Below the pieces are notes generated by a model. It ran no database searches, was not told the origin of the DNA, and saw nothing but the letters and a program-made list of their open reading frames with translations. Positions 1 to 64,000 of a stretch of DNA of 64,000 nucleotides are shown here, piece after piece. Positions within the stretch are counted from its first letter, which is position 1; the number at the start of each line of letters is the position of its first letter. Where the stretch lies: positions 96,001-160,000 of the forward strand of contig CAWBWI010000005.1 of the NCBI GenBank assembly GCA_963792585.1, written 5' to 3'. The position numbers and the translations under genes were made by a program. The DNA is from Candidatus Eiseniibacteriota bacterium. GTDB taxonomy: Bacteria > Eisenbacteria > RBG-16-71-46 > CAIMUX01 > VGJL01.

Positions 1-745
1 CCGAGAAGGTTCGGTTGCTGGTCAGCACGAAGACCGGAATGGAGCCCATGCGCGTCCCCGGCACGTAGGGTAGGGTCCAGAACTGGTTCGTTTCGTCCCC
101 CTCGCGCGAGTAGAAGTCGTTCAGGTGCTGCCGGCGCCCCTCGAAGAGATAGCTCGTGATCAGCTGGATCATCTCCGGGGTGCCCCCGCCGTTGTTACGC
201 AGGTCGATGATCAGGGCATCGCTGCTGGCGAGGAAGCTCATCGCCCCGACCGCGGTCGCCCCCGCATAGGAGGGCGGCATGAAACCGCGCAGATCGAGAT
301 AGCCCACGTTCCCGAGGAGGATCTCGATCTTCTGGAATCCGAAGTTCTCGTGCGCGCTCCGCCTGATCTCCGCATCGGGAGGCTCGTCGGACCCGCTGGC
401 GGTGTCGCCCAACATGGCGAACATCCTCGGATCGAATCGAACGCGCAGGTGACGGTCGATTCCGAGTCCCTGCAGGTCGGCGGTGACCGCCTCACCGAAG
501 GCGGCGGCATTGGCGGCCTCGCGATACGTCCCGGCTGCCAGGCTTTCGCGAACATGCGCGGCGATCTTTGCGGCCTTCTCGGCATCGACGTACTTCTCCT
601 CGATGACCCGCGCTAGTTTCTCGATCACCGTCGACCGCGTCGCGGCGTCCACGGGCGCCGTCGCCGGCGCCGGAGCTTGCCCGAATGCGGGACCGGTGAC
701 GCATATCAGAACCGCAGAGATCGCGGCGAGACGGATCGAATTCAT
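1..745 (-). CDS. S41 family (IRBP-like) peptidase, secreted; 3' end runs off the window
   Basis: Not in the ORF track; translated by hand. ATG at 745 after a GGAGG RBS, signal peptide MNSIRLAAISAVLICVTGPAFG, motifs GNVGYLDLRGF, DALIIDLRNNGGG and PVFVLTSNRTFS. ATGA overlap with the upstream gene's stop. Confidence 0.9.
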   Translation of the reverse strand, partial: MNSIRLAAISAVLICVTGPAFGQAPAPATAPVDAATRSTVIEKLARVIEEKYVDAEKAAKIAAHVRESLAAGTYREAANAAAFGEAVTADLQGLGIDRHLRVRFDPRMFAMLGDTASGSDEPPDAEIRRSAHENFGFQKIEILLGNVGYLDLRGFMPPSYAGATAVGAMSFLASSDALIIDLRNNGGGTPEMIQLITSYLFEGRRQHLNDFYSREGDETNQFWTLPYVPGTRMGSIPVFVLTSNRTFS

Positions 746-1734
746 CGCTTCCTCCTGCTCGCGGGGGCGGAGTCCGCATCCCGCAGGTCGAGTTTCATCG
801 TGTAAGTCGGACGACGGTAGTGATTGGGCGCGCCGGAAGGAGACGGTACGCGCGTGAAGCCCAGGCTCGCGTAGAGGTGGCTCGCGGCGACGAGCTTCTT
901 GGATGTCTGCAGAATCAGAGTGTGCACCCCCGCCGCGCGGGTCTCCGCGATTGCCGCGACGGCGAGCCGACGTCCCACGCCGCCGCCTCGGGACTGCGCG
1001 GTCACGGCCATCTTCGCCAGCTCGAAGGTCGAGGGACCGCGTCGGATCAGGGCGACGGTCCCGATCGGCCGCCCGTCGAGGAGGGCAAAGAGGATTCGGC
1101 CGCCGTCGCGGAGAATCGTCCCCTCGGGATCGGCCAGGACCTGCTCATCGATCTCTTCGACCTCGAAGTATTCCTCGAGCCACTCGCGGTTGAGCTTCGC
1201 GAACGCTCCCCTCAGGCCGCGGGCATACGGGGCGATCTCCACGCGTTCCAGTACACGGGCGAGCCTCGCCGCCCGGATCCGGTCGGCGATGCTCCGTTGG
1301 TCCAGACTCCGCTCGACGCGCCCGAGCGACTGCAGGAGGCCGGGCGCTTCGACGGCGAGCACCTCCCGCGTCGCCGATTCGATTTCCGCCCAGACCGGTT
1401 CCAGGCGGCGGCCCAGGGCCCGCCCTTTGGCGGTGAGGCGCAGGAGTCTGCGTCGATCGTCCTTCCGGTCCTTCGATGAGGTGAGGAGTCCCTTGCGCTC
1501 CATCGAGGCGGCGATCTGGTTGACGGCGGGATGGGTCACGCCCAGGGTGACGGCCATCTCCGTCACCGCCATCGGACCGCTCCCCCGCAGCAGGAAGAGG
1601 ACGGGAAACCAGCGCGGCTCGAACTCGACGCTCGCATCGGCATAGACCCGCGCGACATCCCGCATCAGCCGCTCGCTCAATCGCCGCAGGCGGCTCGCGA
1701 AGGCGAGTTCCCCCAGTGTCTGGATAAGGTCCAC
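742..1734 (-). CDS. Bifunctional MarR-family HTH regulator / GNAT acetyltransferase
   Basis: N-terminal MarR (LGELAFASRLRRLSE...THPAVNQ...DRKDDRRR) and C-terminal GNAT (FELAKMAV...RGGGVG...LYASLGF). GTG start at 1734 after GGAGGAG. Confidence 0.9.
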   Translation of the reverse strand: MDLIQTLGELAFASRLRRLSERLMRDVARVYADASVEFEPRWFPVLFLLRGSGPMAVTEMAVTLGVTHPAVNQIAASMERKGLLTSSKDRKDDRRRLLRLTAKGRALGRRLEPVWAEIESATREVLAVEAPGLLQSLGRVERSLDQRSIADRIRAARLARVLERVEIAPYARGLRGAFAKLNREWLEEYFEVEEIDEQVLADPEGTILRDGGRILFALLDGRPIGTVALIRRGPSTFELAKMAVTAQSRGGGVGRRLAVAAIAETRAAGVHTLILQTSKKLVAASHLYASLGFTRVPSPSGAPNHYRRPTYTMKLDLRDADSAPASRRKR

Positions 1735-1775
1735 CGCTCTCCTCCCTCCCATCGGACGCGGGCGCCGGGATTTCG

Positions 1776-1795
1776 TTACGTAAGCACTTACATAA
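1776..1795. promoter_or_regulatory. Inverted repeat TTACGTAAG-CA-CTTACATAA, candidate MarR operator
   Basis: AT-rich palindrome (8 of 9 arm positions match) about 40 bp upstream of the MarR-GNAT start. Confidence 0.5.
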
Positions 1796-1907
1796 TAATT
1801 TCCCGGTTCGAAGAAATCCAGCCCGATCCCGGGGATGGCGGGCGGCCCGGGCAGAATGAGCACCTGCGGGGTGACAGGCGGCATCGTCCGGCCTAGACTC
1901 CCCTGCG

Positions 1908-3672
1908 ATGCGACTCCTGCGCGAACGCTGGACGGGCGTGGTCTACGGTCTCGCGACCGCGGGGGCCGTCCTCTTTGGGCTCGTCCGTGCGATCCGGCTG
2001 CGGTGGGTCTGCGATGACGCCTTCATCACGTTCCGCTACGCGGACAACTGGATCGCCGGGCTGGGTCCGGTCTACAACGCCGGCGAACGGGTCGAGGGGT
2101 ATACCCACTTCCTCTGGCTCTGTCTGATCGCCGTCGGGCGCAGGCTGGGGGCGGACCCGGTTGCGGTCGCGCAGGCGATGGGGGTTGCCGCCTTCTGTGC
2201 CCTGATCCTTCTCTGCGCCTGGATCGCCCACGCGCTCTTCGGCAGGCAACGGGCCTATGTCCCCATGGCGGCCCTCGCGCTGGCCCTGCACTACGACATG
2301 GCCGTGTGGGCCACGGGCGGGCTCGAGACGGCCCTCTTCGCGCTCTTCGTGGGGCTCGGCTTCGCCGCGCTCGTGCTCGGGCCGGTCGAACGGCGGCTCC
2401 GTCTCGGCGCCGCGGGCCTCGCCTTCGCCCTCGGAATCCTGACACGCCCCGATGGGATCATTCCGGCGGCCGTCGCCTTCGCGTACATCGCGGCCGAGGC
2501 CGTGGTATCGCGGCGCCCTGTGCGCAAGGCGATCCTGGAATACGCCGCGTTCCCCATCCTCCTGCTCCTCCCCTATCTCGCGTGGAAGCTCTCCTACTAC
2601 GGCGGGATCCTGCCCAATACCTACTACGCCAAGTCGGGCGGCGAGACATGGTTCGGCCAGGGCTTCCTCTACATCGGGCTCTATGTGCGGGCCTACCTCT
2701 CGTCGTTCGTCTTCGCCCTGTCGATCCCGCCGCTCTTCCTCGCGATCCGCAGGAACACATGGAAGGACGACCCGAGGGATCGCGCCCTGATCCTCTCGAC
2801 CGCCATCGTCCTCGCCTATCTCATCCTCTTCGTCGCGAAGGTCGGGGGCGATTTCATGTATGCCCGATTCGTCCTGCCTGTGGTTCCCCTGATCTACCTG
2901 ACCGGCGAGATCGGCATCCGGCGGCTCTTGGACCGGCGCCCGATCCTGCTTGTGCTCCTCCTCATCGCCGTTCCCGCGCTCGTCTTTTCGGAGAGGGGCC
3001 GGCGGGATGCGCTCTACTACGACGCGGAGGGAAACCCGCGGGCGCGCTTCGGCCCCTCGGGGATCACCGACGAGCATGCCTACTACACCCGGGTCGAGGG
3101 CGGCGGGCGGAACATGATCGAGACCTACCGTGTCGTCGGCGAGCGCCTGGCGCGCTATTTCGAGGGCACGAACGTGCGCGTGCTGCTGGGCGGGCAGGCG
3201 AGCCTCGGCTACTATGGTCGTTTCGCCTATTGCCTCGAGCACTGGGGATTGACTGACCCGTACATCGCGCACCTGCCGGTCGGCAGGCGTTCGCGCCCGG
3301 GACACGAGAAGACGGCCCCCCTGGAGTACTTGACGCAGAAGGGGATCCACTTCGAATTCATGAAGCGCCCCTACCGGACGGAGCCGTATCGATCCGTCTA
3401 CTTCCGCGTCGAGGACGGCCGCATTCGTGGCGAGCTGTTCCGATGGGATCGGGCGCTGATGCGTCACCTGCGTGAGCGGTTCCCCGAGGAGGTGACCTTC
3501 GTCGACTTCGAGGCATGGCTGGACGATTGGCTGCGTGCGATGCCCGGCCGCCCGGTCGGTGAGGTGCGGCGCGACTACGAAACGCTTCGTGAATTTCTAC
3601 TTCCTCCACAACGACGATCCCGAACGGGAGGCGCGGATTCGAGCCTATTTCGGGGGGCCTGGAACCTCGTAG
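1908..3672 (+). CDS. GT-C-type polytopic membrane glycosyltransferase-like protein (probable frameshift near 3593)
   Basis: DDAFITFRYADN, GERVEGYT, GLET and TRPDG motifs with many TM helices. Removing one T in GAATTTCTAC gives the tail FYFLHNDDPEREARIRAYFGGPGTS* ending at 3672; the ORF track runs to 3776. Confidence 0.75.
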
Positions 3673-3842
3673 GGGCGGTCCCCCGGCAGGCCCCGGACTT
3701 TGGGAGGGCCCGCGGGCGCGAGCCCGCAAACACCGGGGGCGCCTTCTTTCCAGGAATGCGACCGAGGGCATGGTAAAATGGGATGGGCCTGCGCGATCCC
3801 CATGCAGGCGTCCTTGTTCGAACCGCAACCGGAGGTATCGCC

Positions 3843-6389
3843 GTGCGTCGATGGCTTCACGATTGGCATGTTTCCATCCTCGTTCTCTCCCTCATGGCAG
3901 CGGGCGCGACCGCGCTCACGCATTCGGCATGGAATCGGGTCGTGCGCGGGAAGGCCGTTCATGCGGAGTCGCCGGCGCCGACCGAGAACTGGCTGCGCGA
4001 GAAGGCGGAAGAGGAGAACAAGGAGAAGCGCGAGGCCTGGATCGAGAGCCTTCACCGCGCGGCGCCCGGCACCGACTGGCGGGCGATCGAGGCGGAAAAC
4101 CGGACTGCCGCCTTCATCGAGCGGCAGGGACGCGCCGCCGCAGGAGAACGGTCGACCTTCTGGACGGAGGTGGGTAGCGCAAACCTCGCGGGCCGAACGC
4201 ACGCGACCGCCTGGATGCCCGGCACCAACACCCTCTACGTCGGTTCCGATCTCGGCGGCGTTTGGCGCGGCAACACCGACGGGACCGGTTGGCAGGCGAT
4301 CTCCGACGGCCTCGGGATCGGCTCGCACGGGCTCGTGGCATGCCCGGGTTCCCCGCAGACGGTCGTCACGATCAACAACAACGGCAAGATCTACACGACC
4401 ACGAACGGCGGGACGACCTGGTTCGTCCCCTCCGGTTTGCCCGACACGATCTACGAGTGCGTCCGCATCCTCCGCGATGCGGCGAGCCAGCGGACCGTCT
4501 ACCTCTTGACGCGGGGGCGGACTCTGATCGGCGGAACGCTGCGAACCGGTTGGTTCGTCTCCAGGTCCGAGGATGGAGGCGTGAGCTTCGTCCTCGCGTC
4601 GGCCGAGATCCAGGTATCGCCGCGCTGCGACATCTGGATGAGTCGAAGGAGCGCGGGGCCGCTCTTCCTGATGGACGGTCCGACTCTGAAGCAGTCGATC
4701 GACCAGGGCGCCACCTTCACGACCGTCGGCACCGCCCCTCTGAGCGCCACATCCGTTCTCCTGACCGGTTCGGAAGCCGGCGCGCCGACATTCTACGCGG
4801 CGCTCAAGGTGGGCAGCGACTCATGGAAGCTCTATCGGTCGACGGACGCCGGGGTGAACTGGGAGTTCAAGTACACCATCACCGATTTCTGGGAGACCTT
4901 GACCGCCTCGATTACCAATTCGAACCTCGTGTTCATCTCCGGGGTCGAGTCCTGGCGCTCGACCAACGGCGGGACGTCCTTCGGCAAGGTGAACCAGTGG
5001 TGGCAGTATTACGACGATCCGGCCAATCGCCTGCACGCCGATCTCCCGGGAATGGAGTGCATCTGGTTCGGCGACCACGAGGAGATCTTCTTCGACACCG
5101 ATGGAGGGACCTTCGTTTCGTACGACGGCGGGGCGACGGTGCACAACATCTCGCTGCAGGGACTCGGCGTGAGCCAGTACTACAGCCTCCTGACCAGCAG
5201 CAGCGATCCGTATCTCATCGCCGCGGGCGCTCAGGACCAGGGTTACCAGCAATCCGATCCGGAGCAGGGATCGCCATACCTCAACTTCACCCAGCTCATC
5301 AGCGGCGACTACGGCCACCTGACCTCGACCACGCGCGCCCACGATTATGTCTACTCGGTCTACCCGGGATTCGTGCTGCTTCAGGTGAACGAGGCGGCGC
5401 CGCAGAATCTCTATCAGCTCGACTTCCCGCCGAGCGGAACTTGGGGCTGGATGCCGTTCATCCTGGCCGATCCGCTCGATCCGGACGTCTTCTACTTCTG
5501 CGCCGACCACCTCTGGAAGTACGAGCGCGTATCGGGCGTGAACTACTCGCAGACGATGCTGCCCCAAAACTTCGGCACGAACTACCTGACGGCGTTGGCG
5601 ATCGCCAAGTCCGACCATTCGCGTTGGTACGTCGCGAACAGCCAGGGAAGGCTCTGGTCTTCGACCGATGCCGGCGCGACGTGGACCCAGTCGTCCTCCA
5701 ACGGACCGGCCTCCCACTATTTCTACGGGACCGCTCTGCTGGTCTCCCCCACGAATCCGCTTATCGCCTATGTCGGCGGAGCGGGATACAGCGGACCGGC
5801 CGTCTACAAGACCATCGACGGCGGCGCGACCTGGACACCTATGTCCACGGGGCTTCCGAACACCCTCGTCTTCGGCCTGACGTTCGACAACGACGTCGAC
5901 CAGAACCTTTTCGCGTCGGCGGAAGCGGGTCCCTATCGCTACGACGCGGGCACCGCGACCTGGTCGAGCATCCTCGGGACCGAGGCTCCTCTGACGACCT
6001 ACTGGTGCCTGGAGAGCGTGCCGGAACTGAGCGTGGTCCGATACGGGACATACGGGCGCGGGATCTGGGACTACCGCGTCTTCGCGCCGGCATCCGCGGA
6101 CGAGATCGACTCGGCGCGGCCCGGCTTCCGTCTCGACCCGAATCCGGCGCGGGAACGGGCCACCGCCCGCTTCGACCTCGCCGCCTCGGGCCGCGTGCGG
6201 ATCGAGCTGTTCGACGTGACGGGCCGTCGCGTGACGTCCATCCTCGACGCGACGCTTCCCGCCGGTCCCCGGGAGATCGCGTTCTCCCTGACGACCGACG
6301 AGGGTCGCGCGCTCGAGTCGGGCGTCTACTTCGCCCGGATGACGTCCCCAGCCGGCGTTCGTGTCGCGAAGGTCCGGGTTCTTGGGTAG
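3843..6389 (+). CDS. Secreted BNR/Asp-box (VPS10/sortilin-like) beta-propeller protein with C-terminal FlgD/T9SS-like sorting domain
   Basis: Repeated SxDxGxTW/F Asp-boxes; LHAD, SQYY, GAQDQG and GTYGRGIW motifs; C-terminal PNP...LFDVTGRRV...SGVYFARM. GTG at 3843 follows GGAGG. Confidence 0.8.
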   Translation: MRRWLHDWHVSILVLSLMAAGATALTHSAWNRVVRGKAVHAESPAPTENWLREKAEEENKEKREAWIESLHRAAPGTDWRAIEAENRTAAFIERQGRAAAGERSTFWTEVGSANLAGRTHATAWMPGTNTLYVGSDLGGVWRGNTDGTGWQAISDGLGIGSHGLVACPGSPQTVVTINNNGKIYTTTNGGTTWFVPSGLPDTIYECVRILRDAASQRTVYLLTRGRTLIGGTLRTGWFVSRSEDGGVSFVLASAEIQVSPRCDIWMSRRSAGPLFLMDGPTLKQSIDQGATFTTVGTAPLSATSVLLTGSEAGAPTFYAALKVGSDSWKLYRSTDAGVNWEFKYTITDFWETLTASITNSNLVFISGVESWRSTNGGTSFGKVNQWWQYYDDPANRLHADLPGMECIWFGDHEEIFFDTDGGTFVSYDGGATVHNISLQGLGVSQYYSLLTSSSDPYLIAAGAQDQGYQQSDPEQGSPYLNFTQLISGDYGHLTSTTRAHDYVYSVYPGFVLLQVNEAAPQNLYQLDFPPSGTWGWMPFILADPLDPDVFYFCADHLWKYERVSGVNYSQTMLPQNFGTNYLTALAIAKSDHSRWYVANSQGRLWSSTDAGATWTQSSSNGPASHYFYGTALLVSPTNPLIAYVGGAGYSGPAVYKTIDGGATWTPMSTGLPNTLVFGLTFDNDVDQNLFASAEAGPYRYDAGTATWSSILGTEAPLTTYWCLESVPELSVVRYGTYGRGIWDYRVFAPASADEIDSARPGFRLDPNPARERATARFDLAASGRVRIELFDVTGRRVTSILDATLPAGPREIAFSLTTDEGRALESGVYFARMTSPAGVRVAKVRVLG

Positions 6390-6987
6390 TCGCGCCCGGG
6401 AGCGCTGCCCCTGGCCGGGCGCGGAACCCCTCTACGTCGCCTATCACGACGAGGAGTGGGGTGTGCCGGTCCACGACGATCGGACGCACTTCGAGTTCAT
6501 CGTTCTCGACGGGGCGCAGGCGGGGCTCTCGTGGTTCACGATCCTGCGCAAGCGCGAGAACTACCGGAAGGCGTTCGCGCGCTTCGACCCGAAGAAGGTC
6601 GCGCGTTTCGATGAGGGACGGATCGAGCAACTCCTCCTCGATCCGGGCATCGTCCGCAACCGCCAGAAGGTCGTATCCGCGGTCGCCAACGCCCGCGCGT
6701 TCCTGGCCGTGCAGAAGGAGTTCGGCGCCTTCGACGCCTACGTCTGGTCGTTCGTCGGGGGCAAGACCATCCGGAACAGCTGGACGTCGATCCGCGACAT
6801 CCCCGTCAAGACGCCGGAATCGGAGGCGTTGAGCAGGGATTTGATCCGGCGCGGCTTCCGATTCGTGGGGCCGACCATCTGCTATTCCTACATGCAGGCC
6901 GCAGGCATGGTGAACGACCACCTGACCGGGTGTTTCCGTTACCGAGAAGTATTGAAGCCGGGAGCCGGAAGGGCCGGAACGACTTGA
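6361..6987 (+). CDS. tag: DNA-3-methyladenine glycosylase I
   Basis: RCPW, YHDEEWG, QAGLSW, IVRNRQK, GFRFVGPTICYSYMQAAGMVNDH motifs. Start uncertain (6361 or 6382). Confidence 0.95.
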   Translation: MSRRSGFLGSRARERCPWPGAEPLYVAYHDEEWGVPVHDDRTHFEFIVLDGAQAGLSWFTILRKRENYRKAFARFDPKKVARFDEGRIEQLLLDPGIVRNRQKVVSAVANARAFLAVQKEFGAFDAYVWSFVGGKTIRNSWTSIRDIPVKTPESEALSRDLIRRGFRFVGPTICYSYMQAAGMVNDHLTGCFRYREVLKPGAGRAGTT

Positions 6988-7139
6988 GCCTTTCGATTGC
7001 TCTTCGGGCGGCCGAGACCATACAGTAAGGCGTTCGTCCGCCGCCGGGCCCCCGGTGGCAAGGGCCGGGAGCGTGACTCCCCCGTACCAGAGGCCAGTGA
7101 AAACTCCGATGACCGGCCGCGCGAAGGCGCGCCGGAGAG

Positions 7140-8978
7140 GTGTATTCCGTGACCGTTCCGCCGAACCAGCCGCCGAAGCCGATCATCCGCAACGAGACGA
7201 TCCGCAACATCGCGATCATCGCCCACGTCGACCACGGAAAGACCACCCTCGTCGATTCGATGCTCAAGCAAAGCGGCATCTTCCGTGAGAACGAGGCGAC
7301 GGTCGAACGGATGATGGATTCCAACGAGCTGGAACGCGAGCGCGGCATCACGATCCTCGCCAAGACGACCGGGATTCACTACAAGGGGGTGAAGATCAAC
7401 ATTGTCGACACCCCGGGGCACAGCGACTTCGGCGGAGAGGTCGAGCGGGCGCTCAAGATCGTCGACGGAGTGATGCTCCTCGTCGACGCGAGCGAGGGTC
7501 CCCTGCCGCAGACGCGGTATGTGCTGATGAAGGCCCTCGAGGCGAAACTTCCCCCCATCGTCGTCATCAACAAGATCGATCGGATCGACTCGCGGATCCA
7601 GGATGTCCTGAACGAGATCTACGATCTCTTCATCGATCTCGATGCGACGGAGGATCAACTCGACTTCCCCGTGATCTATACGAACGCGCGCGCCGGAATC
7701 GCAAAGGTCGCGATGGACGGTCCGGACCTGGACCTGCGGGTCCTCTTCGACGCGATCCTGGAATCGATCCCGGCGCCCGCGGGGGATCCCGACGAGATCC
7801 TGGAGATGCTCGTGGCCAACCTCGACTACAGCGACTACCTCGGCCGGATGGCGATCTGCCGCGTCTTCGCGGGCACGCTGCACAGCGGCGACGAGGTGGG
7901 CATCGCGCGGCTCGACGGATCGCTCCACAAGACGAAGATCACCAAGCTCTACTCGTTCGAGGGGCTCAAGAGGATCGACGAGACGACCGGCCGTCCGGGA
8001 GACATCCTGGCGATCGCGGGGGTCGAGGGCATCGAGATCGGCGAAACGGTCACGGATGCGCTGACGCCGCGGGTGCTGCCCAATATCCAGATCGACGAGC
8101 CGACGATCGCCATGATCTTCACGATCAACACCTCCCCTCTGTACGGACGCGAGGGGACCATGGTCACATCGCGGAACCTGCGCGAGCGGCTCGAGAAGGA
8201 GTTGCTCACCAACGTCTCGATCCAGGTGGAGGACGGCGACGGCCCGGACAGCTTCAACGTGAAGGGGCGGGGCGAGCTGCAGCTGGCCATCCTGATCGAG
8301 ATGATGCGCCGCGAAGGATACGAGCTGATGGTCGGCAAGCCGGAGATCCTCACCAAGACGATCGACGGCAAGATCCACGAGCCGATCGAGCTTCTGGTCA
8401 TCGACTGCCCGGAGCAATTCCTCGGCGTCGTCATCGAGAAGCTTGGTTCCAGGCGCGGGAAGATGATGAAGATGGTCAACCACGGGTCCGGTCGCGTCCG
8501 GCTCGACTTCCACATTCCCTCAAGGGGACTGATCGGCCTTCGCAGCGATCTGTTGACCGATACGCGGGGCACGGCGTTGATCCACTCGCTGTTCCACGGC
8601 TACGCGGAGTGGCAGGGAGACATCCCGACACGGGCGACGGGATCGCTCGTCGCCGACCGTGGGGGGAAAGCGACCGGGTTCGCGATTCACAACATCCAGG
8701 AGCGCGGCACGATATTCATCTCTCCAGGCACCGAGGTCTACGAGGGGATGATCATCGGCGAAAACGCGCGCACGAAGGACATGGACGTCAATATCACGAA
8801 GGAGAAGCGGCTGTCGAACATGCGCGCCTCGGGTGCCGATGACGCGATCCGCCTCGTGCCCCCGCGCGTGCTGAGCCTCGAACAGGCGATCGAGTTCATC
8901 CGTGAGGACGAGTTCGTCGAGGTCACGCCGGTTTCCATCCGGTTGCGGAAGAAGGTCCTGCGCGCGGTCGAGCGGTAG
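7140..8978 (+). CDS. typA: Translational GTPase TypA/BipA
   Basis: [51 protein letters not shown] and C-terminal [11 protein letters not shown]. Confidence 0.97.
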
Positions 8979-8987
8979 TCCCGACCG

Positions 8988-10931
8988 CTACCTCAAGACT
9001 CGCACGGAGAAAGAGCCCTCCCAGATCGTTCTCGGATCGCTCTCGCCGTCGTCCCGGCGGAGCGCGTCGAGGCGCAGGATCGGCTCGAGAGCGGCGAGGC
9101 CCTCCCATCGCAGGTCGGCGGAGACGCCGCGGGTGGTGAGATCGGGCACGGCGCCCGGGCGATCCACCGTGGAGAAGATCCCGTGCGCTCCCGCGACGAG
9201 GTCCCGCATCGGACGCGCGGAGAGCGAAACGCTCGCGAGCCGGTCACGAATGCGCCCCTCCGCCCAGGTGATCGCCTCGACCTCGCGAACCGCGCGATAG
9301 AAGAACGTCAATCCGCAGCGCTCCCGCGTGCCGCCCGCGCGCTCCAGCCTTCGCACGCCGGCCCAGAAGCGCCACCCTTCCCGGTTCTCTTCATAGGTCA
9401 GGGCCCCGTAGGTGGGCGCGAAGTGGTTCTCCGTGCGCAGGCGGTGCGCTTCCCCCCAGAAAACTTCCCGGCCCAGCGGCTCCTCGCAGAGCAGTCCTGC
9501 GCGGTAACCGATGGCGTCTCGGGCCGGTTGCTTCCGGCTCGCGCGATCGCGGCGCCAATCGACGTACTCCGCATCTGCGGTGAGCCCCCTCCAAGGTCCC
9601 GCGCGGCCGAGCAGAAACCACCCCCGCTCGTCCGTTGGGGCCGGACGGACGTAGCCGCCCTCCCCGATGCTCCTTTGATCGTCGCCGATCGTGAGGTATC
9701 CCGCACGCAGGCCGAGCGGGGTCGGGAGTTCGAAGCGCGGATCGAGCGCGCCGGGGGCGCCGAGGTCGATCGATACGCCGCCCAGGGTCCGCCGGAATCG
9801 GGCCTTCTGCGTCTCGCCCGGTCCCGCGGTCGTCAGGATCCTCCTCTCCCAATGCGGGACCGCCACGAAGCCGCGCAGGCGAGCGAATCGGCGGGACCAA
9901 GCGGCGGTCGCCCCCTCGAACGTGTAGGCTGGGCCGAGGACTTCGAGGCTGTACTGCTGCAATCCGGCTCCACCGCCGCCGCCACACCCGCATCCGGACG
10001 CGCCCCCGAGCGGGGGCGCATCGTCGGCGTCCCACCGCTGCAGAAGCAGCGGAGAGAGGCGCAGAGGATAGGCGCCCAGGATCCCGGAGAAGCGTCCGAT
10101 GCGCACGTTCAGGCTCGCCGTGCCGTGCGGGCTCGCAAGTTGCTCGGCCCCCTCCGTCAGGACCGCATCCGTCTCATTGCTGACCCGGAGCCAGGGAACG
10201 AATTCGATGCCGCGGGCAAGGGGCCAGGTCATGCGCAGGTCGAAACGGGTCAGCAGGGCTGCGCCGTTTTCGAGCGTCTCGCCGTTGAGACCGATCTCCC
10301 CCGCCCGCGCGCCTTCCGTGCTGAGGAATCGAATCCGGCCATCGATCGAGAGATCCGGCCATGCAGGGATCGCCGACGACGACGGTCCGGCCGAAGCGAT
10401 CGCGGCGGGACGGCCGAGCGCGTCGATCGCCGCGGGCATGACCGGCTCGATCAGATTCGGGATCTGATCGTCGAAGAGGGACCGGATCTTCCCCGCGCGA
10501 TCGATGACGAAGACGCCGAGGTGGCGAATCCCGAGATCATAGTCGGCGGCCGTGCCGGCCGTCGCGTCCCACAGATGCGGCACGGGAACCTCTCGGTCCC
10601 AGAGCAGATCCTTCAGCGCCTGCGGATCGTCGGGGCCGAACAGAATCCCCACGACCTGTCCACCGCGGGGCGCGAGCGAGTCGGCCAGCTCGTTCATCCC
10701 GAGCGCGACCTGCGTGCAGCGCGGGCAGCCGCGATTCCAGATCACGAGGACGGTCGCGTCGCTCTGCGCGTAGATCGCCGACGAGGCGGCGGAGCCGTCG
10801 CCCTGCAGCCACGGCAGGTCGAAGGCGGGCGCCGGATCCCCGGGCGCGAGCGCGAACGCAGAACCGGCGGTTATACACAGAATGAGAATGATCAAGAAGG
10901 GCTGCCTCAAGGGAAATGCTGCGTGGCTCAC
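8988..10931 (-). CDS. Secreted TlpA/AhpC-like redoxin (CxxC) fused to a probable outer-membrane beta-barrel domain
   Basis: Signal peptide; PGDPAPAFDL...WNRGCPRC...FVIDRAGKIR redoxin fold; C-terminal region with alternating amphipathic strands. GTG at 10931 after GGAGGTG. Confidence 0.65.
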   Translation of the reverse strand: MSHAAFPLRQPFLIILILCITAGSAFALAPGDPAPAFDLPWLQGDGSAASSAIYAQSDATVLVIWNRGCPRCTQVALGMNELADSLAPRGGQVVGILFGPDDPQALKDLLWDREVPVPHLWDATAGTAADYDLGIRHLGVFVIDRAGKIRSLFDDQIPNLIEPVMPAAIDALGRPAAIASAGPSSSAIPAWPDLSIDGRIRFLSTEGARAGEIGLNGETLENGAALLTRFDLRMTWPLARGIEFVPWLRVSNETDAVLTEGAEQLASPHGTASLNVRIGRFSGILGAYPLRLSPLLLQRWDADDAPPLGGASGCGCGGGGGAGLQQYSLEVLGPAYTFEGATAAWSRRFARLRGFVAVPHWERRILTTAGPGETQKARFRRTLGGVSIDLGAPGALDPRFELPTPLGLRAGYLTIGDDQRSIGEGGYVRPAPTDERGWFLLGRAGPWRGLTADAEYVDWRRDRASRKQPARDAIGYRAGLLCEEPLGREVFWGEAHRLRTENHFAPTYGALTYEENREGWRFWAGVRRLERAGGTRERCGLTFFYRAVREVEAITWAEGRIRDRLASVSLSARPMRDLVAGAHGIFSTVDRPGAVPDLTTRGVSADLRWEGLAALEPILRLDALRRDDGESDPRTIWEGSFSVRVLR

Positions 10932-11076
10932 GGTCACCTCCCGCTCCGGAATAGCACTCCGTCGGCGGCGCCGCAAGCGGCCTCCGCGATCGCCGCGGCG
11001 AGCCGTCTTTCTCTGGAGAGAGGCGCCTTGTTGGCTCCGCGGCGTGGTGGTACGATCTTCGCCGGAGGACAGACTT

Positions 11077-11646
11077 ATGAGCCGCTTTCCTTCCTTCCCG
11101 GTTGCGTCCGCCGCCCTCCTTCTCCTCGTCGCCGTCGCACTTGGAACGACCGTCCGCGCGGAGGACATGCGCCTCGCCTCGGATGACGTGTTCACATGGG
11201 GCGATCTCGGCGGCATCACGATTCAGCATGCCAACTGCGAGGGAGCGCTCGATGGTCGTGCGATCGACGGTCTCGACCTGCCCGGAGAGTGGATCCAGTG
11301 GCATCTGACCCTTACCGAGCCGTTCTGCTTCGTCGACTCCCTTCACTCCGCCGGCACGACAGACGTCGTGCGTGAGTTCGTCACCGAGTACATCTCCGAT
11401 CCCTTGTGGGAGACAGCGGGGCAGGACACGGTCTTCACGGCTCCAGGGGCCGGGGTTGGCTGATCGAGCGGAAACTACGACTGGGTCCAGTCGTCCGAGA
11501 TCCATTGCCTTCCCGCCGGAACCTACGTCATCAAGTTGACCATGTTGACATCACTGCGAACGAAGATCGACTGCCTCGATCTTTCGGGTCGCGTGATTGC
11601 GGTGATGCCGACGACCTGGGGAAGGATCCGCTTCCTGTACCGATAG
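11077..11646 (+). CDS. Secreted CBM6/35-like beta-sandwich protein with in-frame TGA at codon 129 (candidate selenocysteine) and TTWG C-terminal tail; 189 aa with readthrough
   Basis: GGAGG RBS, ATG 11077, signal peptide. After TGA 11461-11463 the frame stays open for 60 codons: SSGNYDWVQSSEIHCLPAGTYVIKLTMLTSLRTKIDCLDLSGRVIAVMPTTWGRIRFLYR*. A SECIS-like hairpin follows the TGA. Confidence 0.75.
11462..11502 (+). promoter_or_regulatory. Candidate bacterial SECIS element
   Basis: Perfect upper stem ACGACTG (11477-11483) / CAGTCGT (11488-11494) with a GGTC loop that begins after a 20-nt spacer from the UGA. A lower stem can form from CGG/CCG and GATC/GATC. Confidence 0.65.
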
Positions 11647-11649
11647 CGC

Positions 11650-13398
11650 CTATTCGAAGACCAGGTAGCCGAACTGCTTGGGCTCGAAGCCGATCGGGTA
11701 CTGCCAATCGGCCGAGCTTTGCTTCGAGATTTCCTTGCGCCGGAAATTGACCCGCCAGCTCGTCCCGGGCGTCGGCGGCACGAATCCGAGTTCAGCAAAG
11801 GGGATGACCGCTTCGATCGTCCAGCCCTCGGCTTCTCTCCCGGCAATGACGGTATAGGCGCCGTTCCACTTCGGCCCATCCCCCTCGTACTGTTCCGGCC
11901 CCGTGACCGTGAGCTTCTGATCGAAGATCGTCCCGTTGGGGTTCACGTAGATCTGGCAGAACGTCTTCTGCTCCGGATCGCCGCTCAGGAAGTAGCCGAC
12001 ACAGTCATCTCGGGTGACCGCCTGGTCGCGTTCGACGGCTTTGGCCGTCAGGCTGGCCCCGTCCGTTTGCACGCAGCGGGCGGCGAGGTAGAGATTCGCG
12101 GCGTCATATCCGAAGAAGAAGGTCGTCGGTTCGATGACGTCCGTTCCCCCGTCGGGCGAGCAGAAGAACTCGGCCTTGCCAGCGTGGGTCCAAAGATCCT
12201 CCTCGAGCGAACCGTCGATCACGGGCCCCGCGTCGAATCGGACCACCTGCTGGACACGACATGCGGGGAGGGCGGCGTCGAAGTGGAACGTCCGTCCCTC
12301 GCGATATGGGTAGTCGAAGCGGAGATGGGGCAAAGGATAGAACCGCCCGTTTCGAGCGACCTGGAACGGGATCTCCACTCCGTCGCCCGGGGGGAGGTCG
12401 ATCGCTCGTGTGGCCGGGTCGATCGACCACTGGGTCGATCCGTCCCACCTCAGATCGGCGCGCAGCGGCGCGGAGGTTGCGTTCCGGAGTCTGAGCGTTC
12501 CGACTGCCGTCGCGGCGCCCGTCCCTTCCCGAACGAGGAACGGCTCGATCCGCGCGTACTCGCTCTCCACCCTCTCGAAGAACTTCAGGTCGGAAACGCG
12601 CGTGGCGTCCGCGGGGCGCACGGAACCCTTCTTCAGCACGCCCCAGTCGAGTCTTCCGTCGCGCGCCGTACAGAGGAGGTACCCGTAGAAGGCGCCCCGC
12701 TCCTCGTTCTCATCCACGTACCCGCCGCTCGTTCCGACGATGGTGTAGGAAATGCCGTCGTAAACGCTCGTCCCGTAGAGGTGGAAGTGGCCGTTGAAGA
12801 CGGCGTCGACACCGTACTTGCGGAACAAGTCATGGAGGGGATCGGGCTTCTCCTCGGCGAGGGTGGCGTACCAGAACGGTTTGTGGAAGATCGCAATGGT
12901 CAACGCGTCGTTCGCGTGGGTCGCTAGGTCCGCCTCGAGCCAGGTGCGGTGGCCTTCGGCCGCCAGCCAGTCCTCGCTCGTCTCCCAGCGTCCGGTGTCG
13001 AGGATCACGAAGTGGATCCCCTCGCGATCTAAGGCATAGTTCGGCTCGTGCCCGGTGCGCTTTCTCCACTCGGATTCCATCGTGGGGTTGAGGATGTCGT
13101 GATTCCCTGGGGAGACGAAGAGAGGTTCGTGAAGGTCCTTGACGATGCCGTCGAATTCGTCCCACTGGGACTCGAGGGTCGGGACGTCCTCGGTGTATCC
13201 CTCGATGTGATCACCAACGGTGACGATGAAGTCGGGCGCGAGCGCGTCGACCTCCGCGACGATCGCTTCGTAGACGCCGGTTACATGACTGCCGGTCCGA
13301 TCGCCGATGATTGCGAAGCGGACAGCGGCCGCGGAGGCGTGTCCGGCGGCGATACTCAGGAGCAGAGCGATGGACAGCGAGGCGCGCTGCGATTTCAT
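11650..13398 (-). CDS. Secreted calcineurin-like metallophosphoesterase with C-terminal CBM9-like sugar-binding domain
   Basis: GD, GD, GNHD, H and GHFH metallophosphoesterase motifs; C-terminal PVIDGSLEE...YDAANLYLA...DDCV...WTIEAVIPF pattern of CBM9/DOMON-like domains. Confidence 0.8.
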   Translation of the reverse strand: MKSQRASLSIALLLSIAAGHASAAAVRFAIIGDRTGSHVTGVYEAIVAEVDALAPDFIVTVGDHIEGYTEDVPTLESQWDEFDGIVKDLHEPLFVSPGNHDILNPTMESEWRKRTGHEPNYALDREGIHFVILDTGRWETSEDWLAAEGHRTWLEADLATHANDALTIAIFHKPFWYATLAEEKPDPLHDLFRKYGVDAVFNGHFHLYGTSVYDGISYTIVGTSGGYVDENEERGAFYGYLLCTARDGRLDWGVLKKGSVRPADATRVSDLKFFERVESEYARIEPFLVREGTGAATAVGTLRLRNATSAPLRADLRWDGSTQWSIDPATRAIDLPPGDGVEIPFQVARNGRFYPLPHLRFDYPYREGRTFHFDAALPACRVQQVVRFDAGPVIDGSLEEDLWTHAGKAEFFCSPDGGTDVIEPTTFFFGYDAANLYLAARCVQTDGASLTAKAVERDQAVTRDDCVGYFLSGDPEQKTFCQIYVNPNGTIFDQKLTVTGPEQYEGDGPKWNGAYTVIAGREAEGWTIEAVIPFAELGFVPPTPGTSWRVNFRRKEISKQSSADWQYPIGFEPKQFGYLVFE

Positions 13399-13524
13399 CT
13401 TTCCTCCAGGGCTGAAAGACCTGCGGCCGAATCGCAGGAAGGACTGCGAGCCGGATCATAGGCTGGGGATCGGCGGGCGGCAATCGGCGGATGGCGTGTG
13501 CGGATGGCGTGGCTCCTGAAGGGA

Positions 13525-13552
13525 AGGCCCGCCCCTGGAGAGGGACGGGCCT
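13525..13552 (-). terminator. Stem-loop downstream of the Cys-rich gene pair
   Basis: 12-bp stem (one G-U pair on the minus-strand RNA) with a 4-nt loop; weak U-tract. Confidence 0.4.
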
Positions 13553-13576
13553 CTTGATTCGGCCGTTGCGTGAAGC

Positions 13577-14714
13577 CTAGCGGAAGTCCGCTTTGATCCG
13601 CCCCCAGGTCGTGCTCTCGGTCGGGAATCCGAAACATGGGTTCACGGGCTCGCAGGTCGAACCGTCCCCCATGTAGGTGCCGTCGTGGTCCGCACAGGCA
13701 TCGGCGGTCAGAGTTTCACAGTGGCCGTCCATGTCGAGACAGCAGGCGCCCGCCGGGGGGCACACCGTGTCAACGCAACTCGTATTGAATCCTTGGAAAA
13801 CTCCGGAGCAGTCCCAATCATGCACCTCAGTGCAGGTGCCGTCGTCCAGGCAGCAGGCGCCCTCGGGGATCGGCCCGCAGGGATTCGGATCGCAAGTGAT
13901 GCCGGGGCCGTAGGGCACGCCCCCGATCCGAACGCACTCCTCCACCTGCAGCATCTGACAAGTCCCGTCCGGGAGGCAGCAAGCTTCCGGCTGCGGGCAG
14001 GGGTTGGGATCGCAGGGCACACCGTCTCCGAGGTAGATACCCTGACACTCGATCCATGGGTGTGTAGATGCAGGATCCGTCCAGGAAGCAGCACGCGCCG
14101 GAGTGCGGTTGGTCGGGAATGCAGTCCATCTCCCCCGGAACGTTCCAGCGCATCGCGGCGAAGTTGAAGCAGAGATCCTCGATCGGCGGGCTGCCGTCGT
14201 CGACGAACTTCGCCTCGTTGGTGCTCGGATAGGTCCGCGTGCCGAAGTAATAGGTGTCGTCATCGTGCCACACGGCGAACCAGTAGAAGGGGAACGCATG
14301 GTCGTAAACCGGAACTCCGTAAGCAACGAGGTTCCCGCAGTCATTCAGCTCCGGCCAGCCCGTGTCGGGCAACTCGAGCAGCTGCGGCCCGCACGCGGAG
14401 TAACCGTCGATATACCCCTGAGTCGGCGGCAGGTTGTGGTGGATTCCAAACTGGAGCGCCGTCACGGCGGGGCTCGAGGAGGCCACGAACGCGGCCATCA
14501 ACCAGACGACCGTAGCCTCGTCCGGCGTCTTGTGGCTCGTGTTGACGAAGTCCTCGCACCGACCGGGCGTCGCGCTCTGGCAGTAATCGGCGGTCGCGGT
14601 GTAGACGATCGAGTCGTCGGTGTGGACCAGCATCATGCCGTTGACGTTGCGGCCGGCCCAGGACGGGCTCGCGATCAGCATCGCCACCGCCAGAAGGAGT
14701 GGCGGCCGTTTCAT
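13577..14714 (-). CDS. Secreted Cys-rich repeat protein, paralog B (probable frameshift near 14060)
   Basis: ATG 14714 MKRPPLLLAVAMLIASPSWA; N-terminal domain homologous to 14723-15877; four (G/E)ACC-containing repeats; ends TTWGRIKADFR. Removing one C near 14060 joins the two ORF-track fragments. Confidence 0.8.
13615..13894. repeat. 280-bp direct repeat, copy 1
   Basis: Matches 14761-15040 (offset 1146) with 4 mismatches by manual comparison. Confidence 0.95.
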
Positions 14715-14722
14715 GGTCCCTC

Positions 14723-15877
14723 CTAACGGAACCGGGCCCGGATCTGGCCCCAGGTCGTCTTCTCGGTCGGGAAACCGAAACATGGGTTCACGGGCTCGCA
14801 GGTCGAACCGTCCCCCATGTAGGTGCCGTCGTGGTCCGCGCAGGCATCGGCGGTCAGAGTTTCACAGTGGCCGTCCATGTCGAGACAGCAGGCGCCCGCC
14901 GGGGGGCACACCGTGTCAACGCAACTCGTATTGAATCCTTGGAAAACTCCGGAGCAGTCCCAATCATGCACCTCAATGCAGGTGCCGTCGTCCAGGCAGC
15001 AGGCGCCCTCGGGGGTCGGCCCGCAGGGATTCGGATCGCAGGGCATATCCGGAAGGAACACGCCGCCGAGCGCGTCGCAATCCTCCGCAAAGAGGATCTG
15101 GCAGTTCCCGTCGGGGAAGCAGCACGCACCCGGTTGCGGGCAGGGATTCGGATCGCACGGCGTCAACTCGCCATACCAGACGCCCCCCATCGCTTCGCAA
15201 TCAACCGGGAACGCGACTTCCAGGCAACTCCCGCCGGGGAGACAACATGCGCCGGGAGGATGGTCTCCGGGACAGGCATTCTCTCCCGGCACTCCCCACC
15301 GCACCGTCCCGAAGTTGTAGCAGAAGTCCTCGAGGGGCGGGCCCCCGTCATCCACGAACTTCGCCTCGTTCGTGCTCGGGTAGGTCCGCGTGCCGAAGAA
15401 GGTGGACTCATCCCCGTGGTAGACGGCGAACCAGTAGAATTTGAACAGGTGTTCGTAGACGGCCGCGCTATAGGCCACGAGATTGCCGCAGTCGCTCGGG
15501 TCGGGCCAGCCCGAGTCGGGCAGCTCGATCGAGCTCGGACCGCACGCTCCCCACACGACGAAGTAGCCCTCATTCGTCGGGAGATTGTGCCGGATTCCGA
15601 ACTGGAGCGCCGTGACGCCCGGGCTAGACTCCGGGGGAAAAGCCGCCACCAGCCAGAGGATCGTCGGTTCATCGATCGTGTCGTTGCTCTGTGTCTCGAG
15701 TTCCAGACAGGATCCCGGGAGAGCGAACTCGGGATCGGTGCAGAAGTTGTACGTATCGGTGTAATCGAGTTGTCCGGTGTAGACGTGCACGACCATCGAC
15801 CCATTGGCGTTTCGGCCGGCGTTCGCGGCGCCGTTCACCGCAACAAGCGCCACCAACAACAATAGCAGATATCGCAT
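14723..15877 (-). CDS. Secreted Cys-rich repeat protein, paralog A
   Basis: Signal peptide, N-terminal globular domain, four GACC repeats with six Cys each; ends TTWGQIRARFR. Confidence 0.85.
   Translation of the reverse strand: MRYLLLLLVALVAVNGAANAGRNANGSMVVHVYTGQLDYTDTYNFCTDPEFALPGSCLELETQSNDTIDEPTILWLVAAFPPESSPGVTALQFGIRHNLPTNEGYFVVWGACGPSSIELPDSGWPDPSDCGNLVAYSAAVYEHLFKFYWFAVYHGDESTFFGTRTYPSTNEAKFVDDGGPPLEDFCYNFGTVRWGVPGENACPGDHPPGACCLPGGSCLEVAFPVDCEAMGGVWYGELTPCDPNPCPQPGACCFPDGNCQILFAEDCDALGGVFLPDMPCDPNPCGPTPEGACCLDDGTCIEVHDWDCSGVFQGFNTSCVDTVCPPAGACCLDMDGHCETLTADACADHDGTYMGDGSTCEPVNPCFGFPTEKTTWGQIRARFR
14761..15040. repeat. 280-bp direct repeat, copy 2
   Basis: Matches 13615-13894. Confidence 0.95.
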
Positions 15878-16043
15878 GCGGTATCCTCCTCTCGCCCCGG
15901 GTTGGTTCCCTCGGTCACACCTCAGGCGTAATCAATTATAGTCGTCGGAGTGACGAAATGCCAGTGCGGGTTGAGGGGTGCGGCGGAAGGCTTGCGGATG
16001 AGAGGATGCCCGGGTTGAGGGATAGACGCTCCCGATCTTCTCG

Positions 16044-17324
16044 TCAGGGCGCGGGCTGGATCTTCCCGCTCGCCTCGCCGAAGCCGATCCGCAGCCCATC
16101 GCGCTCGCACCACCCGCGCATCCGAATCATGTCCTGATCCTGTAGATACGTACGCGTCTCGCCGCTGGTGAGGCGGAGCGGCTCCTTGCCGCCCCAGGTC
16201 AGTTCGAGGAGGCTGCCGTACGAGTCGCGCGTGGGCCCGCTGATGGTCCCCGTCGCGAGCAGATCTCCGGGGCGCAGGTTGCAGCCTCCCGACGCGTGGT
16301 GCGCGAGTTGCTGGCAGATGTTCCAGTAGAGGTACTTGAAGTTCGAGCGGGCGATGACCTGGGGAGCGGCCATCTTCTCCGTCTGAATCGACACATCGAG
16401 GTGGATGTCGTAGGCGTGATCTCCCTCGCTCCGCAGATTGGGCAGGGGCCTCGGATTCTGGGACGGCCCGTCGCAGCGGAAGGGTTCGAGCGCCTCCATG
16501 GTCACGACCCATGGGGACAGCGTCGTTCCGAAGTTCTTGGCGAGGAACGGTCCCAGCGGCTGATACTCCCATCTCTGGATGTCCCGTGCGCTCCAGTCGT
16601 TGACGATCACCATTCCGAAGATCCGTTCCTCTGCCCGCTCGACCGGGATCTGTTCGCCGAGGGGATTTCCCGGCCCGACGAAGAATCCCATCTCCAGCTC
16701 GAAATCGACGGCGCGTGAAAGCCCGAACGTCGGCATGTCCGCATCGTCACGCTTCGTCTGTCCGTGAGGACGCCGGATCTCCCGCCCGCTGACGACGAGC
16801 GAGCTGGAGCGACCATGGTAGGCGATCGGCAGGTGAAGCCAGTTCGGCATGAGCGCGTTCTCGGGCCCGCGGAACATGATGCCCACGTTCGTCGCGTGCT
16901 CGCGGGAGGAGTAGAAGTCCGTGTAGTCCCCGACTGCCGCGGGCAGATCCATCAAGACATCCCCCATGGGGACGAGCGACTCGCCGCGCAAGGAAGCGTC
17001 GTCGCGCAGGGTCGGTTCGTCCTCGCGCAGCAATCGGCTGATCGTCGTCCGGGCTTCCCGCCAGGCTTCCCGCCCCATCGACATGAATGCGTTCAGTCCC
17101 GGCTGCCCGAAGACGCTCGCCTCCCGCATGCGGGGACCATCGAAGAGGCCGCGGCGTTCCAGGAGATCGAGATCGAGGACCATCTCACCGATGGCCACGC
17201 CGACCCGGGACGGTCCGCCCGCCCGCAGTCGGAAGACGCCGTACGGCAGGTTCTGGATCGGGAAGTCGCCGGCCGGATCGATCGGGATGAAAGAGCGCAG
17301 ATTCGGATCGGTCGTCGGGTCCAT
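16044..17324 (-). CDS. fahA: Fumarylacetoacetase
   Basis: DFPIQNLPYG, GDYTDFYSSREHATNVG, YHGRSSS, DFELE, NDWSARDIQ.WEYQPLGPF and GDLLATGTISG motifs. Confidence 0.95.
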   Translation of the reverse strand: MDPTTDPNLRSFIPIDPAGDFPIQNLPYGVFRLRAGGPSRVGVAIGEMVLDLDLLERRGLFDGPRMREASVFGQPGLNAFMSMGREAWREARTTISRLLREDEPTLRDDASLRGESLVPMGDVLMDLPAAVGDYTDFYSSREHATNVGIMFRGPENALMPNWLHLPIAYHGRSSSLVVSGREIRRPHGQTKRDDADMPTFGLSRAVDFELEMGFFVGPGNPLGEQIPVERAEERIFGMVIVNDWSARDIQRWEYQPLGPFLAKNFGTTLSPWVVTMEALEPFRCDGPSQNPRPLPNLRSEGDHAYDIHLDVSIQTEKMAAPQVIARSNFKYLYWNICQQLAHHASGGCNLRPGDLLATGTISGPTRDSYGSLLELTWGGKEPLRLTSGETRTYLQDQDMIRMRGWCERDGLRIGFGEASGKIQPAP

Positions 17325-17342
17325 CAAGTCTCCGTTGGCGGT

Positions 17343-18239
17343 TCAAACGCCGTTCAGAATGCCGAGGGCGCGCAAGTCTTCGCGTGGCTCGTCGAAGCTG
17401 CAGCTCCCGAAGGACGTGACCGCGCTGCGACGGAGCGCGCGGATTCTCGCGGCGTCGATGCCCAGGTCCCTCCAGGAGAACGCTTCGTCGGTGAAGCGGA
17501 ATGCGGTCGGATCCTCTTCACGGATGATCTCCTCGATCACGCCGTCCTCCAGGGAATGTGCGTGAGCAAGAAGGGCGGCGCCGAAAACGTTGACGAATCC
17601 GTGCATCTTGGTCCCCACGTCGGCTCGAAACGATCGCACCGGGTGGTGAAGCCCCGCCGTCGCCTTGAAAGCGACGCCGTTTCTCCGGCATGCGCCGATC
17701 GCTGACGCGACATGCTCCGGGGACGGAAAGGCCGCGGCGGTCACGCCGCCGCATCGGAGCTTGAATCCGAGGCTCCCGTGAGCCTTGCCGCTGGCGGATG
17801 CGTCCTCCCCCATCAACCCCGCCACCTGCGCGATCGTACCGGCGACCTTCGGGGGCGATGCGGCTTCGTAGTAGATCCGGAACCCGTTCCCGCGCCGCGG
17901 TTCGCCTTCCTCGGAAAGTCGCGTCTCGATCGCCATCACCAGGCCATGCGACGCGAAGCGCTCATGGAACCGCCCGATCTCAGCGATGTCCTCTCGCCAA
18001 CCGGCGTCGAACTCCTCGACAGTGCTCCCGCCGCGACCCAGGGCCGAGATCCGAACCGGTACGGGAAGCTCGGCGAGCCGGCGAATCGGGCAGATGAACC
18101 TGCCCAGCATCCAGGCATCGGGCGTCCGCTGGTACTCGATGAACTTGTCGAGGGCTTCGGCGAGGGGTAGCTCCGCCGGCGGGAACATCCCCGCGTAGTC
18201 GATCAGCCCCTCGGCGAACGCCCGAAGACTCTCTCGCAT
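17343..18239 (-). CDS. Conserved hypothetical protein (LIDYAGxFPP family, often near aromatic catabolism genes)
   Basis: GLIDYAGMFPPA, FKLRCGG, FKATAGLHHP, HGFVN and FGSCSFDEP motifs; ATG 18239 after a GGAGG-like RBS. Confidence 0.75.
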   Translation of the reverse strand: MRESLRAFAEGLIDYAGMFPPAELPLAEALDKFIEYQRTPDAWMLGRFICPIRRLAELPVPVRISALGRGGSTVEEFDAGWREDIAEIGRFHERFASHGLVMAIETRLSEEGEPRRGNGFRIYYEAASPPKVAGTIAQVAGLMGEDASASGKAHGSLGFKLRCGGVTAAAFPSPEHVASAIGACRRNGVAFKATAGLHHPVRSFRADVGTKMHGFVNVFGAALLAHAHSLEDGVIEEIIREEDPTAFRFTDEAFSWRDLGIDAARIRALRRSAVTSFGSCSFDEPREDLRALGILNGV

Positions 18240-18386
18240 GAACCCTCCCCGCCCATACTCCTCGCGCTCCGGCGATCTTATCAAGCCAGCGGGCCGAAGG
18301 CGACGGGGACGGAATCGAACGCCGACGACACATGCGGCACGGTCCAAGTTCGGGCCCGGCCCGATCGGTACCCTTTTCGCGATCGA

Positions 18387-18836
18387 TCAGCAGCCGAACT
18401 GCGTCAGGTGATGGTCGAGATGCTTGCGGTTCAGCGCCGCCCATTGATCCGCCGCAAGGCGTCCCATGAGGGGGCTGACCCCCCACCGTTGCTCCCGACC
18501 GCGTCCGAACCGCTCCACGAACTCGATGAGGAGCTCCTTGTCCCGCTCCAACGACCCCGAGGGAGGGGTCGCGAAGAATACGGGGGCGGCCTGGATCCTC
18601 CCCCTGGGCCACGGAATGGGAGCCGAGATGACGAACCAACGTCCCAGTGTGGTCGAAAGGAAACCGGGCCTGAAGTCGGTCTCGATCTCTGCGAAGGCGA
18701 TCTTCAAACCGTCGATGAGATGAACGATCATCTGCTCGGATGTCATCCTTCCCCAGCGGGCGCGGCTGTCGGGCCTCACTCGGCGGATGCGTCGGACCAT
18801 CTCCTCTCGGACGGGTGGATCGAACAATGACTTCAT
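18387..18836 (-). CDS. DUF1569 / DinB-like protein
   Basis: WGRMT..QMIVH and terminal KHLDHHLTQFG motif. Confidence 0.85.
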   Translation of the reverse strand: MKSLFDPPVREEMVRRIRRVRPDSRARWGRMTSEQMIVHLIDGLKIAFAEIETDFRPGFLSTTLGRWFVISAPIPWPRGRIQAAPVFFATPPSGSLERDKELLIEFVERFGRGREQRWGVSPLMGRLAADQWAALNRKHLDHHLTQFGC

Positions 18837-19145
18837 GACTCCCCTCCACGATGGGTCGATCCGCGGGAGTCTAGAGCCTCCGGGCTTGCGAACAAAAGCG
18901 CCGGAAGCGCGTTCGACGAACCCCGGGGCCACGGCGAAGCGATACATGCCTGTATCCGCCCGGCAACAGGGCCTCTACCCAGACAGCGCGGCATGCGGCG
19001 GGTGGAGCGCGGCGCGCCGTGCTAAGCCGTTGGCCGACTGAACCGCAGCCGGTCCGTCCTCCTGCATCCGGAAGATGGCACGGCTCTGGTTCCTGTCGGG
19101 CCCGGTTGTCTCTTCGGGATCGAAGAGAGGAAAGGAGAGAAGATC

Positions 19146-20416
19146 ATGAACCGGACCGTTCGCAATACGATCGTGGCGTTGTTGCTGGCTTGGGTCGCGA
19201 TCTGGGCGCTTCCCGGATGCAGCGACAACGGCTCGTCCACCGCCCCGGCCACGCTGGGATTGACCGCCGAGAACGAGGGCGCGGTCGTCGTGGAACAGCG
19301 CAACCCGCCTCCACCCAGCGGTCTCGTGACCGTCGAGTTCGGCAGTCGGAGCCTTGAATTCTGGCCGTACACCGGCTCTTCGTTCGACGGAACGCCGGTC
19401 GACCCCGTGAATCTGATCTTCCTCGGGCAGGCGGACCCGCTTCAGATTCGCGCCGCGCTGCTCGCACTCGACGGGAATCGGACCGCCTTCGGCTTCCCGG
19501 ACGTCTTCCCGTTCAACGCCCGCTGGTCGGACGCGGTCGGCGACGTGCAGTCCACCTACGCGGAGGGTGACGGTTGGGTGGGAAGCGTCGTCCAGCTGCA
19601 GATCGGGGACTACGCGCCGATTCGCTGGCATCTGCGCATCTTCCGGACCGGCTCAGGCCTGGACGGCAGCGTCTGGACGCTCGGCGCGGCCCACTTCGAG
19701 ATGATGATCCCCGGAACCGCCGATCATCAGGTGCTTGGTTGGGACCGGGCCCAGGAGATCGTCACGGTCGACATGCTTCGCAGCGGCCTGCTCGACCCTG
19801 TCGCGCCGATGTTGCCGACCGGCGTGATCAATGAATCGCCGACCTTCCGGACCATCCCGCCGTTCATCTACAACAGCCTTCCGGAGGATCTGAAGAACTA
19901 CATCCTCGGACCGGATCATCCCGAGGACGTGACCGAGCCGGTCGGGATCCCGAACGATGGGTCGGCCACGATCTTCAACGTGGCCGACGCGGCGCCCGTC
20001 GACCCGGGAATCGCGACCCAGAGCTTCACGAAGACCTATCAGCAGGTGATCCCGAAGCCGCTGTGCAATCCGGACGGAAGCCAGTGGGTGCGGGTCGAGG
20101 GACCGGTCGACTTCACGAAGAGGGTCGAGATCGAGCCGGCGGGATGCTCACGGTCCACTACGTCTACTCGGGGAATCTCACGATCACGCCGTGGGACGTG
20201 GTCCACAACGTGGCCCTCGGCGATCCCTACGCGGCGCAGGTGGGCGGCTCGCAGGATGGCTTCCTGCGCGCGCACAACAGCGGGATCTCCGCCTTCGACA
20301 GACGGCTGGCGCACGAGGCCGGCGGGACGGAGTTCCTGATGACGGACTTCCGGATCCACTCGCCGGGTCCGAAGAGGCACACGGTGCGAACCCGGTGCCT
20401 GGGGGCGGATCTCTAG
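19146..20416 (+). CDS. Hypothetical lipoprotein (probable frameshift near 20137)
   Basis: Lipobox LPGC; DPVNLIF and HLRIF motifs. Adding one C near 20136 continues the frame into GGMLTVHYVYSGN... ending at 20416. Confidence 0.7.
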
Positions 20417-20555
20417 GATCGAATCTGCAGGGATCGATCGAAGGGGTCGTGGGGCGGGCTCGTTCGAGTCCGCCCCGTTCCACGATTCCCCCCTGCTTGT
20501 GACCGCAAGCGGCCGATGCTAGCGTGGTCGGGTCTTCCGGAAGGAGAACCACCTC

Positions 20556-22274
20556 TTGCCCAAGTCCAGCCACAAACAGCGGGCGGATCGATCGGCCTTC
20601 CTGCTTCAGCTCGTCCGGGACCTCGATCGCTTCGCCGCCGACGAAGAGCCGGATCGCATTCTCCGCTATGCCCATCGGGGGCTCGGGCAGATGCTCCAAG
20701 CCGATTACGGATTCGTCTGGAGGCTCGAGCGCGGCGCGGCCGCTTCGGCGCGCTACAGCATGACTTGGACGCCGAAGGGGGAGAAGCGGATCGCCCAAGC
20801 GCCCCCCACCGCGCTCACCGAGCAGGCCGGGCGCTTCGCGCGGGATCGCAAGTCCCCCGACGATCCGAACCTCCTCTTCACCCTGGTGGAGGCGGGGGGA
20901 CGGCCGATCGGGATCCTCTCCTACATTCGCCTCGGCCGCCGTTTCGGGCGCGCGGACGCGCACGTCGGCCAGGACGCCGCCGAGTTCGTCGGCCGGCACT
21001 TGACCCATACGGAGCGGGAAAGGCTCTTCGAGGTGCGCGAGCGGATCGTCCGCAAGGTCCTCCTCCAGCTTCGCCCGGCGGACATCCTCTATCAGGTGCT
21101 CCACGGCCTGAAGCGCCTGCTGCAGTACGATCACAGCGCCTCGGTGGCGACCTACGGACGCGACGAGCGTAGGCTCACGATCCGCGCGGAGACGATCGCG
21201 TGGACCAAGGGAAAGAGCGAACGGATCGGACGCGCGATCGATCTCGACGCCGCGTCGGTCGCCTTCCTGGATGGACTCGGGAGCGCTTGCGTCTGCGGGC
21301 CTGGATCGGCGACTCCCGGCGCGCCGGCGGAGTTGCTCCGCGCGCTGGCGGACGTGTCCGCCCAGGCTCCTCCCGCCCAATCGATGATCCTCGCCCCCCT
21401 CGGGTTCCAGAACAAGAGAGTCGGGGTCCTGACGCTCTGCGGCCTCTCGCCGCGTACTTTCTCGGGTTCCGACATCGAGACCATCGACACGTTCCTGCAC
21501 ATCCTCTCGGCCGCCGCCGTCCACGCGGAGTTCTTCCGGCGTCAGCAGGACCTCCTGCTCGAGGCGGAACGAAGGACCGCCCTCGGCGATCTCGCCCGCG
21601 CGATCTCGCACGATCTGAACAATGCCTTCGGCGTGATCCAGCCGCTTCTCGAGACCGTCCGCCGCGACGTGGACAAGGGCGACTTCACGCCCGCGCGGCT
21701 CAAGGCGGACCTCGACACGCTCTCGCAATACGTCGCGTCGTCGCTGCGCATCTTCGAGCGGCTGCTGAGCTTCTCTCGTGGATCGACGGAGGGGATCGCG
21801 AAAGTCGACATCGGCGCCGCCGTCGACAGCGTTCTCTCGCTCCTCGCGCGCAGATTGCTCACCGCCGGCGTCGATGTCGTACGCGAGATTCCCGAGGATC
21901 TGCCCCATCCCCTCGCCCGCCGGCAGGAAATCGAACAACTCCTCCTGAACCTGATCACGAACGCGGAGGAGAGCATGGATCGCGGGGGCGTGCTGACCGT
22001 GCGGGCATGGACGGAGGGGAAACCGGAAGCCCGCTCGGTTCGAATCGCGGTCGCGGATACCGGGCGCGGAATCGCCCCCGAGGTCCGCGGTCGCGTGTTC
22101 GAGCCCTTCTTCACGACCAAGGCGGGCGGCACCGGGCTCGGTCTCGACATCTGTCGGTCGATCGTCTGGGAATACGATGGGGCCCTCTGGCTCGACCCGA
22201 ACGGTGACCGGGGAACGATCGCGCAGGTTCGTCTGCCCCTTTCTCCCCCGAGCGACGCTTTGGAGACCCGATGA
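20556..22274 (+). CDS. GAF-domain sensor histidine kinase
   Basis: ISHDLNN H-box, LLNLITNA N-box, DTGRGI G1, FEPFFTTK F-box, GTGLGL G2; N-terminal GAF-like regions. Confidence 0.92.
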   Translation: MPKSSHKQRADRSAFLLQLVRDLDRFAADEEPDRILRYAHRGLGQMLQADYGFVWRLERGAAASARYSMTWTPKGEKRIAQAPPTALTEQAGRFARDRKSPDDPNLLFTLVEAGGRPIGILSYIRLGRRFGRADAHVGQDAAEFVGRHLTHTERERLFEVRERIVRKVLLQLRPADILYQVLHGLKRLLQYDHSASVATYGRDERRLTIRAETIAWTKGKSERIGRAIDLDAASVAFLDGLGSACVCGPGSATPGAPAELLRALADVSAQAPPAQSMILAPLGFQNKRVGVLTLCGLSPRTFSGSDIETIDTFLHILSAAAVHAEFFRRQQDLLLEAERRTALGDLARAISHDLNNAFGVIQPLLETVRRDVDKGDFTPARLKADLDTLSQYVASSLRIFERLLSFSRGSTEGIAKVDIGAAVDSVLSLLARRLLTAGVDVVREIPEDLPHPLARRQEIEQLLLNLITNAEESMDRGGVLTVRAWTEGKPEARSVRIAVADTGRGIAPEVRGRVFEPFFTTKAGGTGLGLDICRSIVWEYDGALWLDPNGDRGTIAQVRLPLSPPSDALETR

Positions 22275-23428
22275 GCGCGACGCCGACGGAAGCTCCCGCG
22301 CGCCGATCCGTCCTCGTGGTGGACGACGAACCCGGCATGCGCTACACGGCGCGGCGGATCCTGGAAGCGCGCTACGACGTCATCGAGGCTGCCAGCGGTG
22401 AGGATGCGATCGATCGATTCGGCGAGAGGCCCTTCAACATCGCCCTTGTCGATCTGCGTCTTCCCGGCCAAAGCGGCCTCGAACTGCTGTCGTCGATCAA
22501 GGTGATGAGTCCGGCGACCGACGTCGTCATCATGACCGGATCGGCGAAGGATCCGGAAGAGGCGCTGCTGGGCTCGATTCGCCGGAAGGCGTTCTTCTTC
22601 TTGCGCAAACCGTTCTCCGCTGCGGTCCTCGAGACGCTGGTCGACCGGATCACCGAGACCCAGACGCTCGAGGAACGGGTGCTGCTGAACGCGCAGCGCC
22701 TCGAGGAGGACCTGGAGAACGCACGGAAGTTCCAGATCGGTCTCCTGCCGCCGCGTGAGTGGAAAGGGCGGCGGATCGAGGTCGCGGGCCTCTACGTCCC
22801 GAGCGCCCGCCTCTCGGGGGATCTGATCGACTACTGGACGTTGCCCGGCGGTGGAACCGCACTCCTCGCCGCGGACGTGATGGGGCACGGCGCCTCGGCA
22901 GCGATGATGACAGGGATCGTCAAGACGCAGCTCCGCTCGCTCGCCTCCCAGGAGACCGACCCCGCGGGGATCCTCCTGGAACTCGACGCCGCGCTGCGCG
23001 GGCTGACGATCCACCGTTTCCTGACGATCCTGCTCGTGATCGACGAGGGAGCCTCCGGCGGCATCCGCTATTGCGGCGCGGGGCACCCTCCGGGAATCCT
23101 CCGCACACCAGACGGCGCGATCCTGCCGCTCGAGAGCGACGGTCCGCCCTTGAACATCCTGGGGCTCGATCCGTACCCGCGGCACAGCGAGATCCTTCCC
23201 CGGGTCGCCGGGAGCAGGATCTTCATCTGCACGGATGGATTCGCCGACGCCGAGTCGCTCGACGGCGCGCGCCTGAACGAGTCGCCCGACTTTCGCGCGG
23301 TCGTCGAGCAGGCGCTCCAGCTGCCGCCGGTTCCGGCGCGCGCGAGGCTCGACGAGATGCTGGCCTCGCACATACGCGGCAAGGATCAGGAGGACGACCG
23401 TGCGTTGCTGGTGGCGGAGCTGCGCTAG
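22271..23428 (+). CDS. Response regulator receiver fused to PP2C/SpoIIE (RsbU-like) phosphatase
   Basis: VLVVDDE, DLRLP, MTG and KPF receiver motifs; SGDLID, ADVMGHG, AGHPP, TDG and DD phosphatase motifs. ATGA overlap with the kinase gene. Confidence 0.92.
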   Translation: MSATPTEAPARRSVLVVDDEPGMRYTARRILEARYDVIEAASGEDAIDRFGERPFNIALVDLRLPGQSGLELLSSIKVMSPATDVVIMTGSAKDPEEALLGSIRRKAFFFLRKPFSAAVLETLVDRITETQTLEERVLLNAQRLEEDLENARKFQIGLLPPREWKGRRIEVAGLYVPSARLSGDLIDYWTLPGGGTALLAADVMGHGASAAMMTGIVKTQLRSLASQETDPAGILLELDAALRGLTIHRFLTILLVIDEGASGGIRYCGAGHPPGILRTPDGAILPLESDGPPLNILGLDPYPRHSEILPRVAGSRIFICTDGFADAESLDGARLNESPDFRAVVEQALQLPPVPARARLDEMLASHIRGKDQEDDRALLVAELR

Positions 23429-24171
23429 CGCGCCTCGGATTCGCCGAGCTTGCGCAGGATCCAGACGGTCCGCGACACGGCCGTGACGACCGTTCCGACC
23501 GCGATCAGGGCGATGATCCAAAAGAGTGCCGTCCCGGGCGGACGATGGAGCATCTGCGAAACGGTGGCGTCGAGGATCCCGCCCAGGCCGAGCAACAACA
23601 TCCGCTCCGCGCGTTGCATCAGCCCCTCTTTGCAGAGGACGCCGAGACTCTCGCCTCTTGCGCGCGTATAGCTCACCAGCATCGATCCTCCGAGAGCGAC
23701 AACGACGGCGGCGACCGGGAGACCCGCGCGATAGAAGATCGACAGACCGATGAAGGAGGCGAACTCGACGAAGCGATCGAGGGTCGAGTCGAGGAAGGCG
23801 CCCGCCTTCGATGCGACGCCGAGGGCCCGCGCGACCTGACCGTCCAGTGCGTCGGCAAGGCCGCTGGCCAGCACGAGCGCGCCGCCCGCGGCGAGCCGGC
23901 CTGTGGCAAACGCGACCAGGCTCGCAATGCCGAAGAACAAGCCGAGGACGTTGTAGAAGACGGGGCTCAGGCCGAGGGCGATCGATGCCCGAAGGATCGG
24001 CCCGGTGACCCAGTAGAACCAGTCCCGGACCCAGAACCCGAGAACGAAACTCCCGCCGCGTCGGGTCGTGTCGCGGTCCGGACCGCGTCCCGCCGGGGTC
24101 ATGCGGTAAGCCGCCATGCTCGCGAGGGCAAGCGCAAGCGCCCCTGCCGTGATCGAGATCTCGATTCTCAC
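23425..24171 (-). CDS. CDP-alcohol phosphatidyltransferase
   Basis: Signature DALDGQVARALGVASKAGAFLDSTLD plus SYTRARGE and RAER; GTG 24171 overlaps the upstream stop. Confidence 0.9.
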   Translation of the reverse strand: MRIEISITAGALALALASMAAYRMTPAGRGPDRDTTRRGGSFVLGFWVRDWFYWVTGPILRASIALGLSPVFYNVLGLFFGIASLVAFATGRLAAGGALVLASGLADALDGQVARALGVASKAGAFLDSTLDRFVEFASFIGLSIFYRAGLPVAAVVVALGGSMLVSYTRARGESLGVLCKEGLMQRAERMLLLGLGGILDATVSQMLHRPPGTALFWIIALIAVGTVVTAVSRTVWILRKLGESEAR

Positions 24172-25136
24172 CGGTCTCCATCCTTCCCGGGCGCGGCGAG
24201 AGTCGAGCCCCGGGAGCGAAGCCGCCAGAGGACTCGGATCGCTTTCGGCCAGAGCAGGATGAATGGCCAGCGTCGCTCCGCTTCGGTGACCTCGACGCGG
24301 ATTCCCGCGCGTCGCTCCATTTTGCGGACAATGTAGTCGATCCACCCGTCGAAGGTCAGGACGTACTTGAACCAGCGCAGCGTCGCCCGGGCCTTGGATC
24401 GCTCGAAATAGAGACGCCAGCGCAACCGCTCCCCGGCCCCCGGATTCCGGGTTCGGGCGTACCGATCCCCCTCCCGCGTCAAGCAGCCTTCGGTAATGGC
24501 CGCATCGAGCACCGGGCCATACGTCTCCGCGAAGTACGCTTCCTGCGTGCGGAAGACCTCTCCCGACCGGTCCTGCGTCTCCGGTCGGATCTCTCCGCGG
24601 TATGAGATCTCGAGCATCGTGCGCGCAAACTCCCCGACCGTGAAGGCGCCCACCCGATAGAGCGGCACCCAGTCGATCGTGGCGCGTCGGGCCTGACCGA
24701 GGAGCGACTCGATCCTCGCGCGCGCCTGATCGTCGCGCGCGTGCACGATCCGGACGGTCTGGGTGAGGCGTCCCATGCAGAAGTGATCTGCCGCTCTCGT
24801 CGACAACGCTTTGGCAAGATCCCGCTCGGTGATGACGACGGCCTTGCACCCCGGCCCCTCGGCGCCGGCCGGCACGAGGGAGATGACGTTCGGGGACAGG
24901 ACGCGATTCGCGGCAGCGAGCAACCGCGGGCCATGACGCATCGGGTACCTCCCGTGCAGCCTCCGGTAGAAGGGCAGGTAAGCGCCGACCACGAGGAACA
25001 GGTCGGCCGCGCTGTGCCTCCCCGGAGTCGTCCCGACGAGTCGCGATCCGAAGAAGATGATGCCCACGAGCTCCCCGCCGCATGCGTCGCGGAGCACGTC
25101 CACGGCCCGAAGGACCTCAGGGGGAGTTTCGTTCAT
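24168..25136 (-). CDS. Tam41/Mmp37-like nucleotidyltransferase (putative lipid cytidylyltransferase)
   Basis: FFGS...ADLFLVV nucleotidyltransferase motif, PNV, K-x-x-VI, GRL and SYRGE motifs recalled from Tam41-like proteins. Confidence 0.6.
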   Translation of the reverse strand: MNETPPEVLRAVDVLRDACGGELVGIIFFGSRLVGTTPGRHSAADLFLVVGAYLPFYRRLHGRYPMRHGPRLLAAANRVLSPNVISLVPAGAEGPGCKAVVITERDLAKALSTRAADHFCMGRLTQTVRIVHARDDQARARIESLLGQARRATIDWVPLYRVGAFTVGEFARTMLEISYRGEIRPETQDRSGEVFRTQEAYFAETYGPVLDAAITEGCLTREGDRYARTRNPGAGERLRWRLYFERSKARATLRWFKYVLTFDGWIDYIVRKMERRAGIRVEVTEAERRWPFILLWPKAIRVLWRLRSRGSTLAAPGKDGDR

Positions 25137-25149
25137 CGAGAGCTCCCGA

Positions 25150-25872
25150 TCACCCGCCGACGCCTCTCGGCGGCCCGCTTCGTAGTTCCTCGAGTTTCGT
25201 CAGCATCGTTTCCCTGACCTCTTGCGTGAATGCGTCGGCATCCCCTTTCGGGTCCTCCCAGGATATCGGTCCGACGCAGGCAAACCGCGCGTCGACTCCG
25301 CTGATCTCCCGCGGGAAATCTCTCATCCGCGCGCAACGCCAGAACCCGTCGATCACCAGAAGATAGACGGTCCATGGCCGCGCCCTCAGGATGGCCCGAA
25401 GCCCCGGTCGGCGGAAGGGCTGAATGTTGCCGTTGCGCGTGCGGGTTCCCTCAGGGAAAATCACCAAAGGGTGCTTCGACTCCTTGGCCACCCTGATCAG
25501 GTTGCGGAGTTGCTCGCTGGACCGATCATCGGGGTCCACCAGAGGATGGTCGTAGAGCCGAAGCATGTGGGATATGAGCGGCTTTCCCTTCGCATAGCGC
25601 CGTCGCGTCACGATACGGGGATAGGTTCCCTCCAGACAACGGAAGGCCACGAGGATGTCGAAGAGGGACTGGTGGTTCATCAAGATGAGGACCCCAGGCC
25701 CTCCGGGGATCGCGGGCAGGGGACCGATGGCGGCCCCGCCGACGCGCCGCGCCAGGCCGAGAACACCCGCGGCGAAGGATCTAGCCCAAGACGTGAGGAT
25801 CCTGTCGCGCGAAGCGGGACGGAGTCGAATGAGCGCGACGATGACCGTGCGCTCGAAGAGATCCGATCCCAA
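25150..25872 (-). CDS. PlsC-family lysophospholipid acyltransferase (5' end uncertain)
   Basis: NHQSLFD (HX4D) and FPEGTR motifs. A hydrophobic upstream segment in another frame suggests an indel near 25871. Confidence 0.85.
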   Translation of the reverse strand: MGSDLFERTVIVALIRLRPASRDRILTSWARSFAAGVLGLARRVGGAAIGPLPAIPGGPGVLILMNHQSLFDILVAFRCLEGTYPRIVTRRRYAKGKPLISHMLRLYDHPLVDPDDRSSEQLRNLIRVAKESKHPLVIFPEGTRTRNGNIQPFRRPGLRAILRARPWTVYLLVIDGFWRCARMRDFPREISGVDARFACVGPISWEDPKGDADAFTQEVRETMLTKLEELRSGPPRGVGG

Positions 25873-25966
25873 AAGAGGATCCCAATCAGGATGAGGCTCA
25901 GGTATCCTATGCGCGCAGTGCTCCGTGCCGATCAGGGTGCGGCGATCGGGTTGAGTTCCGGGACAA

Positions 25967-27364
25967 TTGTGCCGGCAACGAATGGATTTTCAAACTGGGA
26001 TGACGAACTTGAATGAAGCTAATCCGGACGGCATGGATCCGTCAAGGCTGACCCCTCCCGAAGGCTCGACGGATCTCCACATCGGTGAGCCCGTCGCCGC
26101 GGACCTGTCGATGGATCCATCGGAGTATGATTTCTCGCACTTCTACTTCGCGACGGGCACCGACGCGTTCAACATGCTGGACCCATTCGACGCGTGGTAC
26201 CAGAAGGCGCTCGTGGAGGACTGCTACTACCTCTACAACCAGCCGATGCGCACGGCTCCCCGCAGCCACGTGACCGTCGTCGAAGCGTTGCATCATAAGG
26301 AGATCAAGGACCTTCTGAATTTCGCCTCGTACAACTATCTCGGGATGAGCTATCGCCCCGAGGTCATCCGCGCCGCCCAGGAGGCCCTCGGAAAGTACGG
26401 GCTCGGCGCGTCCGGCTCGCCGATTCTGAGCGGCACGCTCGACCTGCACGAGGAATTCGCGACCAAGCTCGCCCGGTTCAAGAGGAAGGAAGCGGTCCTG
26501 CTCTTCCCGACCGGCTACAGCGCGAACCTCGGCGTGATCGCCGGTCTCATGCGACCCGGCGATATGGTCTTCGCCGATCAGTTCGCTCACGCGAGCATCG
26601 TCGACGGGATCATCCTGTCGAAGGCCAAACCTCGATTCTTCCGGCACAACGACGCCAATGACCTCGAGAAGAAGCTGAAGGCGTTCGACGGCCGCAAGCT
26701 CGTTGTCGTCGAGGGCGTCTACTCGATGGACGGAGACCTCGCGAATCTGGTCGAGATCGTCGAGGCCTGCAAACGTCAGAACGCCAGGATCATGATCGAC
26801 GAGGCGCACTCGACGTTCCTCTTCGGGGAGAACGGGCGCGGACTGGCCGAGCAGATGGGGGTCGAGGACGAGATCGACATCCACTTCGGCACCTTCTCCA
26901 AGAGCCTCGGAGGGATCGGCGGATTCGTGGCCGGCTCGACGAAGCTGATCAACTACCTGCACGCCTTCGCGCGCTCGCAGTTCTTCTCCTGCGCCCTGCC
27001 CCCGGCGGTGATGGCCGGCCTGATCAAGGGGCTGGAGATCTCCATCGCGGAGCCGGAGTTGCGCACGAAGCTGTGGACGAACGTCGACTTCATGCAGGAA
27101 CGGCTACGCTCGACCGGAGTCGACATCGGGAACTCGCAATCCCAGGTGATCCCGGTCATGATCCGCGATGACAAGAAGGTCTTCCCGATCGTCGAGGAGA
27201 TGCTGCACGCGGGCGTCTATCTTCACCCGATCCGCTACCCGGCCGTCGGGAAACACCGATCGCGCCTGCGGATCTCGATCTCCGCCGCCCACAGCCGGAA
27301 CGATCTGGAGGAAGGGGCGAGGATCATTCAGCAGGTTCTGTCGAGGAATGGACTATGCAAGTAA
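25967..27364 (+). CDS. spt: PLP-dependent alpha-oxoamine synthase, probably serine palmitoyltransferase
   Basis: FASYNYLG, TGYSAN, HASIVDG, EGVYSMDG, DEAHS and GTFSKS (PLP lysine). Lipid gene neighbourhood favours SPT over BioF/Kbl. Start may be 26000 or 26033. Confidence 0.65.
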   Translation: MCRQRMDFQTGMTNLNEANPDGMDPSRLTPPEGSTDLHIGEPVAADLSMDPSEYDFSHFYFATGTDAFNMLDPFDAWYQKALVEDCYYLYNQPMRTAPRSHVTVVEALHHKEIKDLLNFASYNYLGMSYRPEVIRAAQEALGKYGLGASGSPILSGTLDLHEEFATKLARFKRKEAVLLFPTGYSANLGVIAGLMRPGDMVFADQFAHASIVDGIILSKAKPRFFRHNDANDLEKKLKAFDGRKLVVVEGVYSMDGDLANLVEIVEACKRQNARIMIDEAHSTFLFGENGRGLAEQMGVEDEIDIHFGTFSKSLGGIGGFVAGSTKLINYLHAFARSQFFSCALPPAVMAGLIKGLEISIAEPELRTKLWTNVDFMQERLRSTGVDIGNSQSQVIPVMIRDDKKVFPIVEEMLHAGVYLHPIRYPAVGKHRSRLRISISAAHSRNDLEEGARIIQQVLSRNGLCK

Positions 27365-28017
27365 CCAGGTACGATTTCCGGCACGCGGTCAATGCGTTCT
27401 TCGAGCTCTCCGAGGACACGGCTCGGGAGATCCTCCCGAAACACCTCCAACCTCTGGAGCACCAGCATGGGGTTGCGATCCTGGCCGTCACCGCCTTCGA
27501 TTTCAGCGACAGCATGATCGGGCCGTATGGAGAGATCTTCATGGCGATCATCGTGCCGCCCGTCGTCAGGGCCGGCCGGCCGTTCCCTCTCTCCGCCCTC
27601 TATCCTTTCATCATCGGGACGAGCACGGCGGCCGCACGCGAGCATGCGATCGAGCGCTGGCACCTTCCCCTCTATCCGAGCGACATCACCGTCGACTTCG
27701 TCGAGAAGAACGGATCGATCGACGTCCACGCCCATGAGGCGGGACGACCGATCCTCGACCTCACCGTCGGCGAGCACGGATGGGAAGAGGCCGAGCAGCT
27801 CTACCAGGCGTTCATGACGGACCCGCAGGGCCGATACATGGTCGACGTCCGCCTCAAGGGGAGTATTACCGAACACGAGGATCAGACCGGCAGCGGCACG
27901 TTCCACGACCACCCCATGTGCGGGCAGCTCGCGGACGGTGATCTCCCGCCCACACCGTTCAGAGAGCTCTGGATGAAGGACGGCTGCCAGCTCTTCGACG
28001 AACTCTCGAAGCTCTAG
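27355..28017 (+). CDS. Acetoacetate decarboxylase-like family protein
   Basis: AREILPKHLQP, SMIGPYGE and AREHAIERWHLP pattern of ADC-fold proteins. Confidence 0.6.
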   Translation: MQVTRYDFRHAVNAFFELSEDTAREILPKHLQPLEHQHGVAILAVTAFDFSDSMIGPYGEIFMAIIVPPVVRAGRPFPLSALYPFIIGTSTAAAREHAIERWHLPLYPSDITVDFVEKNGSIDVHAHEAGRPILDLTVGEHGWEEAEQLYQAFMTDPQGRYMVDVRLKGSITEHEDQTGSGTFHDHPMCGQLADGDLPPTPFRELWMKDGCQLFDELSKL

Positions 28018-28034
28018 CAGAGTCGACGCGCCCT

Positions 28035-28955
28035 GTGGCGATCCGCCGATCCCCATTCGTCATCGTCAATCCCGCCGCGGGGAGGGGTCGGGGCGAACGC
28101 CGGATGGCGAGCTACCTGAGTCTCCTCCGTCGGTACCTCGGCCCCCTGGAGCCCGCGATCACCGCCCACCCAGGAGATGAGACGATGCTCGTCGATCGCG
28201 CCCTCGCGGTCGGCTTCGACGCGATCATCGCGATCGGCGGCGACGGCACGTTGAGCGCGGTGGCGGACCGCGTCGTTCGATCGGGCGTGCACGGGGTCGC
28301 CGTCGGCCTCCTTCCCGCCGGCACCGGAAACGACTTCGGGAAATCGCTGGGGATCCGCTACGAGCGCGCCGAGCAGGTCGTCAAGGCGATCGCGGATCGG
28401 AGGACGATCACGATCGACGTCGGTCGCGTCGAGGAACGCACCTTCGTCAACATCGTCGGCTTCGGCTTCGACATCGCGGTGATCGACGATTCGGCCAAGG
28501 TCCCGCTCCTGAAGGGGGACATTCTCTATCGGTTCTCCGCGATGCGTCAGCTCTTCCGCTTCCCGGGCATCGATATCGGGGTCTCCACGGACGGAACGCC
28601 GGCCGCGATGAGGATGCACTTGATGCTGATCGTCGCCAACGCGAGGATCTTCGGCGGATCGTTCCAGATCGCCCCCAGGGCCGACCTGCAGGACGGCCTC
28701 CTCGACATCGTCTCGATCTTCAACGCGGGACCGATCCGGCGGATGCAGCTCTTCGGCCGCGCGTCGAGCGGCACCCACGTGGGCGAATCGGACGTGGAAG
28801 TCCGTCAGACATCGAAGTGCCTGCTCCGCTTCCATGAACCGGTGCGCTATGAGGTCGACGGCGAGGTCTATCTCTCGAAGGGCCCCGACATCACGATCGA
28901 AAACGTGCCCGGGGCCTTGACGATCTTCGTTCCCGATCCGGAGGGCGGACCGTGA
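28035..28955 (+). CDS. Diacylglycerol/sphingosine kinase family lipid kinase (putative ceramide kinase)
   Basis: NPAAG, GGDGT, PAGTGNDF, GFD, FGG and EVDGE motifs. Confidence 0.9.
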   Translation: MAIRRSPFVIVNPAAGRGRGERRMASYLSLLRRYLGPLEPAITAHPGDETMLVDRALAVGFDAIIAIGGDGTLSAVADRVVRSGVHGVAVGLLPAGTGNDFGKSLGIRYERAEQVVKAIADRRTITIDVGRVEERTFVNIVGFGFDIAVIDDSAKVPLLKGDILYRFSAMRQLFRFPGIDIGVSTDGTPAAMRMHLMLIVANARIFGGSFQIAPRADLQDGLLDIVSIFNAGPIRRMQLFGRASSGTHVGESDVEVRQTSKCLLRFHEPVRYEVDGEVYLSKGPDITIENVPGALTIFVPDPEGGP

Positions 28956-30196
28956 GGGCGATCACCTTCGACGCCTCGATCCCCCGCTATCTCGCGACCC
29001 GCATCGCGGGGGGAATCGGACGGAATCTGCTGACCGGCGCGGGGCGCTGCACGCGCGTCGCGGAGGTTCCGGATCCGACCCTTCCGGGCGATCGGTGGGT
29101 GCGGATCCGCACGCTCCTCGGCGGGATCTGCGGCAGCGATCTGGGGCTCGTTCGGCTCGACGTCTCCCCCTCGACCTCTCCCTTCAGCTCCTCCCCCTTC
29201 GTGATCGGGCACGAGAACGTGGGCGTCGTGACCGAGGTCGGTTCCGCCGTGCGGCGTCTCCGTCCGGGAGATCGGGTTGTCGCCGACCCGCTCCTGCCCT
29301 GCACGGTCCGCGCGATCTCCCCTGCCTGCCGCGGGTGCGCCGAAGGTCACCCCTCCCGGTGCGAGCGATTCACGGACGGCGCCATCGCGCCGGGCATGCT
29401 CCTCGGGACCACACGGGGGCTCGGCGGCAGCTGGGGATCCGCGTACGTGGCCCACGAGGAACAGGTCGTCTGCGTCCCTCCGGGGGTGAGCGATTCCGCC
29501 GCGGTATTGCTCGAGCCGTTCACCTGTCTCCTCTCCCCCGTCCTCGCACACCCACCCGCGCCGGGGGCCCGTGTGCTCGTGATCGGCGCCGGCGCGATCG
29601 GCCTCATGGCCGTTGCGGCGCTCACGGCGGTCGAGCCCGCCGCGCGACTGACCGTCCTCGCGCGTCACGCATTCCAGGGCGAGCACGCGGAACGCCTCGG
29701 GGCCGCGCGGATCGTGCGCGCACGCCGTGCGGAGGCCGGATTCGCTGAGGCCCTCGCGCAGGAATCGGGCGGACGCCTGCTCCAGCCGATCCTGGGTCCG
29801 AAGATCATGACCGGCGGCTTCGATCTGAGCGTCGTCTGCGCCGGCAATGATGAGGCGGTTGATGCCGCGCTTCGTTTCACCCGCGCGGGGGGAACGGTTC
29901 TGCTCGTCGCAAACGTGGTCCGGCTGCGCTCGATCGATTGGACTCCGGTATGGATGAAGCAGCTCGCGGTGCGCGGCAGCGTCTGCTCGGACCGCCATGC
30001 GATCGACGGGAACCGCCGATCGACCTTCGAGATCGGGATGGAGATGCTGGACCGGGGGCTGGCCGCCAGGCTCGAGCCGCTGGTCACGCACGCGTTTCCG
30101 ATCGCGCGCTACCGCGAAGCCCTCGCCGTCGCCTTCGGAAGGCCGGCGACGCCACACGTGAAGGTCGTCTTCGAGCACGCGGGGACGGGCGCGTGA
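28952..30196 (+). CDS. Zinc-binding medium-chain alcohol dehydrogenase
   Basis: GICGSD, GHE, four-Cys structural Zn site and GAGAIG NAD-binding motif. Confidence 0.9.
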   Translation: MRAITFDASIPRYLATRIAGGIGRNLLTGAGRCTRVAEVPDPTLPGDRWVRIRTLLGGICGSDLGLVRLDVSPSTSPFSSSPFVIGHENVGVVTEVGSAVRRLRPGDRVVADPLLPCTVRAISPACRGCAEGHPSRCERFTDGAIAPGMLLGTTRGLGGSWGSAYVAHEEQVVCVPPGVSDSAAVLLEPFTCLLSPVLAHPPAPGARVLVIGAGAIGLMAVAALTAVEPAARLTVLARHAFQGEHAERLGAARIVRARRAEAGFAEALAQESGGRLLQPILGPKIMTGGFDLSVVCAGNDEAVDAALRFTRAGGTVLLVANVVRLRSIDWTPVWMKQLAVRGSVCSDRHAIDGNRRSTFEIGMEMLDRGLAARLEPLVTHAFPIARYREALAVAFGRPATPHVKVVFEHAGTGA

Positions 30197-30753
30197 TCTG
30201 GGCGAAGAAGATCCTCCTTTCGCGCTTCCTCTGGCTCCTGCTGGGCGTGCTCGGGACCTCCCTGATCGCCCGTCACTGGGTCCTCGCGGAGGGAGGACCC
30301 CGCGAGGCGGTATCTCACTGGGGGATATGGGCTCCGATCGGCTCCGTGGTCCTGCAGACGATCTCCACCCCCGCGCCGGGCGGAGCGCTCTGTCTGAGCA
30401 TGATCAACGGCGCGCTCTACCGGCTCTGGATCGCCGTCCTCGTCAACCTCGTGAGCGGAGTGCTGGGCGCGATGGGGATGTATTTCGTTTGGAGGCGCGG
30501 GGGCAAGGAGTTCGCGGTGCGGGAGCGGATGCAGGCGCTTCCCCCCTGGCTCCGCCGTCACGTCGGCGACAACCTCCCCGCCCTCACTCTCCTCCGCCTG
30601 GTCCCCTGGGCGGGCGGCGGCCTCGCCGACATGATCGCGGGGACCCATCACGTCCCCCTGCGCACGCAGTTCCTGAGCTGCTTGATCGGATACATTCCCG
30701 GGTCGCTTCTCTACGCCCTCGCCGGCAAGGGGATCGTCCACCTGTGGTGGTAG
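30193..30753 (+). CDS. DedA/VTT (TVP38/TMEM64) family membrane protein
   Basis: GTGA overlap; WAP....LQT, GALY, LLRLVP and GYIPG motifs. Confidence 0.75.
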   Translation: MIWAKKILLSRFLWLLLGVLGTSLIARHWVLAEGGPREAVSHWGIWAPIGSVVLQTISTPAPGGALCLSMINGALYRLWIAVLVNLVSGVLGAMGMYFVWRRGGKEFAVRERMQALPPWLRRHVGDNLPALTLLRLVPWAGGGLADMIAGTHHVPLRTQFLSCLIGYIPGSLLYALAGKGIVHLWW

Positions 30754-31205
30754 GGCCGGCCCGGAGAGGTCTTCGGCGATTCACCCCCGTCGCATCGCAC
30801 CGGACGCACCTGCTCCTCGCCGCGCTGATGTGGTCCCTGGCCGGGACCGGTCTCTGTCTCGCCGGGACGATCTGGGTGCTGGGCGCGCACGAACCCTACG
30901 CGATCCCCATACTCGCCGCGGCGGCCGCGGTCGGCTGGCTCAAGGCGCGCTTCCTGCTGCGAAAGACCGCACGGAGGATCGTTCGCAGAATCGGCGAGCG
31001 GGGCGGGGACCGCTGCATCGGCGGGTTCCTGTCGTGGAAGAGCTGGGCCATGGTCGCTTCCATGATCCTGCTCGGACGGCTGTTGCGGATGAGCCCCCTG
31101 CCCGCTCCCTGGCGCGGCGCGATCTACTTCGCGATCGGCGCCGCCTTGTTGATCGCGAGCCGCGCCGTCTGGACGGCGTGGCGCGACCGATCCCCCGCCG
31201 TCTAG
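30744..31205 (+). CDS. Small hypothetical membrane protein
   Basis: About four TM helices (HLLLAALMWSLAG..., FLSWKSW.MV..MI.LG..LR). Start approximate. Confidence 0.7.
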   Translation: MVVGPARRGLRRFTPVASHRTHLLLAALMWSLAGTGLCLAGTIWVLGAHEPYAIPILAAAAAVGWLKARFLLRKTARRIVRRIGERGGDRCIGGFLSWKSWAMVASMILLGRLLRMSPLPAPWRGAIYFAIGAALLIASRAVWTAWRDRSPAV

Positions 31206-34200
31206 ACCCGCTCGATCCGCTCGGTCTCGAAGATCAGCTCGAGCCAGAGGTTCGTCAGCTTCTCCTGGAGCGAGTTCATCCGCAAGCGGTCGGCAAGGTT
31301 TCCGAAGTCGACCTCGTCGAGGATCTGGTCCTGGCAGAAACAGGTGAACACAGCATGCGACGGCGCGCCGGTCTTCGGATCGAGGTGCTGCTGGAGGCAC
31401 TGCGCGCAGACCTCCTTGAGCATGCACTGCATCGACGAGTTGATGCTCCCGATCGCCGTATGCGGGCCGAGGTGCGGCTTGAGCACGGCGTGGCGCGCCG
31501 CCTTCACGGCCGCCATCATCCTGTCCGATCCGATCGCGAGGATCCGGTTGACCTCGCTCAAGGGGAAGACGGTTTCGCCGAAGCCGCCGGTCGCATAGGC
31601 GACCATCGACTCGACGATGTTGCCCCGGAAGTGCCTGTCTTGCGGTCGTTGCGGGACGATCTCCGCGCCCCGGTCGGTGGACCAGATCACCTGATCGGTG
31701 GCCGATTCGATCTCCTCGCGCTTGAAGAGATCCACGCCATCCTTGTAGCCGGCGAAGTAGACGACCCGGTTGCCTCCATCCCGCATTGCCTTGGCGATCG
31801 AGAAGAGGACCGCATTGCCCAACCCTCCTCCGGCCAGGAGGACCTTCTCTCCGTGCGGGATCTCGGTCGGCGCGCCGGTCGGTCCCATCACGACGAGCCG
31901 CTGACCCGGCTTCAGCGTCGCGCAGAGGCGTGAGGAGGCGCCCATCTCGAGGACGATGAGACTCAGAAGCCCCTTCGCCTTGTCGACCCATGCGCCGGTG
32001 AGGGCGATTCCCTCGAGCGCAAGACGCGTGCCGGCGACGATGGGGCTCTCCGTCTCGAAGTTCTGCAGGCGGTAGAACTGCCCCGGCTCGAACTTCCGCG
32101 CCGCCAGCGGCGAACGAACGACGACATCGATGATCGTCGGCGTCAGGCGCTCGACCCGCTCGACGCGGCCGATCAGGCCGTCGTCGAGCCGCGCCAGTTC
32201 CTCGAGATAGGAGCGCAGGCGCGCCGCCTCGCCTGTCGGGTCGGCCTGGGCGATCTCCTCGGCGAACAGGTCGACGACGCAGTGATGCCCGTCGCGCGCG
32301 GAGGCCATCGCCTTCACGACGTTGCCCGCGTAGATCGGGTGGTTGTCTCCGTAATAGCTCACGAAGCGGCCGTCCTTCGCATACGAGGTGAAGAAACCGG
32401 TCTCGCCGCGCGATGCGGGGCGCAGCGCCCGACTCCCGTCCTCGGAGCGCTCCACGACATGCGGCGCGAAGTAGCGCATCCGATCGTCGAGACGGAAGGT
32501 GCCGGGGTGCTCGCGCTCGTAGATGACGTTTGGGCTCGTTCCCGCGGCGACACAGACGGAGCGGGCGGGCATGCGGACGCTGTCTCCGGTCGGCTTGAGC
32601 TTCCCGTCCACGACTGCCATGCGGGCGAACTCGATCCCTGCGACGGCGCCGTGGCTGTCCAGGAGCGCCTCGACGGGGTTCAGTCTCTCCGCGAAACGGA
32701 CCCCTTCTTCGAGCGCCTTCACCACCTCTTCGTGGTTGAGGCGATAGGCGGGCGATTCCTGCAGCGTGCGCCGGTAGGCGATCGTCACCCCACCCCACTC
32801 GCGGACCAGTCCGAGGAAGTTCGGGTCCTCCCCCGCCGCGCGCGCGCGGGCGCGCTCGGCGCGGACGGCACGCCCATGCTCGAGGAACTCGTCCAGGATC
32901 TCCCGCTCCTCCGCGTCGAGCCGCACACGGACCGCAGCTTCCCCCATACGCGCCGCGAGCTTCTCGAACCGATCGAGGGCTTTCTCGACCTGGATCGGGT
33001 AGTAGGCCAGGATCTCGGTCCCGGTGTCGATCGCGGTCAGTCCGCCACCGATGACGATGGCCGGAAGGCGGACCTGGAGGTTCGCGAGGCTCTCGCGCTT
33101 GAAGGCGCCGGTGAGTTGGAGGGTCATCAGGAAGTCGGAAGCCTGACGGATGCCGCGTGAAAGCCCCCCACGCATCTCGGCGATGGTCGGCTTTCCCGCG
33201 CCCGCCGCGATCGCGACATGATCGAACCCCATGGCCCAGCAATCCTCGATGGTCAACGTCCCGCCGAAACGAACGCCGCTGTAGGCGCGGAACGTCTCCC
33301 GGCGCGCGAGGGCGAGGTGGATCAACGTCAGAAAGTTCTTGTCCCAGCGAACCGTGATCCCGTACTCGGACACGCCGCCGAAGCCCGCCAGCGGGCGCTT
33401 GTCCAGTTCCTGATAGAGCGACGAGAAATCGCGGATCGGGCGGGGCGGACGCCCCGGCCCGCCGGTCAGGTCCGCGGGCGGCGGCTCGATCTTGAGCCCG
33501 TCGATGCCGACCACGCCGAATCCCTCGTTGAGCAGGTAGTGCGCCAGCGTATAGCCGGCGGGGCCCAGGCCGACGATCAGCACCCTCTTGCCGGAAAACG
33601 GGGCGGGAACGGGACGGCGAAGGTTCAGGGGATTCCAGCGCGTCAACAGCAGGTAGATCTCCGCGCCGAAGGGCAGCGAGAGGACATCCGTCAGGATTCC
33701 CGTTTCCGCCTGCGGAATGTTCACCGGCTCCTGCTTCTGATAGATGCAGGCCTTCATGCAATCGTTGCAGATCCGGTGCCCCGTGCCTGGGCACATCGGG
33801 TTGTCGATCATGATCAGCGCCAGCGCCGCGATCGACTCGCCGCGACGGCGCACCGTGTGCGCCTCCGAGATCTTCTCCTGGAGCGGACAACCGGCGAGCG
33901 GGATCCCCAGAGGGTTCTCCTTCGGCCTTCCGTCCTTCTCGCGCAGGCCGCGCGAGCACGAGTCCTTCTCGCGCGCGTGGCAGAGGATGCAATACTCGAC
34001 TTCCGCCGCGACGCCGCGGGGCTTCATGCGCCGATCCGTCAGCCGGAAGCCGTCGCGCTTGCGAAGCGTTTCCTCGGGACCCACGCACAGTTCCGGCAGC
34101 GCCGGGTCGGGATGCTCGCGGGGCACGAGTTCCTGGTAGTCCAGCGATTCCGGCGCCCCGAGCAGAACCCAGGTGCGACGCTCGGGACCGAAACGGTGCA

Positions 34201-34765
34201 TCCAGGCGGCACGACGCGCGAGGAGATCGAGGGCCTCGCGCTCCGCATCGTCCTTCGGCTCGGCGAGCGCGAGCAGGGCTCGAGCGAAGGCGCGTTCCGG
34301 ATCGGAAGCGTCGGCGAGGGATCGCCCACCGATGATCGAGGCGGCGCGGCGCGCATCCTCGGCCGGATCGAACGCGGCCAGCGTCTCCGCGGTCCACTTC
34401 GGATAGCTGATCCTCTGGAGAAGCCGTCTGGCTCGAACGACCGGTTCGTCCGCGGAGAGCCTCTCGACCAGGGCCGCGTATTCCCCCCCGACGCGGAAGA
34501 GGCGCGCCAGGAAGGAGGCGACGTGGGGCGCGAGAGCGATCAGGACGTCCGAGAGCTTCGGGGCGGCCAATCCTTCCCCGCGCGTCCGGAGCAGCTCGCG
34601 GTAGTTCGCGGCCAGATCGACGTCACGCTCCTCCAGATCGCGCACGAAGACAGCCAGGAGGTCCTCCAGGCGATCCCTGCGATAGAGGTCGGCGTACGTG
34701 AATCCTTCGAATCCGAGAGGGAGCTCCGTGGGAGGGGCTTCCGTTTGGGTGGGTTGATGTTCCAT
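31202..34765 (-). CDS. Large FAD/Fe-S oxidoreductase: GltD/NfnB-like module fused to PyrK/NfnA-like module
   Basis: CILCH...C, GCP, CPGTGHRICNDCMKAC clusters; GLGPAG and GGGLT Rossmann motifs; C-terminal FEPGQF, MGPTG, GGGLGNA and SMQCMLKEVCAQC...C. Confidence 0.85.
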   Translation of the reverse strand: MEHQPTQTEAPPTELPLGFEGFTYADLYRRDRLEDLLAVFVRDLEERDVDLAANYRELLRTRGEGLAAPKLSDVLIALAPHVASFLARLFRVGGEYAALVERLSADEPVVRARRLLQRISYPKWTAETLAAFDPAEDARRAASIIGGRSLADASDPERAFARALLALAEPKDDAEREALDLLARRAAWMHRFGPERRTWVLLGAPESLDYQELVPREHPDPALPELCVGPEETLRKRDGFRLTDRRMKPRGVAAEVEYCILCHAREKDSCSRGLREKDGRPKENPLGIPLAGCPLQEKISEAHTVRRRGESIAALALIMIDNPMCPGTGHRICNDCMKACIYQKQEPVNIPQAETGILTDVLSLPFGAEIYLLLTRWNPLNLRRPVPAPFSGKRVLIVGLGPAGYTLAHYLLNEGFGVVGIDGLKIEPPPADLTGGPGRPPRPIRDFSSLYQELDKRPLAGFGGVSEYGITVRWDKNFLTLIHLALARRETFRAYSGVRFGGTLTIEDCWAMGFDHVAIAAGAGKPTIAEMRGGLSRGIRQASDFLMTLQLTGAFKRESLANLQVRLPAIVIGGGLTAIDTGTEILAYYPIQVEKALDRFEKLAARMGEAAVRVRLDAEEREILDEFLEHGRAVRAERARARAAGEDPNFLGLVREWGGVTIAYRRTLQESPAYRLNHEEVVKALEEGVRFAERLNPVEALLDSHGAVAGIEFARMAVVDGKLKPTGDSVRMPARSVCVAAGTSPNVIYEREHPGTFRLDDRMRYFAPHVVERSEDGSRALRPASRGETGFFTSYAKDGRFVSYYGDNHPIYAGNVVKAMASARDGHHCVVDLFAEEIAQADPTGEAARLRSYLEELARLDDGLIGRVERVERLTPTIIDVVVRSPLAARKFEPGQFYRLQNFETESPIVAGTRLALEGIALTGAWVDKAKGLLSLIVLEMGASSRLCATLKPGQRLVVMGPTGAPTEIPHGEKVLLAGGGLGNAVLFSIAKAMRDGGNRVVYFAGYKDGVDLFKREEIESATDQVIWSTDRGAEIVPQRPQDRHFRGNIVESMVAYATGGFGETVFPLSEVNRILAIGSDRMMAAVKAARHAVLKPHLGPHTAIGSINSSMQCMLKEVCAQCLQQHLDPKTGAPSHAVFTCFCQDQILDEVDFGNLADRLRMNSLQEKLTNLWLELIFETERIERV

Positions 34766-35083
34766 AGATCGTTCAATTTAGCACGAGCCGCACGGTGCCT
34801 TGGGACAAAGGTCCTCGCTCACCCCGTGGATGCGCTGAGGAATCCGCGGAAAGCCGGCGCTCCGCCTGCGAAGGTCCGGCTGCGACCGCAGGATACGTGA
34901 ATTCATTCACGTTTTGATCGAGCCGGCGAAGGGGTTCCCGGGAGGCTCATTCTGCGACATTCCGCCCGCGACACCGGACGAGGATGCTCCGGATCGGATA
35001 AGAAATCCTGAAACCGAGCCGTTGCCGACGGCGTCTCCCATCGTTTCCCTTTCGACGAATTCCCCCGTAGGCTAGGCAACCAT

Positions 35084-36355
35084 ATGAGCTGGATCGCCTC
35101 CATCTTCATCGCCGTCCTGACCGCGACCCTCGGGCTCCTTGCCGCCGGCGTCATCGCGAATGCCGCCGTCGGCTGGTACCGCATCTCCAGCTTTGAGGGA
35201 GGCTCGGGCTACTTCGTCGTGGGAATCGCGCTTCTGGGCGGTTTCGTGGGGCTGATCATCGGCATCATCGTGGCCCGTGTGGCCGGTGCGGGCGCTGGCC
35301 TTGGCTTCCTCAGGAGCCTGGGACTGTCTCTGGGAAGCGTCGCCCTCCTTGCCGGGCTGGCGGCACTTCCGACACGGTTTCTAGCTGACGTCCCCCCCGA
35401 GATCGACGGCGAGCCTCTGGATCTCCTCGTGGAGGTGCGCCTCCCCGCAGGCGATACGACGCCGCCGGCGTCGAGGATAGGGGAACCGCAGATCACCCTG
35501 GGATCGCTCGTGAACCACAAGCAGCGCAGATCGGCGACGGGAGAGGTTCGGGTCGCGGAGTCGCGTCTGGAAGACGGCCGCTGGATTGTCCCAGGCGTAG
35601 TGCCGGTGTTCACGTCCCGTGGGTTGCGGACCGTAGGGATGGAGTTGGGCGGCAAGGACGTGGCCGGTTTCCTGATCCCCCTCCCCGCACGGCCGGGCAG
35701 ACGTTTCGAGGAGTGGAGCGGCTGGCTTCCGCGGCCGCCCGCCGGAAGCCCTGCATGGCCGGACAGCAAACCTTCGTACCGATTCCGGGTGCAACGCCAG
35801 ATCCCGCCACCGCCTCCTCCCGATCCGGGCGTCGTGGAGGCCGCGGAATTCGCGGCGCTGGATCCGGATGGTCCGCTCGACGCATGGCTCCGATTCCTCC
35901 AGGCATCAGGCCCGGCGGACCGTCTGCAGGCGGTCATGGAGGTCGTCGAGAGACGGCAGCCGGATCTGGCGGATGCGATACGCTCGAACGTGGACACGAC
36001 GCGCGAAGCGGCGCTCTACGCTGTGACGATGCTCACGCTCGTCACCCCGGATGTCTCCAAGGCCGTGCTCGATGACCAGCGAGAGATCCTCGCTGAGATC
36101 CGGAAATTCAACGTCTTGACCGAGCAGGATGAGGGGTACTACGAGCTCGGCAACGAGCTTCGCACCCGCTTCAACTACTGGCATCGCGCGTGGTGGACCG
36201 TGCACCAGCGGACCGGAGTGGACGGGCGTCCCCCCGTTCAGGAAGTTCTCGATCTCGCCCGCGTCCATCCCGGGGACGGCTTCATGCAGGAGATCGAGGT
36301 CAACGGAAGGGCCCACCTCGACGGAATCGATTCGCCCGAAGGCGACACTCCCTGA
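35084..36355 (+). CDS. Hypothetical membrane protein
   Basis: Three N-terminal TM helices (ISSFEGGSGYFV), then a soluble domain and a Pro-rich linker. Confidence 0.7.
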   Translation: MSWIASIFIAVLTATLGLLAAGVIANAAVGWYRISSFEGGSGYFVVGIALLGGFVGLIIGIIVARVAGAGAGLGFLRSLGLSLGSVALLAGLAALPTRFLADVPPEIDGEPLDLLVEVRLPAGDTTPPASRIGEPQITLGSLVNHKQRRSATGEVRVAESRLEDGRWIVPGVVPVFTSRGLRTVGMELGGKDVAGFLIPLPARPGRRFEEWSGWLPRPPAGSPAWPDSKPSYRFRVQRQIPPPPPPDPGVVEAAEFAALDPDGPLDAWLRFLQASGPADRLQAVMEVVERRQPDLADAIRSNVDTTREAALYAVTMLTLVTPDVSKAVLDDQREILAEIRKFNVLTEQDEGYYELGNELRTRFNYWHRAWWTVHQRTGVDGRPPVQEVLDLARVHPGDGFMQEIEVNGRAHLDGIDSPEGDTP

Positions 36356-36365
36356 TCGCCGCACC

Positions 36366-37049
36366 GTGATCCCCCCACCGGAACGCGACCCTTCAGGAAC
36401 GGAGCCCCTGCAGCCGCCGGGGAATCGCCCGGAAACGCCCCTCCAAAGATTCGAACGGAGCATGATGATCGGCTACGAGCAGTGGCACGACGGCGTCGGC
36501 TACGATCTCGACGCCATGCGAGCGGCCACCCCCGAAGCGCGCGTTTCGATCGAAGCGCTCCTACTCGGGCGGGGCGCCCGTGATTGGCGTGACGTGGAGG
36601 CGCTCGCTCTGATCGACACGCCCCGCGCTCGAACGGCCCTCGCAGAAGCGTTCGAGCATGGGGATCACGCGTTGCGCGACGCCGTGATTCGCTTCGCGCC
36701 CGATCTCGTGTCGCCGGCGGAGCGGACATCATCCCTCGTTCGCGCACTGCGGAGCGCCGTCATCTACGAGGGACTGACACAAGCGCTCGATAGGACGGCG
36801 GAGTTCCACCATCCCGAGGTGATCGCCGAGCTGTTCCGAGGCGTCCTTCGACGGGAGGGCGAGGTGGCGGTTCACTTCGCGGCGATGCTCCTGTTCCTCC
36901 ACGGCAAGGCGGCCGAACCGTTCGATTGGGAGTTGCGCCCCTTCTTCCTCCGTTTCAACACGGAAGACCGGCGGGAACGCGAGGCCGCGTTCCGCGAGCT
37001 CTGCGGCATGATCGAGGTCGATCCCGCCCCGTTCCTGTCCGCGCGCTGA
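36366..37049 (+). CDS. Hypothetical helical (HEAT-like) protein
   Basis: Coherent ORF (YEQWHDGVGYDL, DWRDVEAL, FDWELRPFFLRF). Start uncertain (36366 or 36462). Confidence 0.65.
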   Translation: MIPPPERDPSGTEPLQPPGNRPETPLQRFERSMMIGYEQWHDGVGYDLDAMRAATPEARVSIEALLLGRGARDWRDVEALALIDTPRARTALAEAFEHGDHALRDAVIRFAPDLVSPAERTSSLVRALRSAVIYEGLTQALDRTAEFHHPEVIAELFRGVLRREGEVAVHFAAMLLFLHGKAAEPFDWELRPFFLRFNTEDRREREAAFRELCGMIEVDPAPFLSAR

Positions 37050-37219
37050 CGCGCCGATCCGCCGTCGCGGCCGTTCTCCCTCGATACCCCGCAGTCCGCC
37101 GGTGACACGGTATCGCGGAGCACCTATACTTACCCGCGGGCAACGAACGGCGGCATCCAAACTCGACCGTCAATGCAATCGCTTCCCTGAGCAAGCCGCC
37201 GTCACAATGGGGGAATCTC

Positions 37220-39280
37220 ATGGACGGTTCGGCCGACCCCGGCGGAACGCGCGCCGTCATCGGGGCGGCGGCTCTCATCACCCTTCTGCTTGTCATCCCT
37301 TCCGCTTCCGGCGCCTGGCATGAATTCAAGGAATGGCGACCGCTCGGCGAGGTGGAGTGGGGGGCGGCGGAGAATCCCGCGATCGGGATCAACCACGCGG
37401 TGATTCTCTTCGACGGCCACATCGTCGATGACAGTGATCGCGCGTGGAGATTGGCGTACTCGCGCTACCACCGCGTCCGCGTATTCGACGCCAAGGGCGC
37501 CGACGACTTCCGCACGGTTGAATTGCCATACGGGAAGCCCTGGAAGTTTTCGCGCATCATGGCGCGGACCGTCAAACCTTCGGGCGAGGTCATCGAAGTG
37601 CGCGACGAGGATATCCACGAGAAGACGCTCGTCTCGATCGGCAAGTCCAAGATCCGCGCGAAGGTGTTCGCCTTCAAGGGCGTCGAACCGGGAGACATCG
37701 TCGAGTTCATCTACACGGTGCGGGGAGACGACATCTCCCCTCCCCTGGTGCAGATCCAGAACCCCGCGTACACGATCGAGGCCCGTCTTCGCTGGTACTA
37801 CTACCCCCAGCCCTACGCGGAGGATTTCATCAACGCCACGTCCGAGCTGCTCGACATCTTGGACTACCGGTCCGTCTACGTCATTCCGAACGGCCGATCT
37901 CATGGAGGCAAAGTAACGCCATTCGGGAGGGAGTCCGCCCCGGATGGGATCGATGTCCTCTTCCAGAACCTGCCGGGCCTGCCGGACGAACCCTATAAGC
38001 CGTCGGATCGAGCCGTTGCCGTACTCTTCGCCGCGCACTACGAGTGGCCACGACAGGAAGCAAAACAGCCCTTCTGGGAGAACATCGCCGAGACCTGGGG
38101 TTCTCGGACGCGCGAGTTCATGGAGAATCAGGAGACCCTGGAGCCGTGGATGAGGGAGATCATCGCCCGCCCACGTTCCTTGGATGAGGATCTGGTGGCC
38201 TGCGTAGAACTCGCCCATCGAGAGATCCGGAATGCCGACCTCCTCGACGATGACGAGCTGCCCGAGAAGGTGCCGGATTCGATCAGTATCGACGAACTGA
38301 TCGAGCACCGCATCGGCAGGGGAGAGCAGATCGACTATCTGGTCGCGGCCATGCTCAAGAGGCTGGGCTACCAGGCCACGGTCTTCTGGGCGCGCGACCA
38401 CGAGGAGAGCCCGTTCATTCCCGAATGGAAGTCGTCGGGCCAGTTTACGATCTCCGGTGTCGCCATCCGGCGGGATGCGAATCGCATCCAGTTCTGCGTT
38501 CCCCATCTCACTGCGGTCAGCCCGATGGCCGTCCCCTGGGAGATCTGCGGATCGAAGGCGATGATGGAAGATCTCTCGGACGACCGCAGTTTCAGCGATT
38601 TCCCCCCTCTTTGCGACATACCCATGGCGATCGAGGCTGGAAATCGGACCGACTTGGAGGTCGTGTTGCGCGAGGGGGAGGGGGGAAGACTGAACGGCCG
38701 TCTGAAGGCGCGCTGGGAATGTCTCAACGAACCGCTCTTGTTCCAGTCACTCTCGAATGATCTGCGCAAGAGCAGGAAGGACGCGCTCGCGCGACTGAAG
38801 GGATGGGCGCTTCGTCCGGGCATCGAGTGGACCGCTTTCGAGGAGTCGCTCGCCGTAGGCGATGAGACTATGGCCTACAGCTGCAGTTTGCAGGTCGACG
38901 GTCTCGTGGAGGAAGCCGGCGGCATGAGCTTGGTGGACCTCGGAGCGCTTCGGATCGACGATTACTCCCTTCCCGAGGAGCCCCGGCGGACCAACCTGGA
39001 TTTCCACCATCCACGGCACTACACCAGCAACGTCGAGCTGATCCTCGCCCCCGACCAGGAAGTTTCGGACCTGGTCCCACCCGAGCATTTCACGGATCGC
39101 CTCGCCGACTTCCGTTCGGCATGCACGCAGGAGGGTGGACGAGTCCGGCTCCAGCGTGAGTTGAAGATTCACTATGGGCTTTTCCTACCGGCTGCCGCCG
39201 AGCCGTTTCGGGAATTCTTCAGGACGATCTACAAGGCCAACGAACAGCCAACCGTGATCCGTGCGGCGGGTGCCGAGTGA
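37220..39280 (+). CDS. DUF3857 / transglutaminase-like secreted protein (catalytic Cys apparently absent)
   Basis: Signal/TM segment; ARTVKPSG and VEPGDIVEF DUF3857 motifs; EPYKP; C-terminal DUF3858-like region. Confidence 0.75.
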   Translation: MDGSADPGGTRAVIGAAALITLLLVIPSASGAWHEFKEWRPLGEVEWGAAENPAIGINHAVILFDGHIVDDSDRAWRLAYSRYHRVRVFDAKGADDFRTVELPYGKPWKFSRIMARTVKPSGEVIEVRDEDIHEKTLVSIGKSKIRAKVFAFKGVEPGDIVEFIYTVRGDDISPPLVQIQNPAYTIEARLRWYYYPQPYAEDFINATSELLDILDYRSVYVIPNGRSHGGKVTPFGRESAPDGIDVLFQNLPGLPDEPYKPSDRAVAVLFAAHYEWPRQEAKQPFWENIAETWGSRTREFMENQETLEPWMREIIARPRSLDEDLVACVELAHREIRNADLLDDDELPEKVPDSISIDELIEHRIGRGEQIDYLVAAMLKRLGYQATVFWARDHEESPFIPEWKSSGQFTISGVAIRRDANRIQFCVPHLTAVSPMAVPWEICGSKAMMEDLSDDRSFSDFPPLCDIPMAIEAGNRTDLEVVLREGEGGRLNGRLKARWECLNEPLLFQSLSNDLRKSRKDALARLKGWALRPGIEWTAFEESLAVGDETMAYSCSLQVDGLVEEAGGMSLVDLGALRIDDYSLPEEPRRTNLDFHHPRHYTSNVELILAPDQEVSDLVPPEHFTDRLADFRSACTQEGGRVRLQRELKIHYGLFLPAAAEPFREFFRTIYKANEQPTVIRAAGAE

Positions 39281-41190
39281 GCCGCTGGGGTTGGACGTGG
39301 CTCCTGCTCGTAGCAGGCGCGGCGCATGGGGTCGAACTCCCCGAATGGGCGCGTTCGGAAGATGTCACCGTCGCCAAGGCGGCGTTTCCCGAAGGAGAGA
39401 CAATTCAGGTGCTCGACTGTCAGGAACTCGAGGTCGGCGCTTCGGGAAGTCGGGAATTCCGGATTCGCCGGATCTTTTACGTCCGTGAGGGGAAGGCGGA
39501 CACACACGACCATGTCGGCTTCGTGACGTCCTCGAATCGGAAACTCCACGAGATCCGAGCGTGGCGACGCGATGCGAACGGCCGGGTCGAGGTCTTCGAT
39601 CGACCCATATTCTCGCAAAGGCTCGGGGGGAAGCTCTATTCGGAGGACAGGGAGAACATCGTCCCGATTCCAGGCATCGGTCCGGGGGCGGTGATCGCAA
39701 TCGAGTTGGCCTTCCACGACGACTCCCCGGACTTCAGGACCGACTACACCCCCGCGCGGTCCGATGTCCCCGTCCTGAGGTGGGAGTATCGACTGAAACT
39801 CCCGGACGGCTGGAGCGCCCAGGGGGCCTGGTTCGATCCGACGACCGATACGCTCGTCACCGCCGAGCCGGCAGGCGTTGCGGGAGGGTGGATCCTCTGG
39901 ACGCGCGAACGAATTCCCACGTTCGGCAAGAAGGAACCCTACGCGCCGCGTGAGACTGCAATCTCCCCGCAATTCCTCGTTCGCTACGGCCGCCCGGGCG
40001 ATCCGTCGATGGGCACGTGGAAATCGGTCGCGGAGTGGTTCAGCGTCTATAGCGCATCAGCGCTGAAGGAAAGCGAGAGCCTGCGTCCCGCCGGAGAGAA
40101 GATCTTCGGTGGAGCAAGGGACTTCGACGCGAGAGTCTCCCTCATCGCCGACTGGGTCCGTTCATCGATCGGCTATGTGCAGATCCACCTCGAGGACGGC
40201 GGCTTCCGTCCCCATCCGGCCCCGGAGGTCTATGCCAACCGGTTCGGCGACTGCAAGGACATGGCTCATCTCGCGATTGCCCTGCTGGACCTCGCCGGGA
40301 TTCGCTCCCATCCCGTGCTCACGGAGACGGGAGATCGCAGCCACATCCGGCCCGGCTTTCCAACGCCGAGTTTCAACCACTGCATTGTCGCGATCGAGCG
40401 TCCCGGAGACGACGCGGGCTTGCTCTACTTCGATCCCACCGCAAGGTCGATTCCCCTGGGACGGCTTTCCCAGTTCCTCGAGGGAGCGCCGGCCCTGGTC
40501 GTCGGTTCGCCGTTCGATTCGGCGCTAACGCGCCTCCCCGAGAGTAGCGCTTCCCAGAATGGCCTCAGGGTCCGGGGCGTGATCGCGATCGCGCCGGGCC
40601 TGCGCGCCATCGCCTCCATCGAGGAACTCCGACTCGGGCAGCAAGCCTACGCAGCGCGCGACCTGCTGCTTGACATGAGTCCGCAGGACCGATCCCGTTG
40701 GGTCCAGGACCGGGTGGCTCGTCGTTACGTCGGAGCGCATGTCGACTCGGTCGCATTCCCCGACCTATCCCGCGTGAGCGACACGCTCACGATCCGCTAT
40801 GCGGCGAGAATCCCCGAGATCGGCCGCATGGTGGGCGACCTGGCCCTGATCCAGCCCGATTTCATCACCGCTTGGGACGCGCGGTTCTTTGCAAGCGACG
40901 AGCGACTCCGGCCGATCCAGTTCAGCTATCCATATCGGAACGAGACGCGGCTCGAAGTGCACTATCCCGAGGAGTGGACCGCCCGCGAAGTCCCCGCCGA
41001 GGCCGCTGCGGAGAGCCCTTTCGCCTACTATCGGCGACGCTATGAAGGTGAGACCGGGGTGGTACGCGTCGAGCGGATCGAGGAGGTGCGGCTCAAGAAT
41101 CTCCCGGCGAAGGACTATCGGCTCGCGAAGGAATGGGATCGGACTGCGACGGAAGCGGACCGCCAGCGGCTCGTGCTGAGCCGGCCATAG
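39277..41190 (+). CDS. DUF3857 / transglutaminase domain protein
   Basis: GDCKD (catalytic Cys), FNHCI (His) and YFDPT (Asp) triad motifs; GTGA coupling to the upstream gene. Confidence 0.85.
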   Translation: MSRWGWTWLLLVAGAAHGVELPEWARSEDVTVAKAAFPEGETIQVLDCQELEVGASGSREFRIRRIFYVREGKADTHDHVGFVTSSNRKLHEIRAWRRDANGRVEVFDRPIFSQRLGGKLYSEDRENIVPIPGIGPGAVIAIELAFHDDSPDFRTDYTPARSDVPVLRWEYRLKLPDGWSAQGAWFDPTTDTLVTAEPAGVAGGWILWTRERIPTFGKKEPYAPRETAISPQFLVRYGRPGDPSMGTWKSVAEWFSVYSASALKESESLRPAGEKIFGGARDFDARVSLIADWVRSSIGYVQIHLEDGGFRPHPAPEVYANRFGDCKDMAHLAIALLDLAGIRSHPVLTETGDRSHIRPGFPTPSFNHCIVAIERPGDDAGLLYFDPTARSIPLGRLSQFLEGAPALVVGSPFDSALTRLPESSASQNGLRVRGVIAIAPGLRAIASIEELRLGQQAYAARDLLLDMSPQDRSRWVQDRVARRYVGAHVDSVAFPDLSRVSDTLTIRYAARIPEIGRMVGDLALIQPDFITAWDARFFASDERLRPIQFSYPYRNETRLEVHYPEEWTAREVPAEAAAESPFAYYRRRYEGETGVVRVERIEEVRLKNLPAKDYRLAKEWDRTATEADRQRLVLSRP

Positions 41191-41240
41191 GGGTCGTCCC
41201 GCGGAGCCGAAGTTCGCGCGGCGCCGCGACCGGACGGGTC

Positions 41241-42356
41241 CTACGCCGAGGTCTTGTGGAACCGCTTCGCCGACAGGACCAGCACGCCGACCCCCATGGC
41301 GAGCAGCGCGGCGTAGTGCGGCCAGAGCGGGGCGAGGCCAGCCCCCTTCAGGAAGATCGCCCTCACGATCTGGAGATAGTGGCGCACCGGGTTCAACAAC
41401 GTGAGCCATTGGAAGAGGATCGGCATGCTGCTGATCGGGAACATGAACCCGGAGAGGAGGATCGTCGGCATCATGATCAGGAAGTTGACCATGAAAGCCT
41501 CCTGCTGCGTGTTCGCGACCGTCGAGATCAGGAGACCCAGCCCGAGCGCCGGCAAGAGATAGAGGACGCTCGCCAAGAGCAACAACAGCAGGTTTCCCCG
41601 GAACGGGACGTGGAACCAGAGGAGCGCGACCGTCGTCACGATGATCAGCTCCAGCAGACCGGTCAGGGCGAAGGGGATCGTCTTGCCGGCGATCAGCTCC
41701 CCCGGCGACAGGGGGCTCACGCGCAACTGCTCGAGGGTGCCGATCTCCTTCTCCCGAACGACCGCCAGCGCCGTCAGCAACATGCTCGTCAACAGGATGA
41801 TCATCCCGACGACCGCCGGCACGTTGTAGTCGCGGCTCGCGAGGTCGGGATTGAACCACGCTCGCTCGCGCAGATCGACGGGGACGGTGAGGGGCGACGT
41901 GGAGGTTCGCATCCCATACGCCCGCACGATCCTCTCCGCGTAGCCCAGCGCCACCGTCGCGACGTTCGAATTCGTGCCGTCGACTAGGATCTGGATCTTC
42001 GCGCCGCCGCGCGACAGATCCCGCGCGAAGCCGGCCGGAATCTCGATTCCCACCACCGCCCGGCCATGGTCGAGCGCGTCGATGAGGTCCCCGGGTCGAT
42101 CCGACCCTCCGACGACCTTGAAGTAACCCGACGAGGTGAAGGCCTCGATCACCTCACGAGAGGCTTGGCTCCGATCGTGATCGACGACGAACGTCCGCGT
42201 GTCGCGGACATCGGTAGAGACGGCATATCCGAAGACCATGAGCTGGACCACGGGCGCGATGAAGATCAATCCGCGGAGCCGCACGTCCCGAAACGCCTGC
42301 AGGAGTTCCTTGCGGACGATCTGACGGATACGCTCGATCCGGTCCCGCGGGATCAT
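41241..42356 (-). CDS. ABC-2 transporter permease (YbhR-like)
   Basis: VREKEIGTLEQL, LLSGFMFPISSMP and IFLKG motifs. Confidence 0.9.
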   Translation of the reverse strand: MIPRDRIERIRQIVRKELLQAFRDVRLRGLIFIAPVVQLMVFGYAVSTDVRDTRTFVVDHDRSQASREVIEAFTSSGYFKVVGGSDRPGDLIDALDHGRAVVGIEIPAGFARDLSRGGAKIQILVDGTNSNVATVALGYAERIVRAYGMRTSTSPLTVPVDLRERAWFNPDLASRDYNVPAVVGMIILLTSMLLTALAVVREKEIGTLEQLRVSPLSPGELIAGKTIPFALTGLLELIIVTTVALLWFHVPFRGNLLLLLLASVLYLLPALGLGLLISTVANTQQEAFMVNFLIMMPTILLSGFMFPISSMPILFQWLTLLNPVRHYLQIVRAIFLKGAGLAPLWPHYAALLAMGVGVLVLSAKRFHKTSA

Positions 42357-43492
42357 GCCAGTTCCTTCCGGAAACCACGGACCGACAGAATGAGCCCGAT
42401 CGCGGAGAAGGCGATCATCGAAAGACCTTGCACGAACAGGACGTCGGCGCCGACGCCCTTCAGGAAGATCCCCCGCGTCACGACGAGGAAGTAACGCGCC
42501 GGAACGCCGATGGTGAGGATCTGGAGCGCTCGAGGCATCGCGCTGATCGCGAACATGAACCCCGAGAGCAGGTAGGCCGGCAGGAAGGTGAGCACCATCG
42601 CAAGCTGCGTGGCCAGCATCTGCGAGCGCGTGACCGCAGAGATGAAGATTCCGAGCCCCAGCGCGCCGGTCAGGAAGAAGAAGCTCAAGATCATCAAGAG
42701 GATGGGGCTTCCCCGCAACGGCACGCCGAAGAGGAAGACCCCCAGAAGGGTCGTCACGACCACGTCGGCAAGACCGATCACCAGATAGGGGAGGAGCTTG
42801 CCCAAAACGACCTCGACGCGCGAGACCGGGGTCGCGGCGAGCTGCTCCATCGTTCCCCGTTCCCACTCGCGCGCGATCGTGAGCGAGGTGAGGATCGCCG
42901 CGATGATCATCATGATCACGGCGATCAGCCCGGGCACGATCATGTTCCGGCTCTTGAGATCCTCGTTGTACCAGACGCGTGATTCCGCCTGCAACGGCGG
43001 CTTCCACGATGTCCCCTGCACCATGACGGAGGAGCTGAAGTTCAGGACGACACCCTGTACGTAGGCGAGGATGATCGTGGCGGTGTTCGCGTCGCTTCCG
43101 TCCACGATCGCCTGCAGCTCGGCGGGGCGTCCCCCGTCGAGCGCCTCGGCGAATCCCGGCGGGATGACCAGAACGACCCGCACGTCTCCCTTCTCCAGGA
43201 GCGGGGCGATCGCATCGGTCCGGTCGATCTCCTCCGTGAAGGTGAAGTAGCCGGCGGAGCGGAAGGTGTCGATCAATCCCCGGCTGCGGGCGGTGTGATC
43301 CTGGTCGCAGACCGCCGTGTGGACGTCGTCGATATCCCAGTTGATCGCATAGCCGAAGAGGATGAGCAGGAGGACCGGCAGCGCAAACGCCAGGATCAGG
43401 CTCCGCGTGTCGCGTCGAAGCTGGATCGCCTCCTTCCGGGAGATCGCCAGGAGCCGCATGGCGCTCAGGCGGACCGGGCGGAGATCAGCCAT
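42353..43492 (-). CDS. ABC-2 transporter permease (YbhS-like)
   Basis: KEAIQLRRD, IAREWERGTMEQL and LLSGFMF motifs. Confidence 0.9.
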   Translation of the reverse strand: MADLRPVRLSAMRLLAISRKEAIQLRRDTRSLILAFALPVLLLILFGYAINWDIDDVHTAVCDQDHTARSRGLIDTFRSAGYFTFTEEIDRTDAIAPLLEKGDVRVVLVIPPGFAEALDGGRPAELQAIVDGSDANTATIILAYVQGVVLNFSSSVMVQGTSWKPPLQAESRVWYNEDLKSRNMIVPGLIAVIMMIIAAILTSLTIAREWERGTMEQLAATPVSRVEVVLGKLLPYLVIGLADVVVTTLLGVFLFGVPLRGSPILLMILSFFFLTGALGLGIFISAVTRSQMLATQLAMVLTFLPAYLLSGFMFAISAMPRALQILTIGVPARYFLVVTRGIFLKGVGADVLFVQGLSMIAFSAIGLILSVRGFRKELA

Positions 43493-44429
43493 CGACCGCT
43501 CCCCCCTCGAGGTGCACCAGCGAGACGAAGACGTCTTCGAGGCTCGGCGTGATCTCGTCGATCCCTGCCAGCGGGACCCCGCGCGAGGCGAGAATGGGCG
43601 GGATGGCGGCGCGCGCCTCCGCCGCGTCCCGCACGACCGCATGGACCGCGCGGCCGAACATGCCTACGTCGACGATCCACGGTTCGTTCTTGAGCGCCTC
43701 GACGGCCGTCGCGCAGTCGCCGACGCGGACCTCGAGCAGCGGCGAGGTCATGCTCGTCCGCAGGCCTCCGGGCGTGTCCAGCGCGATCCGTTTCCCTCGG
43801 TTCATCAGGGCGAGACGGTCGCAGTATTCCGCCTCCTCCATGTAGTGGGTCGTGACGAACACCGTCGTCCCCTTTGCCGTGAAGCTGTAGATCAGGTCCC
43901 AGAAGCTCCGGCGCGAGATCGGGTCGACGCCGGAGGTCGGCTCGTCGAGGAAGAGGATCGGCGGTTCGTGGATAAACGCGCATCCCAGCGCGAGGCGCTG
44001 CTTCCAGCCCAGGGACAGCTCGCCGGTCATGCGCCGGCGCATCCCCTCGAGTCCCGCCATCTCGAGGACCCAGTCGCGGCGCTGGACGCGGCGGGTCCGA
44101 TCGACGCCGTAGAGCCCGGAGAAGAGGGCGATGTTCTCCTCGACCGTCAGATCCGCGTAGAGCGAGAAGAGCTGGGACATGTAGCCGATGTGTCGCTTGA
44201 TCGACTCGCTCTGGGTCATGACGTCGAAACCGGCGACCGTGCCGCTGCCGGACGTCGGCAGGATCAGGCCGGTCAGCATCTTGATCGTCGTCGTCTTGCC
44301 CGCACCGTTGGGACCGAGGAAGCCGAAGACCTCGCCCGCGCGCACCTCGAAGGTGACGTCGTCGACGGCCACGAAGGAGCCGAACGTCTTGCGCAGGTGA
44401 TCGACACGAACCGCGATCGAGTCCGTCAT
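43485..44429 (-). CDS. ABC transporter ATP-binding protein
   Basis: GPNGAGKT, LSLGWKQR, FLDEPT and TTHYMEEAE motifs. Confidence 0.95.
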   Translation of the reverse strand: MTDSIAVRVDHLRKTFGSFVAVDDVTFEVRAGEVFGFLGPNGAGKTTTIKMLTGLILPTSGSGTVAGFDVMTQSESIKRHIGYMSQLFSLYADLTVEENIALFSGLYGVDRTRRVQRRDWVLEMAGLEGMRRRMTGELSLGWKQRLALGCAFIHEPPILFLDEPTSGVDPISRRSFWDLIYSFTAKGTTVFVTTHYMEEAEYCDRLALMNRGKRIALDTPGGLRTSMTSPLLEVRVGDCATAVEALKNEPWIVDVGMFGRAVHAVVRDAAEARAAIPPILASRGVPLAGIDEITPSLEDVFVSLVHLEGGAVDG

Positions 44430-45364
44430 GCGCCGGTCCCCTGTTCGATCCGCTCGATGAACACGTCTTCCATCGACCGCTCGATCTCCTGCGCGTCGAG
44501 GACCGTGAAGCCGGAGGCTCGAAGGTGGTCGACGATGTCGCCGGTATCCCGCGAAGCCGAGCCCACGGTGAGGTGGATCCGGTCGCCGAAAACTGCGGCG
44601 CGCCGGACCGCCGGGTGCTGGAGGGCCACGGCCCGGGCCTCGCGCGCCCGATCCAGGCGCACGGCGACGATCTCTCCGGGGAGGCCCTGCGGAAGGTCAG
44701 CAGGAGAGCCGACGGCGAGGATCCGTCCCTTGTTCAGCAGAACGAGCTGGTCGAACCGCTCGGCCTCGTCCATGTAGGCCGTGCTTACGAGGACCGTCGT
44801 CCCCCGATGAACCATCTCGTGGACGATGAGCCAGAGGTCCCGTCGCGAGATCGGGTCGACCCCGAATGTCGGTTCGTCGAGCAGGAGGATTTCCGGCTGG
44901 TGGATGAGCGCGCACGAGAGGGCAAGCTTCTGTTTCATCCCGCCGGAGAGGCGACCGGCGAGGCGATCCGCGAATGCGGCGAGGTTCGAGAAATGAAAGA
45001 GGCGTTCGATGCGCGCCGACCGCTCGCCCCGCGGAACGCGATAGAGATCGGCGAAGAAGAGGATGTTCTCCATCACGGTCAGATCCGCATAGAGGCCGAA
45101 ACGCTGGGGCATGTAGGCAATCCGGTTCTTGACGGCCTCCGGGTCGCGGACGACCGACACGCCGCCGATCCGGGCATCCCCCGAAGAGGGCCGGAGGACG
45201 CCCGCGAGCATCCGGAGTGTCGTGGTCTTGCCGGCGCCGTCGGGTCCGACCAGACCAAAGAGCTCACCCGGGGCGACGGAGAGATCGATCGCGTCGACCG
45301 CGATGAGATCGCGGAATCGCCGGGTCAGCCCCTCGACGACGATCGCGGGCCCGGAGTCGGTCAT
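44426..45364 (-). CDS. ABC transporter ATP-binding protein
   Basis: GPDGAGKT, LSGGMKQK and LLDEPT motifs; ATG 45364. Confidence 0.95.
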   Translation of the reverse strand: MTDSGPAIVVEGLTRRFRDLIAVDAIDLSVAPGELFGLVGPDGAGKTTTLRMLAGVLRPSSGDARIGGVSVVRDPEAVKNRIAYMPQRFGLYADLTVMENILFFADLYRVPRGERSARIERLFHFSNLAAFADRLAGRLSGGMKQKLALSCALIHQPEILLLDEPTFGVDPISRRDLWLIVHEMVHRGTTVLVSTAYMDEAERFDQLVLLNKGRILAVGSPADLPQGLPGEIVAVRLDRAREARAVALQHPAVRRAAVFGDRIHLTVGSASRDTGDIVDHLRASGFTVLDAQEIERSMEDVFIERIEQGTGA

Positions 45365-46360
45365 GGCCGCCGCATATCGATCGTCACGTCGACGGGCATG
45401 CCGGGCTTCAGATCCAGCGATGGATCGCCGGTGATCCGGACCTTGACTGCGTAGACGAGCTTCACCCGCTCCTCGGCCGTCTGCACCGTCTTCGGCGTGA
45501 ACTCCGCCCGGCTCGCGATGAAAGAGACCTCCCCCGGATACGTCTTGCCGCGAAACGTGTCGCAGGTCAGGACCGCGGCGAGACCGAGCCGGATCCCGCC
45601 GATCCGCGTCTCCGGCACGTAGATCCGCACCCAACGGTCATCGGGATTCATCACCGTCAGGACGGCGGCGCCGGCCGGCACGATCTCCCCGGGCTCCCGG
45701 TGGCGGACGGTGACGATGCCGTCGAACGCGGAGCGGATCGTCATGTTGGCGAGCATGGCCTCGATCTGGCGGACCGCGGCCTCCGCCTGCGCGACCTGCG
45801 CCCGCTGCGCATCGATTCGCTCCCGTCGCGGGCCCGCCCGGACCAGCGCGAACTGCTCCTGCGCAGCCCTCGGCCTGGTTCTTTGCAACGTCGTACGCAA
45901 GCCGCGCCTTGTCGTATGCCTCCGGACTTGCGGCTCCGCCGTCGCGAAGGGCGAGCGCTCGATCGAGATCGCGTTTCGCGTCATCCATCCGCTGCGCGGC
46001 CGCGTCGCGGTTCGCCCGCGCCTGAGCGATTTCCTCATCGCGGGAACCCCGCTCCATCTCCGAGAGGAGCGCGCGGGCCGCATCGAGCTGCGCTTGGGTC
46101 TGATCGAGCCTCGCCTGCTGCTCCGAACGATCCAGAGTCGCCAGGACCGCGTCGGCCTTCATCCGGTCTCCTTCCCGGACGGCGATATCGGCGATCCGGC
46201 CGGTCAACTGGAAGCCGAGCTGCGCCTCTGTCGCCTCCGCCGTGCCCGAGGCAAGGAGCTGGTCGCTGGCGCGTCGATTGCGCGCCTGATGGGTGATGAC
46301 GACGATGGCGCCGATCGCGAGGATCCCGACGACGGGAATGAGCCTTCGATTGGGTTTCAT
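45361..46360 (-). CDS. HlyD-family periplasmic adaptor (YbhG-like; probable frameshift near 45869)
   Basis: N-terminal TM, ASGT.EA and VREGD; C-terminal AEFTPKTVQT...LKPGMP. Removing one G in a GGG run joins the two halves. Confidence 0.85.
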
Positions 46361-47705
46361 GGCCTGGACTCCAAGTTCTGGGCGAGCCACTCGAGGGAGA
46401 GCTGGCCGGTGATGCGGGCAAGATCGACCCGGGTCACGATCTCGCGGTAGCGGGCGTTCACGAGGTTCGCTCGCGCGGCGAGGAGGTCGGCTTCCGCGCT
46501 CAGGTAATCGGTCTGCGTGCCCGAGCCGACATCCAGGGAGAGCTTCTCGATGCGCGCGACCTCCGTCATGCTGGCGACCGCGCTCTTGAGGCTGCGCACG
46601 CGGGCGTGGGCTTCCGCGACCATGGTGGACGCGCGCTCGACATCCTGCCGCAGCTGGAGTTCGGACAGGCGCAGTTGCTCGAACGCGCCGCGGCGCACGG
46701 CGTCGGAACGCGCGATCCCGCTCTCGATCGCGCCGCCCGTGAAGAGGGGCAGAGCGAGGTGCGCGCCCGCATTCCACTCGATCTGATCGTTTCCCTTCGC
46801 AGTCGGACCAGCCGTTGTAGCCGCCGGCGAGCGCAATCGAGGGAAGGCGAGTGCCACGGGCCACGCGGCGCCCGGCCTCCGCCGCCGCGGCCTGCGCCCG
46901 GGCCAGCGCGAGAGCCGGGCTCTTCGCGATCGCCTCGACGATCGTCCGCTCCGGATCCGGCGGGAGAGTGTCGGCGAGCTCGACCGCCTCGGAGTTCCGG
47001 TGCCCGTGTCTGCGCGACCTCCGCTCCGATCAGGCGGGCGAGGTCTCCCTCGGCGAGCGCCAGGGCGGAGGCATAGCTCACCCGTTCCGCGTCGGCGTTG
47101 GCGATCGCCGCGTCGACCCTCAGACGCTCGACGGGCGCGGCCCGCCCCACGGCGAGGAGCTGGGCGACGCGTTCCGTCTCGGCAGCGAGGGCCGCGAGCC
47201 GGCTGTCGTGGGCTTCCAGGATCTCGCGGCGGCTCAGAACATCGACGTAGGAAACGATGACGCGCCCCGCGATCGATTGGCCCGCCGCGTCGAGGGCCGC
47301 ATCGGCGGAGGCGGCGCGTTCCCGCGCCTGTCGCACCCGCGCGCCCCGCGCCCCGCCGTCGAAGAGGGCGTAGTTCAGGTTCAGCCCTCCCTGATAGATC
47401 GTCCGCTCGAACGGAGGAAGCGCCCCGGGCCTGAATCCGTGGATGGGATAGACGGCCATCGGCTCCTCGTACCGATTCGCGGCGGCCGTGAGGCGGAGGC
47501 TCGGGAACCATGCGGCGCGCGCCTCTCCAATCGCGGCGCGCGCCTCCTCGCCGGCCGCAGCCGCGACGGCCACGGCGGGATAGCCTTCGAGGGCGCGTCG
47601 GACCGCTTCGTCGACTCTCAGCGACTCCGCGCGGGCGCCTGCGTTCGTCCCCGATAGGACGAGCAGCGCGGCCGCGCTCCGGAGTCCGAAGTCCGCAAGC
47701 TTCAC
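46357..47705 (-). CDS. TolC-family outer membrane efflux protein (two probable frameshifts, near 46990 and 46800)
   Basis: Signal peptide; WFPSLRL, YALFDGG and LPLFTGG motifs distributed over three frames. Confidence 0.8.
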
Positions 47706-48370
47706 GATCTCTCCTTCCTCACGGGCGGGCGGGAGCGGCGGGCCCCGACGCTGCGCGGGGCGGACTCCCGGACGGGAGCAGCGATCGCCCTGCGCAGGAT
47801 CTCCCAGGCCAGTCGCGCCTGCCGGGTGGCGTCGAACCGCCCATCGCTCAGGAACCATAGGACGCCGACCGGCTGGAAGATGCCCAGGAACATGACCGAG
47901 ACGGCCCCCGGATCGACATCCTCGCGGATGCTCCCCTCGGCCTGCCCCTTGCGCACGATCTCCTCGAGACGCCGAAGATATTCCACGAGGGTGCCGTGGA
48001 TCAGAGCCTTCCGTTCGGGGTGTCCAACGTGGAGCTCCTCGGCGAAGAGGATCCGCGGGATCGCCTGGTTTTCCCGGATCATCTCGATCTGGCGCATCAG
48101 CGTCCTGCGAATGACCTCGAGCGGCTCGGCGGATTCGGCACAGGCGGCCTCGACGTTGCTCAGAATCCGCGTACGCAGGTGACCCAGAATGGCGTCGATC
48201 AGCTCATCCTTGTTGCGAAGATGACGGTAGATCGCCGACGGCGAGATTCCGACCCGACGCGCGACGACGACCATGCTCAGGCTGCGGACGCCGCCGGCCA
48301 TCACCAAGCTCAGGCCGGCCCGAGTGATCTGTTCCCGCCGCACTGCGGTCTCGAGTTTCTCCGCCGCCAC
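47702..48370 (-). CDS. TetR/AcrR family transcriptional regulator
   Basis: HTH VARRVGISPSAIYRHLRNKDEL. Confidence 0.92.
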   Translation of the reverse strand: MAAEKLETAVRREQITRAGLSLVMAGGVRSLSMVVVARRVGISPSAIYRHLRNKDELIDAILGHLRTRILSNVEAACAESAEPLEVIRRTLMRQIEMIRENQAIPRILFAEELHVGHPERKALIHGTLVEYLRRLEEIVRKGQAEGSIREDVDPGAVSVMFLGIFQPVGVLWFLSDGRFDATRQARLAWEILRRAIAAPVRESAPRSVGARRSRPPVRKERS

Positions 48371-48381
48371 CTACCCTCCCG

Positions 48382-48429
48382 ATGTGAATGCAGATTCACA
48401 TTATGAAACAATCTTCCCGGACGTGTCAA
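48382..48429 (-). promoter_or_regulatory. Sigma70-type promoter (TTGACA-18nt-CATAAT) overlapping palindromic operator ATGTGAAT-GCAG-ATTCACAT
   Basis: -35 at 48424-48429 and -10 at 48400-48405 on the minus strand; perfect 8-bp inverted repeat at 48382-48401. Confidence 0.75.
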
Positions 48430-48654
48430 CCATGTAAGCGGTCCGTGGCAGTCAGCAGAATGATTGCTATCAATCTGTTATGGACTCTCCGTTCCGGCCA
48501 CCCTGGCACTCACCTTCCCACCTGACGGGTACTGATGTGAATGACTCATCGCATAAGGCCTTCGCCAATCCTCCGACCGAGCCTGCCGGGACGTGTTACC
48601 GTGTCTGGGTCATCACGCTGCGGGGGCGGCGCTCCACGAAGACAAGGAGGATCC

Positions 48655-48861
48655 ATGACAGGCGGAGTCTACAAGTACATCGATGTGGTCGGAACGAGCG
48701 GGAAGTCGATCGAGGATGCCATTGCGACGGCAGTCACCCAGGCGTCCAAGAGCGTTCGCAACATCTACTGGTTCGAGGTGGCCGAGACGCGCGGCAAGAT
48801 CGAGGACGGCAAGGTGGTGGAATACCAGGTGCGGCTGCGGCTGGGTTTCAAGCTCGACTAG
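48655..48861 (+). CDS. Dodecin (flavin-binding)
   Basis: VYKYIDVVGTS.KSIEDAI, WFEV and EYQV.L.LGF motifs; AAGGAGG RBS. Confidence 0.95.
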   Translation: MTGGVYKYIDVVGTSGKSIEDAIATAVTQASKSVRNIYWFEVAETRGKIEDGKVVEYQVRLRLGFKLD

Positions 48862-48879
48862 CGCGTTCCGCTCTTCCTC

Positions 48880-50854
48880 GTGAGAATCCGCGGGGCGCTC
48901 GTCCTGATCGGGATCGTCTTTGCGCTCCGCGTGATTGCGACCCTGCATCCCACACCCTGGTTGTGGGGGCTCGACGCTTTGGCCGATCGATCGGCCCTCC
49001 TCAAGATCGCCGGCCTAACGCTCTTCGCCCTGGCGCTCGTCCCCGCCGTGGGCGATCGGGTGATGCGGATCCTCGACGGGATCGGCGCCGGCATCCCGCG
49101 CCGGATCACGCTGGCGGCCGCCTGCGCCGCCGGGGTCCTGACTCCTCCTGCTGTTGCGTTCGAACAGCTTGCTCCTCGGGGATACGCAGACCTACGTATC
49201 GGCGATCGAGAAGGGGATTCGATCGGCGGGGGGAGCCCATCGGGAACCGCTTCCCCAGGCAATCCTGATCGGCGTCTACAAGCTCCTGGGTGCGCCGCTC
49301 GGCTGGGGGGCGGCCGGCACATTCACCGCCACGGGTCTGCTGCTGGGCGCCGCGAACTTCGCTCTGTCGGCGGCAATCGCCTCGCGGATCGCGGACAGAT
49401 CGCAGGATAGGATCTTCGCCTTCGCGCTCATCGCCGTCGGCGGAGGCATGCAGCTCTTCAGCGGCTACCCGGAGTACTACGGCTTCGTCGTCGTGGCCGC
49501 ATTGCTCTTCGCCCTTGCCGGCATCCATCGTTGCGACCGCGGTGGGAGTTTGATCCCGGCAACCCTCGCCTTCGTCCTGGCGGGGCTCTGCCATGCGCAA
49601 ATGATCTTCGCCCTTCCCGCCGTCGCGTTCCTGCTCGTGTCCGCCTGGCGGCGCGGGGAGCGCAAGAGCGCCGTCGGAATGCTGGTGCTCCTGCCGCTGA
49701 CAACGATCCTGGCCCTATGGGTATTGCGTTACCCCTTCGATGAAATCGCCCGCGAGGCGTCCCGCGCCGGCTCGCTGTTGCCGCCGTTCGCTAGGGCCAC
49801 CCCGCGCACGGCGTATGGCGTGTTCGCGCCTGCGCACATCATCGAGTTGCTGAACGTGGGAATCCTCATCTCGCCCGCCCTGCCCGCGGCCGTCGTGCTC
49901 GGCCTCCGCAACCCGGATCCACGGAGGGAGCGCGGGCCCTTCCTGGCACTGCTCGCTGCCGGACCGATCCTCTTCGCCATCCTGGCCAACCCGCAGCTCG
50001 GAATGGTCCGGGACTGGGACATCTTCGTCCTTCCGGTGACGCTTGCCGCCCTTTGGGTGGCCCCCCACGCGATCCACACCCTGCGCGGAGAGGGCGGCCG
50101 CGCGCTGGTCGGGACGATTCTCCTGAGCGGGCTCCTCCATGGCGCCTTCTGGCTGGGGGTGAACCACGCGTCCGCACCGTCGAGGGAGAGGATCCGACGG
50201 GTCGCCGGAACCGCCGCCCTGTTCGGACCTCAGAGCCGCGGCGAGGTCTGGCGCTACATCGGGTCGGCCGAGTTGATCGACGGATCGCGGGTCCGCGCGG
50301 CCGACAGCTACCGAAACGCGATCACCGCGGATCCCGACGAGAGGATGTGCTACCGGCTGCTTGCGGGGCTCGCAATCGACACGGCCGTGCGGGCAGGAGA
50401 AGGGCCGGCGGCCGGCATCGACGCATACCGGGCCAGGCTCGATGGAATCCCGCATCGGCCGGCCTACGCCCATTGGGGCGCCGCGATCGCGGCCTTCGCG
50501 GTCGGGAGCTACGACCTCGTGTTGCGGGAAGCGCGAGCCATGCTCTCCGCGGAACCGGAGCACCCTGAACTCCTCGCCACGATGGGAGACATCCTGCGCA
50601 CAGGCGGTCGCGACGCCGAGGCGCGCAGCCTCTACGAACGCGCCCTCGCGAAGGATCCGGACCTGCCGCGCGCGCGCATCGGGCTTGCCTGCCTCGCGGC
50701 CCTTCGCGGAGACTCCGAGGAATACGAGTCGGAGGTGCGGGAGGCGCTCCTGCGAACGCCGTGGGCGCCCCAGGCGCAACAGTTTGCGCAGACTGCCGGA
50801 CGTTCCCCGACGGCCAGCCCCGAGTCGTACCGCCGCTACTTCTACGTTCGCTGA
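48880..50854 (+). CDS. Polytopic membrane protein with C-terminal TPR-like repeats (probable frameshift near 49141)
   Basis: Many TM helices; LLGD, GYPEYY and RDWD motifs; helical TPR-like C-terminus. One extra base separates the two ORF-track fragments. Confidence 0.7.
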
Positions 50855-50902
50855 CCCCCCACAGCGGCGTAGGATCGAGGAGCGGAAGGAGGGAATCCCT
50901 CG

Positions 50903-51325
50903 ATGCAAACTCATACCCCGCTCCTGAGCATCGCCCTCATGCTCGCGTTCCTGGCGGGCTGCCATGCCGGCGGCGGCTCCAAAGGGCCGGGCTCTGGAGA
51001 CTCGCCCGACATCATCGGCACCTGGACGTGGACCGAATCCACCGGCGGGATTGCCGGGGCCACCAAGAACCCCGAGACCTCCGGCGAGAGCTGGTCGATC
51101 GAGTTCCGGAAGGACGGCACGTACAGCGAGGTGCGCAATGGAGAGGAACGCACCGGCCGCTACTCGATCGAGGAGCGTCCGAGCATATTCGATCACGAGC
51201 AGCGTCCGGCGCTGGTGATCGAGGGAAGTCTCGAGAGAATCATCTCGCGACCCGAATCGGACAAGCTGGTCCTGAACGACAACGTCTACGACGGATTCAA
51301 CAGCGTCTTCACCAAAGCGCGATAG
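50903..51325 (+). CDS. Small lipoprotein (lipocalin-like)
   Basis: Lipobox LAGC; IIGTWTW..STGGIAG motif. Confidence 0.75.
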   Translation: MQTHTPLLSIALMLAFLAGCHAGGGSKGPGSGDSPDIIGTWTWTESTGGIAGATKNPETSGESWSIEFRKDGTYSEVRNGEERTGRYSIEERPSIFDHEQRPALVIEGSLERIISRPESDKLVLNDNVYDGFNSVFTKAR

Positions 51326-51364
51326 CGCGCCGGCGGCCCCCGCGCCGCGAGAGGAAGGATCCCG

Positions 51365-52381
51365 ATGCAGATCCTCATCCTGGGAGGCACCCGTTTCATC
51401 GGACCCACCGCCGTTCACCGTCTCGTGGAGGACGGCCACAAGGTGACGGTCTTCCACCGCGGTCAGAGCCGCGCTCCGCTCCCCGCGAGCGTCCACCACA
51501 TGCTCGGCAACCGACGGAGTCTGTCCGATTTCGTTGAAGCCTTCCGGCGGCTCTCTCCCGATGTCGTCCTGGACATGCTCCCCGTCACGGAGCTCGACGC
51601 GAAATCGGTCATGAGGACCTTCAAGGGCATCACGCGCCGGCTCGTCGCGATCTCCAGCGCCGACGTCTACCGCGCCTACGGGCGGCTCGTCGGGACCGAG
51701 CCCGGAGAGCCCGATCCCGTTCCCATCACGGAAGACTCCCCCCTTCGCGAGAAGCTCTATCCCTTCCGCGGCAAGGGAGGGGTGATGGACGACTACGACA
51801 AGATCCTGGTGGAGCGCGTCGTGCTCGGGGACCCGGAGTTGCCTGGGACCATCCTCCGCCTGCCGATGGTCCACGGGCCGCGGGACACGCAGCACCGCCT
51901 TTTCCCGTTCCTCAAGCGGATGGACGACCGTCGCCCCGCGATCATCCTCGAGGAGGGACTGGCCCGCTGGCGCTGCGCGCGGTCGTACGTGGAAGACGTC
52001 GGTGCCGCGATCGCTCTCGCGGTGACCGACGACCGCGCGGCGGGGCGCGTCTACAACGTGGCCGAGCGGGGGGACGAGACCACATACGACTGGGTCAAGC
52101 GCATCGCCCGCGTCGTCGGTTGGCGCGGGGAGATCTTCGTCCTGACGAAGGAGGATGCGCCGGAGCACCTCTCCTGGGGAATCGAGACGACCCAGGACTT
52201 GCTCCTCGACTCGAACCGGATCCGCGAGGAGTTGGGATTCCAGGAGCCGACGGATCCGATCGATGCCATCGCGCGGACGATTGCGTGGGAGCGCGAGCAT
52301 CCCCCCGAGAAGATCGATCCGGCGCAATTCGACTACGCCAAGGAGACGGCCGCCGTCGCGCGGGCGCGACGGGCGGAGTAG
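51365..52381 (+). CDS. NAD-dependent epimerase/dehydratase family protein
   Basis: GGTRFIG, ISSADVY, Y-x-K, LRLPMVHGP motifs. Confidence 0.9.
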   Translation: MQILILGGTRFIGPTAVHRLVEDGHKVTVFHRGQSRAPLPASVHHMLGNRRSLSDFVEAFRRLSPDVVLDMLPVTELDAKSVMRTFKGITRRLVAISSADVYRAYGRLVGTEPGEPDPVPITEDSPLREKLYPFRGKGGVMDDYDKILVERVVLGDPELPGTILRLPMVHGPRDTQHRLFPFLKRMDDRRPAIILEEGLARWRCARSYVEDVGAAIALAVTDDRAAGRVYNVAERGDETTYDWVKRIARVVGWRGEIFVLTKEDAPEHLSWGIETTQDLLLDSNRIREELGFQEPTDPIDAIARTIAWEREHPPEKIDPAQFDYAKETAAVARARRAE

Positions 52382-52422
52382 GGCTCCCCTCCACTCGGCC
52401 GCCGCGCCCGCGCGCCCGGCGA

Positions 52423-53466
52423 CTATTGAATCTGCACGGAACCGGCCGTGAAGCCGGTCGCCTGCATCGGCCGGAACAGCCCGTCGCTCACCTCGCCGGC
52501 AACCGGCGTGACCGCGGCGGTGCCGGTCGCCCCGTCCTTGATCCGGAAACGAACATTCGCGATCGAGCCGCTGGTCATCGTGAACGCCCCGGTCGCTGTC
52601 GCCGCGAATACGACCCGCCCGCTCGACGGCTCCGCGAACTGGAACATCGGCAACCCGAGCCGCTCCTGGCGAACATCGATCATCTCCAGCTTCGTCGTGT
52701 TGTAGTCGACTGAAACGCTGTAGCCGGTCAGCGACGTGAGGGTCGTGGTCATCGCGATCGCGACGGAGACCGTCATGCCCGGCACTCCCGAAGCGGTTCC
52801 CGCGGCGATCGTGATCGTTCCCTCGTTCAGGGTGCGGTCGGTCGCCGTGTTCGAGGGGCTGGAGCTACCGTTCCCGTTGAACGCATAGACCCGGTAGGTG
52901 TACGACGTATTCGGCGCAAGTCCGGTGTGTAGGTAGCTCGTCGCATTGGCGGCCACTTCCCCGGCCTGAAGCCAGGATCCGTCCCCCTGCACCTCGATCC
53001 GGAAGCCCGTCTCGTCGCTCGAGGCGTCGGTCCAGCTCAACAGGATGGAGGTTGAAGACTGCGCGGCGGCGGCGAGGTCCGTCGGGGTTGCAGGACCCGC
53101 CTCCTCCGGCGGGGTCGTGACGCTCGCGATGTTGGAGTAGTCGGAGTTCCCATCCCCGTTGAACGCACGCACCCGGAACGAGTAGGGAGTATTCGGCGTC
53201 AGGCTGGAAACGCTGAAGACCGTGGCGTTCTCCCCGATCTGACCGATCTGGATCCAGCCGCTATTGGTCTGCCGTTCGATCCGGAAGCCGTCCTCGTCCG
53301 TCGACTCATCGATCCATTGGAGGCCGACGCTCACCGGTGAGGTCGCCGTCGCGATCAGGTTCGACGGCGCAGCGGGAGCCTTCCCGGGCTCCGTGCCACC
53401 CCCTCCCCCTCCGCATCCGACCGTCAGAAAACAGAGGATCGCCGCGAGCCCCAGAAGGCGGTTCAT
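52423..53466 (-). CDS. Lipoprotein with two FN3 domains and a C-terminal cohesin-like domain
   Basis: Lipobox TVGC; two FN3 repeats (W.D.S.DE.GFRIE...Y..RV.AFN..G.S..SN); C-terminal G.PG.TVSVAI...L.GYSVSVDYNTTKLE...G.IA.V.F.IK cohesin pattern. Confidence 0.75.
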   Translation of the reverse strand: MNRLLGLAAILCFLTVGCGGGGGGTEPGKAPAAPSNLIATATSPVSVGLQWIDESTDEDGFRIERQTNSGWIQIGQIGENATVFSVSSLTPNTPYSFRVRAFNGDGNSDYSNIASVTTPPEEAGPATPTDLAAAAQSSTSILLSWTDASSDETGFRIEVQGDGSWLQAGEVAANATSYLHTGLAPNTSYTYRVYAFNGNGSSSPSNTATDRTLNEGTITIAAGTASGVPGMTVSVAIAMTTTLTSLTGYSVSVDYNTTKLEMIDVRQERLGLPMFQFAEPSSGRVVFAATATGAFTMTSGSIANVRFRIKDGATGTAAVTPVAGEVSDGLFRPMQATGFTAGSVQIQ

Positions 53467-56400
53467 CGCACACCTCCCCGGGCTTCTGCCTGTTGAAGCA
53501 GGACAATCTTCATCCGATCCCGGTCGGGACCCGCGCGAAGAACCGCGAAGTAGATCCCGGTCGGCACGCGCGCTCCCGCGTCGTTCCTGCCGTCCCAGGC
53601 GATGTCGTGCCCGCCCGAAATCCAATGCCCTCCGGCGAGCGTTCGGACGCAGCGCCCGGACACGTCCCAGACCCGCAGGTCGATCTCCCCCTCACGGGGC
53701 AGGATGAACGAGAGGACCGTCCGCCCTACCGCGGGGTTCGGCCGCGGCGCGATCAATCCGAACGCGAGCGCGGGCTCGCTCGCGCCGCGGCGCGTTTGCA
53801 TCGGCCTCAGGCGTCCGTCGAGATCGACCCCGCGCGCCTTGAGCAGGCGCACGGCGTCCTCCCGGACGCCGGCGATCCGAATCCCTTGCGGATCGATGGC
53901 GAGCGCCGGGTAGGAAGCAGCGACGACCCTCCAGATGCCGGCGACAGCCGTCGCAAAGCAGTCCAACGGCCGGCCGTCGCTCCATGAAGCCGAGGGGGTC
54001 GCCCCGATGGGTGCGGCGAACTCGAAGGAGAGGCCGCGCAGGTCCCGTACTCCTCCGAGATCGATGTGCGCGACGTCGCCGACGGCCGATGCCGTCAGCA
54101 TCCCGGGGAGCGGCGCGCCATCGCCATTCAGGAAGCCGGTCGTTCGCGGACCGCCCAACTGCTTCCCGGGCGGGCCGCACTCGAGGGGGTCGCCGGTTCC
54201 GTAGGCGCGAGTGACCAGCGCGGCGTCGGAGACGTCGATTCTGCCGTTGCGGTTGATATCGATCAGGTCGGCGGAGAAACCGCTCTGGTTCCCGTCCACG
54301 AGCGCCTGCAGCATCACGGCCACGTCCGACAGATCGATCGCCCCCGAGTTGTTCAGGTCGCCGCATGCGACCAGTGTTCCGCTTCCCGACGCCGCCGCGG
54401 CCACCTCGTTCGACGCCACGCTCTCCCCCTGGTCGTAGACCGCGGTCACGATGTAGTGGTACGTCTGTCCCGGCTGCGCCTGCGCATCGAGGGCCGTGCG
54501 CGTCGCGGCGGAGACGTTTGCGATCCTGTTCGTGGGAGTGGTCTGCACGTTCGCCGAGGTCGAGCGGTAGATGTTGTAACCGACGAGCGCCGCCCCGCCC
54601 GTGAGCTTCTTCCCGGCCGCTGCGATTCCTTCGTTCGACCCAAGGAGTTGCGCTCGCCGCGTCGCGGCCCGCGCCGCATGCGCCACCTGCGCGTGACGCA
54701 CGCGCAGAGGCTCCAGGACGACCGGCCGCGCGATCCCATTCGACGCGAGAACATAGAGCGTGTAGGGGCCTGTCGTGAATTCCACATCGGAGTAGGCAAG
54801 GATCCGGACGTAGTAGGTGCCCTCCGCCGGCAGGATCGCGGCGAGGTACGGGTCCACGTTCGTCGGGTAGTCCTCGTCATCGGACCAGGCCAGCGGATCT
54901 TCTCCCAAAGTGAAGTTGTACAATTCCATGTAGGCATCGAGCAGTACGGGATCGGACGGCGCATCGACATCGAGAATGACCGATGTCCCGGCCGCCGCGT
55001 GGAAAGCAAACCAGTCCTGGTCACCGCTGGGACTGATATCGGCGAAGGTGGCGCTGTAGGACGACACCACGTCGGCGAGATCGGGTTCGTCGTTGAACTC
55101 GACCTCGCTGAAGAAGTCGACCGGGATCTCAATCATCTCCATGTCGATCCCGTTCACGTTTTGCCCCGGACCCACCATCACGGGATCTTCACGCCATCCG
55201 AACCAATCGCCCCGGTTGAACATCCCGTTCTCGTCGAGATCGAGGACGGCATAGGCGTCGTACGTTCCAGGGTCGACAGGGAGATGGTAGGCGCCGTTCG
55301 CCCCGGTGGGGGCGTCCGAGCCGGAGCCGGCGGCGTCTCCGTCGGCGTCCGAGGGAACGAAGATCGCGTAGGTCCCCGTCGTGCTGCCCGCATCCTCGCG
55401 CGTGATCGTGCCCGCGATCGAGGAGGTCGGGTGCTCGCCGTAGGGGGACAGGAGGATGTCGAGACCCTGCAGGCGAGCGTTCGCGGCGACGGTGATCGTG
55501 TCCTCCAGGCCGTCCCGGTTCGCATCGTAGACGCCGTACATGTCCCCGGTCGTGATCCGACCGTCTCCATCGAGATCGAGCAGGGCCGCGATTTCGTAGG
55601 TCCCTGCGGCGACATTGGCGAAAGCGTAGGACGATCCCCCCTCGGGAATCGCCGCGATCGCCTGAACCTGGGAGGAGCCGGACGGGAAGAGCCCGACCAT
55701 CGTCCCGTCGGGCGCGCCGCCGTCGGATCGTGAGATCGATCCGGAGAGGATCGCCGAGGAACCGCCGCCTGGGGCGTCATCGCCCGTTCCGGTTCCGGTT
55801 GGAGCATCCCAGCTGAGCGGCACCCCACCGCGCGCGCCGTTCTCGGCCGCCAGTCCGGCCGGTGCCGGCAGCCCCGCGGTGCCGGTGGATTCGTCGATCG
55901 TGACATCGATGTCGACGACGGAGAAGTTGTTGATCGTCACCGCATCGCCCGCGTCCGATTGCTGATTCCCGTTGCGGTCGTGATAGCCGTATGGCTCTCC
56001 CGCCTCATGATCCCCGTTCTTGTTCGCGTCTCCGAAGGCGAAGATGCGGTAGGAGCCGTTGGCGACCTCCGTCACGTAAGCGCCGGTCGTCGGATCGGGG
56101 ACCGTCGTCCCGAGGATCTGCGTGTTGGCGCCGTTCGTGACCACGACGCGGACGTCGGCCATCGGACCGCCCGAACGCGTGATCCGGCCGCTGATCTCTC
56201 CGCGGCCGGTCGGGTTCGAGTCCGCCGGCTGGCCGATGCCGACGGCGGCCCATGCGTTGCGGGCGTTCGCCTCGACGGACGGCGCGTCCGGGTAGAGTTG
56301 GCGCGCCGCCTGAATCGTCGCCTCGCGCGTGTCGGCAAACGAGGAACCGTTGGCCATGATCGCAGTCAACGCGTGGAACCAGACTCGCTCCAGGCGATCC

Positions 56401-57998
56401 CTTCCCTGCCCCACGACCGTGACGCCGTGGAAACTCCCCCCCTCGGCGAAGAGATAGGCGGCTTTGTTGGGGATTCCGCTGTTGGAATGCACTCCGCCGT
56501 TGTCGCGATCCTGGCTGTATGCGCGGTAGTCGTTCATGTGGGCGGGCTGGTCTCCCAGCGTCGGGTTCTCCATGCTTCGGAGGAACGGCCGGCCGAGGCC
56601 GGGACCGGCGATCGACTCTCCGATCGTCCAGTCGTCGCGGTCCACCAGAGCGCCGAACACGTCCGAGAACGACTCGTTGAGCGCCCCCGATTGATCTCGG
56701 TAGATCAGGCCGGCGGTTGCATCCGTGACGGCGTGGGTCAGTTCGTGGGCGGTCACATCGAGCGAGCCGGCGAGGGGGACGAAGATGTTGCCGTCACCCT
56801 GACCGAAGGCGATGAAGACGCCGTTCCAGAAGGCGTTGTTCACGAACCGCCCGTAGTTGACCACGACGTAGATGGAAGATCCCTTGTTGTCCCAGGAGTT
56901 CCAGTTGAAGGTGCTCCGATAGTAGTCGTAGGTCTGCGCCACGTGGAAGTGGCCGTCGACGGCATTGCGCAGGACGCTTCCTTGCGATCCCCGGAGGTTG
57001 CGGGTCGAGGAGACGATCACACGCGCGTTCTGGATCACCTGCTGCGGATCCTCGAGGGAAAGGCCGTCGTAGGTCTCGATCGCGGCGTCCGCCGCCATTT
57101 GCCCGCCGTTGGAGCCGCCCGCCCTTCGGGTGATGTCGACCATTGCGTACCCTTGCTGGGTCTGGAGTAGCTCGAGGGGAGACTTCAGATCCCCCAGCAC
57201 GCCGACACCGTCTCCGCTGACCGGGGTGTCGCTCTTCAGGTCGTCGTAGCGCAGGAGGATGCGGCCGTCGAGGGCGTCGATGAAGTACTCCCAGTTCGCT
57301 GTGCCGTCCGCCTCCGAGGCAACGTGGACGGGGACCCGCCAGACCAGCCGGGCGCCGTCGTCGAGCGGGAGGATCATCTTCTCCGGCTCCGCCGGCACCA
57401 GCGGATGCGCCGGTTCACGGCCGAAGTCCGCGAACGCGACCGCGCGGGCCTGGGCGGCGCTCAGCGTCGGCTCGGTCCCGATCGCACCCACGGGGGGAAG
57501 CACGCCGTTGACCCCGCTCACCCACCCCTCGTCTCCAATCCTCACGACGACCTGCCCGCCGAAGACACGCGCGCCGTTGACGGTCTGATCGCATCGGATG
57601 TGCGCAACGCCTTGACCGTCGATCAGGACCGAACGCGGCGAGAATCCGCGATTCTCTGCCGCAGCAAGACGCGCCAGGGGCTCGCCCGCTTCCTCGAGGA
57701 AGGAGACCGCTTGCGCGGCGAGGGGGTCGAGATCGAGCGCTGCGGTGCGAAACGCGAGGATGCCCTCGAGCCCACGCTTCGCCGGGACCGTCGTCTCGAC
57801 GATACGATCGGTGAAGAAGTGGGTCCTGGTTGCGTCCGCCCGGATCGTCCAGTCGGATACGCCGGAAAGCTGCAGGGGCTGGAGTTCGCTCGATTCCCCC
57901 ACTGCCCGGGCGTCATCCCCGAGTCCGGCGATCAGGATGGTGAACAGGACGGCGACAAGGGCACAGCGGGCGACGCTGGCGTGGACGTGGGTTGACAT
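53463..57998 (-). CDS. Multidomain thermolysin-family (M4) metalloprotease with PPC, FN3, dockerin-like and FlgD/T9SS-like domains
   Basis: Signal peptide, FTP/PepSY propeptide, NNAFW, HELTH, GALNESFSD, DNGGVHSNSG; EVEFND...GDQDWF PPC domain; GDLNNSGAIDLSD / DINRNGRIDVSD duplicated Ca-loop; PNP...WDGRND.G..V.TGIYF tail. Confidence 0.9.
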   Translation of the reverse strand: MSTHVHASVARCALVAVLFTILIAGLGDDARAVGESSELQPLQLSGVSDWTIRADATRTHFFTDRIVETTVPAKRGLEGILAFRTAALDLDPLAAQAVSFLEEAGEPLARLAAAENRGFSPRSVLIDGQGVAHIRCDQTVNGARVFGGQVVVRIGDEGWVSGVNGVLPPVGAIGTEPTLSAAQARAVAFADFGREPAHPLVPAEPEKMILPLDDGARLVWRVPVHVASEADGTANWEYFIDALDGRILLRYDDLKSDTPVSGDGVGVLGDLKSPLELLQTQQGYAMVDITRRAGGSNGGQMAADAAIETYDGLSLEDPQQVIQNARVIVSSTRNLRGSQGSVLRNAVDGHFHVAQTYDYYRSTFNWNSWDNKGSSIYVVVNYGRFVNNAFWNGVFIAFGQGDGNIFVPLAGSLDVTAHELTHAVTDATAGLIYRDQSGALNESFSDVFGALVDRDDWTIGESIAGPGLGRPFLRSMENPTLGDQPAHMNDYRAYSQDRDNGGVHSNSGIPNKAAYLFAEGGSFHGVTVVGQGRDRLERVWFHALTAIMANGSSFADTREATIQAARQLYPDAPSVEANARNAWAAVGIGQPADSNPTGRGEISGRITRSGGPMADVRVVVTNGANTQILGTTVPDPTTGAYVTEVANGSYRIFAFGDANKNGDHEAGEPYGYHDRNGNQQSDAGDAVTINNFSVVDIDVTIDESTGTAGLPAPAGLAAENGARGGVPLSWDAPTGTGTGDDAPGGGSSAILSGSISRSDGGAPDGTMVGLFPSGSSQVQAIAAIPEGGSSYAFANVAAGTYEIAALLDLDGDGRITTGDMYGVYDANRDGLEDTITVAANARLQGLDILLSPYGEHPTSSIAGTITREDAGSTTGTYAIFVPSDADGDAAGSGSDAPTGANGAYHLPVDPGTYDAYAVLDLDENGMFNRGDWFGWREDPVMVGPGQNVNGIDMEMIEIPVDFFSEVEFNDEPDLADVVSSYSATFADISPSGDQDWFAFHAAAGTSVILDVDAPSDPVLLDAYMELYNFTLGEDPLAWSDDEDYPTNVDPYLAAILPAEGTYYVRILAYSDVEFTTGPYTLYVLASNGIARPVVLEPLRVRHAQVAHAARAATRRAQLLGSNEGIAAAGKKLTGGAALVGYNIYRSTSANVQTTPTNRIANVSAATRTALDAQAQPGQTYHYIVTAVYDQGESVASNEVAAAASGSGTLVACGDLNNSGAIDLSDVAVMLQALVDGNQSGFSADLIDINRNGRIDVSDAALVTRAYGTGDPLECGPPGKQLGGPRTTGFLNGDGAPLPGMLTASAVGDVAHIDLGGVRDLRGLSFEFAAPIGATPSASWSDGRPLDCFATAVAGIWRVVAASYPALAIDPQGIRIAGVREDAVRLLKARGVDLDGRLRPMQTRRGASEPALAFGLIAPRPNPAVGRTVLSFILPREGEIDLRVWDVSGRCVRTLAGGHWISGGHDIAWDGRNDAGARVPTGIYFAVLRAGPDRDRMKIVLLQQAEARGGVR

Positions 57999-58191
57999 GA
58001 ATGGCCTCCTCCCCCCGTGAGATCGATCTCCGGAGAAACCATGCGGCGCGCAAACTCTATACCGCACAGCGCGCTCCGATCCAGGGGCAGAATCCACGGT
58101 CGCTCGATCGACGGCCTTGCCGCGCTCGGGCGGGACGGCCTAGGCTGACGGCTGGTTCCTGCGTCGCCGGTCGGCCGCGGAAGGGGGGACG

Positions 58192-59646
58192 ATGTTCCGT
58201 TCGACCCGCACCCGACACTGCGTTTGGACGAAAGGCTGCGCGGCCTTCCTGCTCGCGTTCGTCGTGGCGTTTGCGTCCGGCTGCGGGGGGGGCGGCGACT
58301 CTACCAAACCGACCTCGCCCCCGCCCGGAACCATCTCCGACCTCGTCGCCACCACGGTCGGGGCGACGTCGATCCGCCTGGCGTGGACCGCTCCCGGAGA
58401 GGACGGAAGCAGCGGAACCGCTTCCTCGTACGATGTCCGCTACGCGATCTCCCCCATTTCGGAAGCGAATTGGGCGGACGCCCAAACCGCCGAGGGGGCG
58501 CCCGATCCGGGCCCCGCGGGACACGCGGAGAGCTTCACGGTGACGGGACTGACCCCGGGCATCGAGATCTACTTCTCGATTCGCACGATCGACAAGGATG
58601 ACAACATGTCTCCCCCGTCCAACGAAGCGCGGGCTTGGACGCTTGCGAGCGCCGACGATGTGCACTGGGACCTCCGATTCGCCCCCCACCCGGACGGCAA
58701 AGGGATGAACGGCGCCGTCCGCGCGCTGGTGGAGTTCAACGGCGACCTGATTGCGGCCGGCGACTTCACCCAGGCGGGCGGACTCAATGTCGGGTCGATC
58801 GCACGCTGGGACGGTGCGGCGTGGCAGGAACTCGGGACCGGCTTGAACGGATCGGTGCGCGCGCTCGCCGTCTACCAAGGAAAGTTGATCGCGGGGGGCA
58901 CGTTCAGCCGGGCGGGGGGACGGACCTGCCTCTTCATCGCCGCCTGGGACGGCGTTTCCTGGGAAAATCTTCGGGGGGGCGTCAACGCCCCCGTCTCCGC
59001 GCTCGCCGTCGTCGGCTCGAGTCTCTACGCCGGGGGCGAGTTCACGGAGGTGGACGGGCAGGCATGCGGAAGGATCGCCCGGTGGAGCGCGGCGACATGG
59101 AGCCCCATCTCCCCCGGACTCGAGGGCCCGGTCCGCGCCTTTGCCGTCGACGGCGCCGATCTCTACGTCGGCGCGGACTTCTACGCAACGGGCGGGGCCC
59201 CCATGGGCCACGTCCTGCGCTGGAGCCAGGAAGCATGGCACGCAATCGGAGACGACATGGACGGTGAGGTGGACGCGCTCGCGGTGCACGCCGGAGCACT
59301 TGTCGCGGGCGGTGACTTCCTGCATGCGGGCGCCATCTCCGTCGCCCGGATCGCCCGTTGGACGGGCTCCTCTTGGAGTCCGTTCGGGGCGGGCGCCGAC
59401 GGCCGCGTCTCCGTATTGTCGAGCGCAGGAAACATCCTCGTTGCGGGTGGAGCGTTCGAGCGCATCGGCGAGATCGAATCCTCCTGCATCGCGCGCTGGG
59501 AAGACTCCGGATTCGGGCCGTTCGGTTCCGGATTCGATGGGAGCGTCTATGCCGTGGCGCCGGTCTCGGGAGGGATCGCGATCGGCGGGCTCTTTACGAT
59601 GGCGGGCGGCCGTCCATCGGCATTCATCGCCCGCTGGAACGATTGA
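58192..59646 (+). CDS. Lipoprotein with FN3 domain and beta-propeller repeats
   Basis: Lipobox ASGC; LAWTAPGEDG..GTA..YD.RY FN3 variant; about six repeats of (V.ALA...L.AGG.F...GG.....IARWDG..W). Confidence 0.8.
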   Translation: MFRSTRTRHCVWTKGCAAFLLAFVVAFASGCGGGGDSTKPTSPPPGTISDLVATTVGATSIRLAWTAPGEDGSSGTASSYDVRYAISPISEANWADAQTAEGAPDPGPAGHAESFTVTGLTPGIEIYFSIRTIDKDDNMSPPSNEARAWTLASADDVHWDLRFAPHPDGKGMNGAVRALVEFNGDLIAAGDFTQAGGLNVGSIARWDGAAWQELGTGLNGSVRALAVYQGKLIAGGTFSRAGGRTCLFIAAWDGVSWENLRGGVNAPVSALAVVGSSLYAGGEFTEVDGQACGRIARWSAATWSPISPGLEGPVRAFAVDGADLYVGADFYATGGAPMGHVLRWSQEAWHAIGDDMDGEVDALAVHAGALVAGGDFLHAGAISVARIARWTGSSWSPFGAGADGRVSVLSSAGNILVAGGAFERIGEIESSCIARWEDSGFGPFGSGFDGSVYAVAPVSGGIAIGGLFTMAGGRPSAFIARWND

Positions 59647-59780
59647 TCGAGGCCCCTTCGCGTAGCGGCTCCGGCCCCCTCGCCTCGATCCCCCGATTCC
59701 GTGTACGATAGGTGCGCGCGAGGTAGGGGCGTTCTCTCGGGAACCACGGTTCGCGAGCCACGTGATGGAGCGAAGGAGAT

Positions 59781-60905
59781 TTGGGAGCCGCGTTCGTACA
59801 AGGAGACCGCGATCGTTGCGCCGCAGGCTGTATCCGGGTCCTTCTGGAGCGGCCCGACCCTGCGTGCCGTGAGTTGCTCGCGGCATATGCGGGCGACTAC
59901 ATCCGCGCCTTCCTGACTGCCTGCCGCTCCCGGTGGCGCTTCGGTTTCTCCGGCACCTTCGACGACATGATCGAGGAGGTCGGCGACACGGAGACGGCCA
60001 CCCTCCTGCGCGTGGCGGCCGACGAGGATGGCCGCGACGCTCTCCCGGGGCTTCGTCTCGCCCTACGGAAACTCGATGTCGCCCGCGCGGACGACATGAC
60101 AATCGTGCTCGCCTTCCGCGGATCGCTGCGGACCCGTGCGCACCAGGGCGCGATCGCGCGGTGGAAGAGAGAGCACCCCGACGAGGCGCTCTTCCTTCGA
60201 AGCGTCAAGCTCAGGCTCCGGGACGCTCGCGGCATCTGGATTCACAAGGATGCGCGGGGGCAGTTCCTCGTCACCGCCCGGTCGAACCTCCGGCTTCCGT
60301 GCATGGAGCCCGCCGAACTCGTCGACGTGCTCCGCGCATGCGGGCCGCGCTATCGGCCCGTTGTCGTCCTGGCCGTGTTGCGCAAGTCCCTGGCGCCGAC
60401 GCCTCGACACGGCGGCGTGTGCTATCTCATGGACGTCTCCCGAACCGTGCACGCGCTTCGCGCGGAGATCGTCGAAACGGATCCTGGGGGGACCGGCGCG
60501 ATTCCCCACACGGAAGGTTCCCCGCTGAGCCGCGATCGAACGCCACGGACCATCTGGCGCGCTCGAACGCGGGCGGTCTTCGAGGAAGCGGCCCGGGCGA
60601 TACTCTGCGAAGACGGGGGCGATCCGGGCGCGCGCACGCGCGAAGCTTGGATTCGCATCAGCGTCGAGTTGACCCTGCGGCCATTCGGATTGGGCGACGA
60701 CACCCTCGACGGCCTCTCGCAGCTACGCATGATCGAACGCCTCCTCCCGGGATCGGCACAGGCCGGGGAAGTCCGCGCACATGTGAATGGCACGAACTAT
60801 CTCACCCGCCGACTCCGCGTCTGGGCCAGACGGAATCGCGCGCTTCTCGCGCGGCCGCTCTGGCGCCGTTGGATCGAGCGAGCGGAGGGGGGCGTGACCG
60901 GATGA
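59781..60905 (+). CDS. Hypothetical helical protein, possibly a divergent sigma-like/DNA-binding regulator
   Basis: Coherent ORF coupled (ATGA) to the next gene; weak sigma region-2 resemblance (DDMIEEV, FRGSLR) and a basic C-terminus. Start uncertain. Confidence 0.5.
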   Translation: MGAAFVQGDRDRCAAGCIRVLLERPDPACRELLAAYAGDYIRAFLTACRSRWRFGFSGTFDDMIEEVGDTETATLLRVAADEDGRDALPGLRLALRKLDVARADDMTIVLAFRGSLRTRAHQGAIARWKREHPDEALFLRSVKLRLRDARGIWIHKDARGQFLVTARSNLRLPCMEPAELVDVLRACGPRYRPVVVLAVLRKSLAPTPRHGGVCYLMDVSRTVHALRAEIVETDPGGTGAIPHTEGSPLSRDRTPRTIWRARTRAVFEEAARAILCEDGGDPGARTREAWIRISVELTLRPFGLGDDTLDGLSQLRMIERLLPGSAQAGEVRAHVNGTNYLTRRLRVWARRNRALLARPLWRRWIERAEGGVTG

Positions 60906-63034
60906 CCCGTCCCCAGCCGGCCGAACTGATCGGACTACAGGACGAGTTGCAGCGGTTGCTCACGCTCGGCCAACCGCCGGCCGTCGCCGTGGAGATGCGT
61001 CGGCGGTTCGTCGAGGCGACCCTTCCGTTGGGCCCCGCGATCTGGGCCGGATTCACCTTCCAGGTCGCGATCGCGCTCGTGCGGCAGATCCCGTCGTTGA
61101 CGTTGCTGGGCCTTTCTCCGCAGGCGATCGACGCGCTCCGCGATCTGATCCGGCGCATCCGGACGCAGCCGGTTCCGGCCTGGTCGGGCGCGGTCGATTG
61201 GCCGGATCTCTGCGAGCGTGCTCGTGCGGAACTGGATCGGACCGAACCGGCGATGGCCGCGGGAGAGATCGGCGTCCCCGTCGTCGCGAAGGCCTGCGGC
61301 AATGGCGCGACGCACCCTCTTTTCGAGGACGTGTCGGTCGGGTGCATCCTCCGACTCCGCGTGGAAGCGGACGTTGCGGATCGTCGCCGGCGGATCCCCC
61401 AACTCGTCGTCGATGGTGAAGCCGCGCCCGACACCCGCTCCGCGTTCGAGGCCACGCTCGGCGCCGTGGGCGCCGCGCGCGCCTGGGGCGCGCCGCACCC
61501 GAGCCGATGCGTCTTCCGCGCCTCGTGGGACATGCCGGGCGCGCGGCTGGTAGGCCGCTCCGGCGGACTCGCGTTCTTCCTCGCCGCGGCGACCGCGCGG
61601 GCCAGGCTCTCCCCTTCCCTGTGGGACCGGATTCTCCCGGAGGGCCTCGCCGCGACGGGCGACGTCGAAGCGAAGACCGTCCTCCCCGTCGATCCGGACG
61701 GGCTTCTCACGAAGGTGCGCGCGTCCCACCATGCGCGGGTGAAGATCCTGCTGGTTCCGAGAGCGCAGGAGGAAGCCGCCGCAGAGGAGGCGCGGTCGAT
61801 GGAATCGATCGCGCCGGGCCACCTCGTTGAGGTCGTCGGCGTGGACGACGTTCTGCAGATTTGGGCCGGCGGCTCCGTGGTGCGCCGTCGCGCGCGCGGA
61901 TTGCCCCTCTTCGTCCACGGGCTGCTTTCGTGGCTCACCCGCAGCCCCATCCGAATCGCGCTCCTGCTCGCGGTGTTCGCGGCGATCGCGGGCGCGCTGA
62001 TCTTCACGGCCGTGCGCTGGGAGAGGGACCCCGTCGCTGCCGAGTGGAAGGGCGAGCGCCTGGTGATGCGAAATCGCTACGGACATGCGTGGTCGATGCC
62101 AATGCTGTATCCGCCGGCTCCCCGCGTCTTCTTCCAGCCAGACTGGGGCGCCCCGCTCGTGGTCATGAAGCCCCCCGGATCGGAGCGCTCCATCGTGATC
62201 GCGATCCTCGGAGCGGGTCCTCAGGGATCGGAGCGCCTGGTCGCGCTGACTCCGGACGGCGACATTCTCTGGGAGACGGATTCCAGGCGAATCGGCGAAC
62301 GCCACCACACGCCGGTCGCGGACGTCTGCTGGTTGGGCATTTACCTCTGCGGCCCGGCGGCGGACGGCTCCGCGCAAGTCTACGCGCTTCGGCGTTCGAT
62401 CCAGTCGAATCTGTGCCTGATCGACCGGGTCGACGCGGGATCCGGCGCTTCCCGCGGCTGCCTTCGTAACCAGGGACACCTCGAGTTCAGCAGGGAGATT
62501 GACCTCGACAACGACGGACTGCGCGAGGTCGTGTTCATGGGCACGCACAATCCCGATTCCTGCGCGATCGCGATCGTCCTTGATCCGGGCCGGATGCGGC
62601 CCATCTCCTCGGCGGATTCGCTCGATTCAATCCCCAACGTCTCGAATCCGTCGAGCCTGGGATCCGGTGTGGCCGCCTGCTGGCGCTTCGCCAACGATCG
62701 TTTCTCGACGCAGTTGCGCTCCACCTGCAACGGCCTGTACGAGGACAGCGTCGGGATCGTCCGGATCGCCACCAGCGGCTCAACGTCGGAGGGAAGCTTC
62801 CTCTACCGCCTGCGGACGGCGGATCTTCGTCGGCCGATGGTGCTCGACGTGCAGATCACGGACGCCTACCGGGCGTACCACAACGAACACATGGGTCGAG
62901 CGGTCCCTGCGGCGGAGATTGCCGCCGAAGAATCGCGCCTCGCCGGAAAGGCGGCGGTGCTGACGGAGGGGGGATGGGTCCCCATGCGTCGCTCGATCGC
63001 AACGTTTTCTGAAAGCGGCGCCGGGGTGAACTAA
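60902..63034 (+). CDS. Single-pass membrane protein with Lon-protease (S16) catalytic-like domain and extracytoplasmic repeat domain
   Basis: GRSGGLA...LAATGDV...VLPV...LLTKVRA...VKILLVP parallels Lon GPSAG...AMTGEI...VLPIGG..EK...IKTVLIP; TM helix near 61955-62015; DLDNDG FG-GAP-like motif. Confidence 0.65.
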   Translation: MTRPQPAELIGLQDELQRLLTLGQPPAVAVEMRRRFVEATLPLGPAIWAGFTFQVAIALVRQIPSLTLLGLSPQAIDALRDLIRRIRTQPVPAWSGAVDWPDLCERARAELDRTEPAMAAGEIGVPVVAKACGNGATHPLFEDVSVGCILRLRVEADVADRRRRIPQLVVDGEAAPDTRSAFEATLGAVGAARAWGAPHPSRCVFRASWDMPGARLVGRSGGLAFFLAAATARARLSPSLWDRILPEGLAATGDVEAKTVLPVDPDGLLTKVRASHHARVKILLVPRAQEEAAAEEARSMESIAPGHLVEVVGVDDVLQIWAGGSVVRRRARGLPLFVHGLLSWLTRSPIRIALLLAVFAAIAGALIFTAVRWERDPVAAEWKGERLVMRNRYGHAWSMPMLYPPAPRVFFQPDWGAPLVVMKPPGSERSIVIAILGAGPQGSERLVALTPDGDILWETDSRRIGERHHTPVADVCWLGIYLCGPAADGSAQVYALRRSIQSNLCLIDRVDAGSGASRGCLRNQGHLEFSREIDLDNDGLREVVFMGTHNPDSCAIAIVLDPGRMRPISSADSLDSIPNVSNPSSLGSGVAACWRFANDRFSTQLRSTCNGLYEDSVGIVRIATSGSTSEGSFLYRLRTADLRRPMVLDVQITDAYRAYHNEHMGRAVPAAEIAAEESRLAGKAAVLTEGGWVPMRRSIATFSESGAGVN

Positions 63035-63060
63035 GATAGGTCTGGAACAGGGGGAGCGGC

Positions 63061-63645
63061 GTGGCCCCCGGACGGGAACGAACCATGGAGTGTTGGTCTC
63101 AGGGATCGTTGGAACGGGCGGCGATCCGTATGGCGGACGCGGGGATTGCGCCCGGCTGCGCGCCCAGCGCCGCAGTCGCCGCGGATCTCGTCTCTCTGCT
63201 CGCCCACGCGCAGACCTGCACTCGCTGCCGGGGCGTTCTCCACATTCTCTTCGACGCGGAAGTGCTCATGAGGGCGAGGGGACATCGTCCGATTGTCCTG
63301 CCGCTGCGGCTCCTGGATCCCACCGGCGCGTCGCGCGGGATGGACGCGGAGACTCCGCCCGGGTGGCGTGAGTCGTACCCGGTGGCGGCGCAAACCCCCG
63401 AAATCGGCCGACGGATCGAGGATGGAACGACTCCGAGCCGCGTCCTTACGCTGACCACGAGCGACGATCGCTTCCTTGTGCGCATCCTGCCGAACAACCC
63501 CGGCCCCGGCGCAACCGCCATCCTGTATCCCGCGCGGGGTGGCGTGACGATCGAGATCGACGGGAAGAGCTTTGCATTCGACGAGACCGGAACCGCCACC
63601 CTACCCGGCTTCCCCGGCGCAGACATCTCACTCGTCCTCCGCTGA
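63061..63645 (+). CDS. Hypothetical protein with HxxxCxxC (zf-HC2/ZAS anti-sigma-like) motif
   Basis: AHAQTCTRC at about 63202-63228; no TM helix; beta-rich C-terminus. Confidence 0.55.
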   Translation: MAPGRERTMECWSQGSLERAAIRMADAGIAPGCAPSAAVAADLVSLLAHAQTCTRCRGVLHILFDAEVLMRARGHRPIVLPLRLLDPTGASRGMDAETPPGWRESYPVAAQTPEIGRRIEDGTTPSRVLTLTTSDDRFLVRILPNNPGPGATAILYPARGGVTIEIDGKSFAFDETGTATLPGFPGADISLVLR

Positions 63646-63788
63646 CCGAAGGAAAACTTCTGAACGCGGACGCGCCTGCCCCTATGTCTCTAGGGCGGCG
63701 TCGGGGGTGGGCCGGCCGCGCATCCCAGACCGTGTCTCCGCGACCGTCCTGACCCGGCAGCCCGCCCCCGACGCGGCTGCTCGGGGAT

Positions 63789-64000
63789 CTACCAGATCGA
63801 ACGCCGACGGCGCCGTGGCGGCGAACCCAACAGGGCCCCGAGAAGCCCTCGCGTCACCTCGCGCGTCACGGTCCGCGTCACGGGCGAGCGCAGCACCTCT
63901 TCGAGTTTGCTGGGCGGCTCCTTCGCCGCCCGGCGCGCCGGCGGCGGCGCCTCCGGCGCCTGGGGGGCGGGCGCCATCCTGGCTGCGAGCATCTCGCGCG
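63789..64000 (-). CDS. C-terminal end of probable DUF853 / HerA-like ATPase (5' part outside the window)
   Basis: ARE.LAAR start and S...RTVTREVTRGLLG.L terminal motif typical of YjgR/DUF853 proteins. Confidence 0.65.
   Translation of the reverse strand, partial: REMLAARMAPAPQAPEAPPPARRAAKEPPSKLEEVLRSPVTRTVTREVTRGLLGALLGSPPRRRRRSIW

Follow-up and report, generated by a model that had tools for sequence, protein, structure and literature searches.

An apparently undescribed selenoprotein family predicted to use a carbohydrate-binding-module scaffold

The window (the whole stretch of 64,000 nucleotides analysed here) contains a forward-strand reading frame that ends ...APGAGVG at a TGA (11461-11463), after which 60 sense codons follow in the same frame to TAG 11644-11646. 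The question raised by this locus is whether the TGA closes a short protein or encodes selenocysteine (Sec) in an exported protein of 189 residues, as the initial annotation had proposed. On re-reading, its coordinates for the TGA, the extension and the second stop all matched, as did those of a perfect 7-bp hairpin with its loop 20 nt past the UGA. The features of the locus are listed with the evidence for each.

8988..10931, minus strand: signal peptide, DsbE/TlpA-like redoxin and probable outer-membrane beta-barrel (Pfam, PDB, periodicity; GTG start assigned by eye)
11064..11068, plus strand: Shine-Dalgarno GGAGG, 8 nt 5' of ATG 11077 (sequence)
11077..11646, plus strand: putative selenoprotein gene, 189 aa, with UGA as Sec129 (sequence, frame, homologues)
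11077..11160, plus strand: likely Sec-pathway signal peptide, aa 1-28 (translation, by eye)
11161..11586, plus strand: CBM6/CBM35-like beta-jelly-roll domain, aa 29-170 (predicted model)
11236..11238, plus strand: Cys54, likely partner of Sec129 (55/57 scorable domains)
11326..11328, plus strand: Cys84, likely structural disulfide with Cys144 (co-occurrence)
11461..11463, plus strand: in-frame UGA (Sec129) within G-x-G-x-x-U (column TGA, TGC or Cys in relatives)
11477..11494, plus strand: bacterial SECIS-like hairpin ACGACTG-GGTC-CAGTCGT, which encodes Y-D-W-V-Q-S (sequence, folding, conservation, bSECIS criteria)
11506..11508, plus strand: Cys144, likely structural disulfide with Cys84 (co-occurrence)
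11569..11571, plus strand: Asp165, likely ligand of a CBM6-type calcium site with the E-A-E motif, here A34-S-D36 (Asp in 57/58)
11608..11643, plus strand: C-terminal PTTWGRIRFLYR tail, likely a sorting or surface-attachment signal (genome-wide pattern; modelled as a short helix with low pLDDT)

The in-frame UGA and its conservation

GC3 is 0.78 on either side of the TGA, and the read-through frame stops 3 nt short of the stop of the convergent gene at 11650-13398. The extension had been said to have no start of its own, and indeed none of the six in-frame ATG, GTG or TTG codons past the TGA has a GGAGG-like ribosome-binding site in the 15 nt upstream. In the hairpin, ACGACTG (11477-11483) pairs with CAGTCGT (11488-11494) around the loop GGTC (11484-11487). 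The bSECIS model sets a loop of 3-9 nt, a stem of 4-16 bp, a G in loop positions 1-2, a spacing of 16-37 nt and an MFE of -7.5 or lower (PMC13188914, section 5); checked by hand, the window hairpin lies within all of these limits, with a 4-nt GGUC loop, 7 bp, 20 nt and -8.8 (stem) and -15.1 (region) kcal/mol. In RNA folding, its stability was unremarkable against shuffles (z of 0.07 over 76 nt and -1.47 over 45 nt). A loose hairpin rule is passed by 4122 of the 121480 TGA triplets of the genome (3.4%) and a strict rule by 582 (0.5%), and at least 60 open codons follow the TGA stop in 39% of 1002 TGA-ending genes of this same GC-rich genome. Against chance, the open extension and the hairpin of a single locus are weak evidence; the case for recoding is made not by these but by conservation across homologues, since this far exceeds chance.

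A scan of the locus for promoters and terminators found nothing. The convergent gene (11650-13398, minus strand) encodes a metallophosphoesterase (Pfam Metallophos, E 5e-11) that is exported and whose C-terminal domains lack annotation; this gene is absent from the conserved neighbours (clusters common to at least three family loci).

The column of the UGA holds TGA or Cys in all 58 non-redundant domains that span it (40 TGA, 18 Cys), never Trp or any other residue, and the sequence is conserved on both sides. The genome also encodes a paralogue, 42% identical, that shares the TGA and the hairpin. Within a set of 61 relatives, 14 genomes contributed 18 matches; 17 of these have a single TGA and one has none. 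When a profile was run against 206 genomes, 25 matches were strong (E <= 1.1e-27), and they come from 20 genomes that represent 8 families. A single TGA interrupts 23 of the 25, and the two without a stop carry TGC at the Sec column. Left out of the 25 are 19 weak C-terminal matches, mostly to the tail only, and one match to the N-terminal half only. A DNA pattern containing the hairpin returned 22 + 34 stretches, with 14 chance matches dropped; of the 22 loci from named genomes, 17 are family members, under the titles Candidatus Eisenbacteria (7), uncultured bacterium (8) and Terriglobales (2). A search of genome and metagenome contigs with the single protein returned no relatives. The G-V-G-U of the initial annotation is not a conserved motif, the homologues sharing G-x-G-x-x-U instead.

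In a 50%-identity protein library there were 135 matches, of which 108 end just before the Sec column, 16 span it and 11 are fragments or unrelated. The script had classed 110 as ending there, and two false inclusions (P0123, P0104) were removed by eye; the stop codon of library proteins is not visible from protein sequence. All 16 spanning proteins have Cys at the column, and ten Cys forms that were looked up had no name or were called 'hypothetical protein'. Databases appear to hold the family truncated, 108 of the 135 representatives ending at the position of the UGA and so losing five predicted strands and the putative sorting tail. Two Ig-stalk proteins of the library (P0094, P0101) end ...GSGCC right before the Sec column, and would have a C-C-U motif if their stop is TGA.

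In a tree of 56 rows, read without a direction of change, Cys forms are sister to Sec forms at several supported nodes and there is a separate, mostly-Cys group. Cys forms could have marked genomes that lost the Sec trait, but this was rejected: G146, which has only a Cys form, carries selB, selD and tRNA-Sec, and loss is also contradicted by G019, where Cys and Sec copies stand in tandem. Natural Cys forms exist, which opens the function to tests on ordinary recombinant protein. Besides the adjacent Cys and Sec pair in G019, the family forms tandem arrays of two or three copies (L136, L137 and L150; L062; L063). It also has a short form (L112:5169-5585 in G062; P0040 in the library) in which the N-terminal half is fused to the TWG tail, with neither the Sec loop nor the C-terminal strands.

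Loci found by the hairpin-containing DNA pattern are biased for the hairpin and were excluded when its conservation was counted. Of the 22 non-redundant TGA genes found by profile, without use of the hairpin, 21 contain GACTG-4nt-CAGTC. Every one of the 21 uses the synonymous codons that allow pairing (GAC, CAG, TCN), whose joint genome frequency is 0.38 per gene, these kin not being independent. The peptide DWxQS occurs in 39 of 40 TGA forms (18 of which were found via the hairpin pattern) and in none of the 18 Cys forms. Since the pairing codons are always chosen and DWxQS is confined to TGA forms, the constraint acts on the RNA and tracks the UGA. RNA covariation was marginal: 91% of cells are paired (7/500 shuffles), the score was matched by 23/500 shuffles and two pairs have two-sided changes. 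One Cys form (L043) still folds a 5-bp hairpin, and in a divergent TGA gene (L044) the conserved hairpin sequence is missing, with an alternative stem whose stability does not exceed that of shuffles (z -0.30).

The genome (5.4 Mb, 84% complete) contains selA (E 6.8e-146), selB (E 2e-95), selD and a tRNA-Sec with TCA anticodon, all above curated cut-offs, and its selD has an in-frame TGA of its own with a G-loop hairpin at 20 nt. Since selA is so widespread in the phylum (182 of 206 genomes, a tally that takes in one unpublished genome, G079, which bears on no other result), the machinery is a necessary background and does not discriminate. selA is present in 17 of the 19 genomes that carry a TGA copy, and the other two (75% and 54% complete) carry tRNA-Sec plus selB or selD.

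Since an in-frame UGA and a conserved hairpin occur together with the full Sec machinery, the UGA at 11461-11463 is very likely read as Sec. The Sec reading of the initial annotation is thus supported, with the machinery complete, only TGA or Cys in the column of homologues, and flanks and hairpin conserved, and we hold it with high confidence. SelB and Sec-tRNA would bind the GGUC-loop hairpin and insert Sec129, a step with strong comparative support. The contrary reading is that the UGA is a true stop, an assembly error or a codon for Trp or Cys, with the frame past it a pseudogene remnant or a separate peptide. This would suit the commonness of 60-codon open frames past TGA in this genome (39%), a hairpin that taken alone is not significant and the natural short form in G062, whose N-terminal half joins directly to the tail, but it is very improbable, given that the same TGA recurs in the paralogue of the same genome and, at identities of 23-50%, across 8 families of the phylum, that Cys is the sole replacement ever seen at the column, that a stop there would remove five strands of the modelled fold plus the tail, and that contigs of two RNA-library runs contain another relative with its TGA in register. 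Such RNA-library cover is no sign of transcription, one such contig spanning both divergent genes. Genetic code 4 does not apply, since the tRNA-Trp is of the CCA type and TGA closes most genes.

Predicted fold, export and comparison with known families

The protein is predicted to have a CBM6/35-type fold. A beta-sandwich of this kind had been suspected from the translation, and structure prediction gave a jelly roll whose top matches are CBM6/35/36 or similar jelly rolls. The model is an all-beta sandwich plus short helices, with no UxxC or CxxU, which agrees with the earlier statement that there is no thioredoxin fold. The family protein has no Pfam CBM match at E <= 0.1-1 and only weak PDB profile matches. 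Set against CBM6/CBM35 (PF03422 and kin; 2cdo, 1gmm, 2w47), the family has 10-18% identity and no Pfam match, appears to have lost the first cleft A aromatic and to carry a Sec/Cys insertion in the cleft A loop, and is joined to no catalytic domain among the matches inspected.

The four cysteines that had been counted are at 54, 84, 144 and 166; the count stands, and their roles can be refined: C54 is the likely partner of Sec, C84 and C144 likely form a structural pair, and C166 is variable. Among 57 scorable domains, 55 have the Cys54 residue and no UxC, and two have no Cys there but do have UxC; to judge from the tree, these two sequences may not be independent. Eight of the truncated library proteins have Asp in the Cys54 column. 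Cys84 and Cys144 are both present in 35 of 58 domains, both absent in 21, discordant in one and unscorable in one. The E-x-E...D positions are kept across the family (E 54/58, E 53/58, D 57/58), the two Glu being replaced by Ala and Asp in the window copy. From CBM6 structures, we presume that Asp165 and the E-A-E motif bind calcium. As covariation and fold suggest, the jelly roll would be held by the C84-C144 disulfide and this calcium site.

In weak alignments, the first of the CBM6 cleft A aromatics (Tyr34/Trp92 type) aligns to Gly65/Leu66 and the second possibly to Tyr134, a column with Y, F or W in 54/58. In a profile alignment (E 0.04), the Cys/Sec column falls in five inserted residues that follow ATGG and precede the F of CtGH5-CBM6. 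By our own count, with an offset of 33, this F and the upstream W map to Phe478 and Trp424, which PMC10284105 gives as cleft A aromatics. Sec129 would then lie in an inserted loop at the cleft A position, with the first stacking aromatic replaced by an invariant Gly.

The earlier statement that the protein is unlike known selenoprotein families was borne out by models, since the domain has no Pfam or NCBIfam (June 2026) match. When the window protein and 16 family members were scanned, 0 families were matched, the Cys forms matching tail domains or noise only; as a positive control, another TGA gene of the genome matched Omp28_seleno (E 1.3e-14). A literature search found no description of the family; Deng et al. 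2026 reportedly screened 44,000 MAGs, and the family might be among their candidates. Table 1 of PMC13188914 has 119 selenoprotein families, none of which is named there as a CBM or jelly roll, and section 7 of that paper describes most known bacterial selenoproteins as thioredoxin-like or metalloenzyme subunits. The searched part of the supplement of PMC13326102 contains neither 'Eisenbacteria' nor 'carbohydrate' (its family table S2 possibly lying outside that part). We propose that this is an apparently undescribed selenoprotein family on a carbohydrate-binding-module scaffold, set apart from catalogued families by models and names. Sec would here be carried by an extracytoplasmic jelly roll of lectin type in bacteria of an uncultured lineage, a binding scaffold apparently having been converted to a redox or metal site through one loop insertion.

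With bacterial selenoproteins that have a SECIS within the coding sequence (SelA/SelB/SelC/SelD), the family shares the in-frame UGA, the small G loop 16-37 nt downstream, Cys homologues and the machinery, but it has neither a thioredoxin fold nor CxxU/UxxC, and its likely partner Cys is 75 residues away. With the Omp28-related selenoprotein (NF045500) and other exported selenoproteins of thioredoxin fold, of which this genome has three genes, it shares export, Sec and a C-terminal sorting region, whereas those proteins are thioredoxin folds with UxxC. HgcB (NF040864) is listed with the motif GVGU (PMC13188914, Table 1). A likeness to HgcB was rejected as coincidental: HgcB is a ferredoxin with which the window copy shares only G-V-G-U, there is no NCBIfam match and GVG is not conserved in the family.

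The signal peptide (aa 1-28) has a hydrophobic core and a V-R-A cleavage site, both read by eye from the translation. At the other end, the tail had been noticed on two other ORFs of the window and is indeed seen at 13577-14344 and 14723-15877 on the minus strand; in the form [ST]WGx[IV][KR]xx[YF]R it closes 111 ORFs of the genome (G000), often in tandem clusters. The window examples that were scanned gave no Pfam or NCBIfam match, and no paper on the tail was found. The TWG tail is likely a lineage-specific sorting signal. The signal peptide would export the protein and the tail would sort it to the cell surface. Some homologues have a FlgD_ig/Por_Secre_tail C-terminus in place of the TWG tail, or the domain ends fn3/Ig stalks, which is consistent with surface display. 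A search for longer fused forms found none, a weak negative since the library matches include such fusions. One Cys-rich TWG-tail paralogue of the window (13577-14783, minus strand) appears split in two frames (13830-14783 and 13577-14344), possibly by a frameshift, and its intact neighbour (14723-15877, minus strand) serves as a reference.

The redoxin-barrel neighbour and possible functions

The redoxin of the divergent neighbour (8988-10931), a conserved gene that the initial annotation had passed over, has WNRGCPRC, with its CxxC at 10716-10727, and matches Pfam AhpC-TSA (E 2.6e-15) and DsbE chains in the PDB. The C-terminal region of ~450 aa has no match in Pfam or the PDB. We count 16 amphipathic alternating segments in it, together with a strand-like end and no long hydrophobic helix, which makes an outer-membrane beta-barrel probable; the region includes a conserved QRWDxxDAPPxGG...CxC/CxxC loop. 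With DsbE/CcmG/ResA/TlpA redoxins and the DsbD relay the neighbour shares a signal peptide followed by a CPxC thioredoxin domain, but it is fused to the probable barrel with a Cys pair of its own, and scores far below the DsbE cut-offs.

Neighbour and Sec gene stand head-to-head in 9 of 20 family genomes and in 5 metagenome loci. The neighbour has a strong match (E<1e-40) in 15 of the 20 family genomes and in one of 186 others, with weak partial matches in 21 more genomes; in five of the family genomes there is no strong match, and in six it is sited elsewhere. Since kin are not independent, this co-occurrence is overstated. It is unlikely that the barrel is a general exporter of TWG-tail proteins, strong matches being found in 16 of 206 genomes and tail-only matches in other genomes too. 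In three genomes where the redoxin-barrel gene lies away from the Sec gene (L106, L107, L108), it is followed by an exported protein of ~250 aa ending EP-x-S/T-hydrophobic-basic, which we take to be PEP-CTERM-like.

The reading that we prefer, at about an even chance, is that Sec129 pairs reversibly with Cys54 as a redox site kept reduced by the neighbouring thioredoxin-barrel protein. Sec129 would attack an oxidised or electrophilic ligand docked in cleft A, and Cys54, or the UxC Cys where there is no Cys54, would resolve the product. The divergent DsbE-like CxxC domain, perhaps via the CxC/CxxC loop of the barrel, could re-reduce the Se-S bond, as synteny and co-occurrence suggest. A further and rather unlikely step would be a two-gene outer-membrane relay, running from the periplasmic thioredoxin domain through the Cys pair of the barrel to a surface selenoenzyme derived from a carbohydrate-binding module, with Sec at the sugar cleft. 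If true, this would act as a DsbD-like electron wire that spans the outer membrane and supplies a Sec catalyst whose scaffold is itself non-redox. The linked thioredoxin-barrel fusion may show the route of reducing power to the cell surface.

It is less probable that the site works at the cell surface as a chelator, Sec129 and Cys54 (or UxC) binding a soft metal or metalloid (Hg, As, Cu, Ag) that is handed to or from the CxC/CxxC loop of the barrel while the thioredoxin domain keeps the ligands reduced. UxC/CxC motifs are present in both the family protein and the barrel loop, the genome also has a MerB-like TGA gene, and several transporter-linked selenoproteins are implicated in Hg/As handling (PMC13188914, section 7). 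However, the site offers two thiol/selenol ligands only, with no conserved His, Met or third Cys nearby, the barrel matches nothing in Pfam or the PDB, and the neighbour clusters common to at least three loci, read by eye, contain no mer, ars or cop genes.

It is doubtful that the domain is still a true glycan-binding module in which the Se-S bond is a structural staple or a redox switch shaping the cleft A loop. The structural matches, all to CBM6/35/36 or similar jelly rolls, would suit this, as would the aromatic kept at Y134 and the occurrence of the domain on fn3/Ig stalks and with FlgD-like tails, as in surface lectins. Against it, the first cleft A aromatic aligns to the invariant Gly or the next Leu, no glycoside hydrolase domain is found in any of the 135 library matches (inspected by length and Pfam), and a plain Cys pair is already used where structure is likely needed. 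To our knowledge, Sec would be unusual in a purely structural bond. We therefore rank the surface redox site first, followed by metal capture, the lectin with a Se-S staple and, as hardly credible, the absence of recoding.

Other TGA genes in the genome

On the minus strand of the same genome, three tandem exported genes (G000:C6:966188-972869, L169) have a TGA in W/T-U-x-Y-C (UxxC) and strong hairpins. One matches Omp28_seleno (E 1.3e-14, below the cut-off) and has a FlgD/T9SS-like tail; the frames of the other two end early or shift, possibly through assembly errors. A MerB-like domain (Pfam E 6.7e-11) is encoded with an in-frame TGA and a GGUC-loop hairpin at G000:C3:1035944-1036276 on the plus strand (L171). 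About 5.4 kb downstream of selD, on the plus strand, lies a gene for an exported barrel-like protein of 340 aa (G000:C6:198322-199341; L170:9323-10342), with G-G-C-G-U right past its signal peptide, a 7-bp hairpin and no Pfam match. From its sequence this is a possible second undescribed selenoprotein, and its CxU recalls the CxC loop of the redoxin-barrel neighbour in the window.
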